The translations under genes were made by a program, and so were the position numbers. From positions 1 through 64,000 of IMG/VR virus record IMGVR_UViG_3300025118_004802: DNA of 64,000 bases, one strand, 5' to 3'. The notes under the pieces were generated by a model. The model was not told the origin of the DNA. It saw nothing but the letters and a program-made list of their open reading frames with translations, and made no database searches. Within the stretch, counting starts at the first letter, position 1; every line of letters starts with the position of its first letter. Positions 1 to 64,000 of this stretch are shown here, in pieces. The stretch is from a virus.

Positions 1-82
1 CTTCAAGCCCTTCTTCCTTCCAACGAGTGGCCATTTCATCAATTTTGATATATTTGTGCCACTTTTTAAGATATGGTTTCAT
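1..82 (-). CDS. N-terminal fragment of a hypothetical phage protein running off the left window edge (MKPYLKKWHKYIKIDEMATRWKEEGLE...)
   Basis: Manual translation. ATG at 82-80 overlaps the TGA of the upstream gene (ATGA coupling), and the frame is open to position 1. Confidence 0.6.
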   Translation of the reverse strand, partial: MKPYLKKWHKYIKIDEMATRWKEEGLE

Positions 83-789
83 TCTGGCGTCTCCTCCGGT
101 GGCTCGGCACCCACTCCCAGGCCTGCTAGCTCTTTCAAAGTATCCGTCATCGAAGTGTGTAGAATACCGATGCCGCCGGCTTGCTCCCACAACGCAATTT
201 TTTCAGGAGTGTCGTCGATAAGTACATTTGGTGTACCAGAATCACCGACCGCATATTTGAATTTATCTCTCTCGACGATGACACGTTCCAAAGGCAACCC
301 TAAATTCTCTTCATTCTGCACCCACAACTCTTTTCCCTCATGGGAAGCTTGACCATGCATAGGCGATGTCAAAATAACAGGTGGAGGCTCAACATCTTTG
401 ACTAGTTCCCAAAGCACGCGTCCGTCAGGTTCAATCCAGTTCAGTTCAGACCAGAACTGCAAATCATCCTGAAGTCTGGGATACATATAATTTCTCACGG
501 CGTTTATTCTGTTTGGCGATTTCTTGTCAAAATCCTCTGCGGTGATTTTCCAATCTTCCTGATTCTGTGGATCTCTGCCAAGTTCCTCTAAGGCCCTAGC
601 CATTTTATCATACCTCTTCTTAAGACGCTCAGGGACGCTCTCAGGGGCCTTTAAATCGATGTTAATGGCCTCTGTAGCACCACGCTGAAAATCGACAAGT
701 ACTCCGTCTAAATCGACGTAAAGCTGAAAAGGAGTAATGCCAGTTCCCTCGCCCAAGTATGCACGCCAATTTTCAAAAAAAAGCTGCAT
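79..789 (-). CDS. HAD-superfamily 5'(3')-deoxyribonucleotidase-like phosphatase (NT5C-like)
   Basis: HAD motif I LYVDLDGVLVDF, motif II ILTSP, KxLW, and motif IV VLIDDTPEK...WEQAGGIGILH. The start is placed at ATG 789 (MQLFFENWRAYL), directly after an ACTAGTTA motif; the ORF-track start at 864 overlaps the RuvC-like gene. Confidence 0.8.
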   Translation of the reverse strand: MQLFFENWRAYLGEGTGITPFQLYVDLDGVLVDFQRGATEAINIDLKAPESVPERLKKRYDKMARALEELGRDPQNQEDWKITAEDFDKKSPNRINAVRNYMYPRLQDDLQFWSELNWIEPDGRVLWELVKDVEPPPVILTSPMHGQASHEGKELWVQNEENLGLPLERVIVERDKFKYAVGDSGTPNVLIDDTPEKIALWEQAGGIGILHTSMTDTLKELAGLGVGAEPPEETPE

Positions 790-794
790 ACCAG

Positions 795-802
795 TAACTA
801 GT
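795..802 (-). promoter_or_regulatory. Candidate late-promoter motif ACTAGTTA
   Basis: An instance of the recurrent CTA[ATG]TTA motif, 5 nt upstream of ATG 789. Confidence 0.4.
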
Positions 803-1334
803 TCCCACTTTCCCATTTCTTCAGACCTGCTCTCGCAATAATGATCGAGTCCGATCGATCCCAAGAGCCCGGTTTTGGATTACCGTGTTTTGTATATTCT
901 ATACTGAAACTTGGTTCGTTGTCAAGAAGATACTCCAAGACGACTTCCTTGGCTTTGCGACCCCTTTCGACCTTGATACCGCACAGCTTTCGGGCTGATG
1001 AAGCTCCAATAAATTCTGGTTGCAAACCAAAAACCTTGTAACACGTAAAACTAACGATGCCGTTGAATTTGGCAAGAGTTGATAAAGTTTTAGCTGATGA
1101 GAATCCGGACTTAAAGGTTTGTAAGGATTCCTCCACATAAACCTTTTCGATATTGTATCCTCTCCTCACCTTTACGTCTTTCAGTTTATTTTCAATGAAA
1201 ATTGCCTTATCCCATAAAGTAGGGAAGCGCTTCTTATTCCTGGTATCCCAAGATTCGCAAAATAATATTTCTCCGTTCTTGTCAACAACAGTTGCGCCTG
1301 TTATTGACGTAGAGACGTCTAGTCCTAAAATCAT
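798..1334 (-). CDS. RuvC-like Holliday junction resolvase
   Basis: RNase H-fold motifs ILGLDVSTSITG, VYVEE and DRSDS; 178 aa. Confidence 0.8.
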   Translation of the reverse strand: MILGLDVSTSITGATVVDKNGEILFCESWDTRNKKRFPTLWDKAIFIENKLKDVKVRRGYNIEKVYVEESLQTFKSGFSSAKTLSTLAKFNGIVSFTCYKVFGLQPEFIGASSARKLCGIKVERGRKAKEVVLEYLLDNEPSFSIEYTKHGNPKPGSWDRSDSIIIARAGLKKWESGN

Positions 1335-2551
1335 ATATCCAATTTTAATTTAAATGTAAATTCTCTAGAAGCAGTTTTCTTCACTGGGTTTGCCAACTTG
1401 GCCACTCCAATCAAGTTCTTGTCTTCATCATATATCCCGACCCGGCTTATGTATGTGATCTTTTCATATGACTGATCATAACCGGTGAAAGAACTGCTTG
1501 CAATATTCTTAATCGCCACCTGTGGGTCCTCGTAGTAACCCCCGCTGGAAGTGGCCGGTGTGGCCGACTGAGTAATGTCCTGATAAGTGCGATTATTGGA
1601 ATGTACAAGATGGTTGCGAGGAGCGCTTGCAAACATAGTAATCGTAGGTACATGCTGGGTACCATCAAACTTCATATAGAAGCTAGAACTGACAGCGATA
1701 TCAGTTTGTGTATTTGTGCCACCGAACGTGCCTACACCATTTGCAAAGTATGTCCAGTTGGGAGGAGAAGCAGCCCCAACATATGCTTCTGTGTGTGCTG
1801 GGCCCATCGCTGTACTATTTGCGGTCAAATCCCACGTTCCTGTGAGTACGCAGAAGCCCTCGTTATATAAGACGACACCAGCCACGCTTCCCGAACCGTT
1901 GCTGCCGGTTGGTCCAACTTGAATAAGTTCACCGTTTTTCCCTGCGTCATGAAGCTCGCCCACTAGAGTCCCTGAAATAAAGAACTTAAGATTCATGGAA
2001 CCCTTCTTGATTGAAGAGCCATAAAAAATAGAAGGGATGCTCACAAGGCCCAACTGTTGGGTTGCCTTATTCCAATGCAGATCTATACCCACCGACGAGC
2101 TAAAAGCATAATGAGGGCTCAAATAACGATAATAGTTTAATGTGTTCTCAAGCGATGTAATATGATTTGAACCTGTTGTTCGGGCAGCAGCATCTGTTAC
2201 CGCGCCCCAATATTCTTTGGAGATGCTGGCCGATAAAGGATAGCTTCCGGTCAGGGTGTCGCCATAGGAGAACTGGTTGAATGAGGTCGTAGTGATAGTG
2301 TTGAATGCGCCCTGAGACCCATCCTTGGTTATAAAGGGGTAGATTAGATTGCCCGCTGAGCGGTCAACATTCATCTCATAAAGAGACACATATCCACGAG
2401 GAACGTGTTTTACGGGGTCTGTAAAGGCGCCAGATATAGCAGGGCTGTTGTTGTGTACAAGAGTTCTACCGTAAACATAGAAAGTACATTCAGGGTTTGT
2501 TTCAATTGTGTTGTTTAGGAGATCGCCATCGTTGAACTTGTATATATACAT
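1331..2551 (-). CDS. Virion structural protein (baseplate/tail-fibre attachment, tail-collar-like C-terminus)
   Basis: C-terminal YISRVGIYDEDKNLIGVAKLANPVKK motif, paralogous to 2557..3708; lies in the tail module; S/T/G rich. Confidence 0.6.
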   Translation of the reverse strand: MYIYKFNDGDLLNNTIETNPECTFYVYGRTLVHNNSPAISGAFTDPVKHVPRGYVSLYEMNVDRSAGNLIYPFITKDGSQGAFNTITTTSFNQFSYGDTLTGSYPLSASISKEYWGAVTDAAARTTGSNHITSLENTLNYYRYLSPHYAFSSSVGIDLHWNKATQQLGLVSIPSIFYGSSIKKGSMNLKFFISGTLVGELHDAGKNGELIQVGPTGSNGSGSVAGVVLYNEGFCVLTGTWDLTANSTAMGPAHTEAYVGAASPPNWTYFANGVGTFGGTNTQTDIAVSSSFYMKFDGTQHVPTITMFASAPRNHLVHSNNRTYQDITQSATPATSSGGYYEDPQVAIKNIASSSFTGYDQSYEKITYISRVGIYDEDKNLIGVAKLANPVKKTASREFTFKLKLDI

Positions 2552-2556
2552 TTCAC

Positions 2557-3708
2557 TTAATAATCTAAGCGCACCCTCAGAGTAAGTTCTGTATTAGGAT
2601 CTTTCTTAAGTGGTTCCGATATCTTTGCCATAGCCAGTAACTCGTTATCTGCTGAATACATGCCGATGGTAGTGATATACGAAAGGGGCAAGTCCGTAGT
2701 GTTATCTTTAACAACAATCTTGCTTTCACTGACATAGGTCGGGTTTGACGAATAGTTAAACTCGTTATGGTTAGCTCGGCAGAAGTAAATAGTCGAGTTC
2801 AGCTCAGTAGTGTTGTTAAAGCTGATGTTCTTCACTCGGCCTCTAAACCCATCTGCGGCGCCGGAGATCGACTGCGACGCAAAAAGCTGGATCATGTTTG
2901 AAGAACCGGTGATGGCGGAGCCGAAATAACCTCGGCCGCCGGAGCCGCTTCCAATCTGCGCCGGTTGGGCGCCATATACATCCGGATATTCGCTATAGAA
3001 TGCCACTGGTGAACTGAACACGCTTGCTGTGAGGACTACGATACCAGCTTGATAGAAAACAAGGCCAGCGACATTACTGTTGGCTTTATCAGTGACAAGG
3101 AGCGCTGTCGAGGAGGTCAAAAGTAACCCATACTCGCCTGCGGGGGAGTTAACACGATAGTTATTCGCAGCATTGTAATCAGAGATGGTCATGGAGGTAG
3201 AGTTATCAATCGCGCCGGTTGCGGAACTACCAGTATAGAGATCTATAGTGAATGAACCCTTCTTAATTTCGTCCTTCGTTAAGAGCCTAGAGAAGCTTAG
3301 GAAGAAAACCTCGGCTAGTCCATCTGAGCCGCCGGCGGTGTTACCGTCACGGTCAAAGCCACGAATAGCAGAACCAGTAGCATTGTATCCCATGAGTACC
3401 TGAGCCATCTGATTGTAAATATTGATCTTTTTGGCTTGTTGGGTAACCTGGGTGGAGTCGGAAGAGGAGACAGGAGAGGAAGCGCTCATGCCAACTGTAA
3501 TGTCTACGATATGATTAGCAGAAGAACTCAGATAAGGGTAGTCGTAAACTGATTGGAACATCCCGTGGCCAAAGTTCTTGATATTTGTTTCGGTATTCGT
3601 GATGTACGTACCTGACAAAATCGAACCCGTCATCGGGATTGCTTCATGCAATAGCGTTCTCGTGTTTGTGAGATCGCTATTTAAAAAATTCTTAAATGTT
3701 GTTGCCAT
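2557..3708 (-). CDS. Virion structural protein, paralogue of 1331..2551
   Basis: C-terminal YITTIGMYSADNELLAMAKISEPLKK...LRVRLDY; internal VAGLVFYQAG matches VAGVVLYNEG of the neighbouring gene. Confidence 0.6.
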   Translation of the reverse strand: MATTFKNFLNSDLTNTRTLLHEAIPMTGSILSGTYITNTETNIKNFGHGMFQSVYDYPYLSSSANHIVDITVGMSASSPVSSSDSTQVTQQAKKINIYNQMAQVLMGYNATGSAIRGFDRDGNTAGGSDGLAEVFFLSFSRLLTKDEIKKGSFTIDLYTGSSATGAIDNSTSMTISDYNAANNYRVNSPAGEYGLLLTSSTALLVTDKANSNVAGLVFYQAGIVVLTASVFSSPVAFYSEYPDVYGAQPAQIGSGSGGRGYFGSAITGSSNMIQLFASQSISGAADGFRGRVKNISFNNTTELNSTIYFCRANHNEFNYSSNPTYVSESKIVVKDNTTDLPLSYITTIGMYSADNELLAMAKISEPLKKDPNTELTLRVRLDY

Positions 3709-3723
3709 TGTTGCCTGCTTCCT

Positions 3724-4677
3724 TTATGCGTTATATACTTTTACGAACCTAACTGGCACATCAATGCGATAGCCAGTCTGTCCTCCTGTAATACGAACCG
3801 TTGAGTCAATATACTTCAAGCCTGTGTAGTTTGTGCCGGCGGTGCCGCCTGTCTTGACCGCTGTAGCTAAAACACTAGTAGTATCTGTGGAGCCGAGTCT
3901 ATCAAAGAGAAACTCACTACTTTGAAGCTCCACTGAGGATTTGAGGCTGAAGGTAAGTCTCGTTCCGCGTGGGCCTGCAATGGGTGAGTTGGGGTTCTGG
4001 GAGGGGCCCCGCAAAGTCGTCGTTATCATGCTCCCTCCAACTTGGGAAATATAATAGCTAGCAATACTGTCATCATCGATAAAAGATACAGGTTGGACGT
4101 CGCCGCCGTCGTTTGTCACCTGGCCAAGACGGTTATCAATTTCCATAATGTATTGGTTCTCGATCAAATCTGGATCCAAAGCAAACGACGACGGAATCTC
4201 TGTTGTGTCAAGCCCTTGGTCCAAGACTATATCAAATACCGGATCCGTGTCGGGGCCCCGGATAACCGTCCCCACCGTGTCGGCGGCGCCGACACATAGG
4301 GCGTTCACAGTATTGGTGTCGGCTGCAACGACCCAGGTTTGTAAATTAGTATTTCTGGCGGTGCCGGCGAGGAGTTCGTTGATCTCCATGATCGGCAGAT
4401 AGAGTAAGTTGGTTCTGGCAATTGTCATAAGTTTTGATTTTAAAAATGACGTATTGTTGGTGAATGCCTCCAGAACTGGCGTTTGCAAAATCTCTAAATC
4501 ATAATATGCGGATCCGCTAGCGTTCCCTTTGTCATACAAGCCATAGTTAATTTCATCATCACCTAAAGCAAACTTTGCAATTCTAAACGAGCCGTCTCCG
4601 CGAGCAAGGCGCATGCGCCCCGTATCGGTTAAGACTGCGTCAAGAATTATATCCCCAGAGTTATCTAAAAATGCCAT
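3724..4677 (-). CDS. Virion structural protein (tail-collar N-terminal-like motif)
   Basis: N-terminal DAVLTDTGRMRLARG...KFALGDDEINY, similar to the N-terminus of 12176..13198; RBS GGAG upstream. Confidence 0.6.
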   Translation of the reverse strand: MAFLDNSGDIILDAVLTDTGRMRLARGDGSFRIAKFALGDDEINYGLYDKGNASGSAYYDLEILQTPVLEAFTNNTSFLKSKLMTIARTNLLYLPIMEINELLAGTARNTNLQTWVVAADTNTVNALCVGAADTVGTVIRGPDTDPVFDIVLDQGLDTTEIPSSFALDPDLIENQYIMEIDNRLGQVTNDGGDVQPVSFIDDDSIASYYISQVGGSMITTTLRGPSQNPNSPIAGPRGTRLTFSLKSSVELQSSEFLFDRLGSTDTTSVLATAVKTGGTAGTNYTGLKYIDSTVRITGGQTGYRIDVPVRFVKVYNA

Positions 4678-4701
4678 ACTGTATCTCCATTATACTGTTT
4701 A

Positions 4702-4726
4702 TAATTAGTGTTTTTTAATAAATAGT
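4702..4726 (-). promoter_or_regulatory. Tandem candidate late-promoter motifs ACTATTTA (4726-4719) and ACTAATTA (4709-4702)
   Basis: Two copies of the recurrent motif in the AT-rich intergenic gap upstream of 3724..4677. Confidence 0.5.
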
Positions 4727-4749
4727 GCTTCTTTTTATCAAAAGGCATC

Positions 4750-7533
4750 TTATTCTTCACCCTTCTTGGTCAAGTTAACACCCAGGTTCACATCAAACTT
4801 TCTCCCGGTTGCTCGCGAGGTAAATCGTAGTTTAAAAGTTCGCCCCCAAACACTCGGGATATTCATGCCCACCTCTATATCTTGTAAATCAATATCTTTC
4901 GTTGACTCCGGCATTGGCACCCCTTCTAGTACCGTGGCCAATTGATCGGGCGTTATCATTTGGTTTGCATAGTTGGGGGCAATCTGTATATATCTCCTCA
5001 TATCTCGTGAGGGTATTCTTGTGAGCCCAGAGGGCGCCAACGGAACGATGCGAATGGACGGCATTATGATACCATCATTGTTGACCATGCGAACCTCGTA
5101 AAGTTCGGTAGGGTTAGAAATAAAACCATGGTAATCCACAGTTCGAGCCGTGTAGTAATAATACTTATTAGGCTCGATGTAATCTACCAAAGAGCGAGAA
5201 TCATACCTACTACCACGATAGGTCGTATCGAGAGGAGAAGTTTCTAGCTCTGCGCCTGCAAACTCTTCATATGAAGATGGCCAGTGTTCTAGGCGATATA
5301 TCTGAAACTCCTTCGCTATGTCGTCACCAGTGAACCTGACGACCTCCTGTCCTCGGTCATTCCTCAAGTTTCCCTGGGTCTCCCTGACTCTAGAAAACTT
5401 ATCCAAATCGTTGTTATCCCCATCGACCTCAATCGGGACGCCAGGGGCGACAAATTCGCCAAAAGAATTATTAATGTTGAACAACACTCTGTCATCTTTG
5501 CCCTTGTAAGGAACAAGATGAACCTCAGGCGGGGGCGGAGGATCGTCGACCACGCGGGCAGATAATGACTCGCCATAGTCGACTTCGCACAACTTTATAT
5601 TAGGTACCACGATCGTGCGCAAAAAAGCCGAACCGTTAGGGAAGGACTGCACGTCGGCGCCCGGTTGGGGCATGCGCCAGGCGCCTGGGGAGTTGATCTG
5701 CCTCGCGGGGAGGTGGGCGGCGACCCCCGGTGTCTCGTCAAAGTAAACACGGCTTCCGAAAACAAGAACCAGTTGTTTAATTCGGTATTCATAAAGTCGG
5801 TTATAACGCACCTGTGTGTCGATATATTTTATAACGTCTAATTTATTAGAGTTTGGGATGATTGTCTTTGAAATAAGTTGCGAAGCGGCGGCCGATCGGT
5901 ACTTACAAATCTCATAGCCAACCACCTCGGAGTATGCAGGTGTGCCAGAAAGTATATCAAAAAAAGTACGCTTGTTAGCTTCGTAAGTCTGTTCTAATTT
6001 AGCTGAGGTCATCGCGGACGCTATTGTCTTGTAAAGCTCGTCGTTGTTCATTTCGTTGTAGATGCGATCGCCTGTAGGTCCATAGATAACTACATTGCTA
6101 ATTTGTGCATCAGGGCCTGTGAGGGGAGCAAGGTAGTCATCTTTAAAGGTTGAAGCGTTAAAGGGCAGCGTACGTACGGAGTTAAACGCAGGGCGTGACG
6201 CTGTCAACAACGGGGAATCTACATCCTGAGTCGTCTGTTGTTTTTGAACGATACGTACCATTCGAGTCGAGGAGGGTCGAACGCCAGGGAGAGGAGGTTC
6301 TGGGTCTAACATCCTCGGAAGAATGAAATTGTTAATTTTGAGTTCCGACATCGTTTCCACGAAACTAGTGTCGGTACTGGTGTTCATTTCCACTTCGACG
6401 TGCATCGGGAAGAGATTCCTTTTCTCATGAGAGCTTTTTAACAGGTTATAGGAGTCATTAGCAAAATAAACATTCTTATAATCATCGGACAGTTCGCTCA
6501 AATCACTTAAATTATCATTCTCCGCCATGGCAGAAACCGCAGTTGCATACTTCTGGAAGTATTGCCCCTCATCAACATCGCTAACCTTAATATTATCCTC
6601 AACTTGGTCAACCATAATTCCATCAATCCGACCGTTTAAAGTAATCAGTTGGTTAAAAATTGAATTATCCGCGTCTCTAAATTGTCCCGAAGCTTCTGAG
6701 GTGAATGCGTACAAACTTGGTAAAGCAGTGTCGCTTAAGCTATGATTTGCTATGTTTTCCTCGTACGAGGGTACTAAATAACTGTATTCGGGCTTCACTG
6801 ATAAATAGAACGGGTTGTTCACCAACACAGCATTCATATCAGAAGGTAGAAGCGGACTCGGTGTCTCAAACACGAAGTCATCAAAATACATTCCTTCACG
6901 TAGAGTACCCATATAGGAAGGGAACCCATCATGTCTATCCCATTCCTGGGTAGCGACGTTAAAATCGCCAAGTCTTGTGGTTTTAAGAGCTTTTGAAAAC
7001 AAATAATTATGAGCAGTTTCGCCCGGGTTTTGCTCTTGCACCAACTCATTAATGGAGATACCCAACACTCTTAATTCTAAATCTTGTACATCTCCTTTAA
7101 CTGTCTGTGCATGGACGTGGCCGTCGCCCTCGCGCACCCCTAGAGAATAGGCCGGGGCCCAAACAGGCGTTGGGCCAGTAAAGCCCGTTGAAATATCTGG
7201 GGAGCGGGGGAAATCAACTGACTTAAGGGTCATATCGCGTCCGTGGAGCGTCCCCTCGCTTGTACGGAGGGCTCCCGGGGCGCCGGGGCGTTCGGCTGCG
7301 TTATGGATGGTCTGCATATCGACAGCCTTGTGCCACATCTCGTTGGTGTTACGGTGATGAGAGTCTTCACCAGTAAAATAACTACCAAAATATTCCCTAA
7401 TCGAGAGGGCTGCCCGTTGGTTTGCTTCTCCAAACCCCAGGGGGCGATAGTATCTACTTCGAGAGTTGGTTTTACTTGGGCTCTTAAAAATAAGCTCTGG
7501 AAAATATGTAGTAATATTAGATTTATAGGGCAT
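4750..7533 (-). CDS. Large putative virion protein (927 aa) with fibronectin-III-like beta-sandwich domains near the C-terminus
   Basis: FN3-like patterns YIDTQVRYNRLYEYRI and LVDYIEPNKYYYYTARTVDYHGFISNP; lies in the structural module. Confidence 0.5.
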   Translation of the reverse strand: MPYKSNITTYFPELIFKSPSKTNSRSRYYRPLGFGEANQRAALSIREYFGSYFTGEDSHHRNTNEMWHKAVDMQTIHNAAERPGAPGALRTSEGTLHGRDMTLKSVDFPRSPDISTGFTGPTPVWAPAYSLGVREGDGHVHAQTVKGDVQDLELRVLGISINELVQEQNPGETAHNYLFSKALKTTRLGDFNVATQEWDRHDGFPSYMGTLREGMYFDDFVFETPSPLLPSDMNAVLVNNPFYLSVKPEYSYLVPSYEENIANHSLSDTALPSLYAFTSEASGQFRDADNSIFNQLITLNGRIDGIMVDQVEDNIKVSDVDEGQYFQKYATAVSAMAENDNLSDLSELSDDYKNVYFANDSYNLLKSSHEKRNLFPMHVEVEMNTSTDTSFVETMSELKINNFILPRMLDPEPPLPGVRPSSTRMVRIVQKQQTTQDVDSPLLTASRPAFNSVRTLPFNASTFKDDYLAPLTGPDAQISNVVIYGPTGDRIYNEMNNDELYKTIASAMTSAKLEQTYEANKRTFFDILSGTPAYSEVVGYEICKYRSAAASQLISKTIIPNSNKLDVIKYIDTQVRYNRLYEYRIKQLVLVFGSRVYFDETPGVAAHLPARQINSPGAWRMPQPGADVQSFPNGSAFLRTIVVPNIKLCEVDYGESLSARVVDDPPPPPEVHLVPYKGKDDRVLFNINNSFGEFVAPGVPIEVDGDNNDLDKFSRVRETQGNLRNDRGQEVVRFTGDDIAKEFQIYRLEHWPSSYEEFAGAELETSPLDTTYRGSRYDSRSLVDYIEPNKYYYYTARTVDYHGFISNPTELYEVRMVNNDGIIMPSIRIVPLAPSGLTRIPSRDMRRYIQIAPNYANQMITPDQLATVLEGVPMPESTKDIDLQDIEVGMNIPSVWGRTFKLRFTSRATGRKFDVNLGVNLTKKGEE

Positions 7534-10500
7534 TACTGGACTCCTCGCATTGGCAGCGTCACAGCATAAATCGTGTCGCAGGCGCCCTGGGGTTCAGCAG
7601 CCTGGAGTTCGGGCACGGCAACAGGGTTGGCCTCTTGATCTGCAGTGAGACGTCCTTTCACTATAAACATATCATCAAACACAGTCATGTTTAAATATGA
7701 AGGGTGTATAACTCTAAGTGCATCATTCTGATATGGTACCAGGCGACAAAGAACATTGTAATCAAAATCTTGAGCGGTGGCCTTTTCCCAGCGAGGTGAA
7801 TCCATTAATAAGACTCCGCCACTATCGTCTTGCATGGTATTGAATCCCTTTAACACTTGGATCTCCATTGTCTTATTCAAGTGAATGTCCACAAAGCCAT
7901 CGTAGTTACGTGCCCACAAGTTAGAGGGGTTTCTGTAGCGATCTGGTTCTGGGTGTCCATTTGTTAGTATGAGTTTAACAGAGTTGGGTAGACTATTATA
8001 TGCATTTCCTGCTTCCAGGGCTGCTTCGGCGCGCCGCCATTCGGGGCCATTAACATCAGAAAAGAGAAAGTTTATATACTTTCTAGACAAAGATGTTTTC
8101 TGAGAGTCTAACAGCGCATCAAAGAATTTGGCAGTATCGGCAGAACTAGGTACTTTGAAAGTTCTGAAGTATGCATTAGAGCCCAGCTGAGCGCCGACGG
8201 CGTAGGGATCGAGGTAGCCAGTAAATGAATCATCCAAACCCATTATCGAAGCGGCGGATGGGGAATCGTCATCTTGTTGAACGACCTCTGCTAAGTTTTC
8301 TACTCCTCTAACCATCCTATTTAATAAGTAATTATAACTTGACTTTGTAAACACGGTAGCGTTCTGAAACTCGAATATACTATCAAGGGTGTCCCCAAGA
8401 CGGTACCGGTCATTTCTATTTGGGTTCTGTCGGTTTGGAGACTGCGGAGGACGGGTATAAAAATCCTCTTTAATAGCAGGCACGTTGTCTGTTTCAATAA
8501 GTTTATTGAGCAAACGTATGCGAGCAACCATCAGGTCATAGCTGCGAAGGCCTTCCATGTAATGCGCCGGGGTGGCAGCTATATTATACGCATGTTCAAA
8601 TACAAATAAGTCCAAGTTCTGCAAGCTTTCAGGGAATCTTTGCATGTCTTCCATGGTTTGGTTAGAGTTACTCCCGTGTGCGTCCAGTACGATGTACTGT
8701 GGCGTGAGATATGAATATTGAGAGGGCTTTGCAAAGTCTGGGGTACCTCCGGCGTCGCTGCCGATGTTTTCCAAAATACCTCCCCAGCTGGGATCGAAAA
8801 AGCTCTTCTTCACTTCTTTTTTCGAAAGCGCGGTGATGTATTCATGGCCAAGGATTCTGATACCATCAGGGTACCTTTCCTCCCACCTTTGCCAGTCTCC
8901 TCCGTCCGTAGCGCTAATTGCACGGGCATTGTTGGGCACCGTGTAACGCGCATTTAGATAGTAATATCCATTAGCGGCTGTACGGCCAGCTTGGATGGTT
9001 TTGCTGGACCGTCTTTCTATGGCGAAGTCCCGCGGGGGACGGGCGCCGGCTGGACGGGCTGCCCAGACCTCTGAGTTAGGGTAGTGTGGCTTAACCGCGA
9101 TCGAAAGGAGTTCGTCAATTTTAGACATAGTGTTCTGTAACAAATCCATTATCCTATAGACTGTTTTTCTGGAACAGGTACAGACCCCCAGAAAGCCTCT
9201 CAAGATATTGCTCACCTCTTCTCGGTTAAAACTAGACGGATCCGCAGAGAGAGTTGCCAAAGTGTTAATAAACACACCATTACGCTTATAAAGTCGCTGT
9301 GCAATCGTTTTGACCGGTTGCGGAATACCGCTGGCTGCACTCTCCATCGCTCGAATAAAAGAATCACTAGGACGATTAAGAGCGTTGTTGTAGTTCCCTC
9401 TTACAGTATAGTTTCCATTGGCTTGGCGATCCTGGGCAACACTTATTCCATATCCTTTACCATCTTGGGAATTTTGGACGGCGTTTACTCCATTAACCAT
9501 CAGAAGATTGTAATACTGTGATAAGTCGTTCAATAGCCCTCGTAACTGTGTTCTCCGTTCACTCAGATAACCCTGTGTTTTATCAAGTATTTTAAACCTG
9601 ACGCCGTACTGGTAGGCTCCGCCAGTCAAATTGGCGGCGGATAAATCCTCTGCAGAGAAGAACCTTGCTTTCCCAGTTTGGTATGCAAAGTTAGCTTGTG
9701 TTGAGGAGGCAGCCGTAAACTCGCCATTATGCTTATTCGCTAGAAGATCCGTTACTTCGCGAAGTTTTCCGCTTATGGTCGAATTTTTATGGAACGTTCC
9801 GTCGATATCCGCACTGTCTATTACAATGTCCGGGGCGGTTGCAGTCTCTCTGGTGCCTACATTCGGATAATCAGTGTCTGGGCCTCCAAGTCGATTGTGG
9901 ACCTGAAGATCTCTAATTTGATGCCTTATTACCTCCAAAGATTTAATTTCCACACGCGTCATCACCTCTCTTCTTTCTGGAGGGGAGAGGCGTCGGAAGA
10001 AAGCGCCTATTGGAGAATTCTGAAAAACGGCTGTTTCCATGTCAATTCCAAAAAACAGTTTATTGACTCGACCAGAGTCAGAAGTTATATGAATATCTGT
10101 CACCGGATCCAATCTTTGATATATCACATTATTGTTTTCTTGATTGACTCCTCCAATTGAGGGCAAGAACTCTTTAATATTCGTTAAACCCAAATTATAC
10201 TCAAAACGCTGGGCCTTATCTATGATTCTATTGTCTTGTATTTTATTATTTGGAAGGTAGTCTATCCTTAAGCGGGGCTGAACCTTGCTTGAGTCTCGGC
10301 GATTCCCGCCATACCATCCGCGCTCTAGCTGGCCGCCACGCTCGTCCTCGCCAACATAAAGACCAGAATCATAAAATACTGGGCCCTTCCACTGTTCGCC
10401 GGATCGATAACCTTCAATATTTTGATCCACGAAGAATACACTACTAGTCCTTACTAATGCTCCGGACTCTATGATGTTCTCCCCTGTTGGATTGCCGACA

Positions 10501-12173
10501 AAGAAGGGTGCGTATTTGCCGAAATACGTTGGGTTGAGCACAGTAGCTAAGTCAACATCGGCCGATTGGTTGAGCTGTTGTACAAACCCAACAACATTCA
10601 AATACGGTAATATATATAACCTCAAGCTTCTTGGGTTTGTTGCCAGGACTTGTTCAGGCAACTCAAAGTTAATATCGCATGTTCTGTTGCCGTCTTTATC
10701 GAGAACAGCCTCACGTTGAAGTTCGGAATATGGGTTGTTCCCCGTACTCATCATTTCGAAAATGTTGAAGACCTGTGCCACGATCCTACCCTGGGCCCGG
10801 CCATTTAATCCTGCGTCAACATAATCTCTGGGGTTTGGCGAATCAATTTTAAATAACTGGTTCCAACCAGTCTCTGTTGCTGCGTTCCTAAAAAGTTGTT
10901 CAACATACTCGTGAATCTCGCTTACCGGAAGGTGATGATTTTCCTCCTCTTTTACCCAGACAGCGAGGAACTCCAGTTGTTGTGCTAGTTGTTCGTCTGA
11001 CATAAGAGTACTAAAAACCGTGTTGGCCGGCTGGGTTATCTTAACGTTAATTAGAGTCTTTACCGAAACAGTAGAGTCCATATCGTCCATATTGCTTTGA
11101 GCAGTATACAGCACAGATCTGTCAGTCGCAGCATCCCAAGCTTGTTGTCCCGCAATCTGTTCCCCAATCAAGTCTTGGTAATACAATACGCTGGCCCGGC
11201 GGACTATCTCATAGATGAATGGCAAAACAATCGTTTGTAACGCTGTATGATGGTGGCCGTCTAGTTCCTTGCCACGCGGATATAAAGAACTGTAGACATC
11301 TTCTAGGTTTTTCAGACCTGCCAAAGTTATATTATAAGAGGGGGACGCTCCCAATAATAACTCTGTATCTGCACTTAAAACGTATTCCGAAGATAAGTCT
11401 GGAGAGTTGATAAAGTTAATCAACTCATCAATTGCGAAATTTGGTAAGAGTTCGGGAGTGCCTGTGCGACCGACGGCATTATAGGAACCGGGGTCATATG
11501 CTGCGGAGGTGCGGTATAACCAGTCACCCTCAGGAAAATTCCAAGGCTCAATGGGCCCAAATTTGTCAATAACCTGGGCGTCTGTGCGCAAGAACCCATA
11601 ATTCCTCCTGAATCCTCCTTGAGGATTATTGCCTCGATTAAAAACATCCTCAAACCTGGCGGTCTTCCAAGGACCTTGTCTAACAGCAGTCTTCGCAAGG
11701 AACTCTTGCACAATTTTGTTGACGGCGTAAGCATGCTTAGCCTTATTAAAGATTTCCACCCAGTGAGCTAAGCGGTTAGCTGCGGGACGTGAATCAATTG
11801 AAAGGCGCGCCCAGGCCCAGTTTCTAAAAATTTGTAAGTAGCGCCCGTTATCTCGTGAAAAGTCTCTAACCATTTCCAGGTAGGTGCCGGAGGGGCGATG
11901 AAGACGTGGATTAGGATCCCCACTCCACGCGCGAGCGATATACTCCCGACGTTCATCAGCCGTCAAAGCTGGCGAGGTAATATCATAAAAATCATCTACG
12001 GCGTTGCTTATCCTTGCCGCAGTCTCTGCTGCCCTAGGGTTAGGGCCCTCAAACCCAGTCTCCACAATATGAGGGTTATCTTCAATAATCGTGTTGCCAC
12101 CCGAAGAAAGTGAAATACGTCGAACCCTGACTTCTGGGATTGTGGAGTCTACAGCATTAAGATAATCCGCCAT
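7533..12173 (-). CDS. Large hypothetical (putative virion) protein, 1546 aa
   Basis: Long ORF translationally coupled to its neighbours in the structural module; no recognisable catalytic motif. Confidence 0.55.
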   Translation of the reverse strand: MADYLNAVDSTIPEVRVRRISLSSGGNTIIEDNPHIVETGFEGPNPRAAETAARISNAVDDFYDITSPALTADERREYIARAWSGDPNPRLHRPSGTYLEMVRDFSRDNGRYLQIFRNWAWARLSIDSRPAANRLAHWVEIFNKAKHAYAVNKIVQEFLAKTAVRQGPWKTARFEDVFNRGNNPQGGFRRNYGFLRTDAQVIDKFGPIEPWNFPEGDWLYRTSAAYDPGSYNAVGRTGTPELLPNFAIDELINFINSPDLSSEYVLSADTELLLGASPSYNITLAGLKNLEDVYSSLYPRGKELDGHHHTALQTIVLPFIYEIVRRASVLYYQDLIGEQIAGQQAWDAATDRSVLYTAQSNMDDMDSTVSVKTLINVKITQPANTVFSTLMSDEQLAQQLEFLAVWVKEEENHHLPVSEIHEYVEQLFRNAATETGWNQLFKIDSPNPRDYVDAGLNGRAQGRIVAQVFNIFEMMSTGNNPYSELQREAVLDKDGNRTCDINFELPEQVLATNPRSLRLYILPYLNVVGFVQQLNQSADVDLATVLNPTYFGKYAPFFVGNPTGENIIESGALVRTSSVFFVDQNIEGYRSGEQWKGPVFYDSGLYVGEDERGGQLERGWYGGNRRDSSKVQPRLRIDYLPNNKIQDNRIIDKAQRFEYNLGLTNIKEFLPSIGGVNQENNNVIYQRLDPVTDIHITSDSGRVNKLFFGIDMETAVFQNSPIGAFFRRLSPPERREVMTRVEIKSLEVIRHQIRDLQVHNRLGGPDTDYPNVGTRETATAPDIVIDSADIDGTFHKNSTISGKLREVTDLLANKHNGEFTAASSTQANFAYQTGKARFFSAEDLSAANLTGGAYQYGVRFKILDKTQGYLSERRTQLRGLLNDLSQYYNLLMVNGVNAVQNSQDGKGYGISVAQDRQANGNYTVRGNYNNALNRPSDSFIRAMESAASGIPQPVKTIAQRLYKRNGVFINTLATLSADPSSFNREEVSNILRGFLGVCTCSRKTVYRIMDLLQNTMSKIDELLSIAVKPHYPNSEVWAARPAGARPPRDFAIERRSSKTIQAGRTAANGYYYLNARYTVPNNARAISATDGGDWQRWEERYPDGIRILGHEYITALSKKEVKKSFFDPSWGGILENIGSDAGGTPDFAKPSQYSYLTPQYIVLDAHGSNSNQTMEDMQRFPESLQNLDLFVFEHAYNIAATPAHYMEGLRSYDLMVARIRLLNKLIETDNVPAIKEDFYTRPPQSPNRQNPNRNDRYRLGDTLDSIFEFQNATVFTKSSYNYLLNRMVRGVENLAEVVQQDDDSPSAASIMGLDDSFTGYLDPYAVGAQLGSNAYFRTFKVPSSADTAKFFDALLDSQKTSLSRKYINFLFSDVNGPEWRRAEAALEAGNAYNSLPNSVKLILTNGHPEPDRYRNPSNLWARNYDGFVDIHLNKTMEIQVLKGFNTMQDDSGGVLLMDSPRWEKATAQDFDYNVLCRLVPYQNDALRVIHPSYLNMTVFDDMFIVKGRLTADQEANPVAVPELQAAEPQGACDTIYAVTLPMRGVQ

Positions 12174-12175
12174 TG

Positions 12176-13198
12176 CTAATCCTCACACGGCCCGAGACCG
12201 TCCTCCTCATTGAGTGGAATACCATAAACGTCTTCATTCTTTGCGTCGTCATCAGTAGTGCACTCCACACTTCGTTTATCAAAAATACCCTTTGCTGGAT
12301 CGGCTGGCTTAAGCCTGCACATTATATCTTGGTCAATTTCTTTGTCCACAAATATATCTAAAAAGTACTCAACATAAGTAGAATCTAGAACAGGATTTAT
12401 TGCAAGATTGGCATCGTCACTGGCAAAGGACATGGCCGAACCGGTATAATGACAGGTTGTGGCACGCTCGTTGTTCAAAAAGTCAACAGTACCATTAAGC
12501 TCAGTTACTTCTATATCAAAATTTTCTTTAGAAAAGACACCGTGAACTTCAAATAAGTCTAAGATCAGATCTTCTTTCTTAAAGATTATCGCACTGCGAT
12601 CATTGAATACGTGGATTATCTCAACGTCATCAGAATCCTCATACCCCCAATCATCAACATTCTGGACAGTCTCTAATACACAATTCAGGTTAGCCGTAAC
12701 CTGTGGAATACGTCGTGAAGGGTGGGCTGGGGGACCACCAGGACGATCAGCAACAACGCTAGAAGTTAGATATGATGACGCACTATCAAATTGGTTACGT
12801 AAGGCACTAACCTTCCATGCGGGTATAAATTCGCTAGCTGGGCTGGCGGTACCAAGTGGGGGACCCAAGGCGTATTCTTTTTCTTTCACGCTCTGAAATG
12901 GTATGAAATCAGTATCATTAATTTCAGGCTTTTCGGTGCGCACTTCGTTGATCACTTGTTTAACCGATGTTTCAGCGCCCACATAGTTTACCTGGTTTTT
13001 AATTCGTAGAGAACCTGTGATGCGGGGTTGTGAATCATTGCGAGCCTCCGCTACTCCGCCGGCATTTCCGTCGTAAATAATGTCGTCGTCAAAGAAACTG
13101 TAGTAGACAGGTTTAAATTTGCCCTCAGACAAAAGTCTTTTACCATGAGTGGTTAACTCAATATCAATGACATCTTCTTTTTTATTATAAAACGACAT
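12176..13198 (-). CDS. Putative baseplate/structural protein
   Basis: N-terminal DIELTTHGKRLLSEG...YYSFFDDDIIYD resembles the N-terminus of 3724..4677. Confidence 0.55.
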   Translation of the reverse strand: MSFYNKKEDVIDIELTTHGKRLLSEGKFKPVYYSFFDDDIIYDGNAGGVAEARNDSQPRITGSLRIKNQVNYVGAETSVKQVINEVRTEKPEINDTDFIPFQSVKEKEYALGPPLGTASPASEFIPAWKVSALRNQFDSASSYLTSSVVADRPGGPPAHPSRRIPQVTANLNCVLETVQNVDDWGYEDSDDVEIIHVFNDRSAIIFKKEDLILDLFEVHGVFSKENFDIEVTELNGTVDFLNNERATTCHYTGSAMSFASDDANLAINPVLDSTYVEYFLDIFVDKEIDQDIMCRLKPADPAKGIFDKRSVECTTDDDAKNEDVYGIPLNEEDGLGPCED

Positions 13199-16100
13199 TA
13201 TTCATCCCCTCCGTCGGCAGCCCCAGCGATGTCGCCGGCGGGAGCCGGGGGTGGCGCAGGCGCGTCCGCTGTATACTCGACAGACGCGTCTATCTTAGCT
13301 AATTCAACTAAGGAGAAGAAGTCATACGGCCAGTTGTAACTGTATGGTGGTTCTGCGCTTTTCGAGCTTCCGGGCCGGCCGAAAAGCTGTTCGTAACTAA
13401 AGCGAGCGTCATCAGCGCTGTCCAAAGTTTTACGGTAATAATTCATCTTGGCGCGCTGTTTAACCTTGAACACCATAAATTTAATATTTCGGATATCGCG
13501 GGTGCGGCCGTGTCGTTGCAGGTGAATAAGATCATTGAGTAAGAGGTCGTCACTAATCGTAGCCGTGGCTGTCTCCATCCTCTCATGGATTGATGGAGGC
13601 AGGTTTTGCCAGATATCAGTAACGTCAAGAGTCGTTAGTTGGTGTTTAAACTCAAATATAAACATCGAAATAGGTAGCACCGTGCCAGGGCGATTTTGGC
13701 CTTGTGGCCCGGCGCGCCAACCATCGTAATAGAGACAATTAAACTGGGGTGGCATGACATATTCACCCATTTTTCGAAATTGCTCGGCTAACTCGAAATA
13801 AGGATTGGAAGTAGGGAGAACCGTGTTCTCTTCCAGAAGCGACAAAGCAAAGTGCGCGTCTTGTGTAGAAATGGGATAGAAATCCTTGCCATCCGGAGTC
13901 TCTTGATACGGAATTGCTACAACGGCCTCTTTGATCTCTTTTTCAATTGCAGGCTTTCCAAGCGGTTCTGCTCCACGCTTGAAACCCATCAAATCAACGA
14001 GCGAGCCTGTAACGGCTGTCCGGACGGGTGGCGTATCTAGGTTATAGAGGCGCCCCCACTGTAGAAGCGATTGGTCGTATACATCAGCATTAACACTATC
14101 CCTAATTTCTAAAAAGATCCCTTCGCCTGGTGGCGGCGTGGCGCCATACTGGTGCCACATGCCAAAAGTTACGATACTGTTGGCATCAGTATGAGTAATG
14201 GGGGGCTGCGGATAAATCCCCCTAGCTGCTAAAGAAGACGATCTAAAATCCAAGATAGGCGTTTCAAAGCGACTTTGAATTACCAATACCTCCGATTCAG
14301 AATCGGAGAGCCCCTCTGGCGCTCTTGATATCGCACCAAATGATACATCCTTTGCTCTTACTTTTACCAGTTCTGCAGGGTTTTGAGAAATATTAAGGGA
14401 TGCGCTTATTTGAGAGCCGTCCACCCACGCGGGGCCAAACTGTAAGGCGCCAACAGGATCAACTAGGCCGTCAAGATGATAATATTTCACAGTCATATTG
14501 GAAAGGATCTCATCCAACGAATAGACCTGCCCCTCGCCGGCGCCGCGGAAAGGTACAAACTCAAGCCGAGCAATAGAAGGATAAGAAAGATGAGAAGGAG
14601 TAAAAGGAAAACATTGCCAGTTATAAATAGCAGCGTTGAGGCCGTCCGTCATTTCTTTGGAAGAATTAACCGGGGGCCCGAATGCAAGACCAGTGTAGTC
14701 AGTCCAGCCCGTCTCGCCGGCGACGCCCTTGCCCTGGATCTGATTATACATCATAGGAAAGTTTAGCGTCGATGGATCGGGCGCGGACCCCATGTGCGCT
14801 GGGCCAGGAAGGGGTCCAGGAGTGCTACCCGTAGATACGTTTTGAGAAATTATAACGTCCATAGAAAAAACATCAGCGACAGAATTTCCCGTATTACCAA
14901 AATTTGCATCCCCGTCAGGCAAGGAGACCAAAGAAGTAAGAGTGGAATCCTTCAAGAAAAAGTCAATTGTTTCGGCCAAGAAATTGTGCATCGCCATCTT
15001 ATACCGACTATCGAAGGAACCATGAAGAGATGCGGTAGCATTTATCTCGGTCCTATTAATCTCAGGTTCGTTCACACCACGAGTGGGGTGGTCAGCATCA
15101 ATATATTGTTGTTCTATATCTCGTATGTTATTCAAGACTCTCTCTGGTTCCAGCAGGGACTCGAAGGGCGCCCGATAACTAGCGCTAAGACAGATATAAG
15201 AACCAGAGGCGTTCTTCCCGACGTACGCATTGTAGTCGGCATCTTTAGCTGTAGGGTCTGTTAAGAAGTCATCAGAACCAGTATAGATTGGCCAGTCAAC
15301 GGCGAGACCCGACTTGATTGTATTATAAAGTATGCCAGGAGCGAAGAAAGGCTGTAAGGCCGCTCGGAAACGCTGATCGGCCGGGGGGTAGAAGCCGAGC
15401 GGTGCTATTCCGCGGCCGCCAGCTAGCCAAGGCGCGCCGCTGCAACTCATTGCCGGCCCATAAGACTGCGAGAATAAAGTAGCCAATTGCACACTTCTTT
15501 GTGCTGGATAGAAGCCGTTATACGGCAAGAACTTTTTGATCGCTCGACAACTAAGGGTTAACCGCGTGGGGTTCATGTCGGTACCTTCGTTTATATCATC
15601 TAACACATCAAAGTACTTTAACATGTCTGTCAAAGAATATTCTTCAAAGAAACCGTCCATTGAACTACTAGCAACAACGCCGGCGGGCAATGCGTTATTG
15701 AGTACCGCCCCAGTTAAGCTTAACATCCCCGGCACTTCTTCGTGCACCTGCGCGCCGCGGCCGAACGACCCCCAGGTGGGAGGCGTCGGGGGCCGGGCCC
15801 GGGACGGGTCCGAGTGGGGCTCAAACTCACCATTGCGTTCAGTAATATAGTAAGCCATGTGATCGCTAATTCGGAACTCAGGAACTATTGTATAATCCGG
15901 AGCTTTAACTCGAATATCAGCCGCATAGGCATCATACGATTCATAGTAGAAAGGATTCTTCCCCGCCTCGGCGCCGGCTGTCCATCGTACACCAGCAAGA
16001 CCTCGAAATGTTCCCGCATCGGGGCCCGGAACACCGGCGCGATTGTAAGACACGCCCAAGCCAAAATGGGTTTCGGAGTCGCCGGGCTCGACGCTCGATG

Positions 16101-19100
16101 TGCCATACGCAATACTATATCGATTCTGCAACTCACCAGCTCTCCCGAAGGAGGACGGGACATTGGATGCACCAGAGACGTGACCGTTATAACGAGCATC
16201 CAACACCCATATACTCTGGGTCCCGATCGGCCATCCTTGCGAGTTTACATAGCGCCAGTAACGCTCGGCGGCGGGGATCAAGTCGCCGGCGGGCGTGTAG
16301 ACGTCGTACCAGTTCGTTGGCGTGCGCGAGCCGCTGAGTGGGTGCCAGAAATCAACAATAAACGCTTCTCTCTGTCTGACTTTGGCCAAGAAAGCGTTCT
16401 TGCCGCGAGGGAAGATTGTTTCCTGATAGGTGAACTTTCTCAAGGCATGTTCCGGTGGCATATAGCCGTTCTTGGTGGCGTCCATGATATTTGTATGAAC
16501 CTCGTCCACATCACGAGGCAATAAGTAAGTGTAAAGAGCAGTATTGACTTCTTCATTAAACGTCTCCATTTGATTGGAGAAAGTATCAGTAAGAATAATC
16601 TCGTTCGGCGAGCGCTGGGGGCCCATCTCATGAATTAATGGCTTGTACTTAGACGTTACCATTGACTGTGTAGCATTAATCATGTATGCTGAGCGGGCCG
16701 CGAAGGAGTTGCGACGCGAATCTGCGTTATACTTGTGGTCATAATCGCTGCCAAGCTGCCTTATAGTTTGACGTGCAATTGGAAGAACAGATAGCTGACT
16801 CTCTTTCTTATGTTGCCTAGCAACTGGATGCTCACCTGTTCTAATTTGTTTCCATGAGGGATATTGATAGGGACCGTTTCGGTGGTTTAAGAGTCCGTTG
16901 AGCATTCTCACTTCGCCCCCCGTCCGTGTGGAAACCGGGAACGCTGACCATATATCTACCAAACCTCCTTGATATATCTGGTCGGCGCGCTCGCCCAGAA
17001 GGCCCCAACTATAGCTCAAAGGATACCCTGCGATATTCGTACTCGAAGTAACTGGCTCATAAAGGTTGGTATTGAGGCCCACGAAATCATCATGAATGAA
17101 TTGGTCAGCGCCCTTCTGTGCTACCGGGGTGGCGTAGCGGCGGCGCGCCTGGGCGTCGTCGGGGTCCACGTACGTACCCAGATCGCTGCTACTAAGAAAC
17201 GTTATGTCCGTTGAAGAAGTTGTGTATCCGAACGCATCCGAACTTAACATCGAAGAAGTTATCCACATATATTGTGAATCAGATTGAGGAATGGCATGCT
17301 GCACAAACATATTGTCATAAATGCGCGTGCCCAGAGTTGCAACGGTGCGGCCGCTAGCAGTCATGGAACTGCGCACGAAGCCGGCGGCGACTGAGTCGTG
17401 AGGGATCAAGGGGAAACTACCCGTGGCGCCATCGATTATCAAATCAGGTGTGTCACCGGGGGTGTTTCCAAATCTCCACCACGCCTTTAAGGAACTGGAA
17501 ATACCCAGTTCGGGGCCGGCGGCGAGGATGCCTCTCATAGACTGATAAGGGTTAACGAGACCAAATGTGTATGAATCAGAACCTATATACCTACACGTAT
17601 GTTTGTTCGCAGTGACGGAGAGATATTCGTCATAGACTTGCATACCGGCCATTTCGCCTTTAAAGAAGGCGCCGGGATTGGCGTCGCCGTATCCGTCGGC
17701 AGAGGCCGAGGGCGAGCCGCCAACACACAGGTTGGGGACGCCGCTGTAAGTAATTTTAAAGTAACCTCCCTCGTCGACGTAAACTCCATCGATATACAAA
17801 GCAGCGGTGCGGCCGGAGTCGTAGTGCAGTACACTGACAAAATGCCACTCACCATCGACTATAGAATTTGTCGATACTGCCGCTGGGGATGCGGGGATAT
17901 CACCTTCCTCCTCATAAATAGCAATTTTTCCATCACTCTTTCGAACACACAACAAGAGTTCCAGGCCGGTGCCCCCCTCATCATAAATCGCCCAGACAGT
18001 ACCGTAATCCTCAGAGGGGGTTTCCGCCTTTATCCAACAACCAATCGTAAAATCGATGTTGTAGCCGATGCTCGGCCCCTGGATGATATCATACAGATTC
18101 GCTTTATACATGCCGCTTGTACCATCAAAATAAGTACCCATACCCCCCTTGACAGCCTCCCACTTGCCCGGGCTTGGGATTATTGAACCAAGAGGGGCGT
18201 CAACGAATAACTGGGGATTGTTGTTTGCATCCGGATGTGGGAGCGCCGGCGATTCGAAGCGTGAACTATCCCGCAGCATGTATGGTTCCGCATTAATTCC
18301 ATAGTCCATATAAGGAGCATTGCCCATTTGGTACCAAGCGACCAGCGTCCCAGAACATGGATGTTGGTTGAGGTCACAGGGGCCTGCTTGGTTGGCACCA
18401 AACTTATAAAGTTGTGTGATATCACTTCCTGTAAGTTCGGAATTCCAAAATGCAATATCGGTTATTGAGCCCTTAAATTCCGACGTCATGCCGGTATCTT
18501 CAGCGCCGATCCCAATTTTGGACGTGCCAGCATAGGAGGCCGATACGGCGCCATTAGCTACTGCCTTTCCATTCACATAAAGAGTAGAATAGGTAATGCC
18601 ACCATCTCCGTTATAGCGACCGGTCACGCCTACGTGCATCCATTCACCCGCCTGAGCACTATAAGTGCTAGAGTTAATAGCAGACGCGCCATTTTGTGCC
18701 TCCACAAAAAATCGGCCAAGGGTGCCGCCGGATTCCTCAGCCCGGAGATGTATGGTGTCGAGGCCGCCGCCGGCGGGTCCTATGAAAAAAACCACTCCAT
18801 CTTGCGAAAGTGAAGTAGGCACCTTTATCCAAGCAAAAGTAGAAAAAGAAGAGTTTTGAAGTCCTAATTCAGATATAGCCAACCCAGACAAGTAGAGGTC
18901 ATTTGTTCCATCAAAATAAATCGAATAATTGCTATACCACCGAGCATCATTCTCATACCTTCTGGCAACGTTTTGGTTAACTTTATGATATGAGGCAGAT
19001 ATTAAGTGCTGAACATTATCTAATTGGGCCGAGCTTGAAAGCGTATTTGCTTTCATCCCATACTTAGCGGCGTGTTGTGCAAAAAGAGAGTTTAATGGTT

Positions 19101-22100
19101 GGCGAACCGTGAGGTTACGCCACGGAAGCGCGTTGTATGGAGAGTACTCTTCTGAAGTGTAGTCTCGTGTTCCTCTCGCCATCACCTCTGATGAACCTGG
19201 GGCGCTGAATCTCTCGACAAAAACGCTCTTATTTGTAGTGCGGGTGGGAAGAGTATAATCAATAACTCCAGTGACATAGGATGAGCCACTACTTGCAATC
19301 GTGAGGTTCTCTATCGAAAGGTTGTTAATCCTCCTTCCGCTTGTTTGCACCACTTGGTAATTCTGATCAAAGTTGCCAATCTTTGTGACACCAGAGCTTG
19401 TAACTTGTTGAATGTTTGCAATGTTAACCGGGCGCTTGGCATAGGTTTCCCTTGTTCTGTTGGCGAAACCAGCGTTCGCATCGGCGGCAGAGCCTGTGAA
19501 ATCAATAGCACCGCCAGCAACAGTTATAGTGCCGGGGGAGGAGCCGACCTCATCGCCCATTATTATGCGGAAACCTTCAGGACGGTCGTACCTCGTGTTA
19601 AGATCGCGTTCCGAGGATGAATAATTCACGTCTACGTGGCGATATTGGTAGCCTCCAACGTATTTCTCGGTGAAGGGACCCTGAAGTGGTATCTCATAAT
19701 CAGGACCGTATGAATCATTGTGAAGATTGGTTAGTGCGGTTCCTTCAAAGCCCGCAACATCCTGAATCTCCTTAACGTACCCTGTGGACACGGAAGAAGA
19801 ATAAAACGTAAATGGAGCGCTGTCTTTGGCAACCTCTGTCGGGGATCCATCATTAGCTGAGCCAGTGTGAGTATAATACGATATCCTCTTTTTGGCAGCC
19901 GGATTGCCCGACGCGTCTGTGAATACTGGCTTTAAGACGTCATCGCAGTCTTCAATTTGTTCGAGATCGGAACCTGAGATATATACGTAATCATGGTAAA
20001 GTTGTGTAGAATCTTCATCCTTAACGTTGTCGAACGTTGATAGTACTGATTTTTCTTTTGCGTTTGTTGGGGCGTTAGAACCCCCCTTTATATTTCGTAC
20101 CTCAACAGCGCTGAATTTGTAGGGCGAGTCAAGCCGTCGATTTAAAACTTGCAATGAAGCAGACAGATACTCAGTCCTGTTCTCGTTGACTGCGGGATTC
20201 CCAGAAGCGCTGATTGCCCCAATCGTGCGCTCGGCGCGCTCCTTCCACCAGAAACAATTAACGTCTTGTTGATTTCCAATACCACCAGTCAATTTTGCTG
20301 GAGAAGAACCGTTGGCTCCAGCAGCAACCATCTGCCCCACGACATCCGTAAACACAATTTCATTACCTGCAGATCCGATCCTGGTCGCACTTACAGTTAT
20401 CGTTGGGTTGGTTCCGAGCGTGGCGGAAATGCCTGCGACACCATTAGTCGCGTCACCGGCCCCTGTTCCATACGCGACAGAATTAGAAGGTGACGGAGTG
20501 CCTCCAGTTATAGCGATAACGAGTCGAGCAAGAATTGCGGCGGCGGTGCCAGCCGTGCTAACTTCTACCTGATTCGCGGTTCCGGAAGATGGGGTTCCAG
20601 ACACCATTTTGACAGTTATATCGGTACCAGATACGCCGGTGTCTGTCGCAACATTAACTGTAAACTTATCATTGTCGCTGAAACCGGTTAATGTTAACAG
20701 ATCAGCAAATGAGGCGCCCTTCGATGGGGCTGCGTGTCCAAATTTCCAGTTATATAGTAATTCGTTAATACCGCGAGCGGCGTCTTCAGGATCTGAGAAC
20801 TTGCTCTCAAGTGTTGGGAACTTATTCCAATACTTATTCCTTTCGAGTACGTGGCTCTCCACCATGGTGCGGACACCTTCAGAGAATTTTGCCGACGCTG
20901 GAATCATTTGAACCAACATCAGAGTCAGAGAACTGTCAATCCATTTGTAATACTCTAGATATTTTTCAAAATCTATAGTACTATTGGACACCCCTTCAAA
21001 GAATAGCTGACGAAGCTTTCCTAAGATCTTATATTCTTGACGATAGCGATTAACGGGGTCTCCAATCAAATTATTGAAGTCTTTAATAGTGGCAAAGAAA
21101 TCAATCATCTGGCGCGAGACTGCCTCGTACATGCTCTTTTCAATCGAGAAGTAATAATTAGTTGGCCTGGAATCGAGAGTGAAATTGACGTCGTCCTGCG
21201 AAAGGATGTTTACCATCTCTGAACTATCAACGTACTCGGGTAATGTTTGTTTTGAGGCATACAAAAATTGTGTGTCCACGACAGTTGTCTGGTTGGCTAA
21301 GTAGTCCTCACCACGACCTGTGTGTTGGGATCTGAGCATTGGACCGAGCCACCCATAAGTGTTTGTACCACCTGGGATGGCTGTAACGGAACCCGAGGAT
21401 ACATCAGGTACCGCAAACCCTGCTGTGTATCCTGTTCCTCCGTCGCCGGCATCAGAGCCGGTCACGGTTGCAAAATCCCAATCCAACAGAAGGGTCTCTA
21501 TTGAAGGAAGATAAGAGCCAGTGCAGTCTTGGAAAACATACGCATTTCTATAAGGGTGTGCAGCACCAAAACTAGTAGGATCCTTTGCGTGAGCCAGAAT
21601 GGTTGTGTTGTCCAGTACGTCCAGCCATGCACGTGCAGAGGAAATCTTGGCATCTGACTTTTGTAGGGCCCCCCCCAGGAAGTTCGTCTTGTTTGCTCCA
21701 ACGAAAACACGCTTCGAGGACGTCATGAATTGCTTCGCGTAGTCCCCATCCATGCTGGCAGTTAAGTAAAACTCGTTCTCAATCTGATTATAGTTCAGAT
21801 TAACACCGTAAAATTCAACTTTGTATGGTTGGTTGTCTCTTGTTGGTAAGGTTCCCGATACCTCCGAAGATAGTGGATATGAAGACGGGCCGATCTTGAC
21901 GGCGAAGTTCCAACGTTGGTTTTCATAAACGCCGGGGATCGCCGAAGACGTGAGAGCCGGATGGAAGAACCCACCCGCAGAACCAGTCAAGATGAATCGC
22001 GCGGCGCCGGCCGAAATATCTTCGGCGCCCGGGGTATAGTCTTTGGCAGCTAATACTTGGAAGTTGGCCACGTCTGGTGAGTTCCAAGCAACCTCTGCGC

Positions 22101-24249
22101 CCGTTTCAGACTCAGACGTCTGTTTAACCGTGTGTATACCAAAAATAGACGCCGTTGCAAAATCATTGATAAAGTAGTTTGTCTCGCTGACCTTTTTAGG
22201 GGCCGGGAAAATAGCTTCAGCCTCAAACGTCATACCCCAGCCGCCTGTAAGATGACCAGACCCTGTAATAAAAGGTACTGAATTAGCATTCGCGCTGGCA
22301 GTTTGCTGGTATACTACCGCATTAAACCGATCGGGGTGATAAAAGTCAGCATACTTCTTTCTTGTTGCGCCGGCGCTTCGGTTATCTCGAATTTTATATG
22401 TAACATCACTTCCATATACTTTTAAATCTATAACTTCTCGGTCAATGCCGTAACAGCGTATTAAGTTGCGGAAGGATTTCTCTGTTCCTTTGGACTTATA
22501 GATATAAACTAAGTTATTGTAAATGTTTTCGTAAATTCTATTTTTAACATTGTAAATATCGTCTGCGAAGATCTTCTCATCGTTGCGAGCAGCCAACTTT
22601 TCTATAATGTCTGCGTCGACAAACATCTCAGGTGCAATTAATCCGACCGATTCAAGCAGTTCTTTCCCGAACGGAAGGGGTTTGGCGCTGGCACTAGTGT
22701 ACAAGACGTTCTCGCGTATTGCTGGCAATGCCTCCATCTGGAGATGCATGCTATCAAAGAAGCTAGAGATAACCTGAGTCAGGTTTTTGATTGCTCCAGA
22801 ATCTTCTTCGATAATCCAGGCCGGAATCGTATTATATAGAGATGCCGGGTTTGAGTAGTCATAAACTGACCCAGTGGCCAAGAGCTTGGTGCGCAAACTG
22901 ACCACGCTGGGGTGATCACCGTAGATAATTGGATCCTCGAATTCTATAGCAGAGGCACTTGACTCGATCATAGCTGACCCAGTATTCCTGGAGTACAAAG
23001 CCTCATAACCAGCAAACGTACCGTTAGTAATCCTGCCAGAGAAGTCGAGAGCCACTGAGTCTAAGCTTGAATCCCCGGTGATCCCCTCGTTAAACTTATA
23101 ATAAACACCTAATTGTGTGTTAGCTGTGTCGCTGTTGGTGCCGCCGCCAACTTGGGAAAACCAATGGCGGCCGACTTGTCGTGCATCACGCTTAGTCTTC
23201 CAGTATCTAAATTCGTCTACGGAACCTGAGGTCTTATACCAACCAATAGAACCAGTTGTGACACCAGGAGTAGTATAGGCGGCGCTGTTCAGGGCGCCGA
23301 CAGTAGCTACCAGGGCACCAGTGATCTCATTGATAGCTTGGCCAGTCTCGGTAACTGTATTGACGATGGTTCCGTTTTCATAAACCTGATATGCTAAATC
23401 AGATCCGTCATTAACGACAGTGATAGCATAATGATTCCAAGACCCGGTGCTTGTCAGAGTCAAACCATCGGAGATGGAATACAACATCGTAGAAGTTGCA
23501 ACGCTTCCAGATTGCAGGCTGGCCTTGAGCCCACTAGTTGCGGCCGCACCATTGTTATAATAATAAACGTAGAAGCGCCCATACGGTGAGGAGGCGTCGG
23601 ACCCAGAAAGTTGGGAGTTAGAAAGGTCGAAGAGTACCTGAGTTTGAGTGGTGACGTCCGGATCTAAATCTCCAAACTTTACCCAGAACTCCATCGTGGC
23701 GCCTGAAGAGAGATCGAATTTTAAGTTAGATTCTTGATTTTCAGTCGGTGACCAGACATTGGAACCACTGAAAGTTTTGTAAAGAGGTGTCGTAGTCATC
23801 CCGCTGGATGCGGTATGAGGACCTCCGTAAAAAATAATATACTCTTTACTGGTCGGATTGCCGGGCTGGGCCGAATCAATTGCGTATCCAGTAGAAGGGT
23901 TACCACCAAAAGTAACATACCCGTTCGTGCGAGGATACTCATTATTAAAGATGTATAAATCAACACCGGAAGAACTATTCTCCCACTCTAATTTTTCTTG
24001 GTGTGAACCATCATAAGGATAGTTTTTTAAAATACGATTAATCGAATCGTCATAATACTTCTCGGCTGAACCGTATTTAACAAAATTTGACGCTGATGAG
24101 AAATCTACGTGTGGGAGGAACCGATTCTTCTTCTTAAGATAATCTTTTATATAGCCTACCGACTCTACTTCGGTGGCCACGGCCTCAAGGCTTTTATCCT
24201 CCAGGGTCGTGTTACTATGTTTCTTAAACAGATCTTTTATGCTGCTCAT
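13198..24249 (-). CDS. Giant baseplate wedge/receptor-binding protein (3683 aa) with three LamG/concanavalin-A-like domains
   Basis: Wedge motif YKSKGTEKSFRNLIRCYG (T4 gp7/P2 gpI-like). LamG signatures TMEFWVK..WNHYAIT..VDEFRYW, STFAWIK..WMHVGVT..ITDIAFWN and TIGCWIK..WHFVSV..MAGMQVYD. Confidence 0.7.
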   Translation of the reverse strand: MSSIKDLFKKHSNTTLEDKSLEAVATEVESVGYIKDYLKKKNRFLPHVDFSSASNFVKYGSAEKYYDDSINRILKNYPYDGSHQEKLEWENSSSGVDLYIFNNEYPRTNGYVTFGGNPSTGYAIDSAQPGNPTSKEYIIFYGGPHTASSGMTTTPLYKTFSGSNVWSPTENQESNLKFDLSSGATMEFWVKFGDLDPDVTTQTQVLFDLSNSQLSGSDASSPYGRFYVYYYNNGAAATSGLKASLQSGSVATSTMLYSISDGLTLTSTGSWNHYAITVVNDGSDLAYQVYENGTIVNTVTETGQAINEITGALVATVGALNSAAYTTPGVTTGSIGWYKTSGSVDEFRYWKTKRDARQVGRHWFSQVGGGTNSDTANTQLGVYYKFNEGITGDSSLDSVALDFSGRITNGTFAGYEALYSRNTGSAMIESSASAIEFEDPIIYGDHPSVVSLRTKLLATGSVYDYSNPASLYNTIPAWIIEEDSGAIKNLTQVISSFFDSMHLQMEALPAIRENVLYTSASAKPLPFGKELLESVGLIAPEMFVDADIIEKLAARNDEKIFADDIYNVKNRIYENIYNNLVYIYKSKGTEKSFRNLIRCYGIDREVIDLKVYGSDVTYKIRDNRSAGATRKKYADFYHPDRFNAVVYQQTASANANSVPFITGSGHLTGGWGMTFEAEAIFPAPKKVSETNYFINDFATASIFGIHTVKQTSESETGAEVAWNSPDVANFQVLAAKDYTPGAEDISAGAARFILTGSAGGFFHPALTSSAIPGVYENQRWNFAVKIGPSSYPLSSEVSGTLPTRDNQPYKVEFYGVNLNYNQIENEFYLTASMDGDYAKQFMTSSKRVFVGANKTNFLGGALQKSDAKISSARAWLDVLDNTTILAHAKDPTSFGAAHPYRNAYVFQDCTGSYLPSIETLLLDWDFATVTGSDAGDGGTGYTAGFAVPDVSSGSVTAIPGGTNTYGWLGPMLRSQHTGRGEDYLANQTTVVDTQFLYASKQTLPEYVDSSEMVNILSQDDVNFTLDSRPTNYYFSIEKSMYEAVSRQMIDFFATIKDFNNLIGDPVNRYRQEYKILGKLRQLFFEGVSNSTIDFEKYLEYYKWIDSSLTLMLVQMIPASAKFSEGVRTMVESHVLERNKYWNKFPTLESKFSDPEDAARGINELLYNWKFGHAAPSKGASFADLLTLTGFSDNDKFTVNVATDTGVSGTDITVKMVSGTPSSGTANQVEVSTAGTAAAILARLVIAITGGTPSPSNSVAYGTGAGDATNGVAGISATLGTNPTITVSATRIGSAGNEIVFTDVVGQMVAAGANGSSPAKLTGGIGNQQDVNCFWWKERAERTIGAISASGNPAVNENRTEYLSASLQVLNRRLDSPYKFSAVEVRNIKGGSNAPTNAKEKSVLSTFDNVKDEDSTQLYHDYVYISGSDLEQIEDCDDVLKPVFTDASGNPAAKKRISYYTHTGSANDGSPTEVAKDSAPFTFYSSSVSTGYVKEIQDVAGFEGTALTNLHNDSYGPDYEIPLQGPFTEKYVGGYQYRHVDVNYSSSERDLNTRYDRPEGFRIIMGDEVGSSPGTITVAGGAIDFTGSAADANAGFANRTRETYAKRPVNIANIQQVTSSGVTKIGNFDQNYQVVQTSGRRINNLSIENLTIASSGSSYVTGVIDYTLPTRTTNKSVFVERFSAPGSSEVMARGTRDYTSEEYSPYNALPWRNLTVRQPLNSLFAQHAAKYGMKANTLSSSAQLDNVQHLISASYHKVNQNVARRYENDARWYSNYSIYFDGTNDLYLSGLAISELGLQNSSFSTFAWIKVPTSLSQDGVVFFIGPAGGGLDTIHLRAEESGGTLGRFFVEAQNGASAINSSTYSAQAGEWMHVGVTGRYNGDGGITYSTLYVNGKAVANGAVSASYAGTSKIGIGAEDTGMTSEFKGSITDIAFWNSELTGSDITQLYKFGANQAGPCDLNQHPCSGTLVAWYQMGNAPYMDYGINAEPYMLRDSSRFESPALPHPDANNNPQLFVDAPLGSIIPSPGKWEAVKGGMGTYFDGTSGMYKANLYDIIQGPSIGYNIDFTIGCWIKAETPSEDYGTVWAIYDEGGTGLELLLCVRKSDGKIAIYEEEGDIPASPAAVSTNSIVDGEWHFVSVLHYDSGRTAALYIDGVYVDEGGYFKITYSGVPNLCVGGSPSASADGYGDANPGAFFKGEMAGMQVYDEYLSVTANKHTCRYIGSDSYTFGLVNPYQSMRGILAAGPELGISSSLKAWWRFGNTPGDTPDLIIDGATGSFPLIPHDSVAAGFVRSSMTASGRTVATLGTRIYDNMFVQHAIPQSDSQYMWITSSMLSSDAFGYTTSSTDITFLSSSDLGTYVDPDDAQARRRYATPVAQKGADQFIHDDFVGLNTNLYEPVTSSTNIAGYPLSYSWGLLGERADQIYQGGLVDIWSAFPVSTRTGGEVRMLNGLLNHRNGPYQYPSWKQIRTGEHPVARQHKKESQLSVLPIARQTIRQLGSDYDHKYNADSRRNSFAARSAYMINATQSMVTSKYKPLIHEMGPQRSPNEIILTDTFSNQMETFNEEVNTALYTYLLPRDVDEVHTNIMDATKNGYMPPEHALRKFTYQETIFPRGKNAFLAKVRQREAFIVDFWHPLSGSRTPTNWYDVYTPAGDLIPAAERYWRYVNSQGWPIGTQSIWVLDARYNGHVSGASNVPSSFGRAGELQNRYSIAYGTSSVEPGDSETHFGLGVSYNRAGVPGPDAGTFRGLAGVRWTAGAEAGKNPFYYESYDAYAADIRVKAPDYTIVPEFRISDHMAYYITERNGEFEPHSDPSRARPPTPPTWGSFGRGAQVHEEVPGMLSLTGAVLNNALPAGVVASSSMDGFFEEYSLTDMLKYFDVLDDINEGTDMNPTRLTLSCRAIKKFLPYNGFYPAQRSVQLATLFSQSYGPAMSCSGAPWLAGGRGIAPLGFYPPADQRFRAALQPFFAPGILYNTIKSGLAVDWPIYTGSDDFLTDPTAKDADYNAYVGKNASGSYICLSASYRAPFESLLEPERVLNNIRDIEQQYIDADHPTRGVNEPEINRTEINATASLHGSFDSRYKMAMHNFLAETIDFFLKDSTLTSLVSLPDGDANFGNTGNSVADVFSMDVIISQNVSTGSTPGPLPGPAHMGSAPDPSTLNFPMMYNQIQGKGVAGETGWTDYTGLAFGPPVNSSKEMTDGLNAAIYNWQCFPFTPSHLSYPSIARLEFVPFRGAGEGQVYSLDEILSNMTVKYYHLDGLVDPVGALQFGPAWVDGSQISASLNISQNPAELVKVRAKDVSFGAISRAPEGLSDSESEVLVIQSRFETPILDFRSSSLAARGIYPQPPITHTDANSIVTFGMWHQYGATPPPGEGIFLEIRDSVNADVYDQSLLQWGRLYNLDTPPVRTAVTGSLVDLMGFKRGAEPLGKPAIEKEIKEAVVAIPYQETPDGKDFYPISTQDAHFALSLLEENTVLPTSNPYFELAEQFRKMGEYVMPPQFNCLYYDGWRAGPQGQNRPGTVLPISMFIFEFKHQLTTLDVTDIWQNLPPSIHERMETATATISDDLLLNDLIHLQRHGRTRDIRNIKFMVFKVKQRAKMNYYRKTLDSADDARFSYEQLFGRPGSSKSAEPPYSYNWPYDFFSLVELAKIDASVEYTADAPAPPPAPAGDIAGAADGGDE

Positions 24250-26165
24250 TCTTCTACTCTAAACTTGTAACTCTCTTTGCTCTCAATATATTTTCCGCTA
24301 AGGTAATAGAGGTATCGGACTGTATAGGAGTAGCCAGCTTCTAAAATACTGACATCGAAATCAAAGTAGCTCCCCGTAACATCATAAGATAACTTGGTAT
24401 AATTATCGCTTCCTGTACCAAATGCTACAACTTCAAACTCGTCTATAGTGCGAGAAATATTATAATAGACGCTCTCAATGGTATAATTCGCGATCTCTTG
24501 TGTTACTTTTGTATATACATTAGGAGTCCAGTCTTTTTGCCTGGTGAATAATCGGAATCTTGTATTCTTTTCTTCTTTATTATAAGACGGCTTCAAATTG
24601 GTCATACTACTAACGATATCTGGGCTAGGATTATAATTCGAGGCTTGAAAAACTTTAGGGTCAGAGGAGCCAGTATGGAACTCCGTGGTATCGTTATGCC
24701 ACATATCGAAAACTCGTGTCAAAGCAGTTGTACCAGTCACAGCAATGCTGGCTGAATAGATGCCTGTGGAAACGATGCCCCCTGTGGCATTCAAGTCTGC
24801 TGCGGCCGCGACGTCTCCGCCAACGCTCAATTCTAACTTGTTTGTACCGGGAGTTGTATTAGTATCAGAACCCGAATACAAGCTTACAAAGATAGCCTTG
24901 TTAGTGAGGTTCGGGATTTCCTGCAACTGGCCGCGGACATAGTTATATAAATACAGCGTATTAAGGTTGTCGGCTGCTGTCGCGATACTACTGCTAAAAT
25001 AAAAGTCGCCGCGATTGTCGGATACCGAAGAGTCCCATCGAGCTTCGATAATAGGGCGTTTGAAGAAGTACTGCGACCCCCGAGCAAAAAACTTTTTAGT
25101 GTACTGCGAGACGCTACTACTCTCCAGACTAGAGGTCAGCTTCACACACAGTCCATGGTTACTAAGGCCAGCGGTGGCTCCGCCTTTGATCCAATCTTCA
25201 ACGAGGGGGGTGATATCTAGTTCTATATCTTCAGTGCCATTTGGCATTGCCACATCAAACCACGTTCTTGTGGAGGCATTCTTTATCTCATTGAAAGAAC
25301 CGCCGTCTGTTGCGATCCCCTCAGTGTCAAACCAGGGTGTCCATTGGGAACCTGAGTAAAACCCTTGTACCGACCCCGTATTCATCGACGCGCTAGCGTA
25401 CGTCGTGCCGTCAACTAAGGTACCATTAATGTGCGTGTTACCTATTTGACCGGCTTCTGTTTGATACAGTGTAACAATCGCACTTGAACCATCCCAGGAC
25501 GCGCTGATCGGAACAGAGCCTGCAGCTAGGGCGCCCGTGAGTGTGTTATAGACCGCATTGGCTAAGTTGGCCGCAGAACTCATATCCGAAAGACCCACCG
25601 AAGTTGCCGTTGAGGCGGCGCGGGCCAAAGAAGTATCACAAGTGGCTGTATAAGATGTGCCATCAGTGCCGCTGAGGATTAGCGTTTTTCCGTTCATCCC
25701 AGTATTTGCTGTGGCTATCGCCGTCACGGAACCGGTAGCGGCGACCAAAAGATCGCTAGCTTGCAGCCAGTTTGAACCAGTAGAGCCATACGTTAAATTA
25801 GAGTAAGCCTCCATGTCCATCCCATAACCTTCTTGCCAGGATTGAGATAAAGCAATTACGGTATATGTTGCATCCCTGGGAATTGATGAACCATGGGGCG
25901 CGTTAAACATGCGTAGGTAAAAAGTCACGCTGCCGCTAGCTGGGATGTCTTCGTTTGTTCGATCGGTAGAAATTGTGCTTATTGGAAATTCAATGATAGC
26001 TCGGGACAATTCTTGTGATGTGGAAGATTCCTGACCGAAAATATGGAAAATCTCCAAGATGTCGGCGCGGCCCATATTAGATCCAGTGGCGCGAGTGCTT
26101 AGGTTGCTCTCAAAAGCATTTGTAATCGTGTTGTCGGCGCCAGCCGTATACCTTTTAATCGCCAT
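24246..26165 (-). CDS. Baseplate-associated structural protein (DNRLRE-like beta-sandwich with an inserted module)
   Basis: Patterns SRAIIEF, LSQSWQEG, LDITPLVEDW and RPIIEARWD; lies between the gp6-like gene and the giant wedge gene. Confidence 0.55.
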   Translation of the reverse strand: MAIKRYTAGADNTITNAFESNLSTRATGSNMGRADILEIFHIFGQESSTSQELSRAIIEFPISTISTDRTNEDIPASGSVTFYLRMFNAPHGSSIPRDATYTVIALSQSWQEGYGMDMEAYSNLTYGSTGSNWLQASDLLVAATGSVTAIATANTGMNGKTLILSGTDGTSYTATCDTSLARAASTATSVGLSDMSSAANLANAVYNTLTGALAAGSVPISASWDGSSAIVTLYQTEAGQIGNTHINGTLVDGTTYASASMNTGSVQGFYSGSQWTPWFDTEGIATDGGSFNEIKNASTRTWFDVAMPNGTEDIELDITPLVEDWIKGGATAGLSNHGLCVKLTSSLESSSVSQYTKKFFARGSQYFFKRPIIEARWDSSVSDNRGDFYFSSSIATAADNLNTLYLYNYVRGQLQEIPNLTNKAIFVSLYSGSDTNTTPGTNKLELSVGGDVAAAADLNATGGIVSTGIYSASIAVTGTTALTRVFDMWHNDTTEFHTGSSDPKVFQASNYNPSPDIVSSMTNLKPSYNKEEKNTRFRLFTRQKDWTPNVYTKVTQEIANYTIESVYYNISRTIDEFEVVAFGTGSDNYTKLSYDVTGSYFDFDVSILEAGYSYTVRYLYYLSGKYIESKESYKFRVEE

Positions 26166-27964
26166 TACTTGAGTGTCCCTTTAATATCGCTATCAGGATA
26201 CTTAATCTCCCAGATAAAGTTTTCTGGAAATGCGATGTACCTTCCATCGGCGCTTTGGTAGTCCTCGATCACGAAAGAGACGGTTGAGTAGTTACTCCCT
26301 TCCTTTTTAGTAATATCAACTGTTACCACATCAACAATCCCTCCTACATCATTAATTACATTATAGATATCTGAGATATAGAACGGCTGCGCAATATTGG
26401 GCAATATTTCGAAATGTTCAGCCAAGGCGTCCTGAACATCTTTCAACACATCAAATCGGTTTGCTTCCACGTCTGCAATCGCCACAAATTCAATACCCAG
26501 ATTAACCAGACGTGCGTCTAGTATATCTATAGTATCATTGACCATCTTAACACTAGCTAACCAATTTTTTAAATTTTGTTTGATAGTTGAGTTAGTTTCA
26601 ACAAGTTTCTCAGAAGAGTCTTCCGAAATAACATACAAATTTAGATTCCTCTTGAATGAATCTTTGTCTTGCACTATATTACAACGCTTGATAGCCCCCA
26701 AATCAGACGGCATATTGTATATCATGCTTATATAGTCCTGCTTCGTCACCGCTCGATTCTGGGTTGCAAAGTGAGAAAAAGCACGATGCTTCAACTCCTC
26801 TGAGGTAGGGTATGAAATACTACCCACAATTGAATCTTCGTTCGAAACCTCTAGCGAATTCATGACCGCCGTTGCGGCGTTTGCCGAAAGGCTTGCAAAG
26901 TTGGGAAAACGAAACGAGGGATTAGCAACAGTGTCTAGTGCTGTCGGGGCAACGTTCATGTTTGAACTGTTGTTTACTCTATAGACAACTGTCAGCGTAG
27001 TGTTGGAGGGACCCACTCCGAGCTTGTCTGTTGCAATCAGGTTGTTTGGGTCTAGAGTCTTGTCAGAGAAATAGTCCTTTCCGTGCACATCCAGCACAAC
27101 GTTGCTCGGATCTGCCACAGACTTTGTAGTTAATTCTGAATCGGATCCGAAACCAAACTGAAGATATACCTGAGTACGCTGGCGCTCCACTGTAAAGCGT
27201 CGAGGGACGGGTACTGCGGTCAACAACGATTGTACAGAATCTGCATTCGTACCCCTATTTTTTAATGATTTATAGACTACGTCCTGAGAAAGATAATCAA
27301 CTTCATGATATTCATTACCGTCCGAATCGGTCACAGAGATAATTTCGGTGATGTTGTTGCCCGAGATCCTAACTCTCTTGAATTTCTCAAATGTTCCCAC
27401 TTGTGCGGTTTCGCGTACAAGTTGACCTGACATTACCTGTCCGTACGCTTTGATGGCGAAATAGGTTGTATTGCCAGTATCAGGATCTTGGCGCGCCGAG
27501 ACTTTTCCAGCTACAAACCGCGTATTGGCAAAATTGACGTCCTCATTAAGAATAAAGCCGCGGCCGTCGGCGGTCATAAATTCACTACCTTTCTCTAAAA
27601 CTGGCAGATAGCTTGTATCTGGGCCGGTGCCGATAGTGTTGGCTGGCACAATAATATAGAAAGAGGCCACGCCCACGGACGAAGGCGCCAAATCCAACTT
27701 GAAGCCCAGCTGTTTGCTAAGCTTGATAATGTTGTCGTACTCTAATGCGGTTGATAAAAACGACTCGTTTGCCTGATAATCAACATAGAAGGAGAGCATG
27801 TCTCCCACATAGGCCACTGTGTCTAGGAGTAATGAACCAAAGCCGGCTTCATTGAAGTCTCTAAAGGTGTCAGGATAGTATCTCTTCGCGTATTGTACTA
27901 ATTCATTTTTTATTGATACAAAATCTCTACTAGTATAACTGACAGCGACTTTCTTCTTTGGCAT
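26165..27964 (-). CDS. Baseplate wedge protein, T4 gp6/baseplate-J-like
   Basis: YTSRDFVSIK, LLDTVAYVGDMLSFYVDYQANESFL, LQFGFG and QNRAVTKQDY are hallmark gp6 motifs. Confidence 0.85.
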   Translation of the reverse strand: MPKKKVAVSYTSRDFVSIKNELVQYAKRYYPDTFRDFNEAGFGSLLLDTVAYVGDMLSFYVDYQANESFLSTALEYDNIIKLSKQLGFKLDLAPSSVGVASFYIIVPANTIGTGPDTSYLPVLEKGSEFMTADGRGFILNEDVNFANTRFVAGKVSARQDPDTGNTTYFAIKAYGQVMSGQLVRETAQVGTFEKFKRVRISGNNITEIISVTDSDGNEYHEVDYLSQDVVYKSLKNRGTNADSVQSLLTAVPVPRRFTVERQRTQVYLQFGFGSDSELTTKSVADPSNVVLDVHGKDYFSDKTLDPNNLIATDKLGVGPSNTTLTVVYRVNNSSNMNVAPTALDTVANPSFRFPNFASLSANAATAVMNSLEVSNEDSIVGSISYPTSEELKHRAFSHFATQNRAVTKQDYISMIYNMPSDLGAIKRCNIVQDKDSFKRNLNLYVISEDSSEKLVETNSTIKQNLKNWLASVKMVNDTIDILDARLVNLGIEFVAIADVEANRFDVLKDVQDALAEHFEILPNIAQPFYISDIYNVINDVGGIVDVVTVDITKKEGSNYSTVSFVIEDYQSADGRYIAFPENFIWEIKYPDSDIKGTLK

Positions 27965-27982
27965 TAACTTTTCCTCTCCACC

Positions 27983-28381
27983 CTAAATAGTTTGAAATCC
28001 GGTATTTCTTACAGTTGAATTGGTCACCTCAAACCTGTCTTTTATGTTTATTCCAGGTATATGGTACTCGATAGAGATCGACAACAACTGAGTTGTGTCA
28101 TCGAAGCCGATATTGACCGCGCTTAACTTAATAAAGGGCATATACTTGCGGACCTGCTGGTTGATACGAGACCTTAAATTTTCCTCAAGCGCATATGAGT
28201 TTTGAGAAAACAGGTAGTTTCGGAGTCCTACGCCAAAGGTTGGGTCCATCATCCGTTCACCAGGGGCGGTGAGAATTAGATTTTTTAAATTTTGTTTAAA
28301 TACTTGCGTCAAAGTTGTGTTCATCACATAACCGTCTTCGGTGTCCCTCTCAAACGGCAGTGCTGGTGATATAAAAGCCAT
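27983..28381 (-). CDS. Baseplate wedge subunit gp25-like (sheath initiator)
   Basis: QNLKNLILTAPGERMMDPTFGVGL is the GPW/gp25 signature. Confidence 0.9.
   Translation of the reverse strand: MAFISPALPFERDTEDGYVMNTTLTQVFKQNLKNLILTAPGERMMDPTFGVGLRNYLFSQNSYALEENLRSRINQQVRKYMPFIKLSAVNIGFDDTTQLLSISIEYHIPGINIKDRFEVTNSTVRNTGFQTI
27984..27991 (-). promoter_or_regulatory. Candidate late-promoter motif ACTATTTA
   Basis: Recurrent motif upstream of the gp6-like gene, followed by a GGAGAGG RBS. Confidence 0.45.
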
Positions 28382-28433
28382 ATTAATGTCCTCTTGATGT
28401 TAGTAAATATTTCAACTAAAATATTATTCCCTA

Positions 28434-31400
28434 TTATTCGACCGAGAAATAGTCAGGTACTTCTACTTTACATTCCTCATCAATTTCCTTGTTCGATGTG
28501 GGGTCGCATGAGTTATCGTCAAACTCTGGCCATGGCGGAAGTGATGGGAAGTCCGGACAATCCCACTCCTTCTTGATGCGGTTCCCTAGACCGCCAAAAG
28601 TTCCGTCTGTAGGTATCACCGGGCACAAGATGAGTTTCATCAGCCCAAATGGGTCCAACATTGAGCCAGCCAACTGCAGGATGGCCAACACCGCTGCCAA
28701 AATTGTATCGAAAACGACGTCTATGGCACTGAAGCCCATATCGTCCAGTAGACTCTCCCAATCAATACCGGTTAAGCTGATGCCCCAATCTGAATCGCAG
28801 CGGCCGGACTTGTTCCCAAAGGGACTCTCGTCAATCATCAACAAATACAACAATCTCAATGCCGCCTTCAACCCCTTGAATGCTTTGTCTGTTTTGTAAT
28901 ACTTATTAGAAACAAAGGATTCAGCAAATATAAAAGATGTACCAAATACTCGGTCTGCTGCCATTATGTATTCCATCAGTCGTTTGTAGTCTTCGCCGTC
29001 GATCACTTGTTGCTGGAGAGTTTCCCACAAGGTGTCTCCGTTGGGCAACTGGTGTCGATATCTCTCAACATCCCTCACTTCGTGTGTCCATTCAAAATCT
29101 AACGGGATCTCCATCTCTTGTGAAGCTAATGGAATCACAATACGTCGGAAGGTAGACGATGCCAAACGGTTTTGTCCTTCTTGGCCACGAGAGAGACGTT
29201 CGAGATCTGGGTCTCCCACCTCTGTCACCAAAAAAGCCTTTTCTCGTATGGCCGACCTGGTGCCAGCATTGGTTAACTGACCATGCTCCGTTGGCTGTAG
29301 ATCCGGGAATAGGCTCTGAATGGTGCTTAGATCCTCGTCATCCCGGGCCACGTATACAAGACGTACACCATAGGCCAACTTATTGAAGTAACCACCTACC
29401 GTGGTACCTTGGGGGCCGCCATGCAGAGCGAGGCCTTGGCCCCCCATAAAATCTTGCCAGGCATTGTAGTTAACCACATCTTGCAAGTCAGCATTTCCAA
29501 CAAAATCAAAAAATTGATTACGAGTCGCATTACCAAAATGACCCTCCGAGGCGCCCGGTGGTACTATTCTACCGCTATTTCGACGACTGTCGGCTCCGCC
29601 GCGGCGCACTTTCAATGCTGTACCCCACAAACCTTCAGAATTCTCGTTATCCACGACTCTCATGTACCTTTCAAAATAAAAGGTACCAACTGCCGGTTCA
29701 TAGGTATCATCAAACCGGGCGGGCCTATAAAAATAAGAAGGGGGCACATCGTGTATAGAGGTGCCGGCCTGCGTGAAATCAACAATCGACTCAGCTATAC
29801 TTTTATGGTGCACCCCCTCCCACTCTGGGGGTATTACACCAGCGTGAGCCCGTTGGCGCGCCTTTTTGTGAGAGTCGATAATATAATTGTACTCTCTTTC
29901 AAGTTCCAAAACCTGATTTTTTAATAAGAAAACTAACTTTTCCTCAAAAGCCGCGGCGTCGGAAAGATCAATCTCAACATCCATCACCGGGTCCCTAAAG
30001 CTCTCCCCACTCTTTCCCATATCACCAATAATTTTATCAACGCCTTTTTTAAACTCACAGTAATAGACGTCATCTTGACTGATATCACTCTTGAGGTTTT
30101 GGACAATGTACAATGGCACCACATTTGATTTGAACATGTCGCTAATTCTAAAATTAACCAAAACAGGGGCTATCTTCAACAGAAACTCTAAAGTATAAAC
30201 ACGTAAGATTAAGTAAACAACGCCGGCCATAGCTGCGGTTTCAAGTTGAGAGAGATCTTTGTTGGCAAAGGGATCATCCGGGTCTTCGCAAAAGGGACTG
30301 GAGAGAAAGTCGTTTTTAACCTTCTCTTTAATCGTATCGAGCGAAAGAAGATCACCACGTGGGGCCGAGGCGCCTATGTCAGGCCCATCATAACCAGGGA
30401 GTGCTGCAATTTCGTTCGCCTCTTTAGAGCCCATCTTCACAAAAACGCGTGAAACACTGTTGTCGGGCGCCTGGACTTCGACAGGTACAACTCCGCGGGC
30501 TCGCTGCACTCTCTGGTTTGAAGATGGAATAACCTCCAAACTAGACAACTCTGCTGGACTTGCGAAAAACGGGTTTGGGGCCCCGTTTGTTGAAAAAATC
30601 ATGTTCTGGAAAACATTCCCCATCATTCCCGACACAGCCCGAGTGTACAACGCTCCTACTTCCTCACCATGGCCCGCCTGAGCGGTGGCCACAGGATCAA
30701 CCTCAGTAGGAATATGTCTTTTTATAGCATCGCCCAAAAAGTCTATAAATAGAAGGGTCTTGCTTAGAGATGAGGCTCTCGGATCTTTATAGTAATCCTG
30801 ATAAACTGTTTCATATTTTTCAACCGCTGTGAGACTGCCTGGAACACCGAAGGCCTGTCTCTGTCCGTCTACTCTATGCTGTTCTGCAGTCACGGTGCGC
30901 TCATATTTCAGCTGAAATGCGTCATACTCATTAGCGTCGTCAACCAAATCCAGGACCGAAACATGGGGGGACGAATTTATGCGCAAGCCCGAGATGGTTG
31001 GGTTAATTAGACCTGCATTCGGCCGGAAGCCGTCTTTTGCTTTGTTTGATAGAGTGTTAACAAAGTCTTTAGCCGGATACTTAAAATCAAGAGTGCTTGC
31101 GAGCGTTGTCCTATTTGTTTGAAGTTCGCTGCTGTAGGGGATGCCCTCCCCCACACCATAACCCACAGCTTCGTACAAAGAGAACCGGGCGTTTCCGGCT
31201 GCGAGATTGCGAAATTTATCTATGGGCACCAGTCCCTCGGCCCGGGGAGAAGTGACGGTATAAATTATTGTTTGTCCTTCTAGCCGACTGCCGTAATCTA
31301 AGTGACTAGGGAACTCTATGATGCTACCATCTAGGCCTGGCACAAGCGACAAAAAGGTCGAAGCTAAATCTAAAATAGTGTATGGGCCAGCGTTTCCTGG

Positions 31401-34400
31401 ACGAGTTTGTATGGTTCGAACTGGTGGTGCTACTATCCCCGGGGGGAAATTCTCCCTAACCTTCTCAATCATCGTCGACCACCCGACAAGAGACATCAAG
31501 GCGGAAAGACCACCGTTGGCCATGCTTGGTGGTAGCTGACCGGGTAAACCCATTTGAACAAAGGTATCACCGGCCGAGTTGCGCACTTCGTCCATCTTCG
31601 ACCACGCCAGCCACTTACGGATGTGCTCAGTAATCAGTTCCTGGTCGACTCCGGCTGCGGCGAGGGCGTTCCGGTCGGCGTCGGTGGGTGTGAGGCGGTC
31701 TGCAGGAGTTGCGGAGGCGTTGTCGTTTGTGACTGTAGTGTGACCTGCAGGCATAATAGGTGGCCACCAAGGGCCGCCAAAGCGGACGAACTCATTTGCC
31801 TTTTCTTCGATCCCATCTCGGTATAATTGAAACATCTGTTCAACCCAGGCATCATCCTCGTGTGTGAACATATAAACACGCTGAACATGGTTAGTCCAGG
31901 TTATTGGTACCCCGTCCTCCACCGGGCCATTAGGATCGTAATTAACAACAAGTTCTGGACTCGTTAAAGCTTTCAACAGCTGCGGGGCGCCGTGAGACCA
32001 GCGTGCATTAACATCGTGATAAAACGTATCGATGGCAACATTGTTGGCGTTTTCTATTACTGGTACTCTCTTCCAATCGACAACCGGTGGGGGTGCTCCG
32101 GGGGCTGCAGGTTCGCCCGGGGCAGGAGGGGGAGGGGTGCATTCGTCAATAAGGGGTGCAACTGCATCGTTATGGTTGCCGTCATTTGCTAACTGCTTAG
32201 CCAACTCGTCCATCAAGTCTTTAAGTTCGTCTCTTAACTGGTCGGCCGAGGTACCTCCGGAGCCAGGGCCTCCTGCTGCAGAGTTTTGCTGCTGCCACGC
32301 GTCGAAGAGTGTCCCGGGAGGAAGATCGCACAGGTCTTCAATCATTGCATCATCAATGTTCAATAGTGCATCACAAAAATCTGGGCTCACAAGTTGGCCG
32401 GCTGCCTTAAAGAACTGCGCTATCCTGTCGGTGTCCGTGAACGTATTTTTAAGAACCGGGACCTCATCAAAGGCTGCCTTGACTTTTCTTAATAACTCTA
32501 TCCCCGCAGTTCCTCCAATCAATTGGCACAACTCTGCACTACTAATTTGGCTGGTAATCTGGTCTAAAATATTCTCTAGTGCGGTAACAAGATCCGTTTC
32601 TCCGTCGAAGGCTCCCAACAATTCGTTTAGCGGCCCCATTAACGAAGCGGGTGTTTCTGTGTCGCCAAACAAATCATTCAGCAAGTTTCTTAAATCGTCT
32701 TTGGACAGAGGGATGGAAGGGTTATCAGAGGGAATAAAGTCTTCATCAAACGGCCACCCAACATTAACTGTCAACTTCAAATCATTACAAATTTTCGATA
32801 TCAAGCCGAGTATTTTCAAAGTGGCTTTCACCGCTATTTGCTCAAGCGCTGTCCACACAGCCTCTTCGGCTACGCGAGCAATCGCCTCAAACAAATTTAT
32901 TGTGGGGAACTTCTCAGGTAAGTCTAAGGTGGGAACAAGTCTTGGAAACTTGAAATCCGACAATGTAAATTCAGGATTAGTTAAAAACTCTATAATAGCA
33001 TCAAGTAATTCGCGCAGCACCTCGCATAATTCGTCAATCGTGAAGACATCGCTAAGTCGCTCAAAGTATTGTGCCGAATCTACGAAGGCGCCGGCGTGGT
33101 TCCGATAATCCTTTTGAGTATCTCTTAGACCTTGGATCTCTTGTGCAAGTTCTTTATTTGCCAATAGCAAGAGCCGACGGTCTTCTGGTGTCTGTTCAGG
33201 TGGTGGATTCTCAAGTAAATAAAGATTAAAATAGTAATCCTCTTCTTTGAAGCGAGCAAGCTGGTTAATCGTCTGGCCCACGCCAGTGTAGGTATTCATG
33301 TAGGAACTTACGACCTGGCCCCCAACACTAGACGCCCACTGTGTATATGGTACCAGGACTTTAGCACGGAACTCTTCAACGCCCAAGTGTTCTAAGACCA
33401 TCTGCAGTCTCGTCTCACATGTGAAGCCCAAGCCTACGATATTCATCAAACATTCGAGGATCTGCTTTGCAACCCATTCAAGACCGTAACGATTTAAAAA
33501 TACGTCGTAAGCGCCGCCAATCGAAGTTATGTGCTCAACAGTGCGATCCAAAAAAGTAAAAGTAGGATCACCTGGATTGTATTTGCGTTTCTTGGCACGT
33601 TCATATACTTGTGAACGTATGATCGGATCCTGGAGCATCTTATCTTCTCTCTGGAGTTCCTGAAAGCTTTTTATCCCTGGAGACTCCTCAGCTTCCATAA
33701 ATTCAATGAACTTCGGTCGAGGCACAATATATTGTTTGGCTATGGATACAAACCCTTTTTTATTACGCTGAGCATCTACGATACTCGACATGTTTGCCAA
33801 ATAAGAAACGTTCTTTGCTGAAGAAGCTGGGAGGTTGGCAAACCGTTCAAACCCTACAAATAGAGGCATCTCGCTGAAATCTTTATTGACTGCTGTAAGG
33901 CCCTTTAATAAGTATTTATCGTCATAGACTATTTTAAGTTGGATGGGAGGGGCAGAACCCACCTCATTCTCACGCATATAATTGCCAACGGCGCCGCCCA
34001 GTTTTGTATCGGATTTCTGGTTGACCTTTATAAATGCCTCAAAATTATCATATTCTTGAGAAAAGGAAAAGTCCTCTGGTTCGGTTATGTTCCCTTGAGC
34101 CTTCCAGCCCCGCAACTCCGCATCCAGTTCAGTCATGGTTTGTTTAAAGTTGGCCAAATTTTTCTGGAATATTGTTAACCATATATCTTGTTCCCAGAAA
34201 TAGTTGTAATAAGAGCCGTGCCCAAACAACGTTTCATATGCAAACTTGTCACGGATGTTCTTATCAATCATGTCTATATAAACACGGTGAATGGTAACCT
34301 TAAAGACCGCGCCACGAGGACCTGGCGCATAATCAGACACAACCGCTTTATTAGCTAGCGCATCAACAACGTCGAAATTCCCAATGCCTTGTTTGTCAAA

Positions 34401-35378
34401 ATATTGTAGTAATTTGTCAACCGCTGCCATCTTAATAAAATCAACGGGCGGCATCTGGGGAGGGTCGAGCCTCAGCTCCTCGTTGATGCCCTTAAATAAT
34501 AGTTCCTCATATGTTTCTGGGGTTACGTTTGGGCCCGGCTTGATGTCTACTGTGCCTCGTAAGTATGCATCAATGTTAATTGTGGCGGCTGCGGTAGCCA
34601 AACCCACCGAATCACTGAAATATGGTAAGGTCTGTTTGCCATCGGCGGTAATAGCTATGTTATAAGTATTGTAATCTGTATCTACCCACGGTTCGTAAAC
34701 GGGCGTGTTCCACCACTCAAAGGGTTTCTCGCTTAGCCGGGGTGTCCATTCTTTCTCTTTATATTGGGCTAGGCTTGTGCCCTGCACTGCCGCAATAGCG
34801 GCCGCAATCTGGCTACCTGATGCCGCAAGAATGGCGGTGGGTGTTGGGAACATAAACGCAGGTAATGCAGGGAGCGGATTACCACCAATAGATTCTGCTA
34901 CATCGATCTCACCATTCGCCAAGCGGGTATACACCTGCCCCTCAAAAGAACTTTCTGCTATAGCATACGTGTTTTCTAAAAAATTGATTGAGGCTTCTGG
35001 GTCGATAAGCAGTTTCTCTTCGATAAAGCCTCCTGAGCCGGTGATGGGCCCGTTTTGCTCCTGAAACCGGGTTTTCGCGGCGTTGAGCGTGTTCGTTGAT
35101 ACAAATTTGTAATACGTATGATTGCGCTCACCTGGCTTAAATCCTTGCTCCAGCAGAGCAGCGATGTTACCGCCTTTGTCAGCCGATCTAAGGGCGAGGG
35201 CGAGATCGGCGGCGGCGAAGTCTTCTTCAGTGGTGGCACTAGCATGGAGCCACTCGGCGTATGCATACGTGTCGGGCGCAGGAGAACCCGCTGCTTCCCA
35301 AGAAGCTTGTTCACTCCTAGTCCAGGTTTCGCCAGGGGCGCCTGGTTTTGGTAATAAATCGCCTAACTTTGTTGTCAT
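28434..35378 (-). CDS. Very large hypothetical virion protein (2314 aa); possible baseplate hub or injected protein
   Basis: Lies between the gp5-like spike and gp25 genes; largely helical and acidic, with a C-terminal hydrophobic stretch (VVFDTILAAVLAILQLAG). Confidence 0.5.
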   Translation of the reverse strand: MTTKLGDLLPKPGAPGETWTRSEQASWEAAGSPAPDTYAYAEWLHASATTEEDFAAADLALALRSADKGGNIAALLEQGFKPGERNHTYYKFVSTNTLNAAKTRFQEQNGPITGSGGFIEEKLLIDPEASINFLENTYAIAESSFEGQVYTRLANGEIDVAESIGGNPLPALPAFMFPTPTAILAASGSQIAAAIAAVQGTSLAQYKEKEWTPRLSEKPFEWWNTPVYEPWVDTDYNTYNIAITADGKQTLPYFSDSVGLATAAATINIDAYLRGTVDIKPGPNVTPETYEELLFKGINEELRLDPPQMPPVDFIKMAAVDKLLQYFDKQGIGNFDVVDALANKAVVSDYAPGPRGAVFKVTIHRVYIDMIDKNIRDKFAYETLFGHGSYYNYFWEQDIWLTIFQKNLANFKQTMTELDAELRGWKAQGNITEPEDFSFSQEYDNFEAFIKVNQKSDTKLGGAVGNYMRENEVGSAPPIQLKIVYDDKYLLKGLTAVNKDFSEMPLFVGFERFANLPASSAKNVSYLANMSSIVDAQRNKKGFVSIAKQYIVPRPKFIEFMEAEESPGIKSFQELQREDKMLQDPIIRSQVYERAKKRKYNPGDPTFTFLDRTVEHITSIGGAYDVFLNRYGLEWVAKQILECLMNIVGLGFTCETRLQMVLEHLGVEEFRAKVLVPYTQWASSVGGQVVSSYMNTYTGVGQTINQLARFKEEDYYFNLYLLENPPPEQTPEDRRLLLLANKELAQEIQGLRDTQKDYRNHAGAFVDSAQYFERLSDVFTIDELCEVLRELLDAIIEFLTNPEFTLSDFKFPRLVPTLDLPEKFPTINLFEAIARVAEEAVWTALEQIAVKATLKILGLISKICNDLKLTVNVGWPFDEDFIPSDNPSIPLSKDDLRNLLNDLFGDTETPASLMGPLNELLGAFDGETDLVTALENILDQITSQISSAELCQLIGGTAGIELLRKVKAAFDEVPVLKNTFTDTDRIAQFFKAAGQLVSPDFCDALLNIDDAMIEDLCDLPPGTLFDAWQQQNSAAGGPGSGGTSADQLRDELKDLMDELAKQLANDGNHNDAVAPLIDECTPPPPAPGEPAAPGAPPPVVDWKRVPVIENANNVAIDTFYHDVNARWSHGAPQLLKALTSPELVVNYDPNGPVEDGVPITWTNHVQRVYMFTHEDDAWVEQMFQLYRDGIEEKANEFVRFGGPWWPPIMPAGHTTVTNDNASATPADRLTPTDADRNALAAAGVDQELITEHIRKWLAWSKMDEVRNSAGDTFVQMGLPGQLPPSMANGGLSALMSLVGWSTMIEKVRENFPPGIVAPPVRTIQTRPGNAGPYTILDLASTFLSLVPGLDGSIIEFPSHLDYGSRLEGQTIIYTVTSPRAEGLVPIDKFRNLAAGNARFSLYEAVGYGVGEGIPYSSELQTNRTTLASTLDFKYPAKDFVNTLSNKAKDGFRPNAGLINPTISGLRINSSPHVSVLDLVDDANEYDAFQLKYERTVTAEQHRVDGQRQAFGVPGSLTAVEKYETVYQDYYKDPRASSLSKTLLFIDFLGDAIKRHIPTEVDPVATAQAGHGEEVGALYTRAVSGMMGNVFQNMIFSTNGAPNPFFASPAELSSLEVIPSSNQRVQRARGVVPVEVQAPDNSVSRVFVKMGSKEANEIAALPGYDGPDIGASAPRGDLLSLDTIKEKVKNDFLSSPFCEDPDDPFANKDLSQLETAAMAGVVYLILRVYTLEFLLKIAPVLVNFRISDMFKSNVVPLYIVQNLKSDISQDDVYYCEFKKGVDKIIGDMGKSGESFRDPVMDVEIDLSDAAAFEEKLVFLLKNQVLELEREYNYIIDSHKKARQRAHAGVIPPEWEGVHHKSIAESIVDFTQAGTSIHDVPPSYFYRPARFDDTYEPAVGTFYFERYMRVVDNENSEGLWGTALKVRRGGADSRRNSGRIVPPGASEGHFGNATRNQFFDFVGNADLQDVVNYNAWQDFMGGQGLALHGGPQGTTVGGYFNKLAYGVRLVYVARDDEDLSTIQSLFPDLQPTEHGQLTNAGTRSAIREKAFLVTEVGDPDLERLSRGQEGQNRLASSTFRRIVIPLASQEMEIPLDFEWTHEVRDVERYRHQLPNGDTLWETLQQQVIDGEDYKRLMEYIMAADRVFGTSFIFAESFVSNKYYKTDKAFKGLKAALRLLYLLMIDESPFGNKSGRCDSDWGISLTGIDWESLLDDMGFSAIDVVFDTILAAVLAILQLAGSMLDPFGLMKLILCPVIPTDGTFGGLGNRIKKEWDCPDFPSLPPWPEFDDNSCDPTSNKEIDEECKVEVPDYFSVE

Positions 35379-35379
35379 C

Positions 35380-36333
35380 TTAGTTTGTCTTGTTCATAGG
35401 GCTTAGAATGTACTTGGTACCAGAAGGGCTTAAGTAATTAGTTTTTACACTTTTAAACATGAGCTTATTTTTAACCAAATCTGGGATAGACTTTCCTACC
35501 TGATGCTTCATTTGGAGAATGCCCGCTACCGTTGTCATCGGCGTTGCTATCGATGGAGCGGCAAAGTAAGGACTAATATGTATGTGGTTTGCCACCGTCG
35601 CGTTAAACTCAACTTGAGAGCTTAAAAAGTGGCCCACCAACTCTCCCAACGAATCGATATCGGCCACGATCTTGTTCAGGGCTGCAACTAGATTATCACC
35701 TTTGACGAGTGGTTGCAGGAGTGGGACCCCATTTTTGTCCAAGCCATCTTCATACATTGAAATTAGTTCGATACCATGCCGGGCGCATTCGCCCGTTTGT
35801 GAATTTCTTTCTTCGGCTGTGGCTACTCCGGTTACCAACTTTATGCCTTCTCTGCCGATCACCCTGATTCCGTCGGCCTTAATGAGAACTGCTGAGCGTG
35901 TTTTTGCATTCCCGATTCCCCCATTCGGAAGCCTAAAGTATTCATCAATATCCGATTTTTCAGAGATGTATATACGGGCTGCGTCATCCATCGGAAGCGG
36001 ATCGACCGCTTTGTCGTTACCAACATTTTTGCACGCACCTCTTCCCACAACCAAATCAATGGCAGCACAATTGGTGTCGCCTTTGCCCCCGTATCCATGT
36101 TTTCTCGGACCCATATTATCTTTGGTTAAACAGATGTAAGATCCGTAATTATTCTTGAGGGGAGGCTTGTTTTCGCAATCTCTCTCAACATAAGTGGGGC
36201 TCGGACCGGCGGGGCCTGCTCCGCAAAACACATTTCTTTTATACCCCTCATCACCACACTCGGTTTGTTGTTTATTATGCTCCTTGATTGCGGCGTTTTT
36301 AGGGGGCTTGACAGCCTTTTCTTGGGTGCTCAT
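35380..36333 (-). CDS. Baseplate central spike protein (gp5 C-terminal/gpV-like)
   Basis: Beta-strand repeats (RSAVLIKADGIRVIGREGIKLV), LVKGDNL and an HxH motif (NHIH) typical of spike apices; position fits. Confidence 0.55.
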   Translation of the reverse strand: MSTQEKAVKPPKNAAIKEHNKQQTECGDEGYKRNVFCGAGPAGPSPTYVERDCENKPPLKNNYGSYICLTKDNMGPRKHGYGGKGDTNCAAIDLVVGRGACKNVGNDKAVDPLPMDDAARIYISEKSDIDEYFRLPNGGIGNAKTRSAVLIKADGIRVIGREGIKLVTGVATAEERNSQTGECARHGIELISMYEDGLDKNGVPLLQPLVKGDNLVAALNKIVADIDSLGELVGHFLSSQVEFNATVANHIHISPYFAAPSIATPMTTVAGILQMKHQVGKSIPDLVKNKLMFKSVKTNYLSPSGTKYILSPMNKTN

Positions 36334-37757
36334 AATATCTTACCTCCGGCGCCTTGTGGGCGAGGTGCAGCTGCATGCTTGCGCGCGTCTTGGTTACCGG
36401 CAGTACAAGCATCCTCAGGGGGGACTGTTTCATCGGCCACGGCGACGGCGCTTACTTCAGCAGCCGTAGGCACCATTAAATGAATAGGAAAGTCAAGAGG
36501 GCACGGCCTTGAAGTACAATTGGCGTGGCGCAACAGAGTGTAGCCTTCTTTTATCAACTGGGGGACTTTTTTCTTGCTTTTTTCACAGTCCCCTTCTTGG
36601 CTAAATCCACTTGGCCACCCTTGACGTGTAGTAGGGGGCCCGCAGCGAGGCGGCGCAACACTAGGCGCAATTGAAAATCTCTTGCAAAGATATGCCGTTA
36701 GCATTTTTGCAGACTTAATTTGTTTTTCGGGCCAACTATTCTCACGAACCCGGGGATTGTGACTCATATCTATTCCGATAGAAAGAGTATTATTGCCGCG
36801 GCCTGCATGGTAAGCTATAAACTCACTAGGATCTAGATATTCATACACAATCCCTTTGCGATCAATTTCATAGTGTGTTGAGACTTTTCTCTCATTCAAT
36901 ACCCTCACCGTTCCTTGCCAATTCGCGGGGGCGCCGGTCATGTGATAAACGATTGATTGTGGCAACGGGCGCTTTCGACGCTCAAGAAACTTATCCAACA
37001 ACCCGTATTTCTTGACGATAATGAGGTCGCCATGAGCCTCGACGCCAGGGGGTAACGGCGTATCTGTGGGAGGATGAGGGTTATCCCCAGTTGCGTCTTT
37101 CCCGGCACCTGAAGGCGTAGAACATTCAGTAACTTGCAGGGCTCTCGCGGAGCGTGATACAAGTGGGTTCATGATCACTTCACCATTCTTGTTTTTCACT
37201 ACGTCAAGTACGGTTCCGCCGCGAGAAGGAAACTTCTTATCGTAAAGGCTCACTTGTACAAAATTACCAGGACGGATAGTTTCAGAAAAACTATTGGGAA
37301 TCTCAAATACAGGAGCTACATTACACAACTTCTCGGCGGCTGCAAGGTTCTGATTGCATAAATCAGAGATTGTGGGTTGTGTTGTGGCTTGCACTGTTCG
37401 ATTCGGAAGCGGCAGCCCAATACACAGTTCTGGTATTATAGCATTAACAGTGTTAGGGGGCAGTTCCGGTGGGCCTTCCTCTGTACTTGATATAATTCCT
37501 TTACCTCCCACAGGACCACACGTATTGCCAGCTGTGTCCATAGTCGAATCGTTATAGCGCACAACATAAGCACTAAACGAATTGCCGGCTTTATCAATCA
37601 GGTTGGGATTAATCTCTTTTTGAACTAATTCTCGTAAATATGTGATTTCAGTGATGTTATCAGTATCAATGAGAACTAAATCAGGTGCCAGGTTAGGATT
37701 AGTCTGATAAAAGGGAAGATTATCCTTACCGGTTGAATTCCTGTTTCTCTGTCCCAT
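36330..37757 (-). CDS. Baseplate hub protein with a C-terminal N-acetylmuramoyl-L-alanine amidase (Amidase_2) domain
   Basis: Zn-amidase motifs IVYHMT, VSTHYEIDRKG, AYHAG..N..SIGID and LRH...CP. Confidence 0.7.
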   Translation of the reverse strand: MGQRNRNSTGKDNLPFYQTNPNLAPDLVLIDTDNITEITYLRELVQKEINPNLIDKAGNSFSAYVVRYNDSTMDTAGNTCGPVGGKGIISSTEEGPPELPPNTVNAIIPELCIGLPLPNRTVQATTQPTISDLCNQNLAAAEKLCNVAPVFEIPNSFSETIRPGNFVQVSLYDKKFPSRGGTVLDVVKNKNGEVIMNPLVSRSARALQVTECSTPSGAGKDATGDNPHPPTDTPLPPGVEAHGDLIIVKKYGLLDKFLERRKRPLPQSIVYHMTGAPANWQGTVRVLNERKVSTHYEIDRKGIVYEYLDPSEFIAYHAGRGNNTLSIGIDMSHNPRVRENSWPEKQIKSAKMLTAYLCKRFSIAPSVAPPRCGPPTTRQGWPSGFSQEGDCEKSKKKVPQLIKEGYTLLRHANCTSRPCPLDFPIHLMVPTAAEVSAVAVADETVPPEDACTAGNQDARKHAAAPRPQGAGGKIL

Positions 37758-38074
37758 CAGTCGCCCTCAGGCGAATCTTCATCTTCCCTAATAAGATCAA
37801 AGAGCGCATCCTTGTCTAAATCAGTAAAGCCTTGAACAACGCTATCTTTCTTATAAAGAAGGTTCGTAATCTTAACTAACTGTTCATTGGATCGTTGGAG
37901 GGTTTCAACATATTTAGATGCAATCATGCCGCAGTCTTTGTGAGCAGATGTATCCTTTTTCATATACATAATCAAATCAGCCAAAAGTGAATTGACGACA
38001 TTCCTGTCCCTTCTCACATTATCCACGGCCTCTTCTAGCCTGTCTTCTAGATCTAGATCTTTCCTGCGTCCCAT
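37757..38074 (-). CDS. Hypothetical helical phage protein
   Basis: 105-aa ORF coupled between the sigma and hub genes. Confidence 0.55.
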   Translation of the reverse strand: MGRRKDLDLEDRLEEAVDNVRRDRNVVNSLLADLIMYMKKDTSAHKDCGMIASKYVETLQRSNEQLVKITNLLYKKDSVVQGFTDLDKDALFDLIREDEDSPEGD

Positions 38075-38739
38075 TTCTTCTTGAATACTCGGTATTTTTC
38101 TCGCATCTTATTGAGATTGTTAACGACCTGTTTTGTGTTCAGGCCCGTCAATTCTCTCATATACAAGTAAATAGCCTTTTTATTAAAAATTTCAATATCA
38201 TCGGAGTTAGAAAGCAGTATTTTTACAGCCTCAAAAACCTTTCGTTCGTTTATTTTCATATTGGGACCGACATCCCAACCTTGAATCTCTTCCCACAGAT
38301 GTTCCCAAAATTCGTCTCTCTCGCGGTCAGCGGGGTACTCAATCGCGGCAGACAGATGAGTATGCTCTAGATTCTTTGATATGTCCTCGAAGTAAACTTC
38401 GCGCTTGTTTTGTTGTGCGGTCTTCTTTACCTTATGAATAAACCAATTTTTTGTAATAACACTAAAGTAAGAGAACGCCTTGGAGCCACGGTTTGGGTCG
38501 TACTTGTCCAGAATTGTTGTTAGCCATATTTTACACTCGTCACTTAGGCTTTCGATATTTGGTAAACTTGTAAATTTATAAGTATAAATAATCTTGTCCA
38601 CCATCTCACTAAAGGCGGGTTCGATATAGTGTATATAGAGCTCTGTGCGCACCTCTAAACTTTCTGTCGAGGCGTACCGAACAACTGCCTTTTCATGCTC
38701 CTCTGTAAAGTAGTACCTTTTAGTTCTCTTCTTCGGCAT
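38053..38739 (-). CDS. Phage RNA polymerase sigma factor (sigma70 region 2-like, gp55-like late sigma)
   Basis: LDKYDPNRGSKAFSYFSVITKN resembles sigma region 2.3; C-terminal HTH-like segment. Start moved to ATG 38739, which follows a GGAGG RBS. Confidence 0.7.
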   Translation of the reverse strand: MPKKRTKRYYFTEEHEKAVVRYASTESLEVRTELYIHYIEPAFSEMVDKIIYTYKFTSLPNIESLSDECKIWLTTILDKYDPNRGSKAFSYFSVITKNWFIHKVKKTAQQNKREVYFEDISKNLEHTHLSAAIEYPADRERDEFWEHLWEEIQGWDVGPNMKINERKVFEAVKILLSNSDDIEIFNKKAIYLYMRELTGLNTKQVVNNLNKMREKYRVFKKKWDAGKI

Positions 38740-39076
38740 CGGAGCCCTCCTCTTGATCGGTCCCATATTGATACCACTCCCACTCCGCAAACTCCTCCTC
38801 ATCTTCTATGTTAAAGACTCTGCAGAAATCTTCAATGTTCTCCTTAATTTCACGGCTATGTATTAGGAGTCTCTCTAGCGTAGGCTCACCGTAAAATGTT
38901 TCTGATTCGTATATCTTTTTAAGATGAGAGCCGTATGCAATAATATTATATCTTAAATTACCGATATTGGTATTTAAAAAACCATACTTTGTTAGCATCT
39001 GGTATAGATACCATAGCAAAAACGCGTTGGCTGTTGCACTCAAGGCTATAGCTATATATAAATAAATTTCATTCAT
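38720..39076 (-). CDS. Hypothetical protein with an N-terminal transmembrane helix
   Basis: Hydrophobic segment IYLYIAIALSATANAFLLWYLY; acidic C-terminus. Confidence 0.55.
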   Translation of the reverse strand: MNEIYLYIAIALSATANAFLLWYLYQMLTKYGFLNTNIGNLRYNIIAYGSHLKKIYESETFYGEPTLERLLIHSREIKENIEDFCRVFNIEDEEEFAEWEWYQYGTDQEEGSDAEEEN

Positions 39077-39344
39077 TGGGTTCAACCACATATTCCTGCG
39101 AGGTCATATCTCTCTTTTGTTCTTTCAGTTCGTCACGTGAGTCTTCAATGAAGCGCCTGACCCGAGTACCAGAGGTATCGTTTGTTTCTGGGCGGAAAAT
39201 CTTCGGGACGCTAAATATTTTAGTGATCGAGCCCTTTTCGGAGCACTTACTTATCTCACTGCACAACTGTGGCTTTTCACCAATTGGTAAGATTGCTTCG
39301 AGTATTTTCTCGCACTTAGTACACCTATAGTCGTACCGAGGCAT
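39069..39344 (-). CDS. FmdB-family zinc-ribbon protein
   Basis: MPRYDYRCTKC...C...C signature. Confidence 0.75.
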   Translation of the reverse strand: MPRYDYRCTKCEKILEAILPIGEKPQLCSEISKCSEKGSITKIFSVPKIFRPETNDTSGTRVRRFIEDSRDELKEQKRDMTSQEYVVEPNE

Positions 39345-39556
39345 TAATCCTCAATCGGTTCATCCGTAGCAGCTTCGTGTAAAGCGTCGTCGAATTCGTC
39401 ATCGAACTTTACCAAAGGCGGATTCGTGACAACAAGTCCTTCCTCAGAATTTGTGAAATCAAAGTCCTTCAGTGTAGGTACGATATCACTTTGCTCCATT
39501 AAAGACTTTTGCAACGCCATCATTACGGCGCCCATTGCTTGGTTAGATAGTTTCAT
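39344..39556 (-). CDS. Small hypothetical phage protein
   Basis: 70-aa ORF with an AAGGA RBS, coupled to the FmdB-family gene. Confidence 0.6.
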   Translation of the reverse strand: MKLSNQAMGAVMMALQKSLMEQSDIVPTLKDFDFTNSEEGLVVTNPPLVKFDDEFDDALHEAATDEPIED

Positions 39557-39568
39557 TATTTTTCCTTT

Positions 39569-40534
39569 TTACCATGTAAATGTTTTTTTATAGAACTTGA
39601 CAATCTGTTCTATTTGCTTGTCAAAATTGATCTCTGGCTTCCAGCCCAACTTGCGAAGCTTATCATCATTCAAGGCATACCGGACGTCTTGTCCTTTTCT
39701 AGAATACGAGAAGTCCACACAGTCCTCCCACATTAAAGGTTGAGATGGTTCATCTCTGTAGTAAGCCATAATGATCTTTTGAACTGTTTCAAGGTTGGTT
39801 TGTTCGAAGCCGCCGGCCACGTTGTAAATCTGATCGCTCTTGCCAGAATCAATTATAGCCAAAACAGCGCTAGCTGTGTCTCTAGCGTGTAACCAATTCC
39901 GGATCGGCTCACCGCTGTTGTGTAGTCTAATCTTCTTTGAGCGTCGCAAAAGTTTAACGGACAAAGGAATCAGCTTCTCTGGATATTGTCTTATACCGTA
40001 ATTGTTAGTGGGTCTCAGGATAACGTACTTTATACCGTAGGTCCGGGCCCAAGCCTTTATAAGTAGATCGGCCGACGCTTTTGACGCAGAATAGGGATTG
40101 CTAGGGTTTAACAAATCCTCCTCAACGTGTTCCCCTTCGGTGATATCACCATACACTTCATCAGTACTAAAATGGAAAAAGATGGGTGGTTGCTGGACGT
40201 TATTGGGCTTAACCTTTATTAAGTCTAACAAATTCTTAACGCCGTCTATATTGGATCTGATAAAATTTGTGCTATCTACGATACTGTTGCCAACATGAGT
40301 CTCAGCAGCAATATTGATGACATAATCACAATCAGGGATATGTTTGAGATCACATATATCTTTCTCTTTGAAAAAGAAATTGTCATACTTCTTCTTCATC
40401 TTGTCTATGAATTGGCGGCTGCCAGCATATGTAAAATTATCTACTCCATATACTTGCCAGCCACGCTTTAAGCATGCTTTCGTCACGTACGAGCCAATAA
40501 AGCCCGCACACCCTGTTATTACTACTAGCTTCAT
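39569..40534 (-). CDS. rfbB: dTDP-glucose 4,6-dehydratase (RmlB/RfbB-like)
   Basis: TGCAGFIG, AAETHV, STDEVYG, YSASK, NNYG.RQYPEKLIP and RNWLH. Confidence 0.85.
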   Translation of the reverse strand: MKLVVITGCAGFIGSYVTKACLKRGWQVYGVDNFTYAGSRQFIDKMKKKYDNFFFKEKDICDLKHIPDCDYVINIAAETHVGNSIVDSTNFIRSNIDGVKNLLDLIKVKPNNVQQPPIFFHFSTDEVYGDITEGEHVEEDLLNPSNPYSASKASADLLIKAWARTYGIKYVILRPTNNYGIRQYPEKLIPLSVKLLRRSKKIRLHNSGEPIRNWLHARDTASAVLAIIDSGKSDQIYNVAGGFEQTNLETVQKIIMAYYRDEPSQPLMWEDCVDFSYSRKGQDVRYALNDDKLRKLGWKPEINFDKQIEQIVKFYKKTFTW

Positions 40535-40568
40535 CTCTCTATTATACTGTTTTTTTTAAATTTGTTCA

Positions 40569-41537
40569 CTACTTTTCAATCTGGTCGGAAATCCACTTAT
40601 AGGTTCTTTCCATTCCCACTCGTAGTGCTTGCGCCTCTATCGGTCCGACTTTGTCAGTGAATAAAGTGTTGTCCGAGTTGCGACCACGGACTCCCTCGGG
40701 GCCTGGAATGTTTTTTATCCCCAAATCCTTGCCGGATATTTCAATGGCCATCCTCGCGAACTCATTGATGGCAATCATCTCCTCAGAACCAATATTCACG
40801 GGGCCCACAAAATCAGAGTCCATTAGACGGCGCGTCATATCAAGGCATTCATCAATATAAAGAAAGGACCGAGTTTGTTTACCATCCCCCCACACTTCGA
40901 TCTGTGTGCTATCAGGCGCAAGGGCGACCTTTCTACAGAAAGCGGCGGGGGCCTTTTCACGGCCGCCGTCCCATGTCCCTTCCGGGCCAAAAATGTTATG
41001 ATAGCGTGCTATCCGCACTGTTAAACCGTAGTTCTTAGCAAAAGCCAGATAAAGACGCTCGCTAAAAAGCTTTTCCCACCCATATTCACTATCAGGTGAC
41101 GCCGGGTAGGCCGAATCCTCAACACATTTGGGATTGTCCGGATCCATTTGATTGTATTCGGGATACATACAGGCAGACGAGGAATAAAATACTCTTTTTA
41201 TACCCTTATCCACGCACTGACCCACAATGTTAAGATTAATCAATGCAGAGTTGTGCATTATATTTGCGTCGTTCTCCCCTGTAAAGATAAACCCTGCACC
41301 GCCCATGTCTGCGGCAAACTGATATACCTCATCAATATCCTCCGAGACCACCTCATCACACAATCGCGGGTCTTTAAGATCTCCAAGGATAAACTCATCC
41401 GCAACTTCAGCGCAGTTGAAATAATCATGTTCTTTGACATCGACGCCACGAACCCAATGACCTTCTGATTTCAACCGCTTTACCATGGCTCCCCCAATGA
41501 AGCCGCCAGCGCCACAAACTAGTATTCTCTTGCTCAT
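40569..41537 (-). CDS. NAD-dependent epimerase, GDP-mannose 3,5-epimerase-like
   Basis: GAGGFIG, FAADMGGAGFI, YSSSACMYP, YGWEK and GGREKAPAAFCRK. Start placed at ATG 41537 after GAGGAG. Confidence 0.85.
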   Translation of the reverse strand: MSKRILVCGAGGFIGGAMVKRLKSEGHWVRGVDVKEHDYFNCAEVADEFILGDLKDPRLCDEVVSEDIDEVYQFAADMGGAGFIFTGENDANIMHNSALINLNIVGQCVDKGIKRVFYSSSACMYPEYNQMDPDNPKCVEDSAYPASPDSEYGWEKLFSERLYLAFAKNYGLTVRIARYHNIFGPEGTWDGGREKAPAAFCRKVALAPDSTQIEVWGDGKQTRSFLYIDECLDMTRRLMDSDFVGPVNIGSEEMIAINEFARMAIEISGKDLGIKNIPGPEGVRGRNSDNTLFTDKVGPIEAQALRVGMERTYKWISDQIEK

Positions 41538-41538
41538 C

Positions 41539-42642
41539 TTATCTCTCCTCATATTCAAACAAGTTGCCATATTTTTCAGAAACACTCTGAATAACTGCTT
41601 TTCTTTCTCTAATCTTTACGTTGAAGCCTCTTCTGGCTACCCCGGCTGCGAAAGCTAGCTGCTGGGACTCGATAATCATTGTCGACTGCGGTTTGTAAGT
41701 CACACACTCAAACACTATCTGTTCATCGTTGTCATTGTTTTTTACGAACTCCTCTATTTGGAAATCTAGATGCCGCTCGTTAACCTCATCTGAAGCTATG
41801 CTTATAAGGGCGCTCATATCTTTGTCTTTTGCACAGAGGGCAAAAGCACGATTGTCTCTTGGAAAACAAGGCCCTCCATACCCATAGCCGTAACCTAGGT
41901 ATTTAGAACCTATTCTGCTATCACCACCAATCGCTTTTAAAACAACTTTCGGATCTCCATCGTAACTCTTAACGATGTCACCGACCATATTAGCATAGGA
42001 TATCTTGGTTGTTAAGAAGCAGTTTAGTGCAATCTTGGTTATCTCCGCCTCAGTGCACGACATCCTATTAAACTTTGGTCCACTCTTAGTAACCTTTTCG
42101 TAGACCTGTTGTATTGAATCCCCTGCCTGTTTGGTTCCTTCTCCTATCAGTATTATGTCCGGGTTTAACTGGTCCTTGATAATTGTACCTTGCGCTATAA
42201 ACTCTGGGTTATAGCTAACTGTGTAACCATATTGGCTGATCTCTTCAGTAACCCTTTCGCAGTATCCAGGCATCACAGTGCAGCAAACAACAAAATGCTT
42301 GTTGCTCACGGTGCCATAAGACTTTACCTTCTCAACAACAGAATCTACTTGGGAGTGATCGTATCTACCGTTATCCAAAGAGGGGGTGGCCACGATTACA
42401 AAGATTAAATCAGAAAACCGTAGCGCTTCTTCGACACTCGTTGAAGCTTTAAAATTTTTGCAGCTCCGTAAAAGTTCTTCGACCCCTTCTTCATCACTAT
42501 TAAGTGTTCTTGAGTTTACTTTATCGATGTATTCTTGGCTAATATCAACACCTAAGACGTTATAGCCAGCCTTCTCCAGAGTCAAGGAAAAACATATTCC
42601 CAATTTTCCAATGCCAATAACCGATATATTTTTCATACTCAT
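41539..42642 (-). CDS. UDP-glucose/GDP-mannose 6-dehydrogenase family protein
   Basis: IGIGKLG Rossmann motif, YNPEFIAQG and catalytic-Cys motif [10 protein letters not shown]. Confidence 0.85.
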
Positions 42643-43463
42643 TTCAACCTACATTTCGCTAAAAAATGCCAACCTATCTCTTCGCACATCTCTTTATATT
42701 GAAAAGAGGTCATGTTCTTAAACTCATCCCTCACCACATATTTTTTATTTATATAATTTGGTATATCAAACTTAAAAACGTGGTCCTTTCTTAGTTCCAA
42801 AATTTCAAAATCCGAGAGCATCTTTTCCATCCCGGAACGCGTGTATGTTATTGCTCTTGGACAATTTAATTGCGCTTCAGCATAGTACTGTATAACTTCG
42901 TTGGACTTGGAAAAATCAACTGTTTCGCTTTGATACATAAAATCAAACAACTTAAAGCTATACTTAGCATAAACCATTAGCCGAAGTTCTCCACTCTTCT
43001 TCAACACTCTGTGGGCGCTGTCTATTATCTTTTGTGGATACTCAGAGTGGTGTATAACACCAAATGAATAAACAAGGTCAAACTTGTCTTTAATCTTGTT
43101 ATTCTCTAATAGCTCTGACAAGTTCTCTGCATTTCCTAGAATAAAGTTCGCCTGTAGCCCGTACACGTCAAATCTCTTCCTGCACAGATCTAGGCTCTCT
43201 TGAGATAACTCGATAACTGTTAAGTTGGCACCATTTCGAGCGAAGTTTATGCTATCGGTACCAATGCCACACCCAATTTCTAAAACATTTTTAGCCGTCC
43301 ATTTTTCAAACTCTGCAAATTGGGGGATGTGCGGCTCGACAAAGTATTTTCTTTTTTCAACTTCGTCGAAATATTCTTTGGTGCCGATATTCTTATCCGA
43401 ATGCTTGATATTGCAAGGCCTTTTATTCCAATAGTCCTTGATCTCTTCCATCAACATAGGCAT
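42639..43463 (-). CDS. Class I SAM-dependent methyltransferase
   Basis: VLEIGCGIG and [12 protein letters not shown]. Confidence 0.8.
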
Positions 43464-44221
43464 TATACATTCAACCTGAAAATTGGAATCGGGTTCATCT
43501 TATGGGAATTCCTTTTGTTGAAGTGTCTGTAGACTTCAAGAACCTCTTTCTCCCTTCCCGTCATATCCTCTGGGGCTTTTTCGGTTTCCATAGCCCATTC
43601 CAACTCTTCATAAGACGCCCCAATTTGCTCTTCGTCAGTCCTGTCATCTTCCCACAGGCCATCAGTGGGAGGCGCTGCTATGATCCTTGGGTTCACTTCC
43701 AGTTCTTTCGCCAGTCGTCGTACCTGAGTTTTTGTAAGGTCTGCTATCGGGCTTACGTCCACACCCCCGTCTCCGTATTTGGTGTAAAAACCAACGCCAA
43801 AGTCCTCCACTTTGTTCCCGGTACCAACCACGATTCCTTTGTTATTTGCCGCGGCGAAGTAAAGTATCATCATTCTCATGCGCGCCTTCGAATTAGCCTC
43901 AGCTAACTTGCTCGTACCAAGGTGGTCCGTGACGCCGGTAAGGAAAGAATCAAACGCGTCGGTAGCATCGATCTTCAAAGAAGACACATTCACATATTTC
44001 TCTGTCAACTCCTGGCAGTGTAGTTCCGACAAGCTAGTATTGACTGGTTTAGAGTTTATTGGCATATTTAAGACAAGTGTCTCTAATCCAGTTTGAGCGC
44101 ACAGAGTGGAAACAACAGCAGAATCTACACCTCCTGAAACACCGACCACAAAACAACTTAACCCGCTCTGCTCTAGGTAATCCTGCAACCATTTGGAAAT
44201 TTCCGTTTTCAGTCCATTCAT
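43463..44221 (-). CDS. nadE: NH3-dependent NAD+ synthetase
   Basis: [10 protein letters not shown]-loop, [28 protein letters not shown] and PPTDGLW. Start placed at ATG 44221 (ATGA overlap). Confidence 0.9.
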
Positions 44222-45093
44222 ACTAGTTCCCATCTATCGGGGTAAAACCCGTTTTCTACTCTTCCGTCATCAGGTACAGTATAATTTTTTGGTGCAATCA
44301 CTTTCTTACCTTCTTTTTCATTTAGGAATGCAGCCCAATAACCAAAAGAGGTCATGTGTGTGGTTATATGATGATCACAATTCTTCATAATTGCAAAATC
44401 CTGTATATCTGTTTGCTCCTCACAAAACAAAAATCTGCCTTCGTCCAAATTCTGCTTGCACCAAGCAATATCTGTTTGGTTATTACTCATTCCTGCGCGG
44501 CTGCCTCCTGAAAATACCAAGAATCTACAATTAATATTATCAAACTGTTCAATGGCTTTAAAGAAATATCTGCCAAAAATGCTCTCTTCAGACAACGTAT
44601 CTGCAGGCCCATAATAGTTTGCGTAATCAGGATTGGTGCCGTCTGTTAGATCGCCGCGGCGTATGTGCACGCTCACGATCTTCTCATTCCTGGTCTTGAG
44701 GCTTGCTAGGTATTCCTCTGCATATTCATCTAACTCTTTTCTCAACCGTAAATCAGCACGAACAGTTTTTTCGTGTTTAGCAAAGTATTGATAATTTTGA
44801 AAATACCCCGCAAGATCGGTGTTATCGCCTATCTGAAATACCTGAGGCCAATACGCAGCGTGGTGAGGTTCTGTAAAACGGAATCTTAGAGAGCGGTAAT
44901 CTTCGTCAGTCAGGAAATCACACCCAATGTTAAACTCTGTAAGCTGACAACGTTGGTTTTGCCACACAACCTGCTCCGGATCTGGGATCTTCATCTCATA
45001 TCCGGTTTCTAATGATACACTCCTCAACGCAGCATATTGAAAAAGCTGGTTGCCCAGCCTACCAAAATTTCCTAATTGCGTATATGTGATCAT
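44218..45093 (-). CDS. Glycosyltransferase family 11 (alpha-1,2-fucosyltransferase-like)
   Basis: GRLGNQLFQYA, GYFQ, VSVHIRRGD and SFGYWAAFL. Confidence 0.85.
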   Translation of the reverse strand: MITYTQLGNFGRLGNQLFQYAALRSVSLETGYEMKIPDPEQVVWQNQRCQLTEFNIGCDFLTDEDYRSLRFRFTEPHHAAYWPQVFQIGDNTDLAGYFQNYQYFAKHEKTVRADLRLRKELDEYAEEYLASLKTRNEKIVSVHIRRGDLTDGTNPDYANYYGPADTLSEESIFGRYFFKAIEQFDNINCRFLVFSGGSRAGMSNNQTDIAWCKQNLDEGRFLFCEEQTDIQDFAIMKNCDHHITTHMTSFGYWAAFLNEKEGKKVIAPKNYTVPDDGRVENGFYPDRWELV

Positions 45094-46478
45094 GGGGTAC
45101 CCAAAACCTCCTCCCACACGCTGCTTATCCGGGCGTCGTCATTGAATTTGTTGAAGTTTTCTCTGCTTTTAAGCTTAAACTTATTGAGAGATCTAGTATT
45201 CAATGTTAAAATTCCATTAAGTGCTGCGGCGAACGTATCCACGTCGTAAGTTTCCACAATTGCGCCCGATTCATCATCAATAAAATCCCATGCAATACAT
45301 CGGTCAAATGAGACGGTCGGGGTACCGTGGGCGGCCGCCTCCGGTATGGTGCGCGGCATCGCATCCTCTAAGGTAGTACACGCGTACACGTCCGCCGCTA
45401 ACAAAACATCAGTCACCCCTTGCTGACCAAGGAGCCCTGCTCCAAAAAATTGCAATTTCTTTGGTAAGAATGCCTTGCACTTTTCAAAGTCTTCAAGATT
45501 ACCTACCAAATAAAACGCAGTTTCTTGCATCTGCTCTTCGGAAAAATATTTCTTTTCTAAAAGGTGTAACGAATCCATATAGTATTTAAAACCCTTGCGA
45601 GGCAACAAAGGATCATAGCCTGACCACACACAAATATTTTTCAAATCTTGGCCAGTGACGGAACGCAGACCCTTCAATATCTTTTTTTTCTTCTTCCGCT
45701 TAAGTTTCAAAAATTCATTATTAGGCAAATCACTAGAACCTACGTTCTTCAAGGGAATGATATAATGAGGGAGTTCTTTAAGTAAAAAGCTACTTTGAGA
45801 TTGACGCTTTGCATATGTTGCCGGCAAACATATTTTTACGCGATCGCTGTTTTTTACCAAATCCAAACTTAGAAACTTTCTCATCTCCTCAAACTGTATC
45901 TCAGGAAAATTTGCACCAATGGGCCCCGCAGATGGATCGGCTTTTAGTTGATGTACAAATTCGCAATTATAACACCCACTCTCAAATTTATACTTATCGC
46001 AACGCGCTTCCTCTGGATAAGAACACAGCCCCGTATGGGTATTATGAACTAACCCATAAATAATCAATTGTGAATCAAAGTGTTCCATAATTTTAGCGGC
46101 CAACCGAAAATCTAAATCACTCTTGTCTGCCAGAATGATATTTTTGTGCTTAGGAAGTTTAGTAACATCAATCTCATCAATATAGGGTTGCGAGTGGAGC
46201 GGATCTGTTTCCTCATGCCCGTGTAAATGTAGAACTGAATATCTGAATCTAGGATTCACTAGTGGTGCTGGCAGAATCTGGCTCACGTTATACAAACTTT
46301 CTCTTTCAAAGATAGCGCCTTCGGTGCACAAATATGCGCAGTCTCTCTTAAGAGTCTCCTGAAAGTATTTAAAAACCTGAAAGAGGCCATGATTGTCTGA
46401 GCCTGCATAGTTATCAGTTCGACTTATGAATATCGTGTCAAATTCTTCATTAGACATGTCGTTAATGCTATTTATCAC
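45090..46478 (-). CDS. GT-B (GT4, WcaC-like) glycosyltransferase
   Basis: Cys cluster HTGLCSYP..CDKY..GCYNC, RKG, and EDAMPRTIPEAAAHGTP (E-x7-E-like). Confidence 0.7.
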   Translation of the reverse strand: MINSINDMSNEEFDTIFISRTDNYAGSDNHGLFQVFKYFQETLKRDCAYLCTEGAIFERESLYNVSQILPAPLVNPRFRYSVLHLHGHEETDPLHSQPYIDEIDVTKLPKHKNIILADKSDLDFRLAAKIMEHFDSQLIIYGLVHNTHTGLCSYPEEARCDKYKFESGCYNCEFVHQLKADPSAGPIGANFPEIQFEEMRKFLSLDLVKNSDRVKICLPATYAKRQSQSSFLLKELPHYIIPLKNVGSSDLPNNEFLKLKRKKKKKILKGLRSVTGQDLKNICVWSGYDPLLPRKGFKYYMDSLHLLEKKYFSEEQMQETAFYLVGNLEDFEKCKAFLPKKLQFFGAGLLGQQGVTDVLLAADVYACTTLEDAMPRTIPEAAAHGTPTVSFDRCIAWDFIDDESGAIVETYDVDTFAAALNGILTLNTRSLNKFKLKSRENFNKFNDDARISSVWEEVLGTP

Positions 46479-46484
46479 CTGTTT

Positions 46485-47102
46485 CTATCTAACCTCTATG
46501 TCTTTAAACAATTCAAACTCGGTCAAATCACGATAGGGAGGATCCTCCGGAATGTCCGGCATGTGTTCTGGGTAATTCTGCATCAGCATAAGGCCGCGGG
46601 TAGCTTGCTCGGGGCCCATATACATATTCCACCCCTCCTCTCCAATGTCATCCTCATGGTAGGGCACCGGGCTGCGACCTTCGTAGCGACCCTTCTTAAA
46701 CCACTCAACTGCCTCTTCATCATCAGTTAGAATCATGCCTCCTTTACCAATCTTTAGATGCTTCTTAATATGGAAAGACAGGCACATGTAGGCGCCGGGA
46801 ATATACATGTTAGAAGTAAACCTTTTTGCAGCATCCCAAATAGGAAACGGTTTAAATTGGTATATCCCTTCCCACTCAACGTCTTCGAACACCAAATTGC
46901 CGCCGGCCTGCATAATAGACTGCGGAGGGGACAAATAGGTACGTCTTGGTATTATAACGTCTTGGCCGCTGATGTCGTTATACATGCATGCTAAAAAAAG
47001 AGCGTTAGTACAGCTATCAGTCGATACAGCATAGGGCGCGCCGGTGTAATGGGCAACTTCTTCCTCAAACATTTCAACTATTTTATATGGGTTATGTAAC
47101 AC
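46485..47102 (-). CDS. DegT/DnrJ/EryC1/StrS-family PLP sugar aminotransferase (compact, 205 aa)
   Basis: FEEEVAHYTGAPYAVSTDSCTNAL, DAA and SFHIKKHLKIGKGGMILT (PLP lysine motif). Confidence 0.8.
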   Translation of the reverse strand: MLHNPYKIVEMFEEEVAHYTGAPYAVSTDSCTNALFLACMYNDISGQDVIIPRRTYLSPPQSIMQAGGNLVFEDVEWEGIYQFKPFPIWDAAKRFTSNMYIPGAYMCLSFHIKKHLKIGKGGMILTDDEEAVEWFKKGRYEGRSPVPYHEDDIGEEGWNMYMGPEQATRGLMLMQNYPEHMPDIPEDPPYRDLTEFELFKDIEVR

Positions 47103-47928
47103 TCTTTTCCACTTGCTCTGAAGGCCACCAATTATGTCTTACAAACCATAAATTATGTGCCTTGATAACCTCATCGGGCGGTGAGGCCACCCTAGCTACT
47201 TGTTCATCAACTCTCATGTCCAAACTAGTCCACTTTGATTCTTCTGATGTGGCGGAGGGCGAGCCTAGGCGCCTGCGGCGAAAAGTTTCGAAATCGTTCG
47301 AAACAGCTTCAAAATCAATAATATGATGTGTTCGATGTATCTCTTCAATCAGTTTTCTTTTGCATTCGAAACCATAAAAGTCATGTAATTCCATGGCGAT
47401 AAAGTCTATTTTATCATATGAATTAAAGTTTTTAAATATCTCATATTCGCTTCCCTCACAGTCAATCTTAAGATAATTTATCCTATCAACCTTAATTAAA
47501 TCAAATATATCATCTAAAGACACTGTCTCGCAACTTTCATCTAAATTTGAAAAATCTTCACTCTCAAAATCCGCACACGTAATGTTTCCACTGTAATTTT
47601 CTTTTTCTGCCCTCAATTGGACTTCCACACCGGAGTGGCCAGTTACCGCTTTTTGGAATACTTCCACGTTGTCAATCGACATTAGTTCACAAAAGTTTCT
47701 TATGATTTTGCAGTGTCTTTCGAACGGTTCAAATGCATATATCTTGTGGAATAATGCATTTGCATATATTGAAAATGCACCAATATTTGCACCAATGTCG
47801 ACCGCGATGGGCCATATCTGGCCCCGGTCAGGTACCGGGAGCGGGTAGCTGGCCCAACATTCTTTTACAAGCTCCTCCAAACTATCAATAACGTTCTCGT
47901 CGGTAAGGTTCGTAAATTGAGTACTCAT
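47092..47928 (-). CDS. FkbM-family methyltransferase
   Basis: VDIGANIG, YAFEP and LKIDCEGSEYEI. Confidence 0.85.
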   Translation of the reverse strand: MSTQFTNLTDENVIDSLEELVKECWASYPLPVPDRGQIWPIAVDIGANIGAFSIYANALFHKIYAFEPFERHCKIIRNFCELMSIDNVEVFQKAVTGHSGVEVQLRAEKENYSGNITCADFESEDFSNLDESCETVSLDDIFDLIKVDRINYLKIDCEGSEYEIFKNFNSYDKIDFIAMELHDFYGFECKRKLIEEIHRTHHIIDFEAVSNDFETFRRRRLGSPSATSEESKWTSLDMRVDEQVARVASPPDEVIKAHNLWFVRHNWWPSEQVEKSVT

Positions 47929-48449
47929 TGAACTGCCCCGGTCTTTCCCAGCAACATCAAATTCTGAACGGTCGTAGCTCTTAAAATCTCACCATTGTAC
48001 GTGAAAATTTTCACCGCCCCACCATAGGAGGTCAACTCCAAAATCTTATCTGCGGCGTCTTTCATACAAATGAGACCCATTTCACCATATGGTTCAACTT
48101 CCTCATTTCGTAGCTTTGTTAAAATCCCTCTCCCTATCAAAATTGGAAACTTCACAACTATTCCGTTTTCACAATTTTGCAACAAGTATGACTCTGCTAA
48201 ATTCTTATAATGTACATACCAGCAATCTTTTTCAGAAGTGGTAGAAACAAATATAATTTTAGATTTGTTATGTCGATCGGTGAAAAGCTTAAACTTTTCG
48301 TATTCGGTCGATTGAGCAGGTTTGGAGCGATCTTGAATATTCCATGTATGGTAAATATATGTTGAAATAGGTGATGATGCATCACTTTCTGTTAATCGTT
48401 TGTTAAGCACGTGGCCCAACTGTCCTCTTCCATTAATAAGCTTTATCAC
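47925..48449 (-). CDS. Compact SDR/RmlD-like nucleotide-sugar reductase
   Basis: NGRGQLG, IFVST and YVHYK (YxxxK); only 174 aa. Confidence 0.55.
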   Translation of the reverse strand: MIKLINGRGQLGHVLNKRLTESDASSPISTYIYHTWNIQDRSKPAQSTEYEKFKLFTDRHNKSKIIFVSTTSEKDCWYVHYKNLAESYLLQNCENGIVVKFPILIGRGILTKLRNEEVEPYGEMGLICMKDAADKILELTSYGGAVKIFTYNGEILRATTVQNLMLLGKTGAVQ

Positions 48450-48496
48450 AGTTCAAGAATACCATATAATGCCAAGATCGTTAATGGGCATCAAGA

Positions 48497-48904
48497 TTAG
48501 GCCTCTTCTTTATGGGCCTCTTTTTCCAACAAATAGTATTTCTTAACAAATCCACAACTTTCAAACAGCTTAATGCTTGCTTTGTTTTCAAGCTTAATCT
48601 TTGCAACTGCATCTGGATACAGTTGCATTATTTCATTAACCATAAATTTGCCCACCCCTCTCTTTTGAAAATCTGGATGAGTACATACTCCGATGTCTTC
48701 AGCCAGCACCCGAATAAAGCCGGCTGGTTTATCATCAACTAAACACAGGTGGAAACATTGGCCGTGAGACATCATATAGTCGACATGCTGTTCAGGGCGA
48801 ATCTCCTCTTGTTGGATAAACCCATACTTAACGCGCCCGTCGTTGCGCAGCCCTCTTATAAACTCCCAGTATTTAGGTTCATTTTTGACAAATTCTAACC
48901 GCAT
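48497..48904 (-). CDS. GNAT-family N-acetyltransferase (PseH-like sugar acetyltransferase)
   Basis: Acetyl-CoA motifs HPDFQKRGVG and NKASIKLFESCGF. Confidence 0.8.
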   Translation of the reverse strand: MRLEFVKNEPKYWEFIRGLRNDGRVKYGFIQQEEIRPEQHVDYMMSHGQCFHLCLVDDKPAGFIRVLAEDIGVCTHPDFQKRGVGKFMVNEIMQLYPDAVAKIKLENKASIKLFESCGFVKKYYLLEKEAHKEEA

Positions 48905-49677
48905 GATTTATATATATCTCCCAGTGGGTGCCCCAACCAATAAGCTTTCAAATAATCTCGTTCAAGAGATAAATCCATCCACTTATGAAGGGTGGTACCT
49001 ACATCAATATACGTGTTTTTCTCCGCAATGTTAAATAATTCATGAATCAATATTTCGCTAAGGCTGCTGGCGGAGAAAAGAAAGACGTGGTCTTGAATGT
49101 CGTTGTTTTGGACCCACTCGCACACCTCATCAATCAGGTGATGATCGTTGACAATGCAGTTTCTTCCAACTCGAAAATCCTTTACCACGTCAAAAGGAAG
49201 TGTTTGGATGTTCGCGTTTTCACTACATACCATAACGACTTTATGGTTGGCAAATTCTGGTACCATGTTGTTGACAAAGAGGGGGTAATTGGCGTTAACG
49301 AACAAATTTGTCGTGGTCCAATGTTCCTCGCCGTTATTATAGAGATCGCGCATCCACGGTATATACTCATTGATTGCGCACGTGCAATTAGCGCATCCTC
49401 CGCCGACAAAATAGTTCTTCTTTTTAAAGGAAAAGGCTTTTAAGAGCCTTTCTCTCACGATAGCGTCCCTTTCGGGTAAGAATTCTTTATAATCGTCGGG
49501 TGAGTATCCGAACCCATACCTTATGTCACCTACCTCTACATGACTCTCCCCTAAGAGGACCTTCTTATTTTGCATTACAAATACTTCACCATCCGAAAAC
49601 CGCGTAAACGCAAAGTGTTCCCCGTTTTTTAGCTTGTTCAGCAAGAAAAAAAAGTCCTCTACATACCCTTGCGACAT
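48895..49677 (-). CDS. GT-D fold (DUF1792-like) glycosyltransferase
   Basis: FTRFSDGE near the N-terminus and IDVG near the C-terminus. Confidence 0.6.
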   Translation of the reverse strand: MSQGYVEDFFFLLNKLKNGEHFAFTRFSDGEVFVMQNKKVLLGESHVEVGDIRYGFGYSPDDYKEFLPERDAIVRERLLKAFSFKKKNYFVGGGCANCTCAINEYIPWMRDLYNNGEEHWTTTNLFVNANYPLFVNNMVPEFANHKVVMVCSENANIQTLPFDVVKDFRVGRNCIVNDHHLIDEVCEWVQNNDIQDHVFLFSASSLSEILIHELFNIAEKNTYIDVGTTLHKWMDLSLERDYLKAYWLGHPLGDIYKSCG

Positions 49678-50687
49678 TACAAGCCTTCCTGTGTTAAAAT
49701 TTCAATTATTCGTTCAGATGAACGGCCGTCGCCATATGGGCATTCTTCATCCGGGTCCGGAATGGGATTGTTGTTTATTTCCTTAAAGATAGAAGACAGT
49801 TGACTGGGTTCACCACACAGCGTAGCAAAAACACCCATACCCTCACCTCGCTCGGTTGTTTTCCTACAGACAATGCACCGCTTGCGGAAAAAGGAAGATT
49901 CTTCTTGTAGGCCGCCACTATCAGTGATGACTAAGTGGCTTTCAGATAAAAGCTTAATAAACTCTTCATATTTCATAGCATCGACAGCCTTAACATTTTT
50001 AAGTAGGCCCTGGTGTTTGATGACATTAGGGTTTGGGTGGATCGGTAACACAAACTCTAGATCCGGATGCTGAGTCGCTAGAGTCTCGAAAGTAGCAAAC
50101 CATTCTTCTATGTCCGAATGATTCTCACGGCGGTGCATAGTCACCACCACTTTGTTTGTACGTTTCGGTACAATCTCTACCAAATTATCTAACACAGTGT
50201 TCCCTACCACATGGACGGACCCTGCCACCTTCTCGCGGTGAAGATTGGCTGCTGCAGTTTCCGTGGGGCACAAATGGACCGTGGCCAGTCTAGACAGGGC
50301 TTGTCGGTTAAATTCTTCTGGATACGGATTGTCAAGGTCATATGTACGCAACCCTGCCTCTAGGTGTATTACTTTAAGCTTCCTGTGAAAAGCTGCCAAG
50401 CCCACTGCAAATGCCGAGGTTGTGTCTCCCTGAACCAAGACATGAGTGGTGTCTTCGAAGGCCACACAGTTGTTTGGGGTTAGGATGGAGGAGACCAGCG
50501 CGTCGAGGCGATTGGTATCGCCTTTAATCAGCATCCTCTCTAAATTATTGTGGTCCAGGTGCGACAACAGATCTTCATGCTGTCCCGTAAACAACATCTT
50601 ATATTTAACGTCATGTTTCTGACATGCAGCGATGATGGGTTTAATTTTTATGTATTCAGGTCGAGTACCAAAACTAATTAATAACAT
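49677..50687 (-). CDS. wecB: UDP-N-acetylglucosamine 2-epimerase (non-hydrolysing)
   Basis: GTRPEYIK, TGQH, VQGDT, HLEAGLRT, PEE.NR, HRREN and TDSGGLQEE. Confidence 0.9.
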   Translation of the reverse strand: MLLISFGTRPEYIKIKPIIAACQKHDVKYKMLFTGQHEDLLSHLDHNNLERMLIKGDTNRLDALVSSILTPNNCVAFEDTTHVLVQGDTTSAFAVGLAAFHRKLKVIHLEAGLRTYDLDNPYPEEFNRQALSRLATVHLCPTETAAANLHREKVAGSVHVVGNTVLDNLVEIVPKRTNKVVVTMHRRENHSDIEEWFATFETLATQHPDLEFVLPIHPNPNVIKHQGLLKNVKAVDAMKYEEFIKLLSESHLVITDSGGLQEESSFFRKRCIVCRKTTERGEGMGVFATLCGEPSQLSSIFKEINNNPIPDPDEECPYGDGRSSERIIEILTQEGL

Positions 50688-52277
50688 TCACTTTCCCTCT
50701 CGTACAAGCTGCCACCCTCCCGCGATAGCTTTTTGCACACAGAAGTCCCTCTCAGAGAAGAACGTCTGATGGCTCACAGCGGAGTTGGTTGAAGTGGCTT
50801 TGCTATCAATCCCTAGCTCGTTACCATAGATTGAACCATGTAGTGCTTTGTTATCTGGCGGATGAGGAGGGCAATAGGTCTTAATTCCTCCATGCTTTTG
50901 GGCCATATAAGAAAACTGCATGTCCTCACCGTTATCCCACGTGGTAGGCGGCTCGTACCACAAGTATTTAAGCCACGAGCGCTCAAAAAACCACGCGTGG
51001 CCCACAAGATCGACCTCTGTAGTTTTCGTGTTTTCAGCAGGCCAACCGATGCGAGTGTGAGGATTATAAGTATTATTGTGTAAAATTACACCAGCTGAAC
51101 CTAAAATCCCAGGTGTTTCCTTCATCGTCTGTATACAGTTTTCAAACCACTGTGAGCCCGGTATTGTGTCGTCGTCGAAAATAGCAACATATTTCGTGTC
51201 CGCCAACAATGCAGCAGAAAACCGTCCGTAAAATTTCCAATTATGGTCATTCCGGAATACCCTGTCAACATCTAAAACTTCAAAATCAAACCCACTTAGA
51301 TCTTCGTGGTCATTGACCCAAATCCAAATTTGTTTAGGAGGCCGGTTTTGTTCCTTGATCGATTTTATTTGACGCTCCAAGTTGTAAGGACGCCGATATG
51401 CATTTAAGATAACTGTAATGTCTTCATATTCTGCAGGAGCAACGAACGTGTCGACAAAGACGTCTATTACCCTCTCTCGTTGTCCTCTCAAGTATTCGAT
51501 AAGCTCGGCGCCCTTTAATTTAAACCAATCCTCGCTTGTGGCACCAATTAAATGATTAGTGTGCACCGTGCACCCCAACATACGAGCTTCAACGATGACA
51601 CGGCTATAAGTCTCCAAAACGGTAGGTAAGAATACGAAGCTCTCACACTCGCTCAGTTGTTCAAGAAAGGCGGAGGGTGTGCATGGGCCCAAGAGTTCGT
51701 ACTCCATCTTATTAGAAACGCAGTGCTCGATGGCGCCAGAGGTGTTCTTAATAACATTTGCCGAGTTCATGACGCCGGCGCCTCGGCGCTTTGTACTCGT
51801 ACGCAGCAATTGCTCAATGTGATCCAATTCTTGATCAGTCCACGGGTTTGTTGAAGCATTGATAATGTTTTTCAAGCCCAAGTTCTTCTGTAATACTTCT
51901 GCATGGATTTTCGTTTGGCAGACCACCGCGTGGGCATTTCGATAAAAGTCCTTGTTTACAAGTTGGTCAGCGGGGGCTATGAAATCCTGGAACACGGAGG
52001 GGTCCCGCGTTTTCAAATATTTATGATCATGCTCATAGATGATGTATTTCTCCTGTGCCAGTTTACGCTTACAGGAGTCGCCCAGGTTTAAAAAGTTGCC
52101 TACAATAAAGTTGCTGCCGGAGTATTCTTCGAGTACAAATAAATTTACCTGATGAGAGTGTATGGGTATCACTGTGTGGCCGCGAGACCTCAGAGAAGTA
52201 ATCAAAACATCGTTTACTATCTCTCCTCCACCGCAAACATCTGCTTTAAAAAAATCAGCAATAAAGACGTACTGCAC
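50688..52277 (-). CDS. Bifunctional glycosyltransferase (GT-B N-terminal + GT-A/GT2 C-terminal)
   Basis: ETYSRVIVEARMLG (E-x7-E), followed by ITVILNAYRR, IFDDD and GED. Confidence 0.7.
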   Translation of the reverse strand: MQYVFIADFFKADVCGGGEIVNDVLITSLRSRGHTVIPIHSHQVNLFVLEEYSGSNFIVGNFLNLGDSCKRKLAQEKYIIYEHDHKYLKTRDPSVFQDFIAPADQLVNKDFYRNAHAVVCQTKIHAEVLQKNLGLKNIINASTNPWTDQELDHIEQLLRTSTKRRGAGVMNSANVIKNTSGAIEHCVSNKMEYELLGPCTPSAFLEQLSECESFVFLPTVLETYSRVIVEARMLGCTVHTNHLIGATSEDWFKLKGAELIEYLRGQRERVIDVFVDTFVAPAEYEDITVILNAYRRPYNLERQIKSIKEQNRPPKQIWIWVNDHEDLSGFDFEVLDVDRVFRNDHNWKFYGRFSAALLADTKYVAIFDDDTIPGSQWFENCIQTMKETPGILGSAGVILHNNTYNPHTRIGWPAENTKTTEVDLVGHAWFFERSWLKYLWYEPPTTWDNGEDMQFSYMAQKHGGIKTYCPPHPPDNKALHGSIYGNELGIDSKATSTNSAVSHQTFFSERDFCVQKAIAGGWQLVREGK

Positions 52278-52279
52278 TA

Positions 52280-53602
52280 CTACTCGTATGTCTGCACCGG
52301 TGGGGAAGCGGGGGGCGGCGTGATACCCGATATAGGTTGCAGCATGGTGCCGACCTCGGGCTCCTTTAGCACATTCAGGATCTCTTCCGCAAACTTAGTA
52401 CTTTGGTTTTCAAAGGAGTGTGTTTGTAATATATGCTTTTGCAACTTCTTCGCCAAACCGCGATGTTGGTTATACTTTTTAATCATTTCCTTCATTTTGG
52501 TTTTGGCGCTATTTTCCTTTGGATAGCACCACGCTGCATCGGGCTGGATTACTCCCTCCCAATGAGCATCTTCCTGAACAACATTCAAATCATAATCGAC
52601 CCGAGAAAAATGGGGCCGCATTCGAACCTTTTTTGTCTTTTTCTTGATAACCGGAGCATACAAAAAATCTAATTGACCACCCCACTCTGGTGCCAACACT
52701 GGCATGCCATTACAAACAGCCTCGAAAAGCGGTAATCCATACCCTTCTCCGTGTGACAGGGATAACAAGCAATGAATGTCAGGATGGGTATAAAGACCAG
52801 TCATCTCTTCATCGGTCATCTCTCCGTGCACCAAGTATATCTTACACTGGATCTCTTGATCCTCGAAAGAGTCCATAAGTTGTGTGAACCCTGCGCTTGT
52901 AACTTCGCGGTCCATGGTGCTATTATTCTGATTGAACACCTTCAAAACGAGACCCACTGTTGGATCATCCTTAAACTGTTCAATGAACCACCTGGTCGTG
53001 TTTAGCAAGTTCTTGCGGGGTCCATTTTGTGCAACGATAAGAAAGTTGAACTTGGTTTTAAACTCAACCCCCAGTTCTGCTGGTTCTAAAGTCTTAGCAG
53101 GGAAATTGACGACGGACACCGGAGTGGTGACACGAAAATCCTCAAACACCTGGCCTGTTTCTTTATGTTCGGCATGGTATGCCGTGTTGTCAAAGCCATA
53201 TTTAGCGTGATTTGACACAACTATGACCTTGTCCATCATATTGGACTTCTCAACCCAAATCGGTGCTATTTTTGTACACTCAATCCCAGCTGTGTATCCT
53301 ATATTAACGGCTGCTATCCTTTCCCATTCATTAGGAATAGTGACCTGTAAGGACACATCATAGGTGTGAGGACCCACATCTGGTTGGGCATTTGCTACAT
53401 TGGTCTTGCCAATGGTATAGTCAATCCAACGCCTCTCCTCAGAGTCCTCTGCTAACCAACTTGTGTTTCCCCAGCCGGTAGTCATTAGATAAATATCAAA
53501 CTTATCCTCGTGGGCTCGGAGAGTACGCAAGGCAAATCTTGTCTGTTCTCCATAGCCGCTGCGCGTCAGGGCTGGCCCTCTTACAATGATCTTTTTTCTC
53601 AT
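52280..53602 (-). CDS. GT4-family glycosyltransferase
   Basis: RSGYG, PRKN and HGEGYGLPLFEA. Confidence 0.8.
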   Translation of the reverse strand: MRKKIIVRGPALTRSGYGEQTRFALRTLRAHEDKFDIYLMTTGWGNTSWLAEDSEERRWIDYTIGKTNVANAQPDVGPHTYDVSLQVTIPNEWERIAAVNIGYTAGIECTKIAPIWVEKSNMMDKVIVVSNHAKYGFDNTAYHAEHKETGQVFEDFRVTTPVSVVNFPAKTLEPAELGVEFKTKFNFLIVAQNGPRKNLLNTTRWFIEQFKDDPTVGLVLKVFNQNNSTMDREVTSAGFTQLMDSFEDQEIQCKIYLVHGEMTDEEMTGLYTHPDIHCLLSLSHGEGYGLPLFEAVCNGMPVLAPEWGGQLDFLYAPVIKKKTKKVRMRPHFSRVDYDLNVVQEDAHWEGVIQPDAAWCYPKENSAKTKMKEMIKKYNQHRGLAKKLQKHILQTHSFENQSTKFAEEILNVLKEPEVGTMLQPISGITPPPASPPVQTYE

Positions 53603-54903
53603 GCTGCTTTCTTCCTCTTGGTAATCTCTTGGAGTGTCCAGGGTTTATAGTTCTTTCTAGTCTCCCATGAGCCACAGTGCTCATGTAGGTCTTGGATCGT
53701 GTCATCCCAGGTTTCAATGGCCTTGTTGAGGCTATAGTTTTTTTCTACATGTTGGCGTCCTAGTTCGCCCAATTTGTCTCGCTCCTTCTGCGAGAAATTG
53801 TAAAATCTTTCCAGGGCTTCAACCACCACCTCCTCCGAGAGGCGGTCTTCGTAGATCGCTGGAATGTTTTGGGACCCTATGATCGCCTTTGAAGTGGGGT
53901 CAAGACCGATCCCAAAATATTTCTTTCCATCTGTGACTTGCTCTTGAAGACCCCCGGTCTTATTAACCAGAATAGGGGTCCCGCACGCCAAAGACTCTAG
54001 GGTTGCTAAGCCAAAGCCCTCAGCATCAGATATATTAATAGTACAGTCAACCATATTGTAAATTTTAGCTAAAATCGGTTCGGGCAGCTTTTCCTTTGAC
54101 AGCATGACTTGTCCATCAGTTATTCCCAATTCTCTAAGAATGTACTCTAGATCTTGACCATGCTGGTCTGTAGGATCTGTATGCATGATGAGCATCGCTT
54201 TATCGTGACCTACTTTGTCCAAAAACTTTTTGAACCAATAGATCAATGAACCAGATTGTTTTCGCCGGGCGTTTCTGTTGTTCCAGAAAAAAACCATCTT
54301 GTCTTCATTCTTCTCACCAAGTGCTTCTTGACGAAACTGCCTTATCTCTTCCTCTGGAAGCTTAATGTACGCAGGACCAGGGACGTGCCCAATACGCTTA
54401 ACAGGGACGTCCGGAGACACAGTCCTCACTATATCATCAGTAACTTTAGAAATTGTCACTACCAAGTCATTGGAATCATAGTATTTCTTATTAAAAGTAG
54501 GGTATGGGTAATTATCCCATACATGGTAGTAAACCATCGGGATCATCGGACGGATCTCATTGTCCATCTCCCATAGCCAGCCCCAAAACCTCGGATCTGT
54601 CATAAACCACAAGACATCAGGGCGCTCGGAACGAATCAAAGAGCGTATCACGTCTTTGTTACCATACCCGTCTATAGGGACGATTTTCCAACTCTCCCCG
54701 TACTCAGGGGTTACAATAGGTTTGTAATCATGATGCTTCATGGCGCCGGCCAAAGAGAAAAATTCATATTTCCCAGTACGCAGCAGCCCCTCAATAAAGT
54801 ACTTTGTCTGTGTACCGACCCCTGAGGGTGATAAGGGGTGATCACTCAAAGTTAAGATTTTTATTTTTTTTGGAGAAGTATCCCCACTAATATTTTCAGA
54901 CAT
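53599..54903 (-). CDS. GT4-family glycosyltransferase
   Basis: PSGVG, RNARRK and AEGFGLATLES. Confidence 0.8.
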   Translation of the reverse strand: MSENISGDTSPKKIKILTLSDHPLSPSGVGTQTKYFIEGLLRTGKYEFFSLAGAMKHHDYKPIVTPEYGESWKIVPIDGYGNKDVIRSLIRSERPDVLWFMTDPRFWGWLWEMDNEIRPMIPMVYYHVWDNYPYPTFNKKYYDSNDLVVTISKVTDDIVRTVSPDVPVKRIGHVPGPAYIKLPEEEIRQFRQEALGEKNEDKMVFFWNNRNARRKQSGSLIYWFKKFLDKVGHDKAMLIMHTDPTDQHGQDLEYILRELGITDGQVMLSKEKLPEPILAKIYNMVDCTINISDAEGFGLATLESLACGTPILVNKTGGLQEQVTDGKKYFGIGLDPTSKAIIGSQNIPAIYEDRLSEEVVVEALERFYNFSQKERDKLGELGRQHVEKNYSLNKAIETWDDTIQDLHEHCGSWETRKNYKPWTLQEITKRKKAA

Positions 54904-54917
54904 GTGTATTTATTCCC

Positions 54918-55709
54918 TTAGCTACAGTGTTCGGTGTTGTAAAAATCACAAAAACCCCAACGATTTTTGCAAGAAAGCTTGTTCTTAAGTGTAATCTTGC
55001 TTGTTATATTATAAATCGCTTTTTCCAACAAGTTAAGAGCATTATTCATCTTTTTGGCACCACTGGTTACCCGAAACAACTCTACCTTATTATTTTTAGC
55101 CGTCCGCTTAAGCAGGGCAAAATGTGTTTCGATTAGCTTATGCTCGACTCCATGTTTCTTAGCCCAGTAATTCTTGTAAAGAGTAAGTTGATAGGTAGTC
55201 ATTCTTTCGTTTTTTCTTTGAGCATCCCAGCCCCAGGAACAAGTTTTCCAATCGATTATATGGTATTTCCCATCCGAGGTCTGTAAGACAAGGTCGATGA
55301 AGCCTTTAAATTTGTAATCCTGGATGTCGGTGTCTTCATAGAGTCTTTCCTCGGTAGAAATAAGTTCAAACTCTCCGAAATATTCCTCAAGCGCTGGGAT
55401 TATGTATTCGATAAGAGGAGGTCCCTGCTGATACATATTCTTTAAAAGCTTCTTGTCTTTGATTTCGATCTGTCTGGACTCATTCAGGAACGCGTTCTTA
55501 AAAAAATCCTCAGCGTCAAACGTCTTGTCTTCTTTCGGAAGTTTTACAAGCTGTTCGCATGTATCGTGCATTGCTGTACCAAAAGCTGTGTGTTCGTTGC
55601 CATCAAACACTTTGATGCCGTCGACATAAACCAACTTATGATAATAAGGGCACGTGTTCCAGTTTTTTAATTCAGAAAAAGAAATGTGGTTCTTTTTAAG
55701 CGTCGCCAC
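54918..55709 (-). CDS. PD-(D/E)XK nuclease (RecB/Cas4-like phage exonuclease)
   Basis: ISFS..CP, FGTAMH, GFIDL, IIDWKT, QLTLY and C-terminal Cys residues (Fe-S). Start placed at GTG 55709 after AGGA. Confidence 0.8.
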   Translation of the reverse strand: MATLKKNHISFSELKNWNTCPYYHKLVYVDGIKVFDGNEHTAFGTAMHDTCEQLVKLPKEDKTFDAEDFFKNAFLNESRQIEIKDKKLLKNMYQQGPPLIEYIIPALEEYFGEFELISTEERLYEDTDIQDYKFKGFIDLVLQTSDGKYHIIDWKTCSWGWDAQRKNERMTTYQLTLYKNYWAKKHGVEHKLIETHFALLKRTAKNNKVELFRVTSGAKKMNNALNLLEKAIYNITSKITLKNKLSCKNRWGFCDFYNTEHCS

Positions 55710-56004
55710 TCTTCCTCGCTTTTGCTCCAGCCTTCTTAGGCTTGGGTGTGCTCGCCTTCTTGGCACGAGGTGCAGAAGGCTTCTTAAAAACACAAACCGC
55801 AGTTCGGCGTGTCTCTTTGATGTTGCTCATATAAGAAGGCATTTCGGTACATTTCCATTCTTCTTTGATGAGGCCACTGGCTACGACCGCTTCCGTGATC
55901 TGCGAACCGTTTAACGCACATGTATCTTCGTCTCGAACCCGGGGTGGTAGAGTCAACTCCACCCGGACCTCCTTCTCGGTTTCTAAAATAATCTTACAAT
56001 TCAT
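55696..56004 (-). CDS. Hypothetical protein with a Lys/Ala/Pro-rich basic tail
   Basis: C-terminus KKPSAPRAKKASTPKPKKAGAKARK. Confidence 0.55.
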   Translation of the reverse strand: MNCKIILETEKEVRVELTLPPRVRDEDTCALNGSQITEAVVASGLIKEEWKCTEMPSYMSNIKETRRTAVCVFKKPSAPRAKKASTPKPKKAGAKARKSGDA

Positions 56005-56008
56005 TTAC

Positions 56009-56707
56009 TTAATCTCCCTGAGATTCACCCAGAACCTCTTCTATTTTACGATAGACTGCAGGACTTATAGTCCTGACATACTCCATATCCTTCAAAAAAT
56101 ATTGCTCAAAAGCAGTCGCAAAATATTCCCTGAGGGACGTCGCTGAATAGGGCGATACAAAAAGCCCCATGCTTAATGGCACCAACGCTGGGTACCCAAT
56201 TGTATTGTACAGGAACTCGTCAAATTTTTCGGAGTACTCTGGATCCAAAAACCCCGACACAACTGGTTTAACGGCATCGTGGCCGTATTCCGCTTGTAAT
56301 ATCTGTAACAACCGCTTACGTTTCCCTAAAAATTCCACCTCAACAGCACTATCTGCATAAATAGATTCACCGTATAAGTTTTCAACATTATGAGCGACCT
56401 CATGAACGATATCGTCAATCATATCTTCTTCGCTATCCTGTTCGTTGCTCACATATATAGCACCATTTTCCAGTTTCGCATTTGTATTCTTGTTATCAAA
56501 ATCTTCAAAAGAACCAACAAAAATTGTATCAATACCATATAAAAACCGGGAAGGGACACGTTGCTCGATTTCATCCATAGCTGCCTCGACGTCAATGTCT
56601 TGATCGATGAACTTGTCTTTAAAATAGACCGGGATATTATAGAGGTTATAAGACACCATGTGCGCTTCCATCAAAAGAGTACTTAAATTTTGACGCGTCC
56701 TAGACAT
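56009..56707 (-). CDS. Zincin-like metallopeptidase (HEXXH)
   Basis: IVHEVAH with a downstream third-ligand motif YSATSLREYFA. Confidence 0.65.
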   Translation of the reverse strand: MSRTRQNLSTLLMEAHMVSYNLYNIPVYFKDKFIDQDIDVEAAMDEIEQRVPSRFLYGIDTIFVGSFEDFDNKNTNAKLENGAIYVSNEQDSEEDMIDDIVHEVAHNVENLYGESIYADSAVEVEFLGKRKRLLQILQAEYGHDAVKPVVSGFLDPEYSEKFDEFLYNTIGYPALVPLSMGLFVSPYSATSLREYFATAFEQYFLKDMEYVRTISPAVYRKIEEVLGESQGD

Positions 56708-56975
56708 CTTCTCCGGTATCTGTCCCCAGATCTAGCAGGCCCGGCTGATCGGCTAGCCCCTGCTCGTAACCGCGAATCCAGTTTTCCTCTGCGAGAGAAA
56801 GAACGAACTCAGGGAACTCATCAGCAAATACCTCCACCACCATTTCCACTGTAATCAAATTATCTTCTGGTGCTAACTTAGTTCCTACATAGTTCACGAC
56901 CATGTTTTTAAGATCAGTATCGGTAATTACCTCTGATAGCAGTTCTTCATTTTTAATATCATCAGCTTTTATCAC
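56700..56975 (-). CDS. Hypothetical phage protein
   Basis: 91-aa ORF with an AAGGA RBS. Confidence 0.55.
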   Translation of the reverse strand: MIKADDIKNEELLSEVITDTDLKNMVVNYVGTKLAPEDNLITVEMVVEVFADEFPEFVLSLAEENWIRGYEQGLADQPGLLDLGTDTGEDV

Positions 56976-56990
56976 TTTTGTTTCCTTATT

Positions 56991-58304
56991 TTACAGTACC
57001 TTCGAAGCCAGGGTTGCAACTCGGGAGCGCTCTCCTTTTCGTAGAGAGATGTGACCAGCTAACTCACAGTCCTTGAATTTCTCAATAGCGTATGTCAAAC
57101 CATTCGTTGTCTCGTCTAAATAGACATTATCGATTTGTTCAATGTCTCCTGTGAGAACTATTTTCGTATTCTCTCCTACTCTGGTAAGTATAGTCTTTAA
57201 TTCATGATTTGTTAAGTTTTGAGCCTCGTCTATCACGATAAAGGCATTCGTAATCGAACGGCCTCGTATGTAAGTCAAAGCCTCAATCTCGATAAGACCC
57301 TTATCAGTATACATATCTAGAGATGCTTTGTCATCGTTCATTAGATGCTTTAGATTATCCTCAATCGGGGCTATCCATGGGGCCATCTTTTCTTCCAATG
57401 TACCGGGCAGAAACCCTATATCTTTCCCTAGTGGTTGAACCGGGCGGGAAATGACTAGCCGTTTGTATTTTTTAGTTTCGAGCACCTGCTGTAACCCGGC
57501 AGCAACAGCTAAAAGAGTCTTCCCACAGCCTGCTTTGCCTGTGAGAGTAATGATTGGTATCTCTTCGTTCATCAGTAGGTCTATAGCAAATGTCTGTTCC
57601 TTGTTGCGAGAATGTACGCCCCAAATTCCTTGCCTGTATTCAGCGATTGCACTTAAAGGCTTTTTTATTGAAGACAGGCGCGCAAGGGCCGTTTTCTTTG
57701 GATTTGAATTCGAAACGAGCATCAAAAACTGGTTGTCATATAGTTTGTTAGTCTCGTCGTCCAGTATTACCTCTTCATGGTTATAAAACCGATCAATTAC
57801 CTGTTCATCGACAAGCTGATTTGTGAACCCAGCATACACGTCATCCAGGTCCTCAACCACTTGATTATCGACATACCCCTCACATAATATCCCTAAAGCA
57901 TCGCACTTGACGCGCATATTGATATCACGAGAAACCACAATAACCTTCCGGCGAGGTGTCTCCTCTTGTTCGCCTAGTGCCACACCAATAATCTTATTGT
58001 CAGCGTTTTCGATGTCGAAAGAATGAGGCAATATTGTTGAGGCGTTATAAGGGCGGGCGCGCACTATTCCTCTTCCTTTGCCCAGACGTACGCCCTTTCT
58101 CAAACACCCTCGGTCGCGGAGTTCGTCTAACGTTCGTATAATCTTGCGAGCGTTGGCTCCTACACCGTCCTGCCGCTTCTTGTGCTTATCGATCTCCTCA
58201 AGCACTTTAAGAGGAATAACGATATCATTATTGCCAAAAGCGCTGATTGAGGTTGCATCACTCAAATAAACGTTTGTGTCCAGTACGTAAGTTTTCTTCG
58301 CCAC
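56991..58304 (-). CDS. phoH: PIN-domain PhoH-family ATPase (PhoH2/YlaK-like)
   Basis: PIN motifs YVLDTNV and ADNKII; Walker A GKAGCGKT; GFLPG..EKM, RGRS, DEAQN and GD..QID. Confidence 0.9.
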   Translation of the reverse strand: MAKKTYVLDTNVYLSDATSISAFGNNDIVIPLKVLEEIDKHKKRQDGVGANARKIIRTLDELRDRGCLRKGVRLGKGRGIVRARPYNASTILPHSFDIENADNKIIGVALGEQEETPRRKVIVVSRDINMRVKCDALGILCEGYVDNQVVEDLDDVYAGFTNQLVDEQVIDRFYNHEEVILDDETNKLYDNQFLMLVSNSNPKKTALARLSSIKKPLSAIAEYRQGIWGVHSRNKEQTFAIDLLMNEEIPIITLTGKAGCGKTLLAVAAGLQQVLETKKYKRLVISRPVQPLGKDIGFLPGTLEEKMAPWIAPIEDNLKHLMNDDKASLDMYTDKGLIEIEALTYIRGRSITNAFIVIDEAQNLTNHELKTILTRVGENTKIVLTGDIEQIDNVYLDETTNGLTYAIEKFKDCELAGHISLRKGERSRVATLASKVL

Positions 58305-58323
58305 TTTTCGCCCTTTTACTATA

Positions 58324-59154
58324 CTAATTAGATTTCGGTCTTGTTAATTCTAACATATTCTTATACCACTTGTCATAGTAGTCCTTTATGTTATCATCGA
58401 TAAAGTCGTTCAGTACGGCTGTCCGAGGACTAAAGCTTACGTGATGAAACCCATCCACAACTGAGTGTATCATTCCCACAAGGCGCCCGTTAGAATCTAA
58501 TACTGGAGACCCTGAGGAGCCGCCTGCGGCGGGAATAGTGAACAGAGATCGATCTTTGTCTATATCGCCTGAATAGTGCCCACTGAACAGTGGTATGGCG
58601 CCGGGTTGGAACACATTGTGTGGGGCAGCTATATTATAGTAGGTCTCTCCTTTATTCAGGGTGCCATAAAAACGTTTCAGCGGTTTCACTTTAAGATTTG
58701 GCGCAAAAGCAATACACGTATCGTTCTCTTGATCCGCAGCTATTACCTCCATCCTGGCGATCTCGCCTTCGTGCGTTGTGGCCCTATGGACGACAGTAAT
58801 TTTAAATCGCTCGGTCGCTGGATCGCTTAGGAGCTGTTCTGTCAGGGCGGCCATAAAAGTCATATCATCTCGTGGATCCGCGCAAACATGCTGTGCGCTC
58901 AACACAAATACCCCTAACGCGTTAGCCGCGACGACGCTGCCGGATCCTTGGGCGCCCCAAGTTGCCATAGGAATGTTCCCACATTCTTCAACTGTTTCCT
59001 TCTTTTTTTTCTTTTTCTTGCATACACTAAATTCTACCATTCTAGAAATTTTTATAAATGAACGTGTATGGGTACGTAAAACTGATTCACTTGTACAGGA
59101 GGCCTGTAGCAAAACTAATATTAGAATAAGCCAAAGTGTCTTCTTCGTTTTCAT
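58324..59154 (-). CDS. Trypsin-like serine protease, predicted lipoprotein
   Basis: Signal peptide with lipobox LQASC; catalytic SAQHVC, DTC and GGSSGSP. Confidence 0.75.
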   Translation of the reverse strand: MKTKKTLWLILILVLLQASCTSESVLRTHTRSFIKISRMVEFSVCKKKKKKKETVEECGNIPMATWGAQGSGSVVAANALGVFVLSAQHVCADPRDDMTFMAALTEQLLSDPATERFKITVVHRATTHEGEIARMEVIAADQENDTCIAFAPNLKVKPLKRFYGTLNKGETYYNIAAPHNVFQPGAIPLFSGHYSGDIDKDRSLFTIPAAGGSSGSPVLDSNGRLVGMIHSVVDGFHHVSFSPRTAVLNDFIDDNIKDYYDKWYKNMLELTRPKSN

Positions 59155-59198
59155 ACTCCTATTGATAACTAGAGTTTTGAAAATATAAAAACAGAACT

Positions 59199-59588
59199 TT
59201 ATTCCGTGTTATAGCGTTCCTTTATATATGGGTTAATTGTTACGGGCTCGCCATCTCCATCAACCCGTACAAAAGTCATCGTTGTGGAGCAAACCAATTT
59301 CTCACTACCATTGTAGGGGCTGCGCCGGCGGGCTTGGATATCGAAAACGGCACTGGTACCACCAAAAGATTTAACAGACCCGTAAATTTTAATTATCTGA
59401 CCAGTCCGAACGGGCTTGAGAAATTCTACTTCGCTCATCTTTGCTGTGACCATACGTGGCGTTTCACAAACTTGGCACGCATATGCTACCGCTGCTTCGT
59501 CCAACCAGGCCAGCATCTGGCCACCGAACAGATTTCCGTTAAACCCAACATCCCGGGCCATACATTTTCGGGTTGATATTAGTTCCAT
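59199..59588 (-). CDS. Acyl-CoA thioesterase (hotdog fold, YciA-like)
   Basis: GNLFGGQMLAWLDEAA and EFLKPV. Confidence 0.85.
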   Translation of the reverse strand: MELISTRKCMARDVGFNGNLFGGQMLAWLDEAAVAYACQVCETPRMVTAKMSEVEFLKPVRTGQIIKIYGSVKSFGGTSAVFDIQARRRSPYNGSEKLVCSTTMTFVRVDGDGEPVTINPYIKERYNTE

Positions 59589-59632
59589 CTTTTCACCATA
59601 CGCATTTTTAGTACATCAGCAATATATATTTG

Positions 59633-59959
59633 CTACCTTGATGAAGCAGCGGTACCAGTTTTTCCTTCCCAGATACTATTCTTGACCTTTATAGTGACGT
59701 GCCAGCGTTTATGTAGCTCTGAAGCAACCCTCTTTTTAAGAGGGTCGATCATTGTATGTGTCAACCTAGTAGTATAGGGCGATATCTGCTGGACGATTAC
59801 GAGTTTTACCTCAGCATCGAACTTTAGAAACTTATACCTAACCCCCTCTTTTAAGAATAATTTTTCACTTTCTTCTACACAAATAATTTCAGCCAAAGCA
59901 ACCTTTTCCATGAAGGTTCTTTTTTTTGCAAGGGCTTTAAGATCCGCTGCTGTCGCCAT
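59633..59959 (-). CDS. Hypothetical protein
   Basis: 108-aa ORF with a GGAG RBS and a CTAATTA motif upstream. Confidence 0.5.
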   Translation of the reverse strand: MATAADLKALAKKRTFMEKVALAEIICVEESEKLFLKEGVRYKFLKFDAEVKLVIVQQISPYTTRLTHTMIDPLKKRVASELHKRWHVTIKVKNSIWEGKTGTAASSR

Positions 59960-59982
59960 AAGAAATAACTCCCTCTCTATAT

Positions 59983-60237
59983 TTAATTAGATCTCACGAG
60001 ATTCTTTCTACACCAATGAAGCGTTCTTTCTCTCTCGTTTCCAGATTTAAGCGTCCTTACAAGCACACGCTCGGCTGCCTCATTGATACTCATAATCATT
60101 ACCTTGATCGTCGGATTAGACCTCATATGGTACTCCCCTTTGTCGAGGTGTATATGCTTATATTTTTCGTATTCTTGTAGATATCTTTGCTGACTGTTCA
60201 TGGATATTCTCTTAATCGGTGTAATCGGTATACTCAT
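59983..60237 (-). CDS. Hypothetical protein
   Basis: 84-aa ORF immediately downstream of the tRNA-like gene; start uncertain. Confidence 0.45.
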   Translation of the reverse strand: MSIPITPIKRISMNSQQRYLQEYEKYKHIHLDKGEYHMRSNPTIKVMIMSINEAAERVLVRTLKSGNERERTLHWCRKNLVRSN

Positions 60238-60248
60238 CTTTCAACCAG

Positions 60249-60325
60249 TGGGCGATCTGGGGCTCGAACCCAGATGTGACCAGTTACTCTTTCTACGGCT
60301 TATAAGACCGAGGAGATAATCGCCC
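60249..60325 (-). tRNA. Non-canonical tRNA-Ile(UAU)-like RNA lacking a conventional D-arm
   Basis: Acceptor stem GGGCGAT/ATCGCCC plus discriminator A; T-arm CTGGG-TTCGAGC-CCCAG; anticodon hairpin CGGT-CTTATAA-GCCG. Only 8 nt separate the acceptor and anticodon stems, and 22 nt separate the anticodon and T-arms. Confidence 0.7.
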
Positions 60326-60333
60326 ATGTTCTT

Positions 60334-60362
60334 AATATAACAAACTAAGAACGCTCTGTCAA
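60334..60362 (-). promoter_or_regulatory. Sigma70-type promoter driving the tRNA-like gene
   Basis: TTGACA-17 nt-TATATT, with the -10 box 8 nt upstream of the RNA 5' end. Confidence 0.75.
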
Positions 60363-60372
60363 GCCTAAAGAC

Positions 60373-60519
60373 CTATCTCTTTCCCTGTCCTCGATACTTC
60401 TTCTTATAATGTTTTGACTGACCCTGGGGGCCAGCAGACCCCCACTTAGTAAAAGCACTGCACCCCTGGCGAGTTTTCTTCTTTGGGGTGCTGTTTCGCT
60501 TGATATTACCACTTGCCAT
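60373..60519 (-). CDS. Small basic 48-aa protein ending in YRGQG (below the ORF-track cutoff)
   Basis: MASGNIKRNSTPKKKTRQGCSAFTKWGSAGPQGQSKHYKKKYRGQGKR; TGATG coupling with the upstream gene. Confidence 0.7.
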   Translation of the reverse strand: MASGNIKRNSTPKKKTRQGCSAFTKWGSAGPQGQSKHYKKKYRGQGKR

Positions 60520-60809
60520 CAGAGCACCATCTTCTTTACTTGATCATAAGCCTCAATAAGGGCATCCATGTCCTTTTCACCTTTGATCATCCGATAAGCC
60601 TTGACAGCGGCCCAGATTTCTTCCTTGGTCAGGTACCCCTCATCAATATAAGATTTACGGACGTCTCTCTTGTGTTCTTTGAAGGGCTCCATCGCTTCCT
60701 CAGTAGCGACGAGATCCTTAAGATAATTTTTTACGTGTTCCTCCTTTGAAAGAATCACGTTCTCCTCTTCCTCGTTCTGAGGAATTCCAAACTGGACTAC
60801 ATTGCTCAT
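60519..60809 (-). CDS. Putative DNA-binding protein (GapR/DUF2312 or T4 DsbA-like)
   Basis: Helical pattern YLKDLVATEEAMEPFKEHKRDVRKSYIDEG...AAVKAYRM. Confidence 0.4.
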   Translation of the reverse strand: MSNVVQFGIPQNEEEENVILSKEEHVKNYLKDLVATEEAMEPFKEHKRDVRKSYIDEGYLTKEEIWAAVKAYRMIKGEKDMDALIEAYDQVKKMVL

Positions 60810-61004
60810 CTATTCTTCTCCTTTGCTAATCCACTCATTAAGAAGTACCGCACTGGTTGTATATGCCCCCATTGCAAAGTATAGTACTAATAGCCCTTTA
60901 AAGGCCTCTCCTGCGTCGTCAGTGATACTCCAGAAACATGTAAAGGTAAAGAGTACCCCTAAAAAGAAGGCAACCGCCATCCTCTGTGTTTTCGTCTTAA
61001 ACAT
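60810..61004 (-). CDS. Small membrane protein with two TM helices
   Basis: Two hydrophobic segments; strong AAGGAGG RBS. Confidence 0.6.
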   Translation of the reverse strand: MFKTKTQRMAVAFFLGVLFTFTCFWSITDDAGEAFKGLLVLYFAMGAYTTSAVLLNEWISKGEE

Positions 61005-61028
61005 AATAACCTCCTTCAGTTAAAAATA

Positions 61029-61112
61029 TGGTAGGGAAGGCGGGATTTGAACCCGCAAGCCGTGAAGCGGGAGATTTTAAGTCTCCTGTGTATGCCATTC
61101 CACCACTTCCCC
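61029..61112 (-). tRNA. tRNA-Leu(UAA), CCA encoded
   Basis: Acceptor GGGGAAG/CTTCCCT, D-loop TGGAATGGCATAC, anticodon arm GGAGA-CTTAAAA-TCTCC, long variable arm, T-arm GCGGG-TTCAAAT-CCCGC and 3' ACCA. Confidence 0.95.
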
Positions 61113-61125
61113 AAATCATATTATT

Positions 61126-61154
61126 ATGATACATGAGGTTGGAGGGGATGTCAA
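61126..61154 (-). promoter_or_regulatory. Sigma70-type promoter driving tRNA-Leu
   Basis: TTGACA-17 nt-TATCAT. Confidence 0.75.
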
Positions 61155-61630
61155 GCATTGTTTTTTTTCAAAAGATCGTCATCTTCCAAAGTTTCCAAAT
61201 AATCAAACTGCATCTTTTGGAGATTACAGGTGAAAAAAGGATCCACTTCTTCGAACTCTTTGAGATAACGATTACTTACGATAGGTTGGAATGTGGAAAT
61301 TCCGTGATCCTTGATATAATTAACATAAAAAGGGTTGTCATCAAAGTATACCTGAATATCGTATTTTTGCAGCAGCTTAAGCTTGTGGCGCGCCATTTTT
61401 TTAAAATGACTTAGATCCATTTGAGTTTTGTCATACTCATAACCGCCCAGAATGGCTTTATAGTGAGTATTCTCCACACCCAATTTAACTAGAGCTTCCT
61501 CAACTTCGTATAATTTAGAAGGAGGCGTCCCTGTAATGATATAAACGTCGCCAGGCCAGCTTTTAATTAAATTTACAAAAAATACAGGATCATATGATAT
61601 TGTATCGTGGAAATCTAGCCCTAAATTCAT
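61151..61630 (-). CDS. HAD-like phosphatase
   Basis: LGLDFHDTI, IITG, K and YFDDN. Start placed at ATG 61630 (ATGA overlap). Confidence 0.6.
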   Translation of the reverse strand: MNLGLDFHDTISYDPVFFVNLIKSWPGDVYIITGTPPSKLYEVEEALVKLGVENTHYKAILGGYEYDKTQMDLSHFKKMARHKLKLLQKYDIQVYFDDNPFYVNYIKDHGISTFQPIVSNRYLKEFEEVDPFFTCNLQKMQFDYLETLEDDDLLKKNNA

Positions 61631-62469
61631 CTTGTTAACATAAATAACAACGGCCAAGCAGGGATAATCCTGAGGTCTTGTGGTGTTACCACAGCACAAC
61701 CCTCTCCCGAGCTGTCGTGGTCATCAGATGGCGCTGAGAGACTGTCGCTTTTAGTAAAGCTGTTCGGGCTCCACTCAGCGGTGTCCTGAATCCCATTACC
61801 GTTGCGGTCGTGATCGCAAGCATCTCCAATGCCGTCTCTGTCATGATCCTCCTGATATGTATTTGGTACTGAAACACAGTTGTCAACATGATCATAGTTA
61901 TAGTCGTTATCCATATCGTTTGCGCATTTCATATTTCTACGGTAGTCGCGGCGATGTAAAAGTGGGCACTCATCCATAATATCGTCCACACCATCGTTGT
62001 CATCGTCAGTATCACAGACATCTCCTAGGCCGTCGAGATCTGTGTCGATTTGACTCGGATTAGGAAGACCCGAGCAGTTATCATCAGTGTTATTGACTGA
62101 GTCTCCGTCTAAGTCTTCGTCACAAGAATCACCCACGCCATCTGCGTCGCGATCATATTGGTTAGGGTTCCAACTAGTCAAACATGTGTCACATGCATCC
62201 CCCCATCCATCAGCATCTCGGTCTGACTGGTCCGGGTTTGAGTCCCATGGGCACGTATCGAAATTATCCTCTATGCCGTCCTCGTCATAATCGTCTGCAT
62301 ATTGATAGCTATCACCTTGATCAGTATTTGCGATTAAAACACTACCTCCCCCTCCTCCGCCGCCAGATTCCTCCGGAGTGCCACACAAGCCGCCGGCGCA
62401 TTCGCCCTCTTCCTCAGCGTATACGGGGTTTGCCAGGAGGGCACTAATCATAATTATATTTTTTAACAT
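61627..62469 (-). CDS. Secreted thrombospondin type-3 repeat protein with a MYXO-CTERM-like C-terminal anchor
   Basis: Signal peptide; repeated D-x-D-x-DG-x-GD-x-CD / DNCP Ca-binding units; ends GEGCAVV...AWPLLFMLTR. Confidence 0.8.
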   Translation of the reverse strand: MLKNIIMISALLANPVYAEEEGECAGGLCGTPEESGGGGGGGSVLIANTDQGDSYQYADDYDEDGIEDNFDTCPWDSNPDQSDRDADGWGDACDTCLTSWNPNQYDRDADGVGDSCDEDLDGDSVNNTDDNCSGLPNPSQIDTDLDGLGDVCDTDDDNDGVDDIMDECPLLHRRDYRRNMKCANDMDNDYNYDHVDNCVSVPNTYQEDHDRDGIGDACDHDRNGNGIQDTAEWSPNSFTKSDSLSAPSDDHDSSGEGCAVVTPQDLRIIPAWPLLFMLTR

Positions 62470-62484
62470 TCTATTTTCCCTTTT

Positions 62485-63099
62485 TTAAATTATATCGTCG
62501 ATGAGACCATATTCCAGGCAAGTCTTTGCATCCCACCATAGATCGCGTTTAAGCATCTCTTTAAGTTTTTTCTTAGGGATCCTGGTATATTGTGTATAAA
62601 TATCGGTTATCGTGCGCATTAACAATTCGTTATTCGTCATCTCATCCTTTAACTCTTCAAACTTCCCCCAACTTATCGAGGATAGTTGATGGATCAACAT
62701 AAACGAATGCTCTCTCATTAAGCGTTTCTTGGCAACTACAGACATTAAAGTAGCTGCAGAGGCTGCGCAGCCATCAATAACCGATGTTACTGGAATCTGA
62801 CTACTTTTTATGTAGTCGACTGCAGACATCCCCGCGAACACGCTCCCTCCGTAGCTGTTAATATACAGTTGTATACCAGTTGGACAACTTTCTAAGCCAA
62901 GTGTGTTAACTTGATTAAGTAAGCTGATATTTAGGGATGTGATCTTTTTATTCAAAGTTAAAATTTTTGCACGGTTAACTTCCGAATAGAAATATATCCT
63001 GTTGTTCATAGTCTCCACACGATCTTTAGACTCATTTTCATCCGTGCTGGGATCAGAGTCCGAGCCTAGTCGCTGAGTGTTCTGAGTCCAAGTTAACAT
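62485..63099 (-). CDS. clpP: ATP-dependent Clp protease proteolytic subunit (ClpP-like)
   Basis: YINSYGGSV, AASAA (catalytic Ser), MLIHQ (His), RDLW (Asp) and EYGLID. Confidence 0.85.
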   Translation of the reverse strand: MLTWTQNTQRLGSDSDPSTDENESKDRVETMNNRIYFYSEVNRAKILTLNKKITSLNISLLNQVNTLGLESCPTGIQLYINSYGGSVFAGMSAVDYIKSSQIPVTSVIDGCAASAATLMSVVAKKRLMREHSFMLIHQLSSISWGKFEELKDEMTNNELLMRTITDIYTQYTRIPKKKLKEMLKRDLWWDAKTCLEYGLIDDII

Positions 63100-63103
63100 T
63101 CGT

Positions 63104-63367
63104 TCACAGCTTCTTTCGCTTCTTTCGCCTCTTTTTGTTCCGAGGCTTCGGGCGTGTATCAGAGGGGATGTCTTCTGGAGGCTTCTCCCTAGTCTTAATT
63201 ACAAACTGCCCCTTCACTTTGTGAATTTTTACATTCAAGTGATCAGAGTTAATCTCAATTGTCTCTTTGAGAGCCACCGCGCCTTCGTAAGTTTCTTGGC
63301 GGCCACTAATATCCCATCGAGGGCCCTCCTCGTCCGAGGGCGCTTTTTCTCTATTTTTATATGTCAA
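63104..63367 (-). CDS. Hypothetical protein with a highly basic C-terminus
   Basis: Ends RPKPRNKKRRKKRKKL; TTG start uncertain. Confidence 0.5.
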   Translation of the reverse strand: MTYKNREKAPSDEEGPRWDISGRQETYEGAVALKETIEINSDHLNVKIHKVKGQFVIKTREKPPEDIPSDTRPKPRNKKRRKKRKKL

Positions 63368-63556
63368 CTAGAGGATTCTCCTCTTCTCCATCTCTTTCAC
63401 TAAAACCTCCATATCCTGTCGGATCATGCTGCGCGTCGTGTTAAGTTCACCGCGCAGGGTCGCCAATTCATCGCGAAGTTCGCTCACGCTGGTGCGCAGG
63501 TTCCGTGAATCCTTTTGAACTACCGTGAGTTCCTTTTTGAGTTCCGTATTAGTCAT
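63368..63556 (-). CDS. Small coiled-coil hypothetical protein
   Basis: Heptad pattern; AAGGA RBS; directly downstream of the tmRNA. Confidence 0.55.
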   Translation of the reverse strand: MTNTELKKELTVVQKDSRNLRTSVSELRDELATLRGELNTTRSMIRQDMEVLVKEMEKRRIL

Positions 63557-63585
63557 TTAAGTTCCTTTTGTTATTATCCGCTTCA

Positions 63586-63917
63586 GGTGGAGACGCCGGG
63601 AGTCGAACCCGGGTCCAAAATATTTCGAACATTACGTCGTTCACAAGATTAGTTTACCTTTTTTACGCAGAAAAGTTAAACAAAAACTGCTTTAGTCTCC
63701 GCTACCAGAGCTTCTTTTTTACCTCAGAAAGAAGAAACTGCTTTTTGCTAGCGTTTGGTTAAAAGGTTGCTAGCGACCCCTGCTTAAGCAGCTAGTGCTA
63801 CAGCGTTTTCAACGTCAATATTGGCGTTTAAGTTTTTAAGCGTTTTTACAGAGACCAACGCTTCCCTCTGTCTTGCATGTAATGTTTTTGATACCTTGTC
63901 GAATCCTTTTCGTCCCC
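63586..63917 (-). ncRNA. ssrA: Transfer-messenger RNA (tmRNA)
   Basis: 5' end GGGGACG-AAAAGGATTCGAC and 3' end GGACCCGGGTTCGACTCCCGGCGTCTCCACC, with the G3:U70 alanine identity pair. Internal tag frame 63825-63784 encodes ANIDVENAVALAA*. Confidence 0.95.
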
Positions 63918-64000
63918 TAAAAAAACATGGGAGGCCCAAACATCCTCACTGTCTGGATCGCCAGCCTATCTTCTATTTGTGTAATTTTTGCCCTCGTTAT

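Follow-up and report, generated by a model that had tools for sequence, protein, structure and literature searches.

We identified a 77-base gene of an uncultured marine phage that probably encodes a working isoleucine tRNA for the codon AUA, in which the pieces of the D-arm are joined in an order different from that of the universal cloverleaf. The layout is conserved in a family of 75 distinct sequences, is missed by tRNA gene finders, and was not found described in any paper in our full-text literature searches, which did not reach subscription journals and supplements. The gene lies on the minus strand of the window (the whole analysed stretch of 64,000 nucleotides, positions 1 to 64,000 of IMG/VR virus record IMGVR_UViG_3300025118_004802); the record comprises 81,821 bp and is estimated to be 45% complete. 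Our best reading, to which we assign a rough probability of 0.8, is a functional elongator tRNA-Ile with the anticodon UAU, although its transcription, processing, aminoacylation by IleRS, tertiary contacts, and L-shape are inferred from sequence alone.

Inspection of the gene confirmed the earlier note, which had described a tRNA-Ile(UAU) without a D-arm before the anticodon and with a D-loop-like GG after it. The gene has (i) a perfect 7-bp Watson-Crick acceptor stem; (ii) a perfect 5-bp T stem with a TTCGAGC loop; (iii) a canonical 7-nt anticodon loop (C32, U33, UAU, A37, and A38) closed by 4 pairs plus a U.U; and (iv) only 8 nt between the acceptor and anticodon stems, so that no D hairpin fits, and 22 nt between the anticodon and T stems. 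A TTGACA-17-TATATT promoter, matching 11 of 12 consensus positions, precedes the gene (Table 1). ARAGORN reported only tRNA-Leu(UAA) and a tmRNA in the window, and the default Rfam run did not list the gene, which reflects the finders and not the gene. With permissive filters, the Rfam tRNA model RF00005 scored it 30.4 bits against a threshold of 29, deleting the D arm (15 model positions) and inserting 18 nt in the variable region. Folding of the single sequence was uninformative (z = -1.77), and the MFE structure missed the conserved 3-bp helix described below.

Table 1. Features of the rewired tRNA gene, its surroundings in the window, and loci mentioned in the text. R1 is the family model built from the 75 aligned sequences; L numbers denote loci retrieved in the scans.
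Sequence	Coordinates	Strand	Feature	Evidence or remark
Window	60357..60362	-	-35 hexamer TTGACA of the gene's own promoter	Invariant in the relatives L168, L141, and L170 although their flanks diverge
Window	60334..60339	-	-10 hexamer TATATT, preceded by TG (extended -10); 17-nt spacer; 8 nt before tRNA base 1	A start about 7 nt downstream would leave a leader of 0-2 nt (inference)
Window	60249..60325	-	Whole rewired tRNA-Ile(UAU) gene, 77 nt including discriminator A; no CCA encoded	92.5 bits with R1 (the window is one of the 75 training rows)
Window	60319..60325	-	Acceptor stem, 5' strand (tRNA positions 1-7); includes C4 of a C4-G69 pair	All 7 pairs covary across the family
Window	60316..60318	-	UAU linker, read as U8, A9, and U22	Invariant in 75 of 75 sequences; assignment to U8/A9 is inference
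Window	60313..60315	-	CUC, strand of the 3-bp D-stem-like helix before the anticodon arm (topological counterpart of 23-25)	Pairs with 60287-60289
Window	60296..60312	-	C26-like base, then the anticodon arm: U.U plus a 4-bp stem and loop CUUAUAA; anticodon UAU at 60302-60304
Window	60290..60295	-	UAGAAA internal-loop strand	GAAA present in all 62 loci of a scan whose pattern did not ask for it
Window	60287..60289	-	GAG, second strand of the D-stem-like helix, after the anticodon arm (counterpart of 10-12)
Window	60274..60286	-	D-loop-like segment: U13, A14, A15, two bases, G18 G19, U20, C, A21, then C, A, U48-like	Invariant UA, GG, and CA
Window	60257..60273	-	T arm: 5-bp stem with loop TTCGAGC
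Window	60249..60256	-	Acceptor stem, 3' strand, plus discriminator A73
Window	59983..60237	-	84-aa ORF starting 11 nt after the tRNA; possibly co-transcribed	ATG and its position conserved in relatives; no family match
Window	60221		9-nt in-frame insertion near the start of the 84-aa ORF in a marine metagenome contig (run X3)
Window	61029..61112	-	Canonical tRNA-Leu(UAA), the record's only other tRNA	15.2 bits with R1
Window	61126..61154	-	TTGACA-17-TATCAT promoter of tRNA-Leu(UAA)	Ends 13 nt before the gene
Window	61627-62469	-	280-aa secreted protein with thrombospondin-type repeats, MtsC-like	E = 5e-81; 272.8 bits, below the 350-bit cut-off
Window	62485-63099	-	204-aa ClpP-like protein near the tmRNA	E = 2.6e-30; 105.6 bits, cut-off 120
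Streptomyces phage Yaboi	74542-74618		Rewired Ile(GAU)	Unannotated
Streptomyces phage Yaboi	86686-86763 (L216:287-365, NC_048730.1 86686-86764)		Variant, most likely rewired Arg(UCU)	Annotated tRNA-Val(aac); 51.5 bits with R1; GGA after the D-like helix
Streptomyces phage Yaboi	91004-91080		Rewired Arg(CCU)	Unannotated
Achromobacter anxifer LMG 26857 contig (L195)	4231-4688		tRNA array with a permuted-type tmRNA around a rewired Arg(CCG) gene	tmRNA tag ANDAHFKVAAHA
L114	8271-8353		Length variant of the rewired layout
L088	3248-3330		Length variant of the rewired layout
L100	3299-3381		Length variant of the rewired layout
L080	1428-1507		Length variant of the rewired layout	G-G mismatch at 7:66; may be decaying
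L034	2981-3056	-	Length variant of the rewired layout
L049	5780-5853		Length variant of the rewired layout
L188	2737-2811		Length variant of the rewired layout
L037	707-798		Locus with the UAU anticodon arm and a long stretch before the T arm
L024	8280-8370		As L037
L028	1742-1840		As L037
L004	10145-10234		As L037

To determine whether the gene is a one-off, we scanned virus and prokaryote sequences for relatives. A scan of IMG/VR for this anticodon arm followed by a T arm gave 116 loci, 6 of which had the same D-less layout. A second scan, which specified only the segment after the anticodon arm plus the T arm and was thus blind to the anticodon and the 5' half, gave 62 loci, all with the same 77-nt layout. 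A scan with the 5' linker plus the anticodon arm gave 7 loci, comprising 6 members already found and 1 chance match inside a coding region (L117). A looser pattern applied to one genome per prokaryote species gave 35 loci, of which 30 passed the layout filter, 1 was a 75-nt variant (70.2 bits with R1), and 4 were chance matches. BLAST against GenBank phages found 7 Streptomyces phage records. Together, these searches gave 75 distinct 77-nt sequences from phage contigs, cultured Streptomyces phages, and prophage-bearing bacterial records, which aligned without a single gap. Longer or shorter variants (74–83 nt) with longer or shorter internal loops and D-like loops and with UAU or Arg anticodons also exist, and score 44–70 bits with R1.

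We tested a structure composed of the acceptor stem (columns 1-7:70-76), a 3-bp helix closing around the anticodon arm (11-13:37-39), the anticodon stem (16-19:27-30), and the T stem (53-57:65-69). In this structure, 94.2% of cells are standard pairs, compared with 58.0% in 500 column shuffles, none of which reached the observed value, and 35-49% when the partners were slid by 1–3 columns. The 3-bp helix is paired in 75 of 75 sequences, with double changes at all 3 pairs (15, 32, and 25 cells). RNAalifold, given only the alignment, predicted exactly these 19 pairs, and the 16 highest APC-corrected mutual-information pairs are all located in these helices. These counts are not corrected for relatedness among the sequences, the scan patterns fixed some columns (R, Y, GG, CA, and GAAA in one scan), and our filter required at least 2 of the 3 pairs in the new helix; however, this filter rejected only the 4 chance hits and the 75-nt variant. 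One detail of the extended helix proposed in the earlier note, the T15-A32 pair, is not supported, because column 32 varies (A40, T28, C6, and G1) while column 15 is almost always T.

The segment that follows the 3-bp helix behaves as a D-loop. It consists of invariant U and A, then R, 2 bases, invariant GG, 1 base, Y, A, invariant C and A, and a final Y preceding the T stem, which we read as U13, A14, R15, 16, 17, G18, G19, 20, 20a, and A21, with the last Y as position 48. R15 and the Y48-like base covary as a Levitt pair would (A:U 58, G:C 13, G:U 1, and A:C 3; Fisher p = 6e-11, not corrected for relatedness); the scan patterns allowed R and Y independently. The next strongest non-helical coupling is between the middle anticodon base and the base after GG. 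This base is A in 15 of 15 members with arginine anticodons (ACG, CCG, CCU, GCG, UCG, and UCU), and U (58) or C (2) in the 60 others (UAU 42, GAU 9, CAU 8, and UAC 1). Similarly, the discriminator is A in 60 of 60 non-Arg members and G in 12 of 15 Arg members. The bacterial determinants listed in Table 1 of PMC9976931 are A20 with A/G73 for Arg, and A73, C4-G69, U20, A35, U36, A37, and A38 for Ile; these Ile determinants are all present in the window gene, with U20 depending on our mapping of the relocated loop. By contrast, the E. coli Ile determinants C29-G41 and U12-A23 are not present under our mapping (the window has G29-C41, and G-C at the pair mapped to 12:23), but these may not hold for the host of this phage. 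A decoy or a dead gene would have no reason to keep synthetase determinants matched to its anticodon; this is the strongest argument that these RNAs are charged and that the relocated loop is a true D-loop.

Members of the family are located in phage tRNA arrays at 5 loci. In a complete 220,489-bp phage with terminal repeats, none of the 33 tRNAs found by ARAGORN, nor the one Asp gene that Rfam adds, carries UAU or CCU; only the 2 rewired genes do (95 and 81.1 bits with the family model). RF00005 scores these 2 genes 31.5 and 28.0 bits, compared with 42.7-69.7 bits for the other tRNAs of that phage. ARAGORN reported 0 of 16 rewired genes (11 of the 77-nt type and 5 variants) in the loci scanned. 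Streptomyces phage Yaboi holds 3 members, of which 2 are unannotated and 1 is annotated as tRNA-Val(aac), a reading that takes an internal loop as the anticodon loop. In phage TomSawyer, an HNH endonuclease CDS annotation runs over part of the gene. The family is not strictly confined to virus records. A CAU-type member lies next to a canonical tRNA-Ile(GAU) in Pedobacter nyackensis and in a Sphingobacteriaceae MAG, but we rejected the idea that it is the bacteria's own essential tRNA-Ile2, because only 1 of 121 genomes sampled from that family holds a match (only 39 first-look candidates were scored per genome, which limits sensitivity) and because the Pedobacter copy lies beside a phage portal gene (phrog_64, E = 8e-51). 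The Achromobacter copy lies in a dense tRNA array with a tmRNA inside a 486,889-bp contig of an isolate genome, probably a large prophage or island. These copies look like prophages.

The record of the window holds one member. Because the window gene is a training row of R1, RNAalifold and the relatives are the independent support for it. Three IMG/VR fragments (L168, L141, and L170) carry the same gene in the same setting, with identical -35 and -10 hexamers and spacing despite diverged flanks, and with the 84-aa ORF starting 11 nt downstream in all of them. The 4 substitutions inside the L141 tRNA all preserve pairing, and the close relatives L141 and L170 carry the double change of A to G plus U to C at the R15:Y48 pair. 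L141 and L170 also encode CCA, in contrast to the window gene. In 39 ORFs of at least 120 aa, all on the minus strand, AUA accounts for 321 of 1141 Ile codons (28%; 16.6 per 1000), and UUA, read by the only other tRNA of the record, accounts for 320 of 1493 Leu codons. Both phage tRNAs therefore serve heavily used A-ending codons, and both are separate promoter-driven units among minus-strand ORFs. The DNA recurs in marine metagenomes of 22 studies. Two RNA-library runs each gave one contig covering about 60246-60378 only, with flanks unlike the window; these are copies of relatives, and presence in an RNA library does not show transcription. The MtsC-like protein matches the MYXO-CTERM cohesion protein MtsC model below its cut-off, which only hints at a myxobacterial, GC-rich host in which AUA and UUA would be rare.

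On the basis of these results, we infer that the gene is transcribed from its own sigma-70-type promoter, that its product obtains CCA from the host, and that it reads AUA for the phage. Of the functions offered in the earlier note (a TilS-independent AUA decoder, a nuclease-resistant tRNA, or a tRNA decoy), AUA decoding fits best; the argument for TilS independence is reasonable but rests on general considerations. In a cloverleaf, the order is acceptor, 8-9, D 5' strand, D-loop, D 3' strand, 26, anticodon arm, variable loop, and T arm. In the window gene, the order is acceptor, U8-A9, D 3'-like strand (normally 22-25), C26-like base, anticodon arm, a 6-nt strand ending in GAAA, D 5'-like strand (normally 10-13), D-loop, and T arm. 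The short helix could still stack on the anticodon stem, and the loop could still make the U8:A14, R15:Y48, and GG/T-loop contacts, so that an L-shape would be kept with a three-way instead of a four-way junction. The D-like helix has only 3 pairs plus a U.U, and the anticodon stem has a conserved U.U at 27:43 (70 of 75 unpaired), so stability and decoding may differ from those of a normal tRNA; in addition, an unmodified U34 could misread AUG. The acceptor/T minihelix used by RNase P, 3' processing, the CCA enzyme, and EF-Tu is unchanged, and the anticodon stem-loop handled by the ribosome is canonical. The conserved GAAA may dock in a groove of the short helix.

Other explanations appear less likely. 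The RNA could be tRNA-shaped but not used for decoding, serving as a decoy or sponge for a host tRNA-targeting nuclease or modification enzyme, or as a tRNA-like processing module that defines the 5' end of the mRNA of the downstream 84-aa ORF. The gene indeed stands alone behind its own promoter, 11 nt before an ORF whose start is conserved, and encodes no CCA, and phage tRNAs are known to counter tRNA-cutting defences (PMC10264068 and PMC11555353). However, a decoy or processing signal has no need for synthetase identity elements, yet A20/U20 and the discriminator track the anticodon class; moreover, the anticodon loop and U33 are kept, members fill otherwise empty anticodon slots in phage tRNA arrays, and many members lie inside arrays and not before ORFs. 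We therefore consider this explanation unlikely.

It is more doubtful still that the rewired core changes decoding or identity, for example through relaxed wobble or charging with an amino acid other than Ile, so that AUA is read unusually. The conserved U.U at 27:43 leaves an effective 4-bp anticodon stem, and 4-bp anticodon stems have been linked to near-cognate reading (PMC13092985), but the Ile determinants listed above are present, the scaffold also carries GAU and Arg anticodons that need no special decoding, and the ORFs of the window show nothing odd under table 11. The least likely explanation is a decaying pseudogene that lost its D-arm by deletion, or an ordinary cloverleaf drawn wrongly. 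Although the single-sequence fold is not significantly stable and the Yaboi variant is annotated as a cloverleaf tRNA-Val(aac), this explanation is contradicted by the 75 distinct sequences that keep every helix through compensatory changes, by the conserved promoter, by the lack of space for a D hairpin, and by the alignment of the Yaboi gene as an Arg(UCU) member by the family model.

A further, speculative possibility, which we regard as unlikely but not excluded, is that the re-threading is an adaptation and not a neutral oddity. It would keep every surface that synthetases, EF-Tu, and the ribosome need but change the backbone path through the D/variable region, so that host tRNA-targeting defence nucleases or tRNA-decay enzymes that read that region would fail to cut the Ile and Arg tRNAs of the phage, and phage translation would go on when the host's own tRNAs are destroyed. 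If so, it would be a natural second solution to the tRNA fold that works on bacterial ribosomes and was selected in the phage-host arms race.

Comparison with the closest known systems revealed that (i) the gene shares with canonical class I elongator tRNA-Ile (RF00005), including the rare TilS-independent UAU form, the 7-bp acceptor stem, A73, a T arm with a TTCGA-type loop, the 7-nt anticodon loop with U33/A37/A38, a length near 76 nt, the U8, A14, R15, G18, G19, A21, and Y48-like bases, and the presumed AUA decoding, but its two D-stem strands lie on either side of the anticodon arm and its D-loop leads into the T stem; (ii) metazoan mitochondrial tRNA-Ser(AGY) (PMC9427863 and PMC4013460) also has no D hairpin at the usual place and a short linker between the acceptor and anticodon stems, but has lost the D-loop and its elbow contact and needs co-evolved partners, whereas here the D-loop bases are kept but relocated, a D-like helix is still formed, and the tRNA must work with ordinary bacterial machinery; and (iii) the synthetic D-arm-less mini HisT used by evolved E. 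coli (PMC11551756) shows that bacterial HisRS, EF-Tu, and ribosomes accept a tRNA without a D hairpin, but it is man-made, lacks bases 11-25 altogether, is predicted to be Y-shaped, and needed a pnp mutation to escape degradation. The authors of that 2024 study state that all known bacterial tRNAs are cloverleaves and that arm size is the whole extent of structural diversity in cytosolic tRNAs. A conserved natural family that reaches the same tertiary contacts with a different strand order would show that the L-shape can be built from a three-way junction, that bacterial synthetases, EF-Tu, and ribosomes tolerate that build, and that current finders and annotations undercount phage tRNAs, which skews studies of codon usage against tRNA content. 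The family also offers a ready scaffold for orthogonal tRNA design.

Two additional features were noted. The 204-aa ClpP-like protein near the tmRNA of the window matches the model of the head maturation protease, ClpP-related, best, ahead of housekeeping ClpP models, and may be a prohead protease rather than part of a tmRNA-ClpP quality-control pair. In addition, of the 116 IMG/VR loci holding the UAU anticodon arm, 97 have a long stretch before the T arm and only 19 have a normal short variable loop. Most of the long ones are 90-99-nt genes that ARAGORN calls tRNA-Ile(tat), with a small D arm and a long variable arm whose 7-nt loop carries a conserved AGAU motif and so displays GAU like a second anticodon loop.
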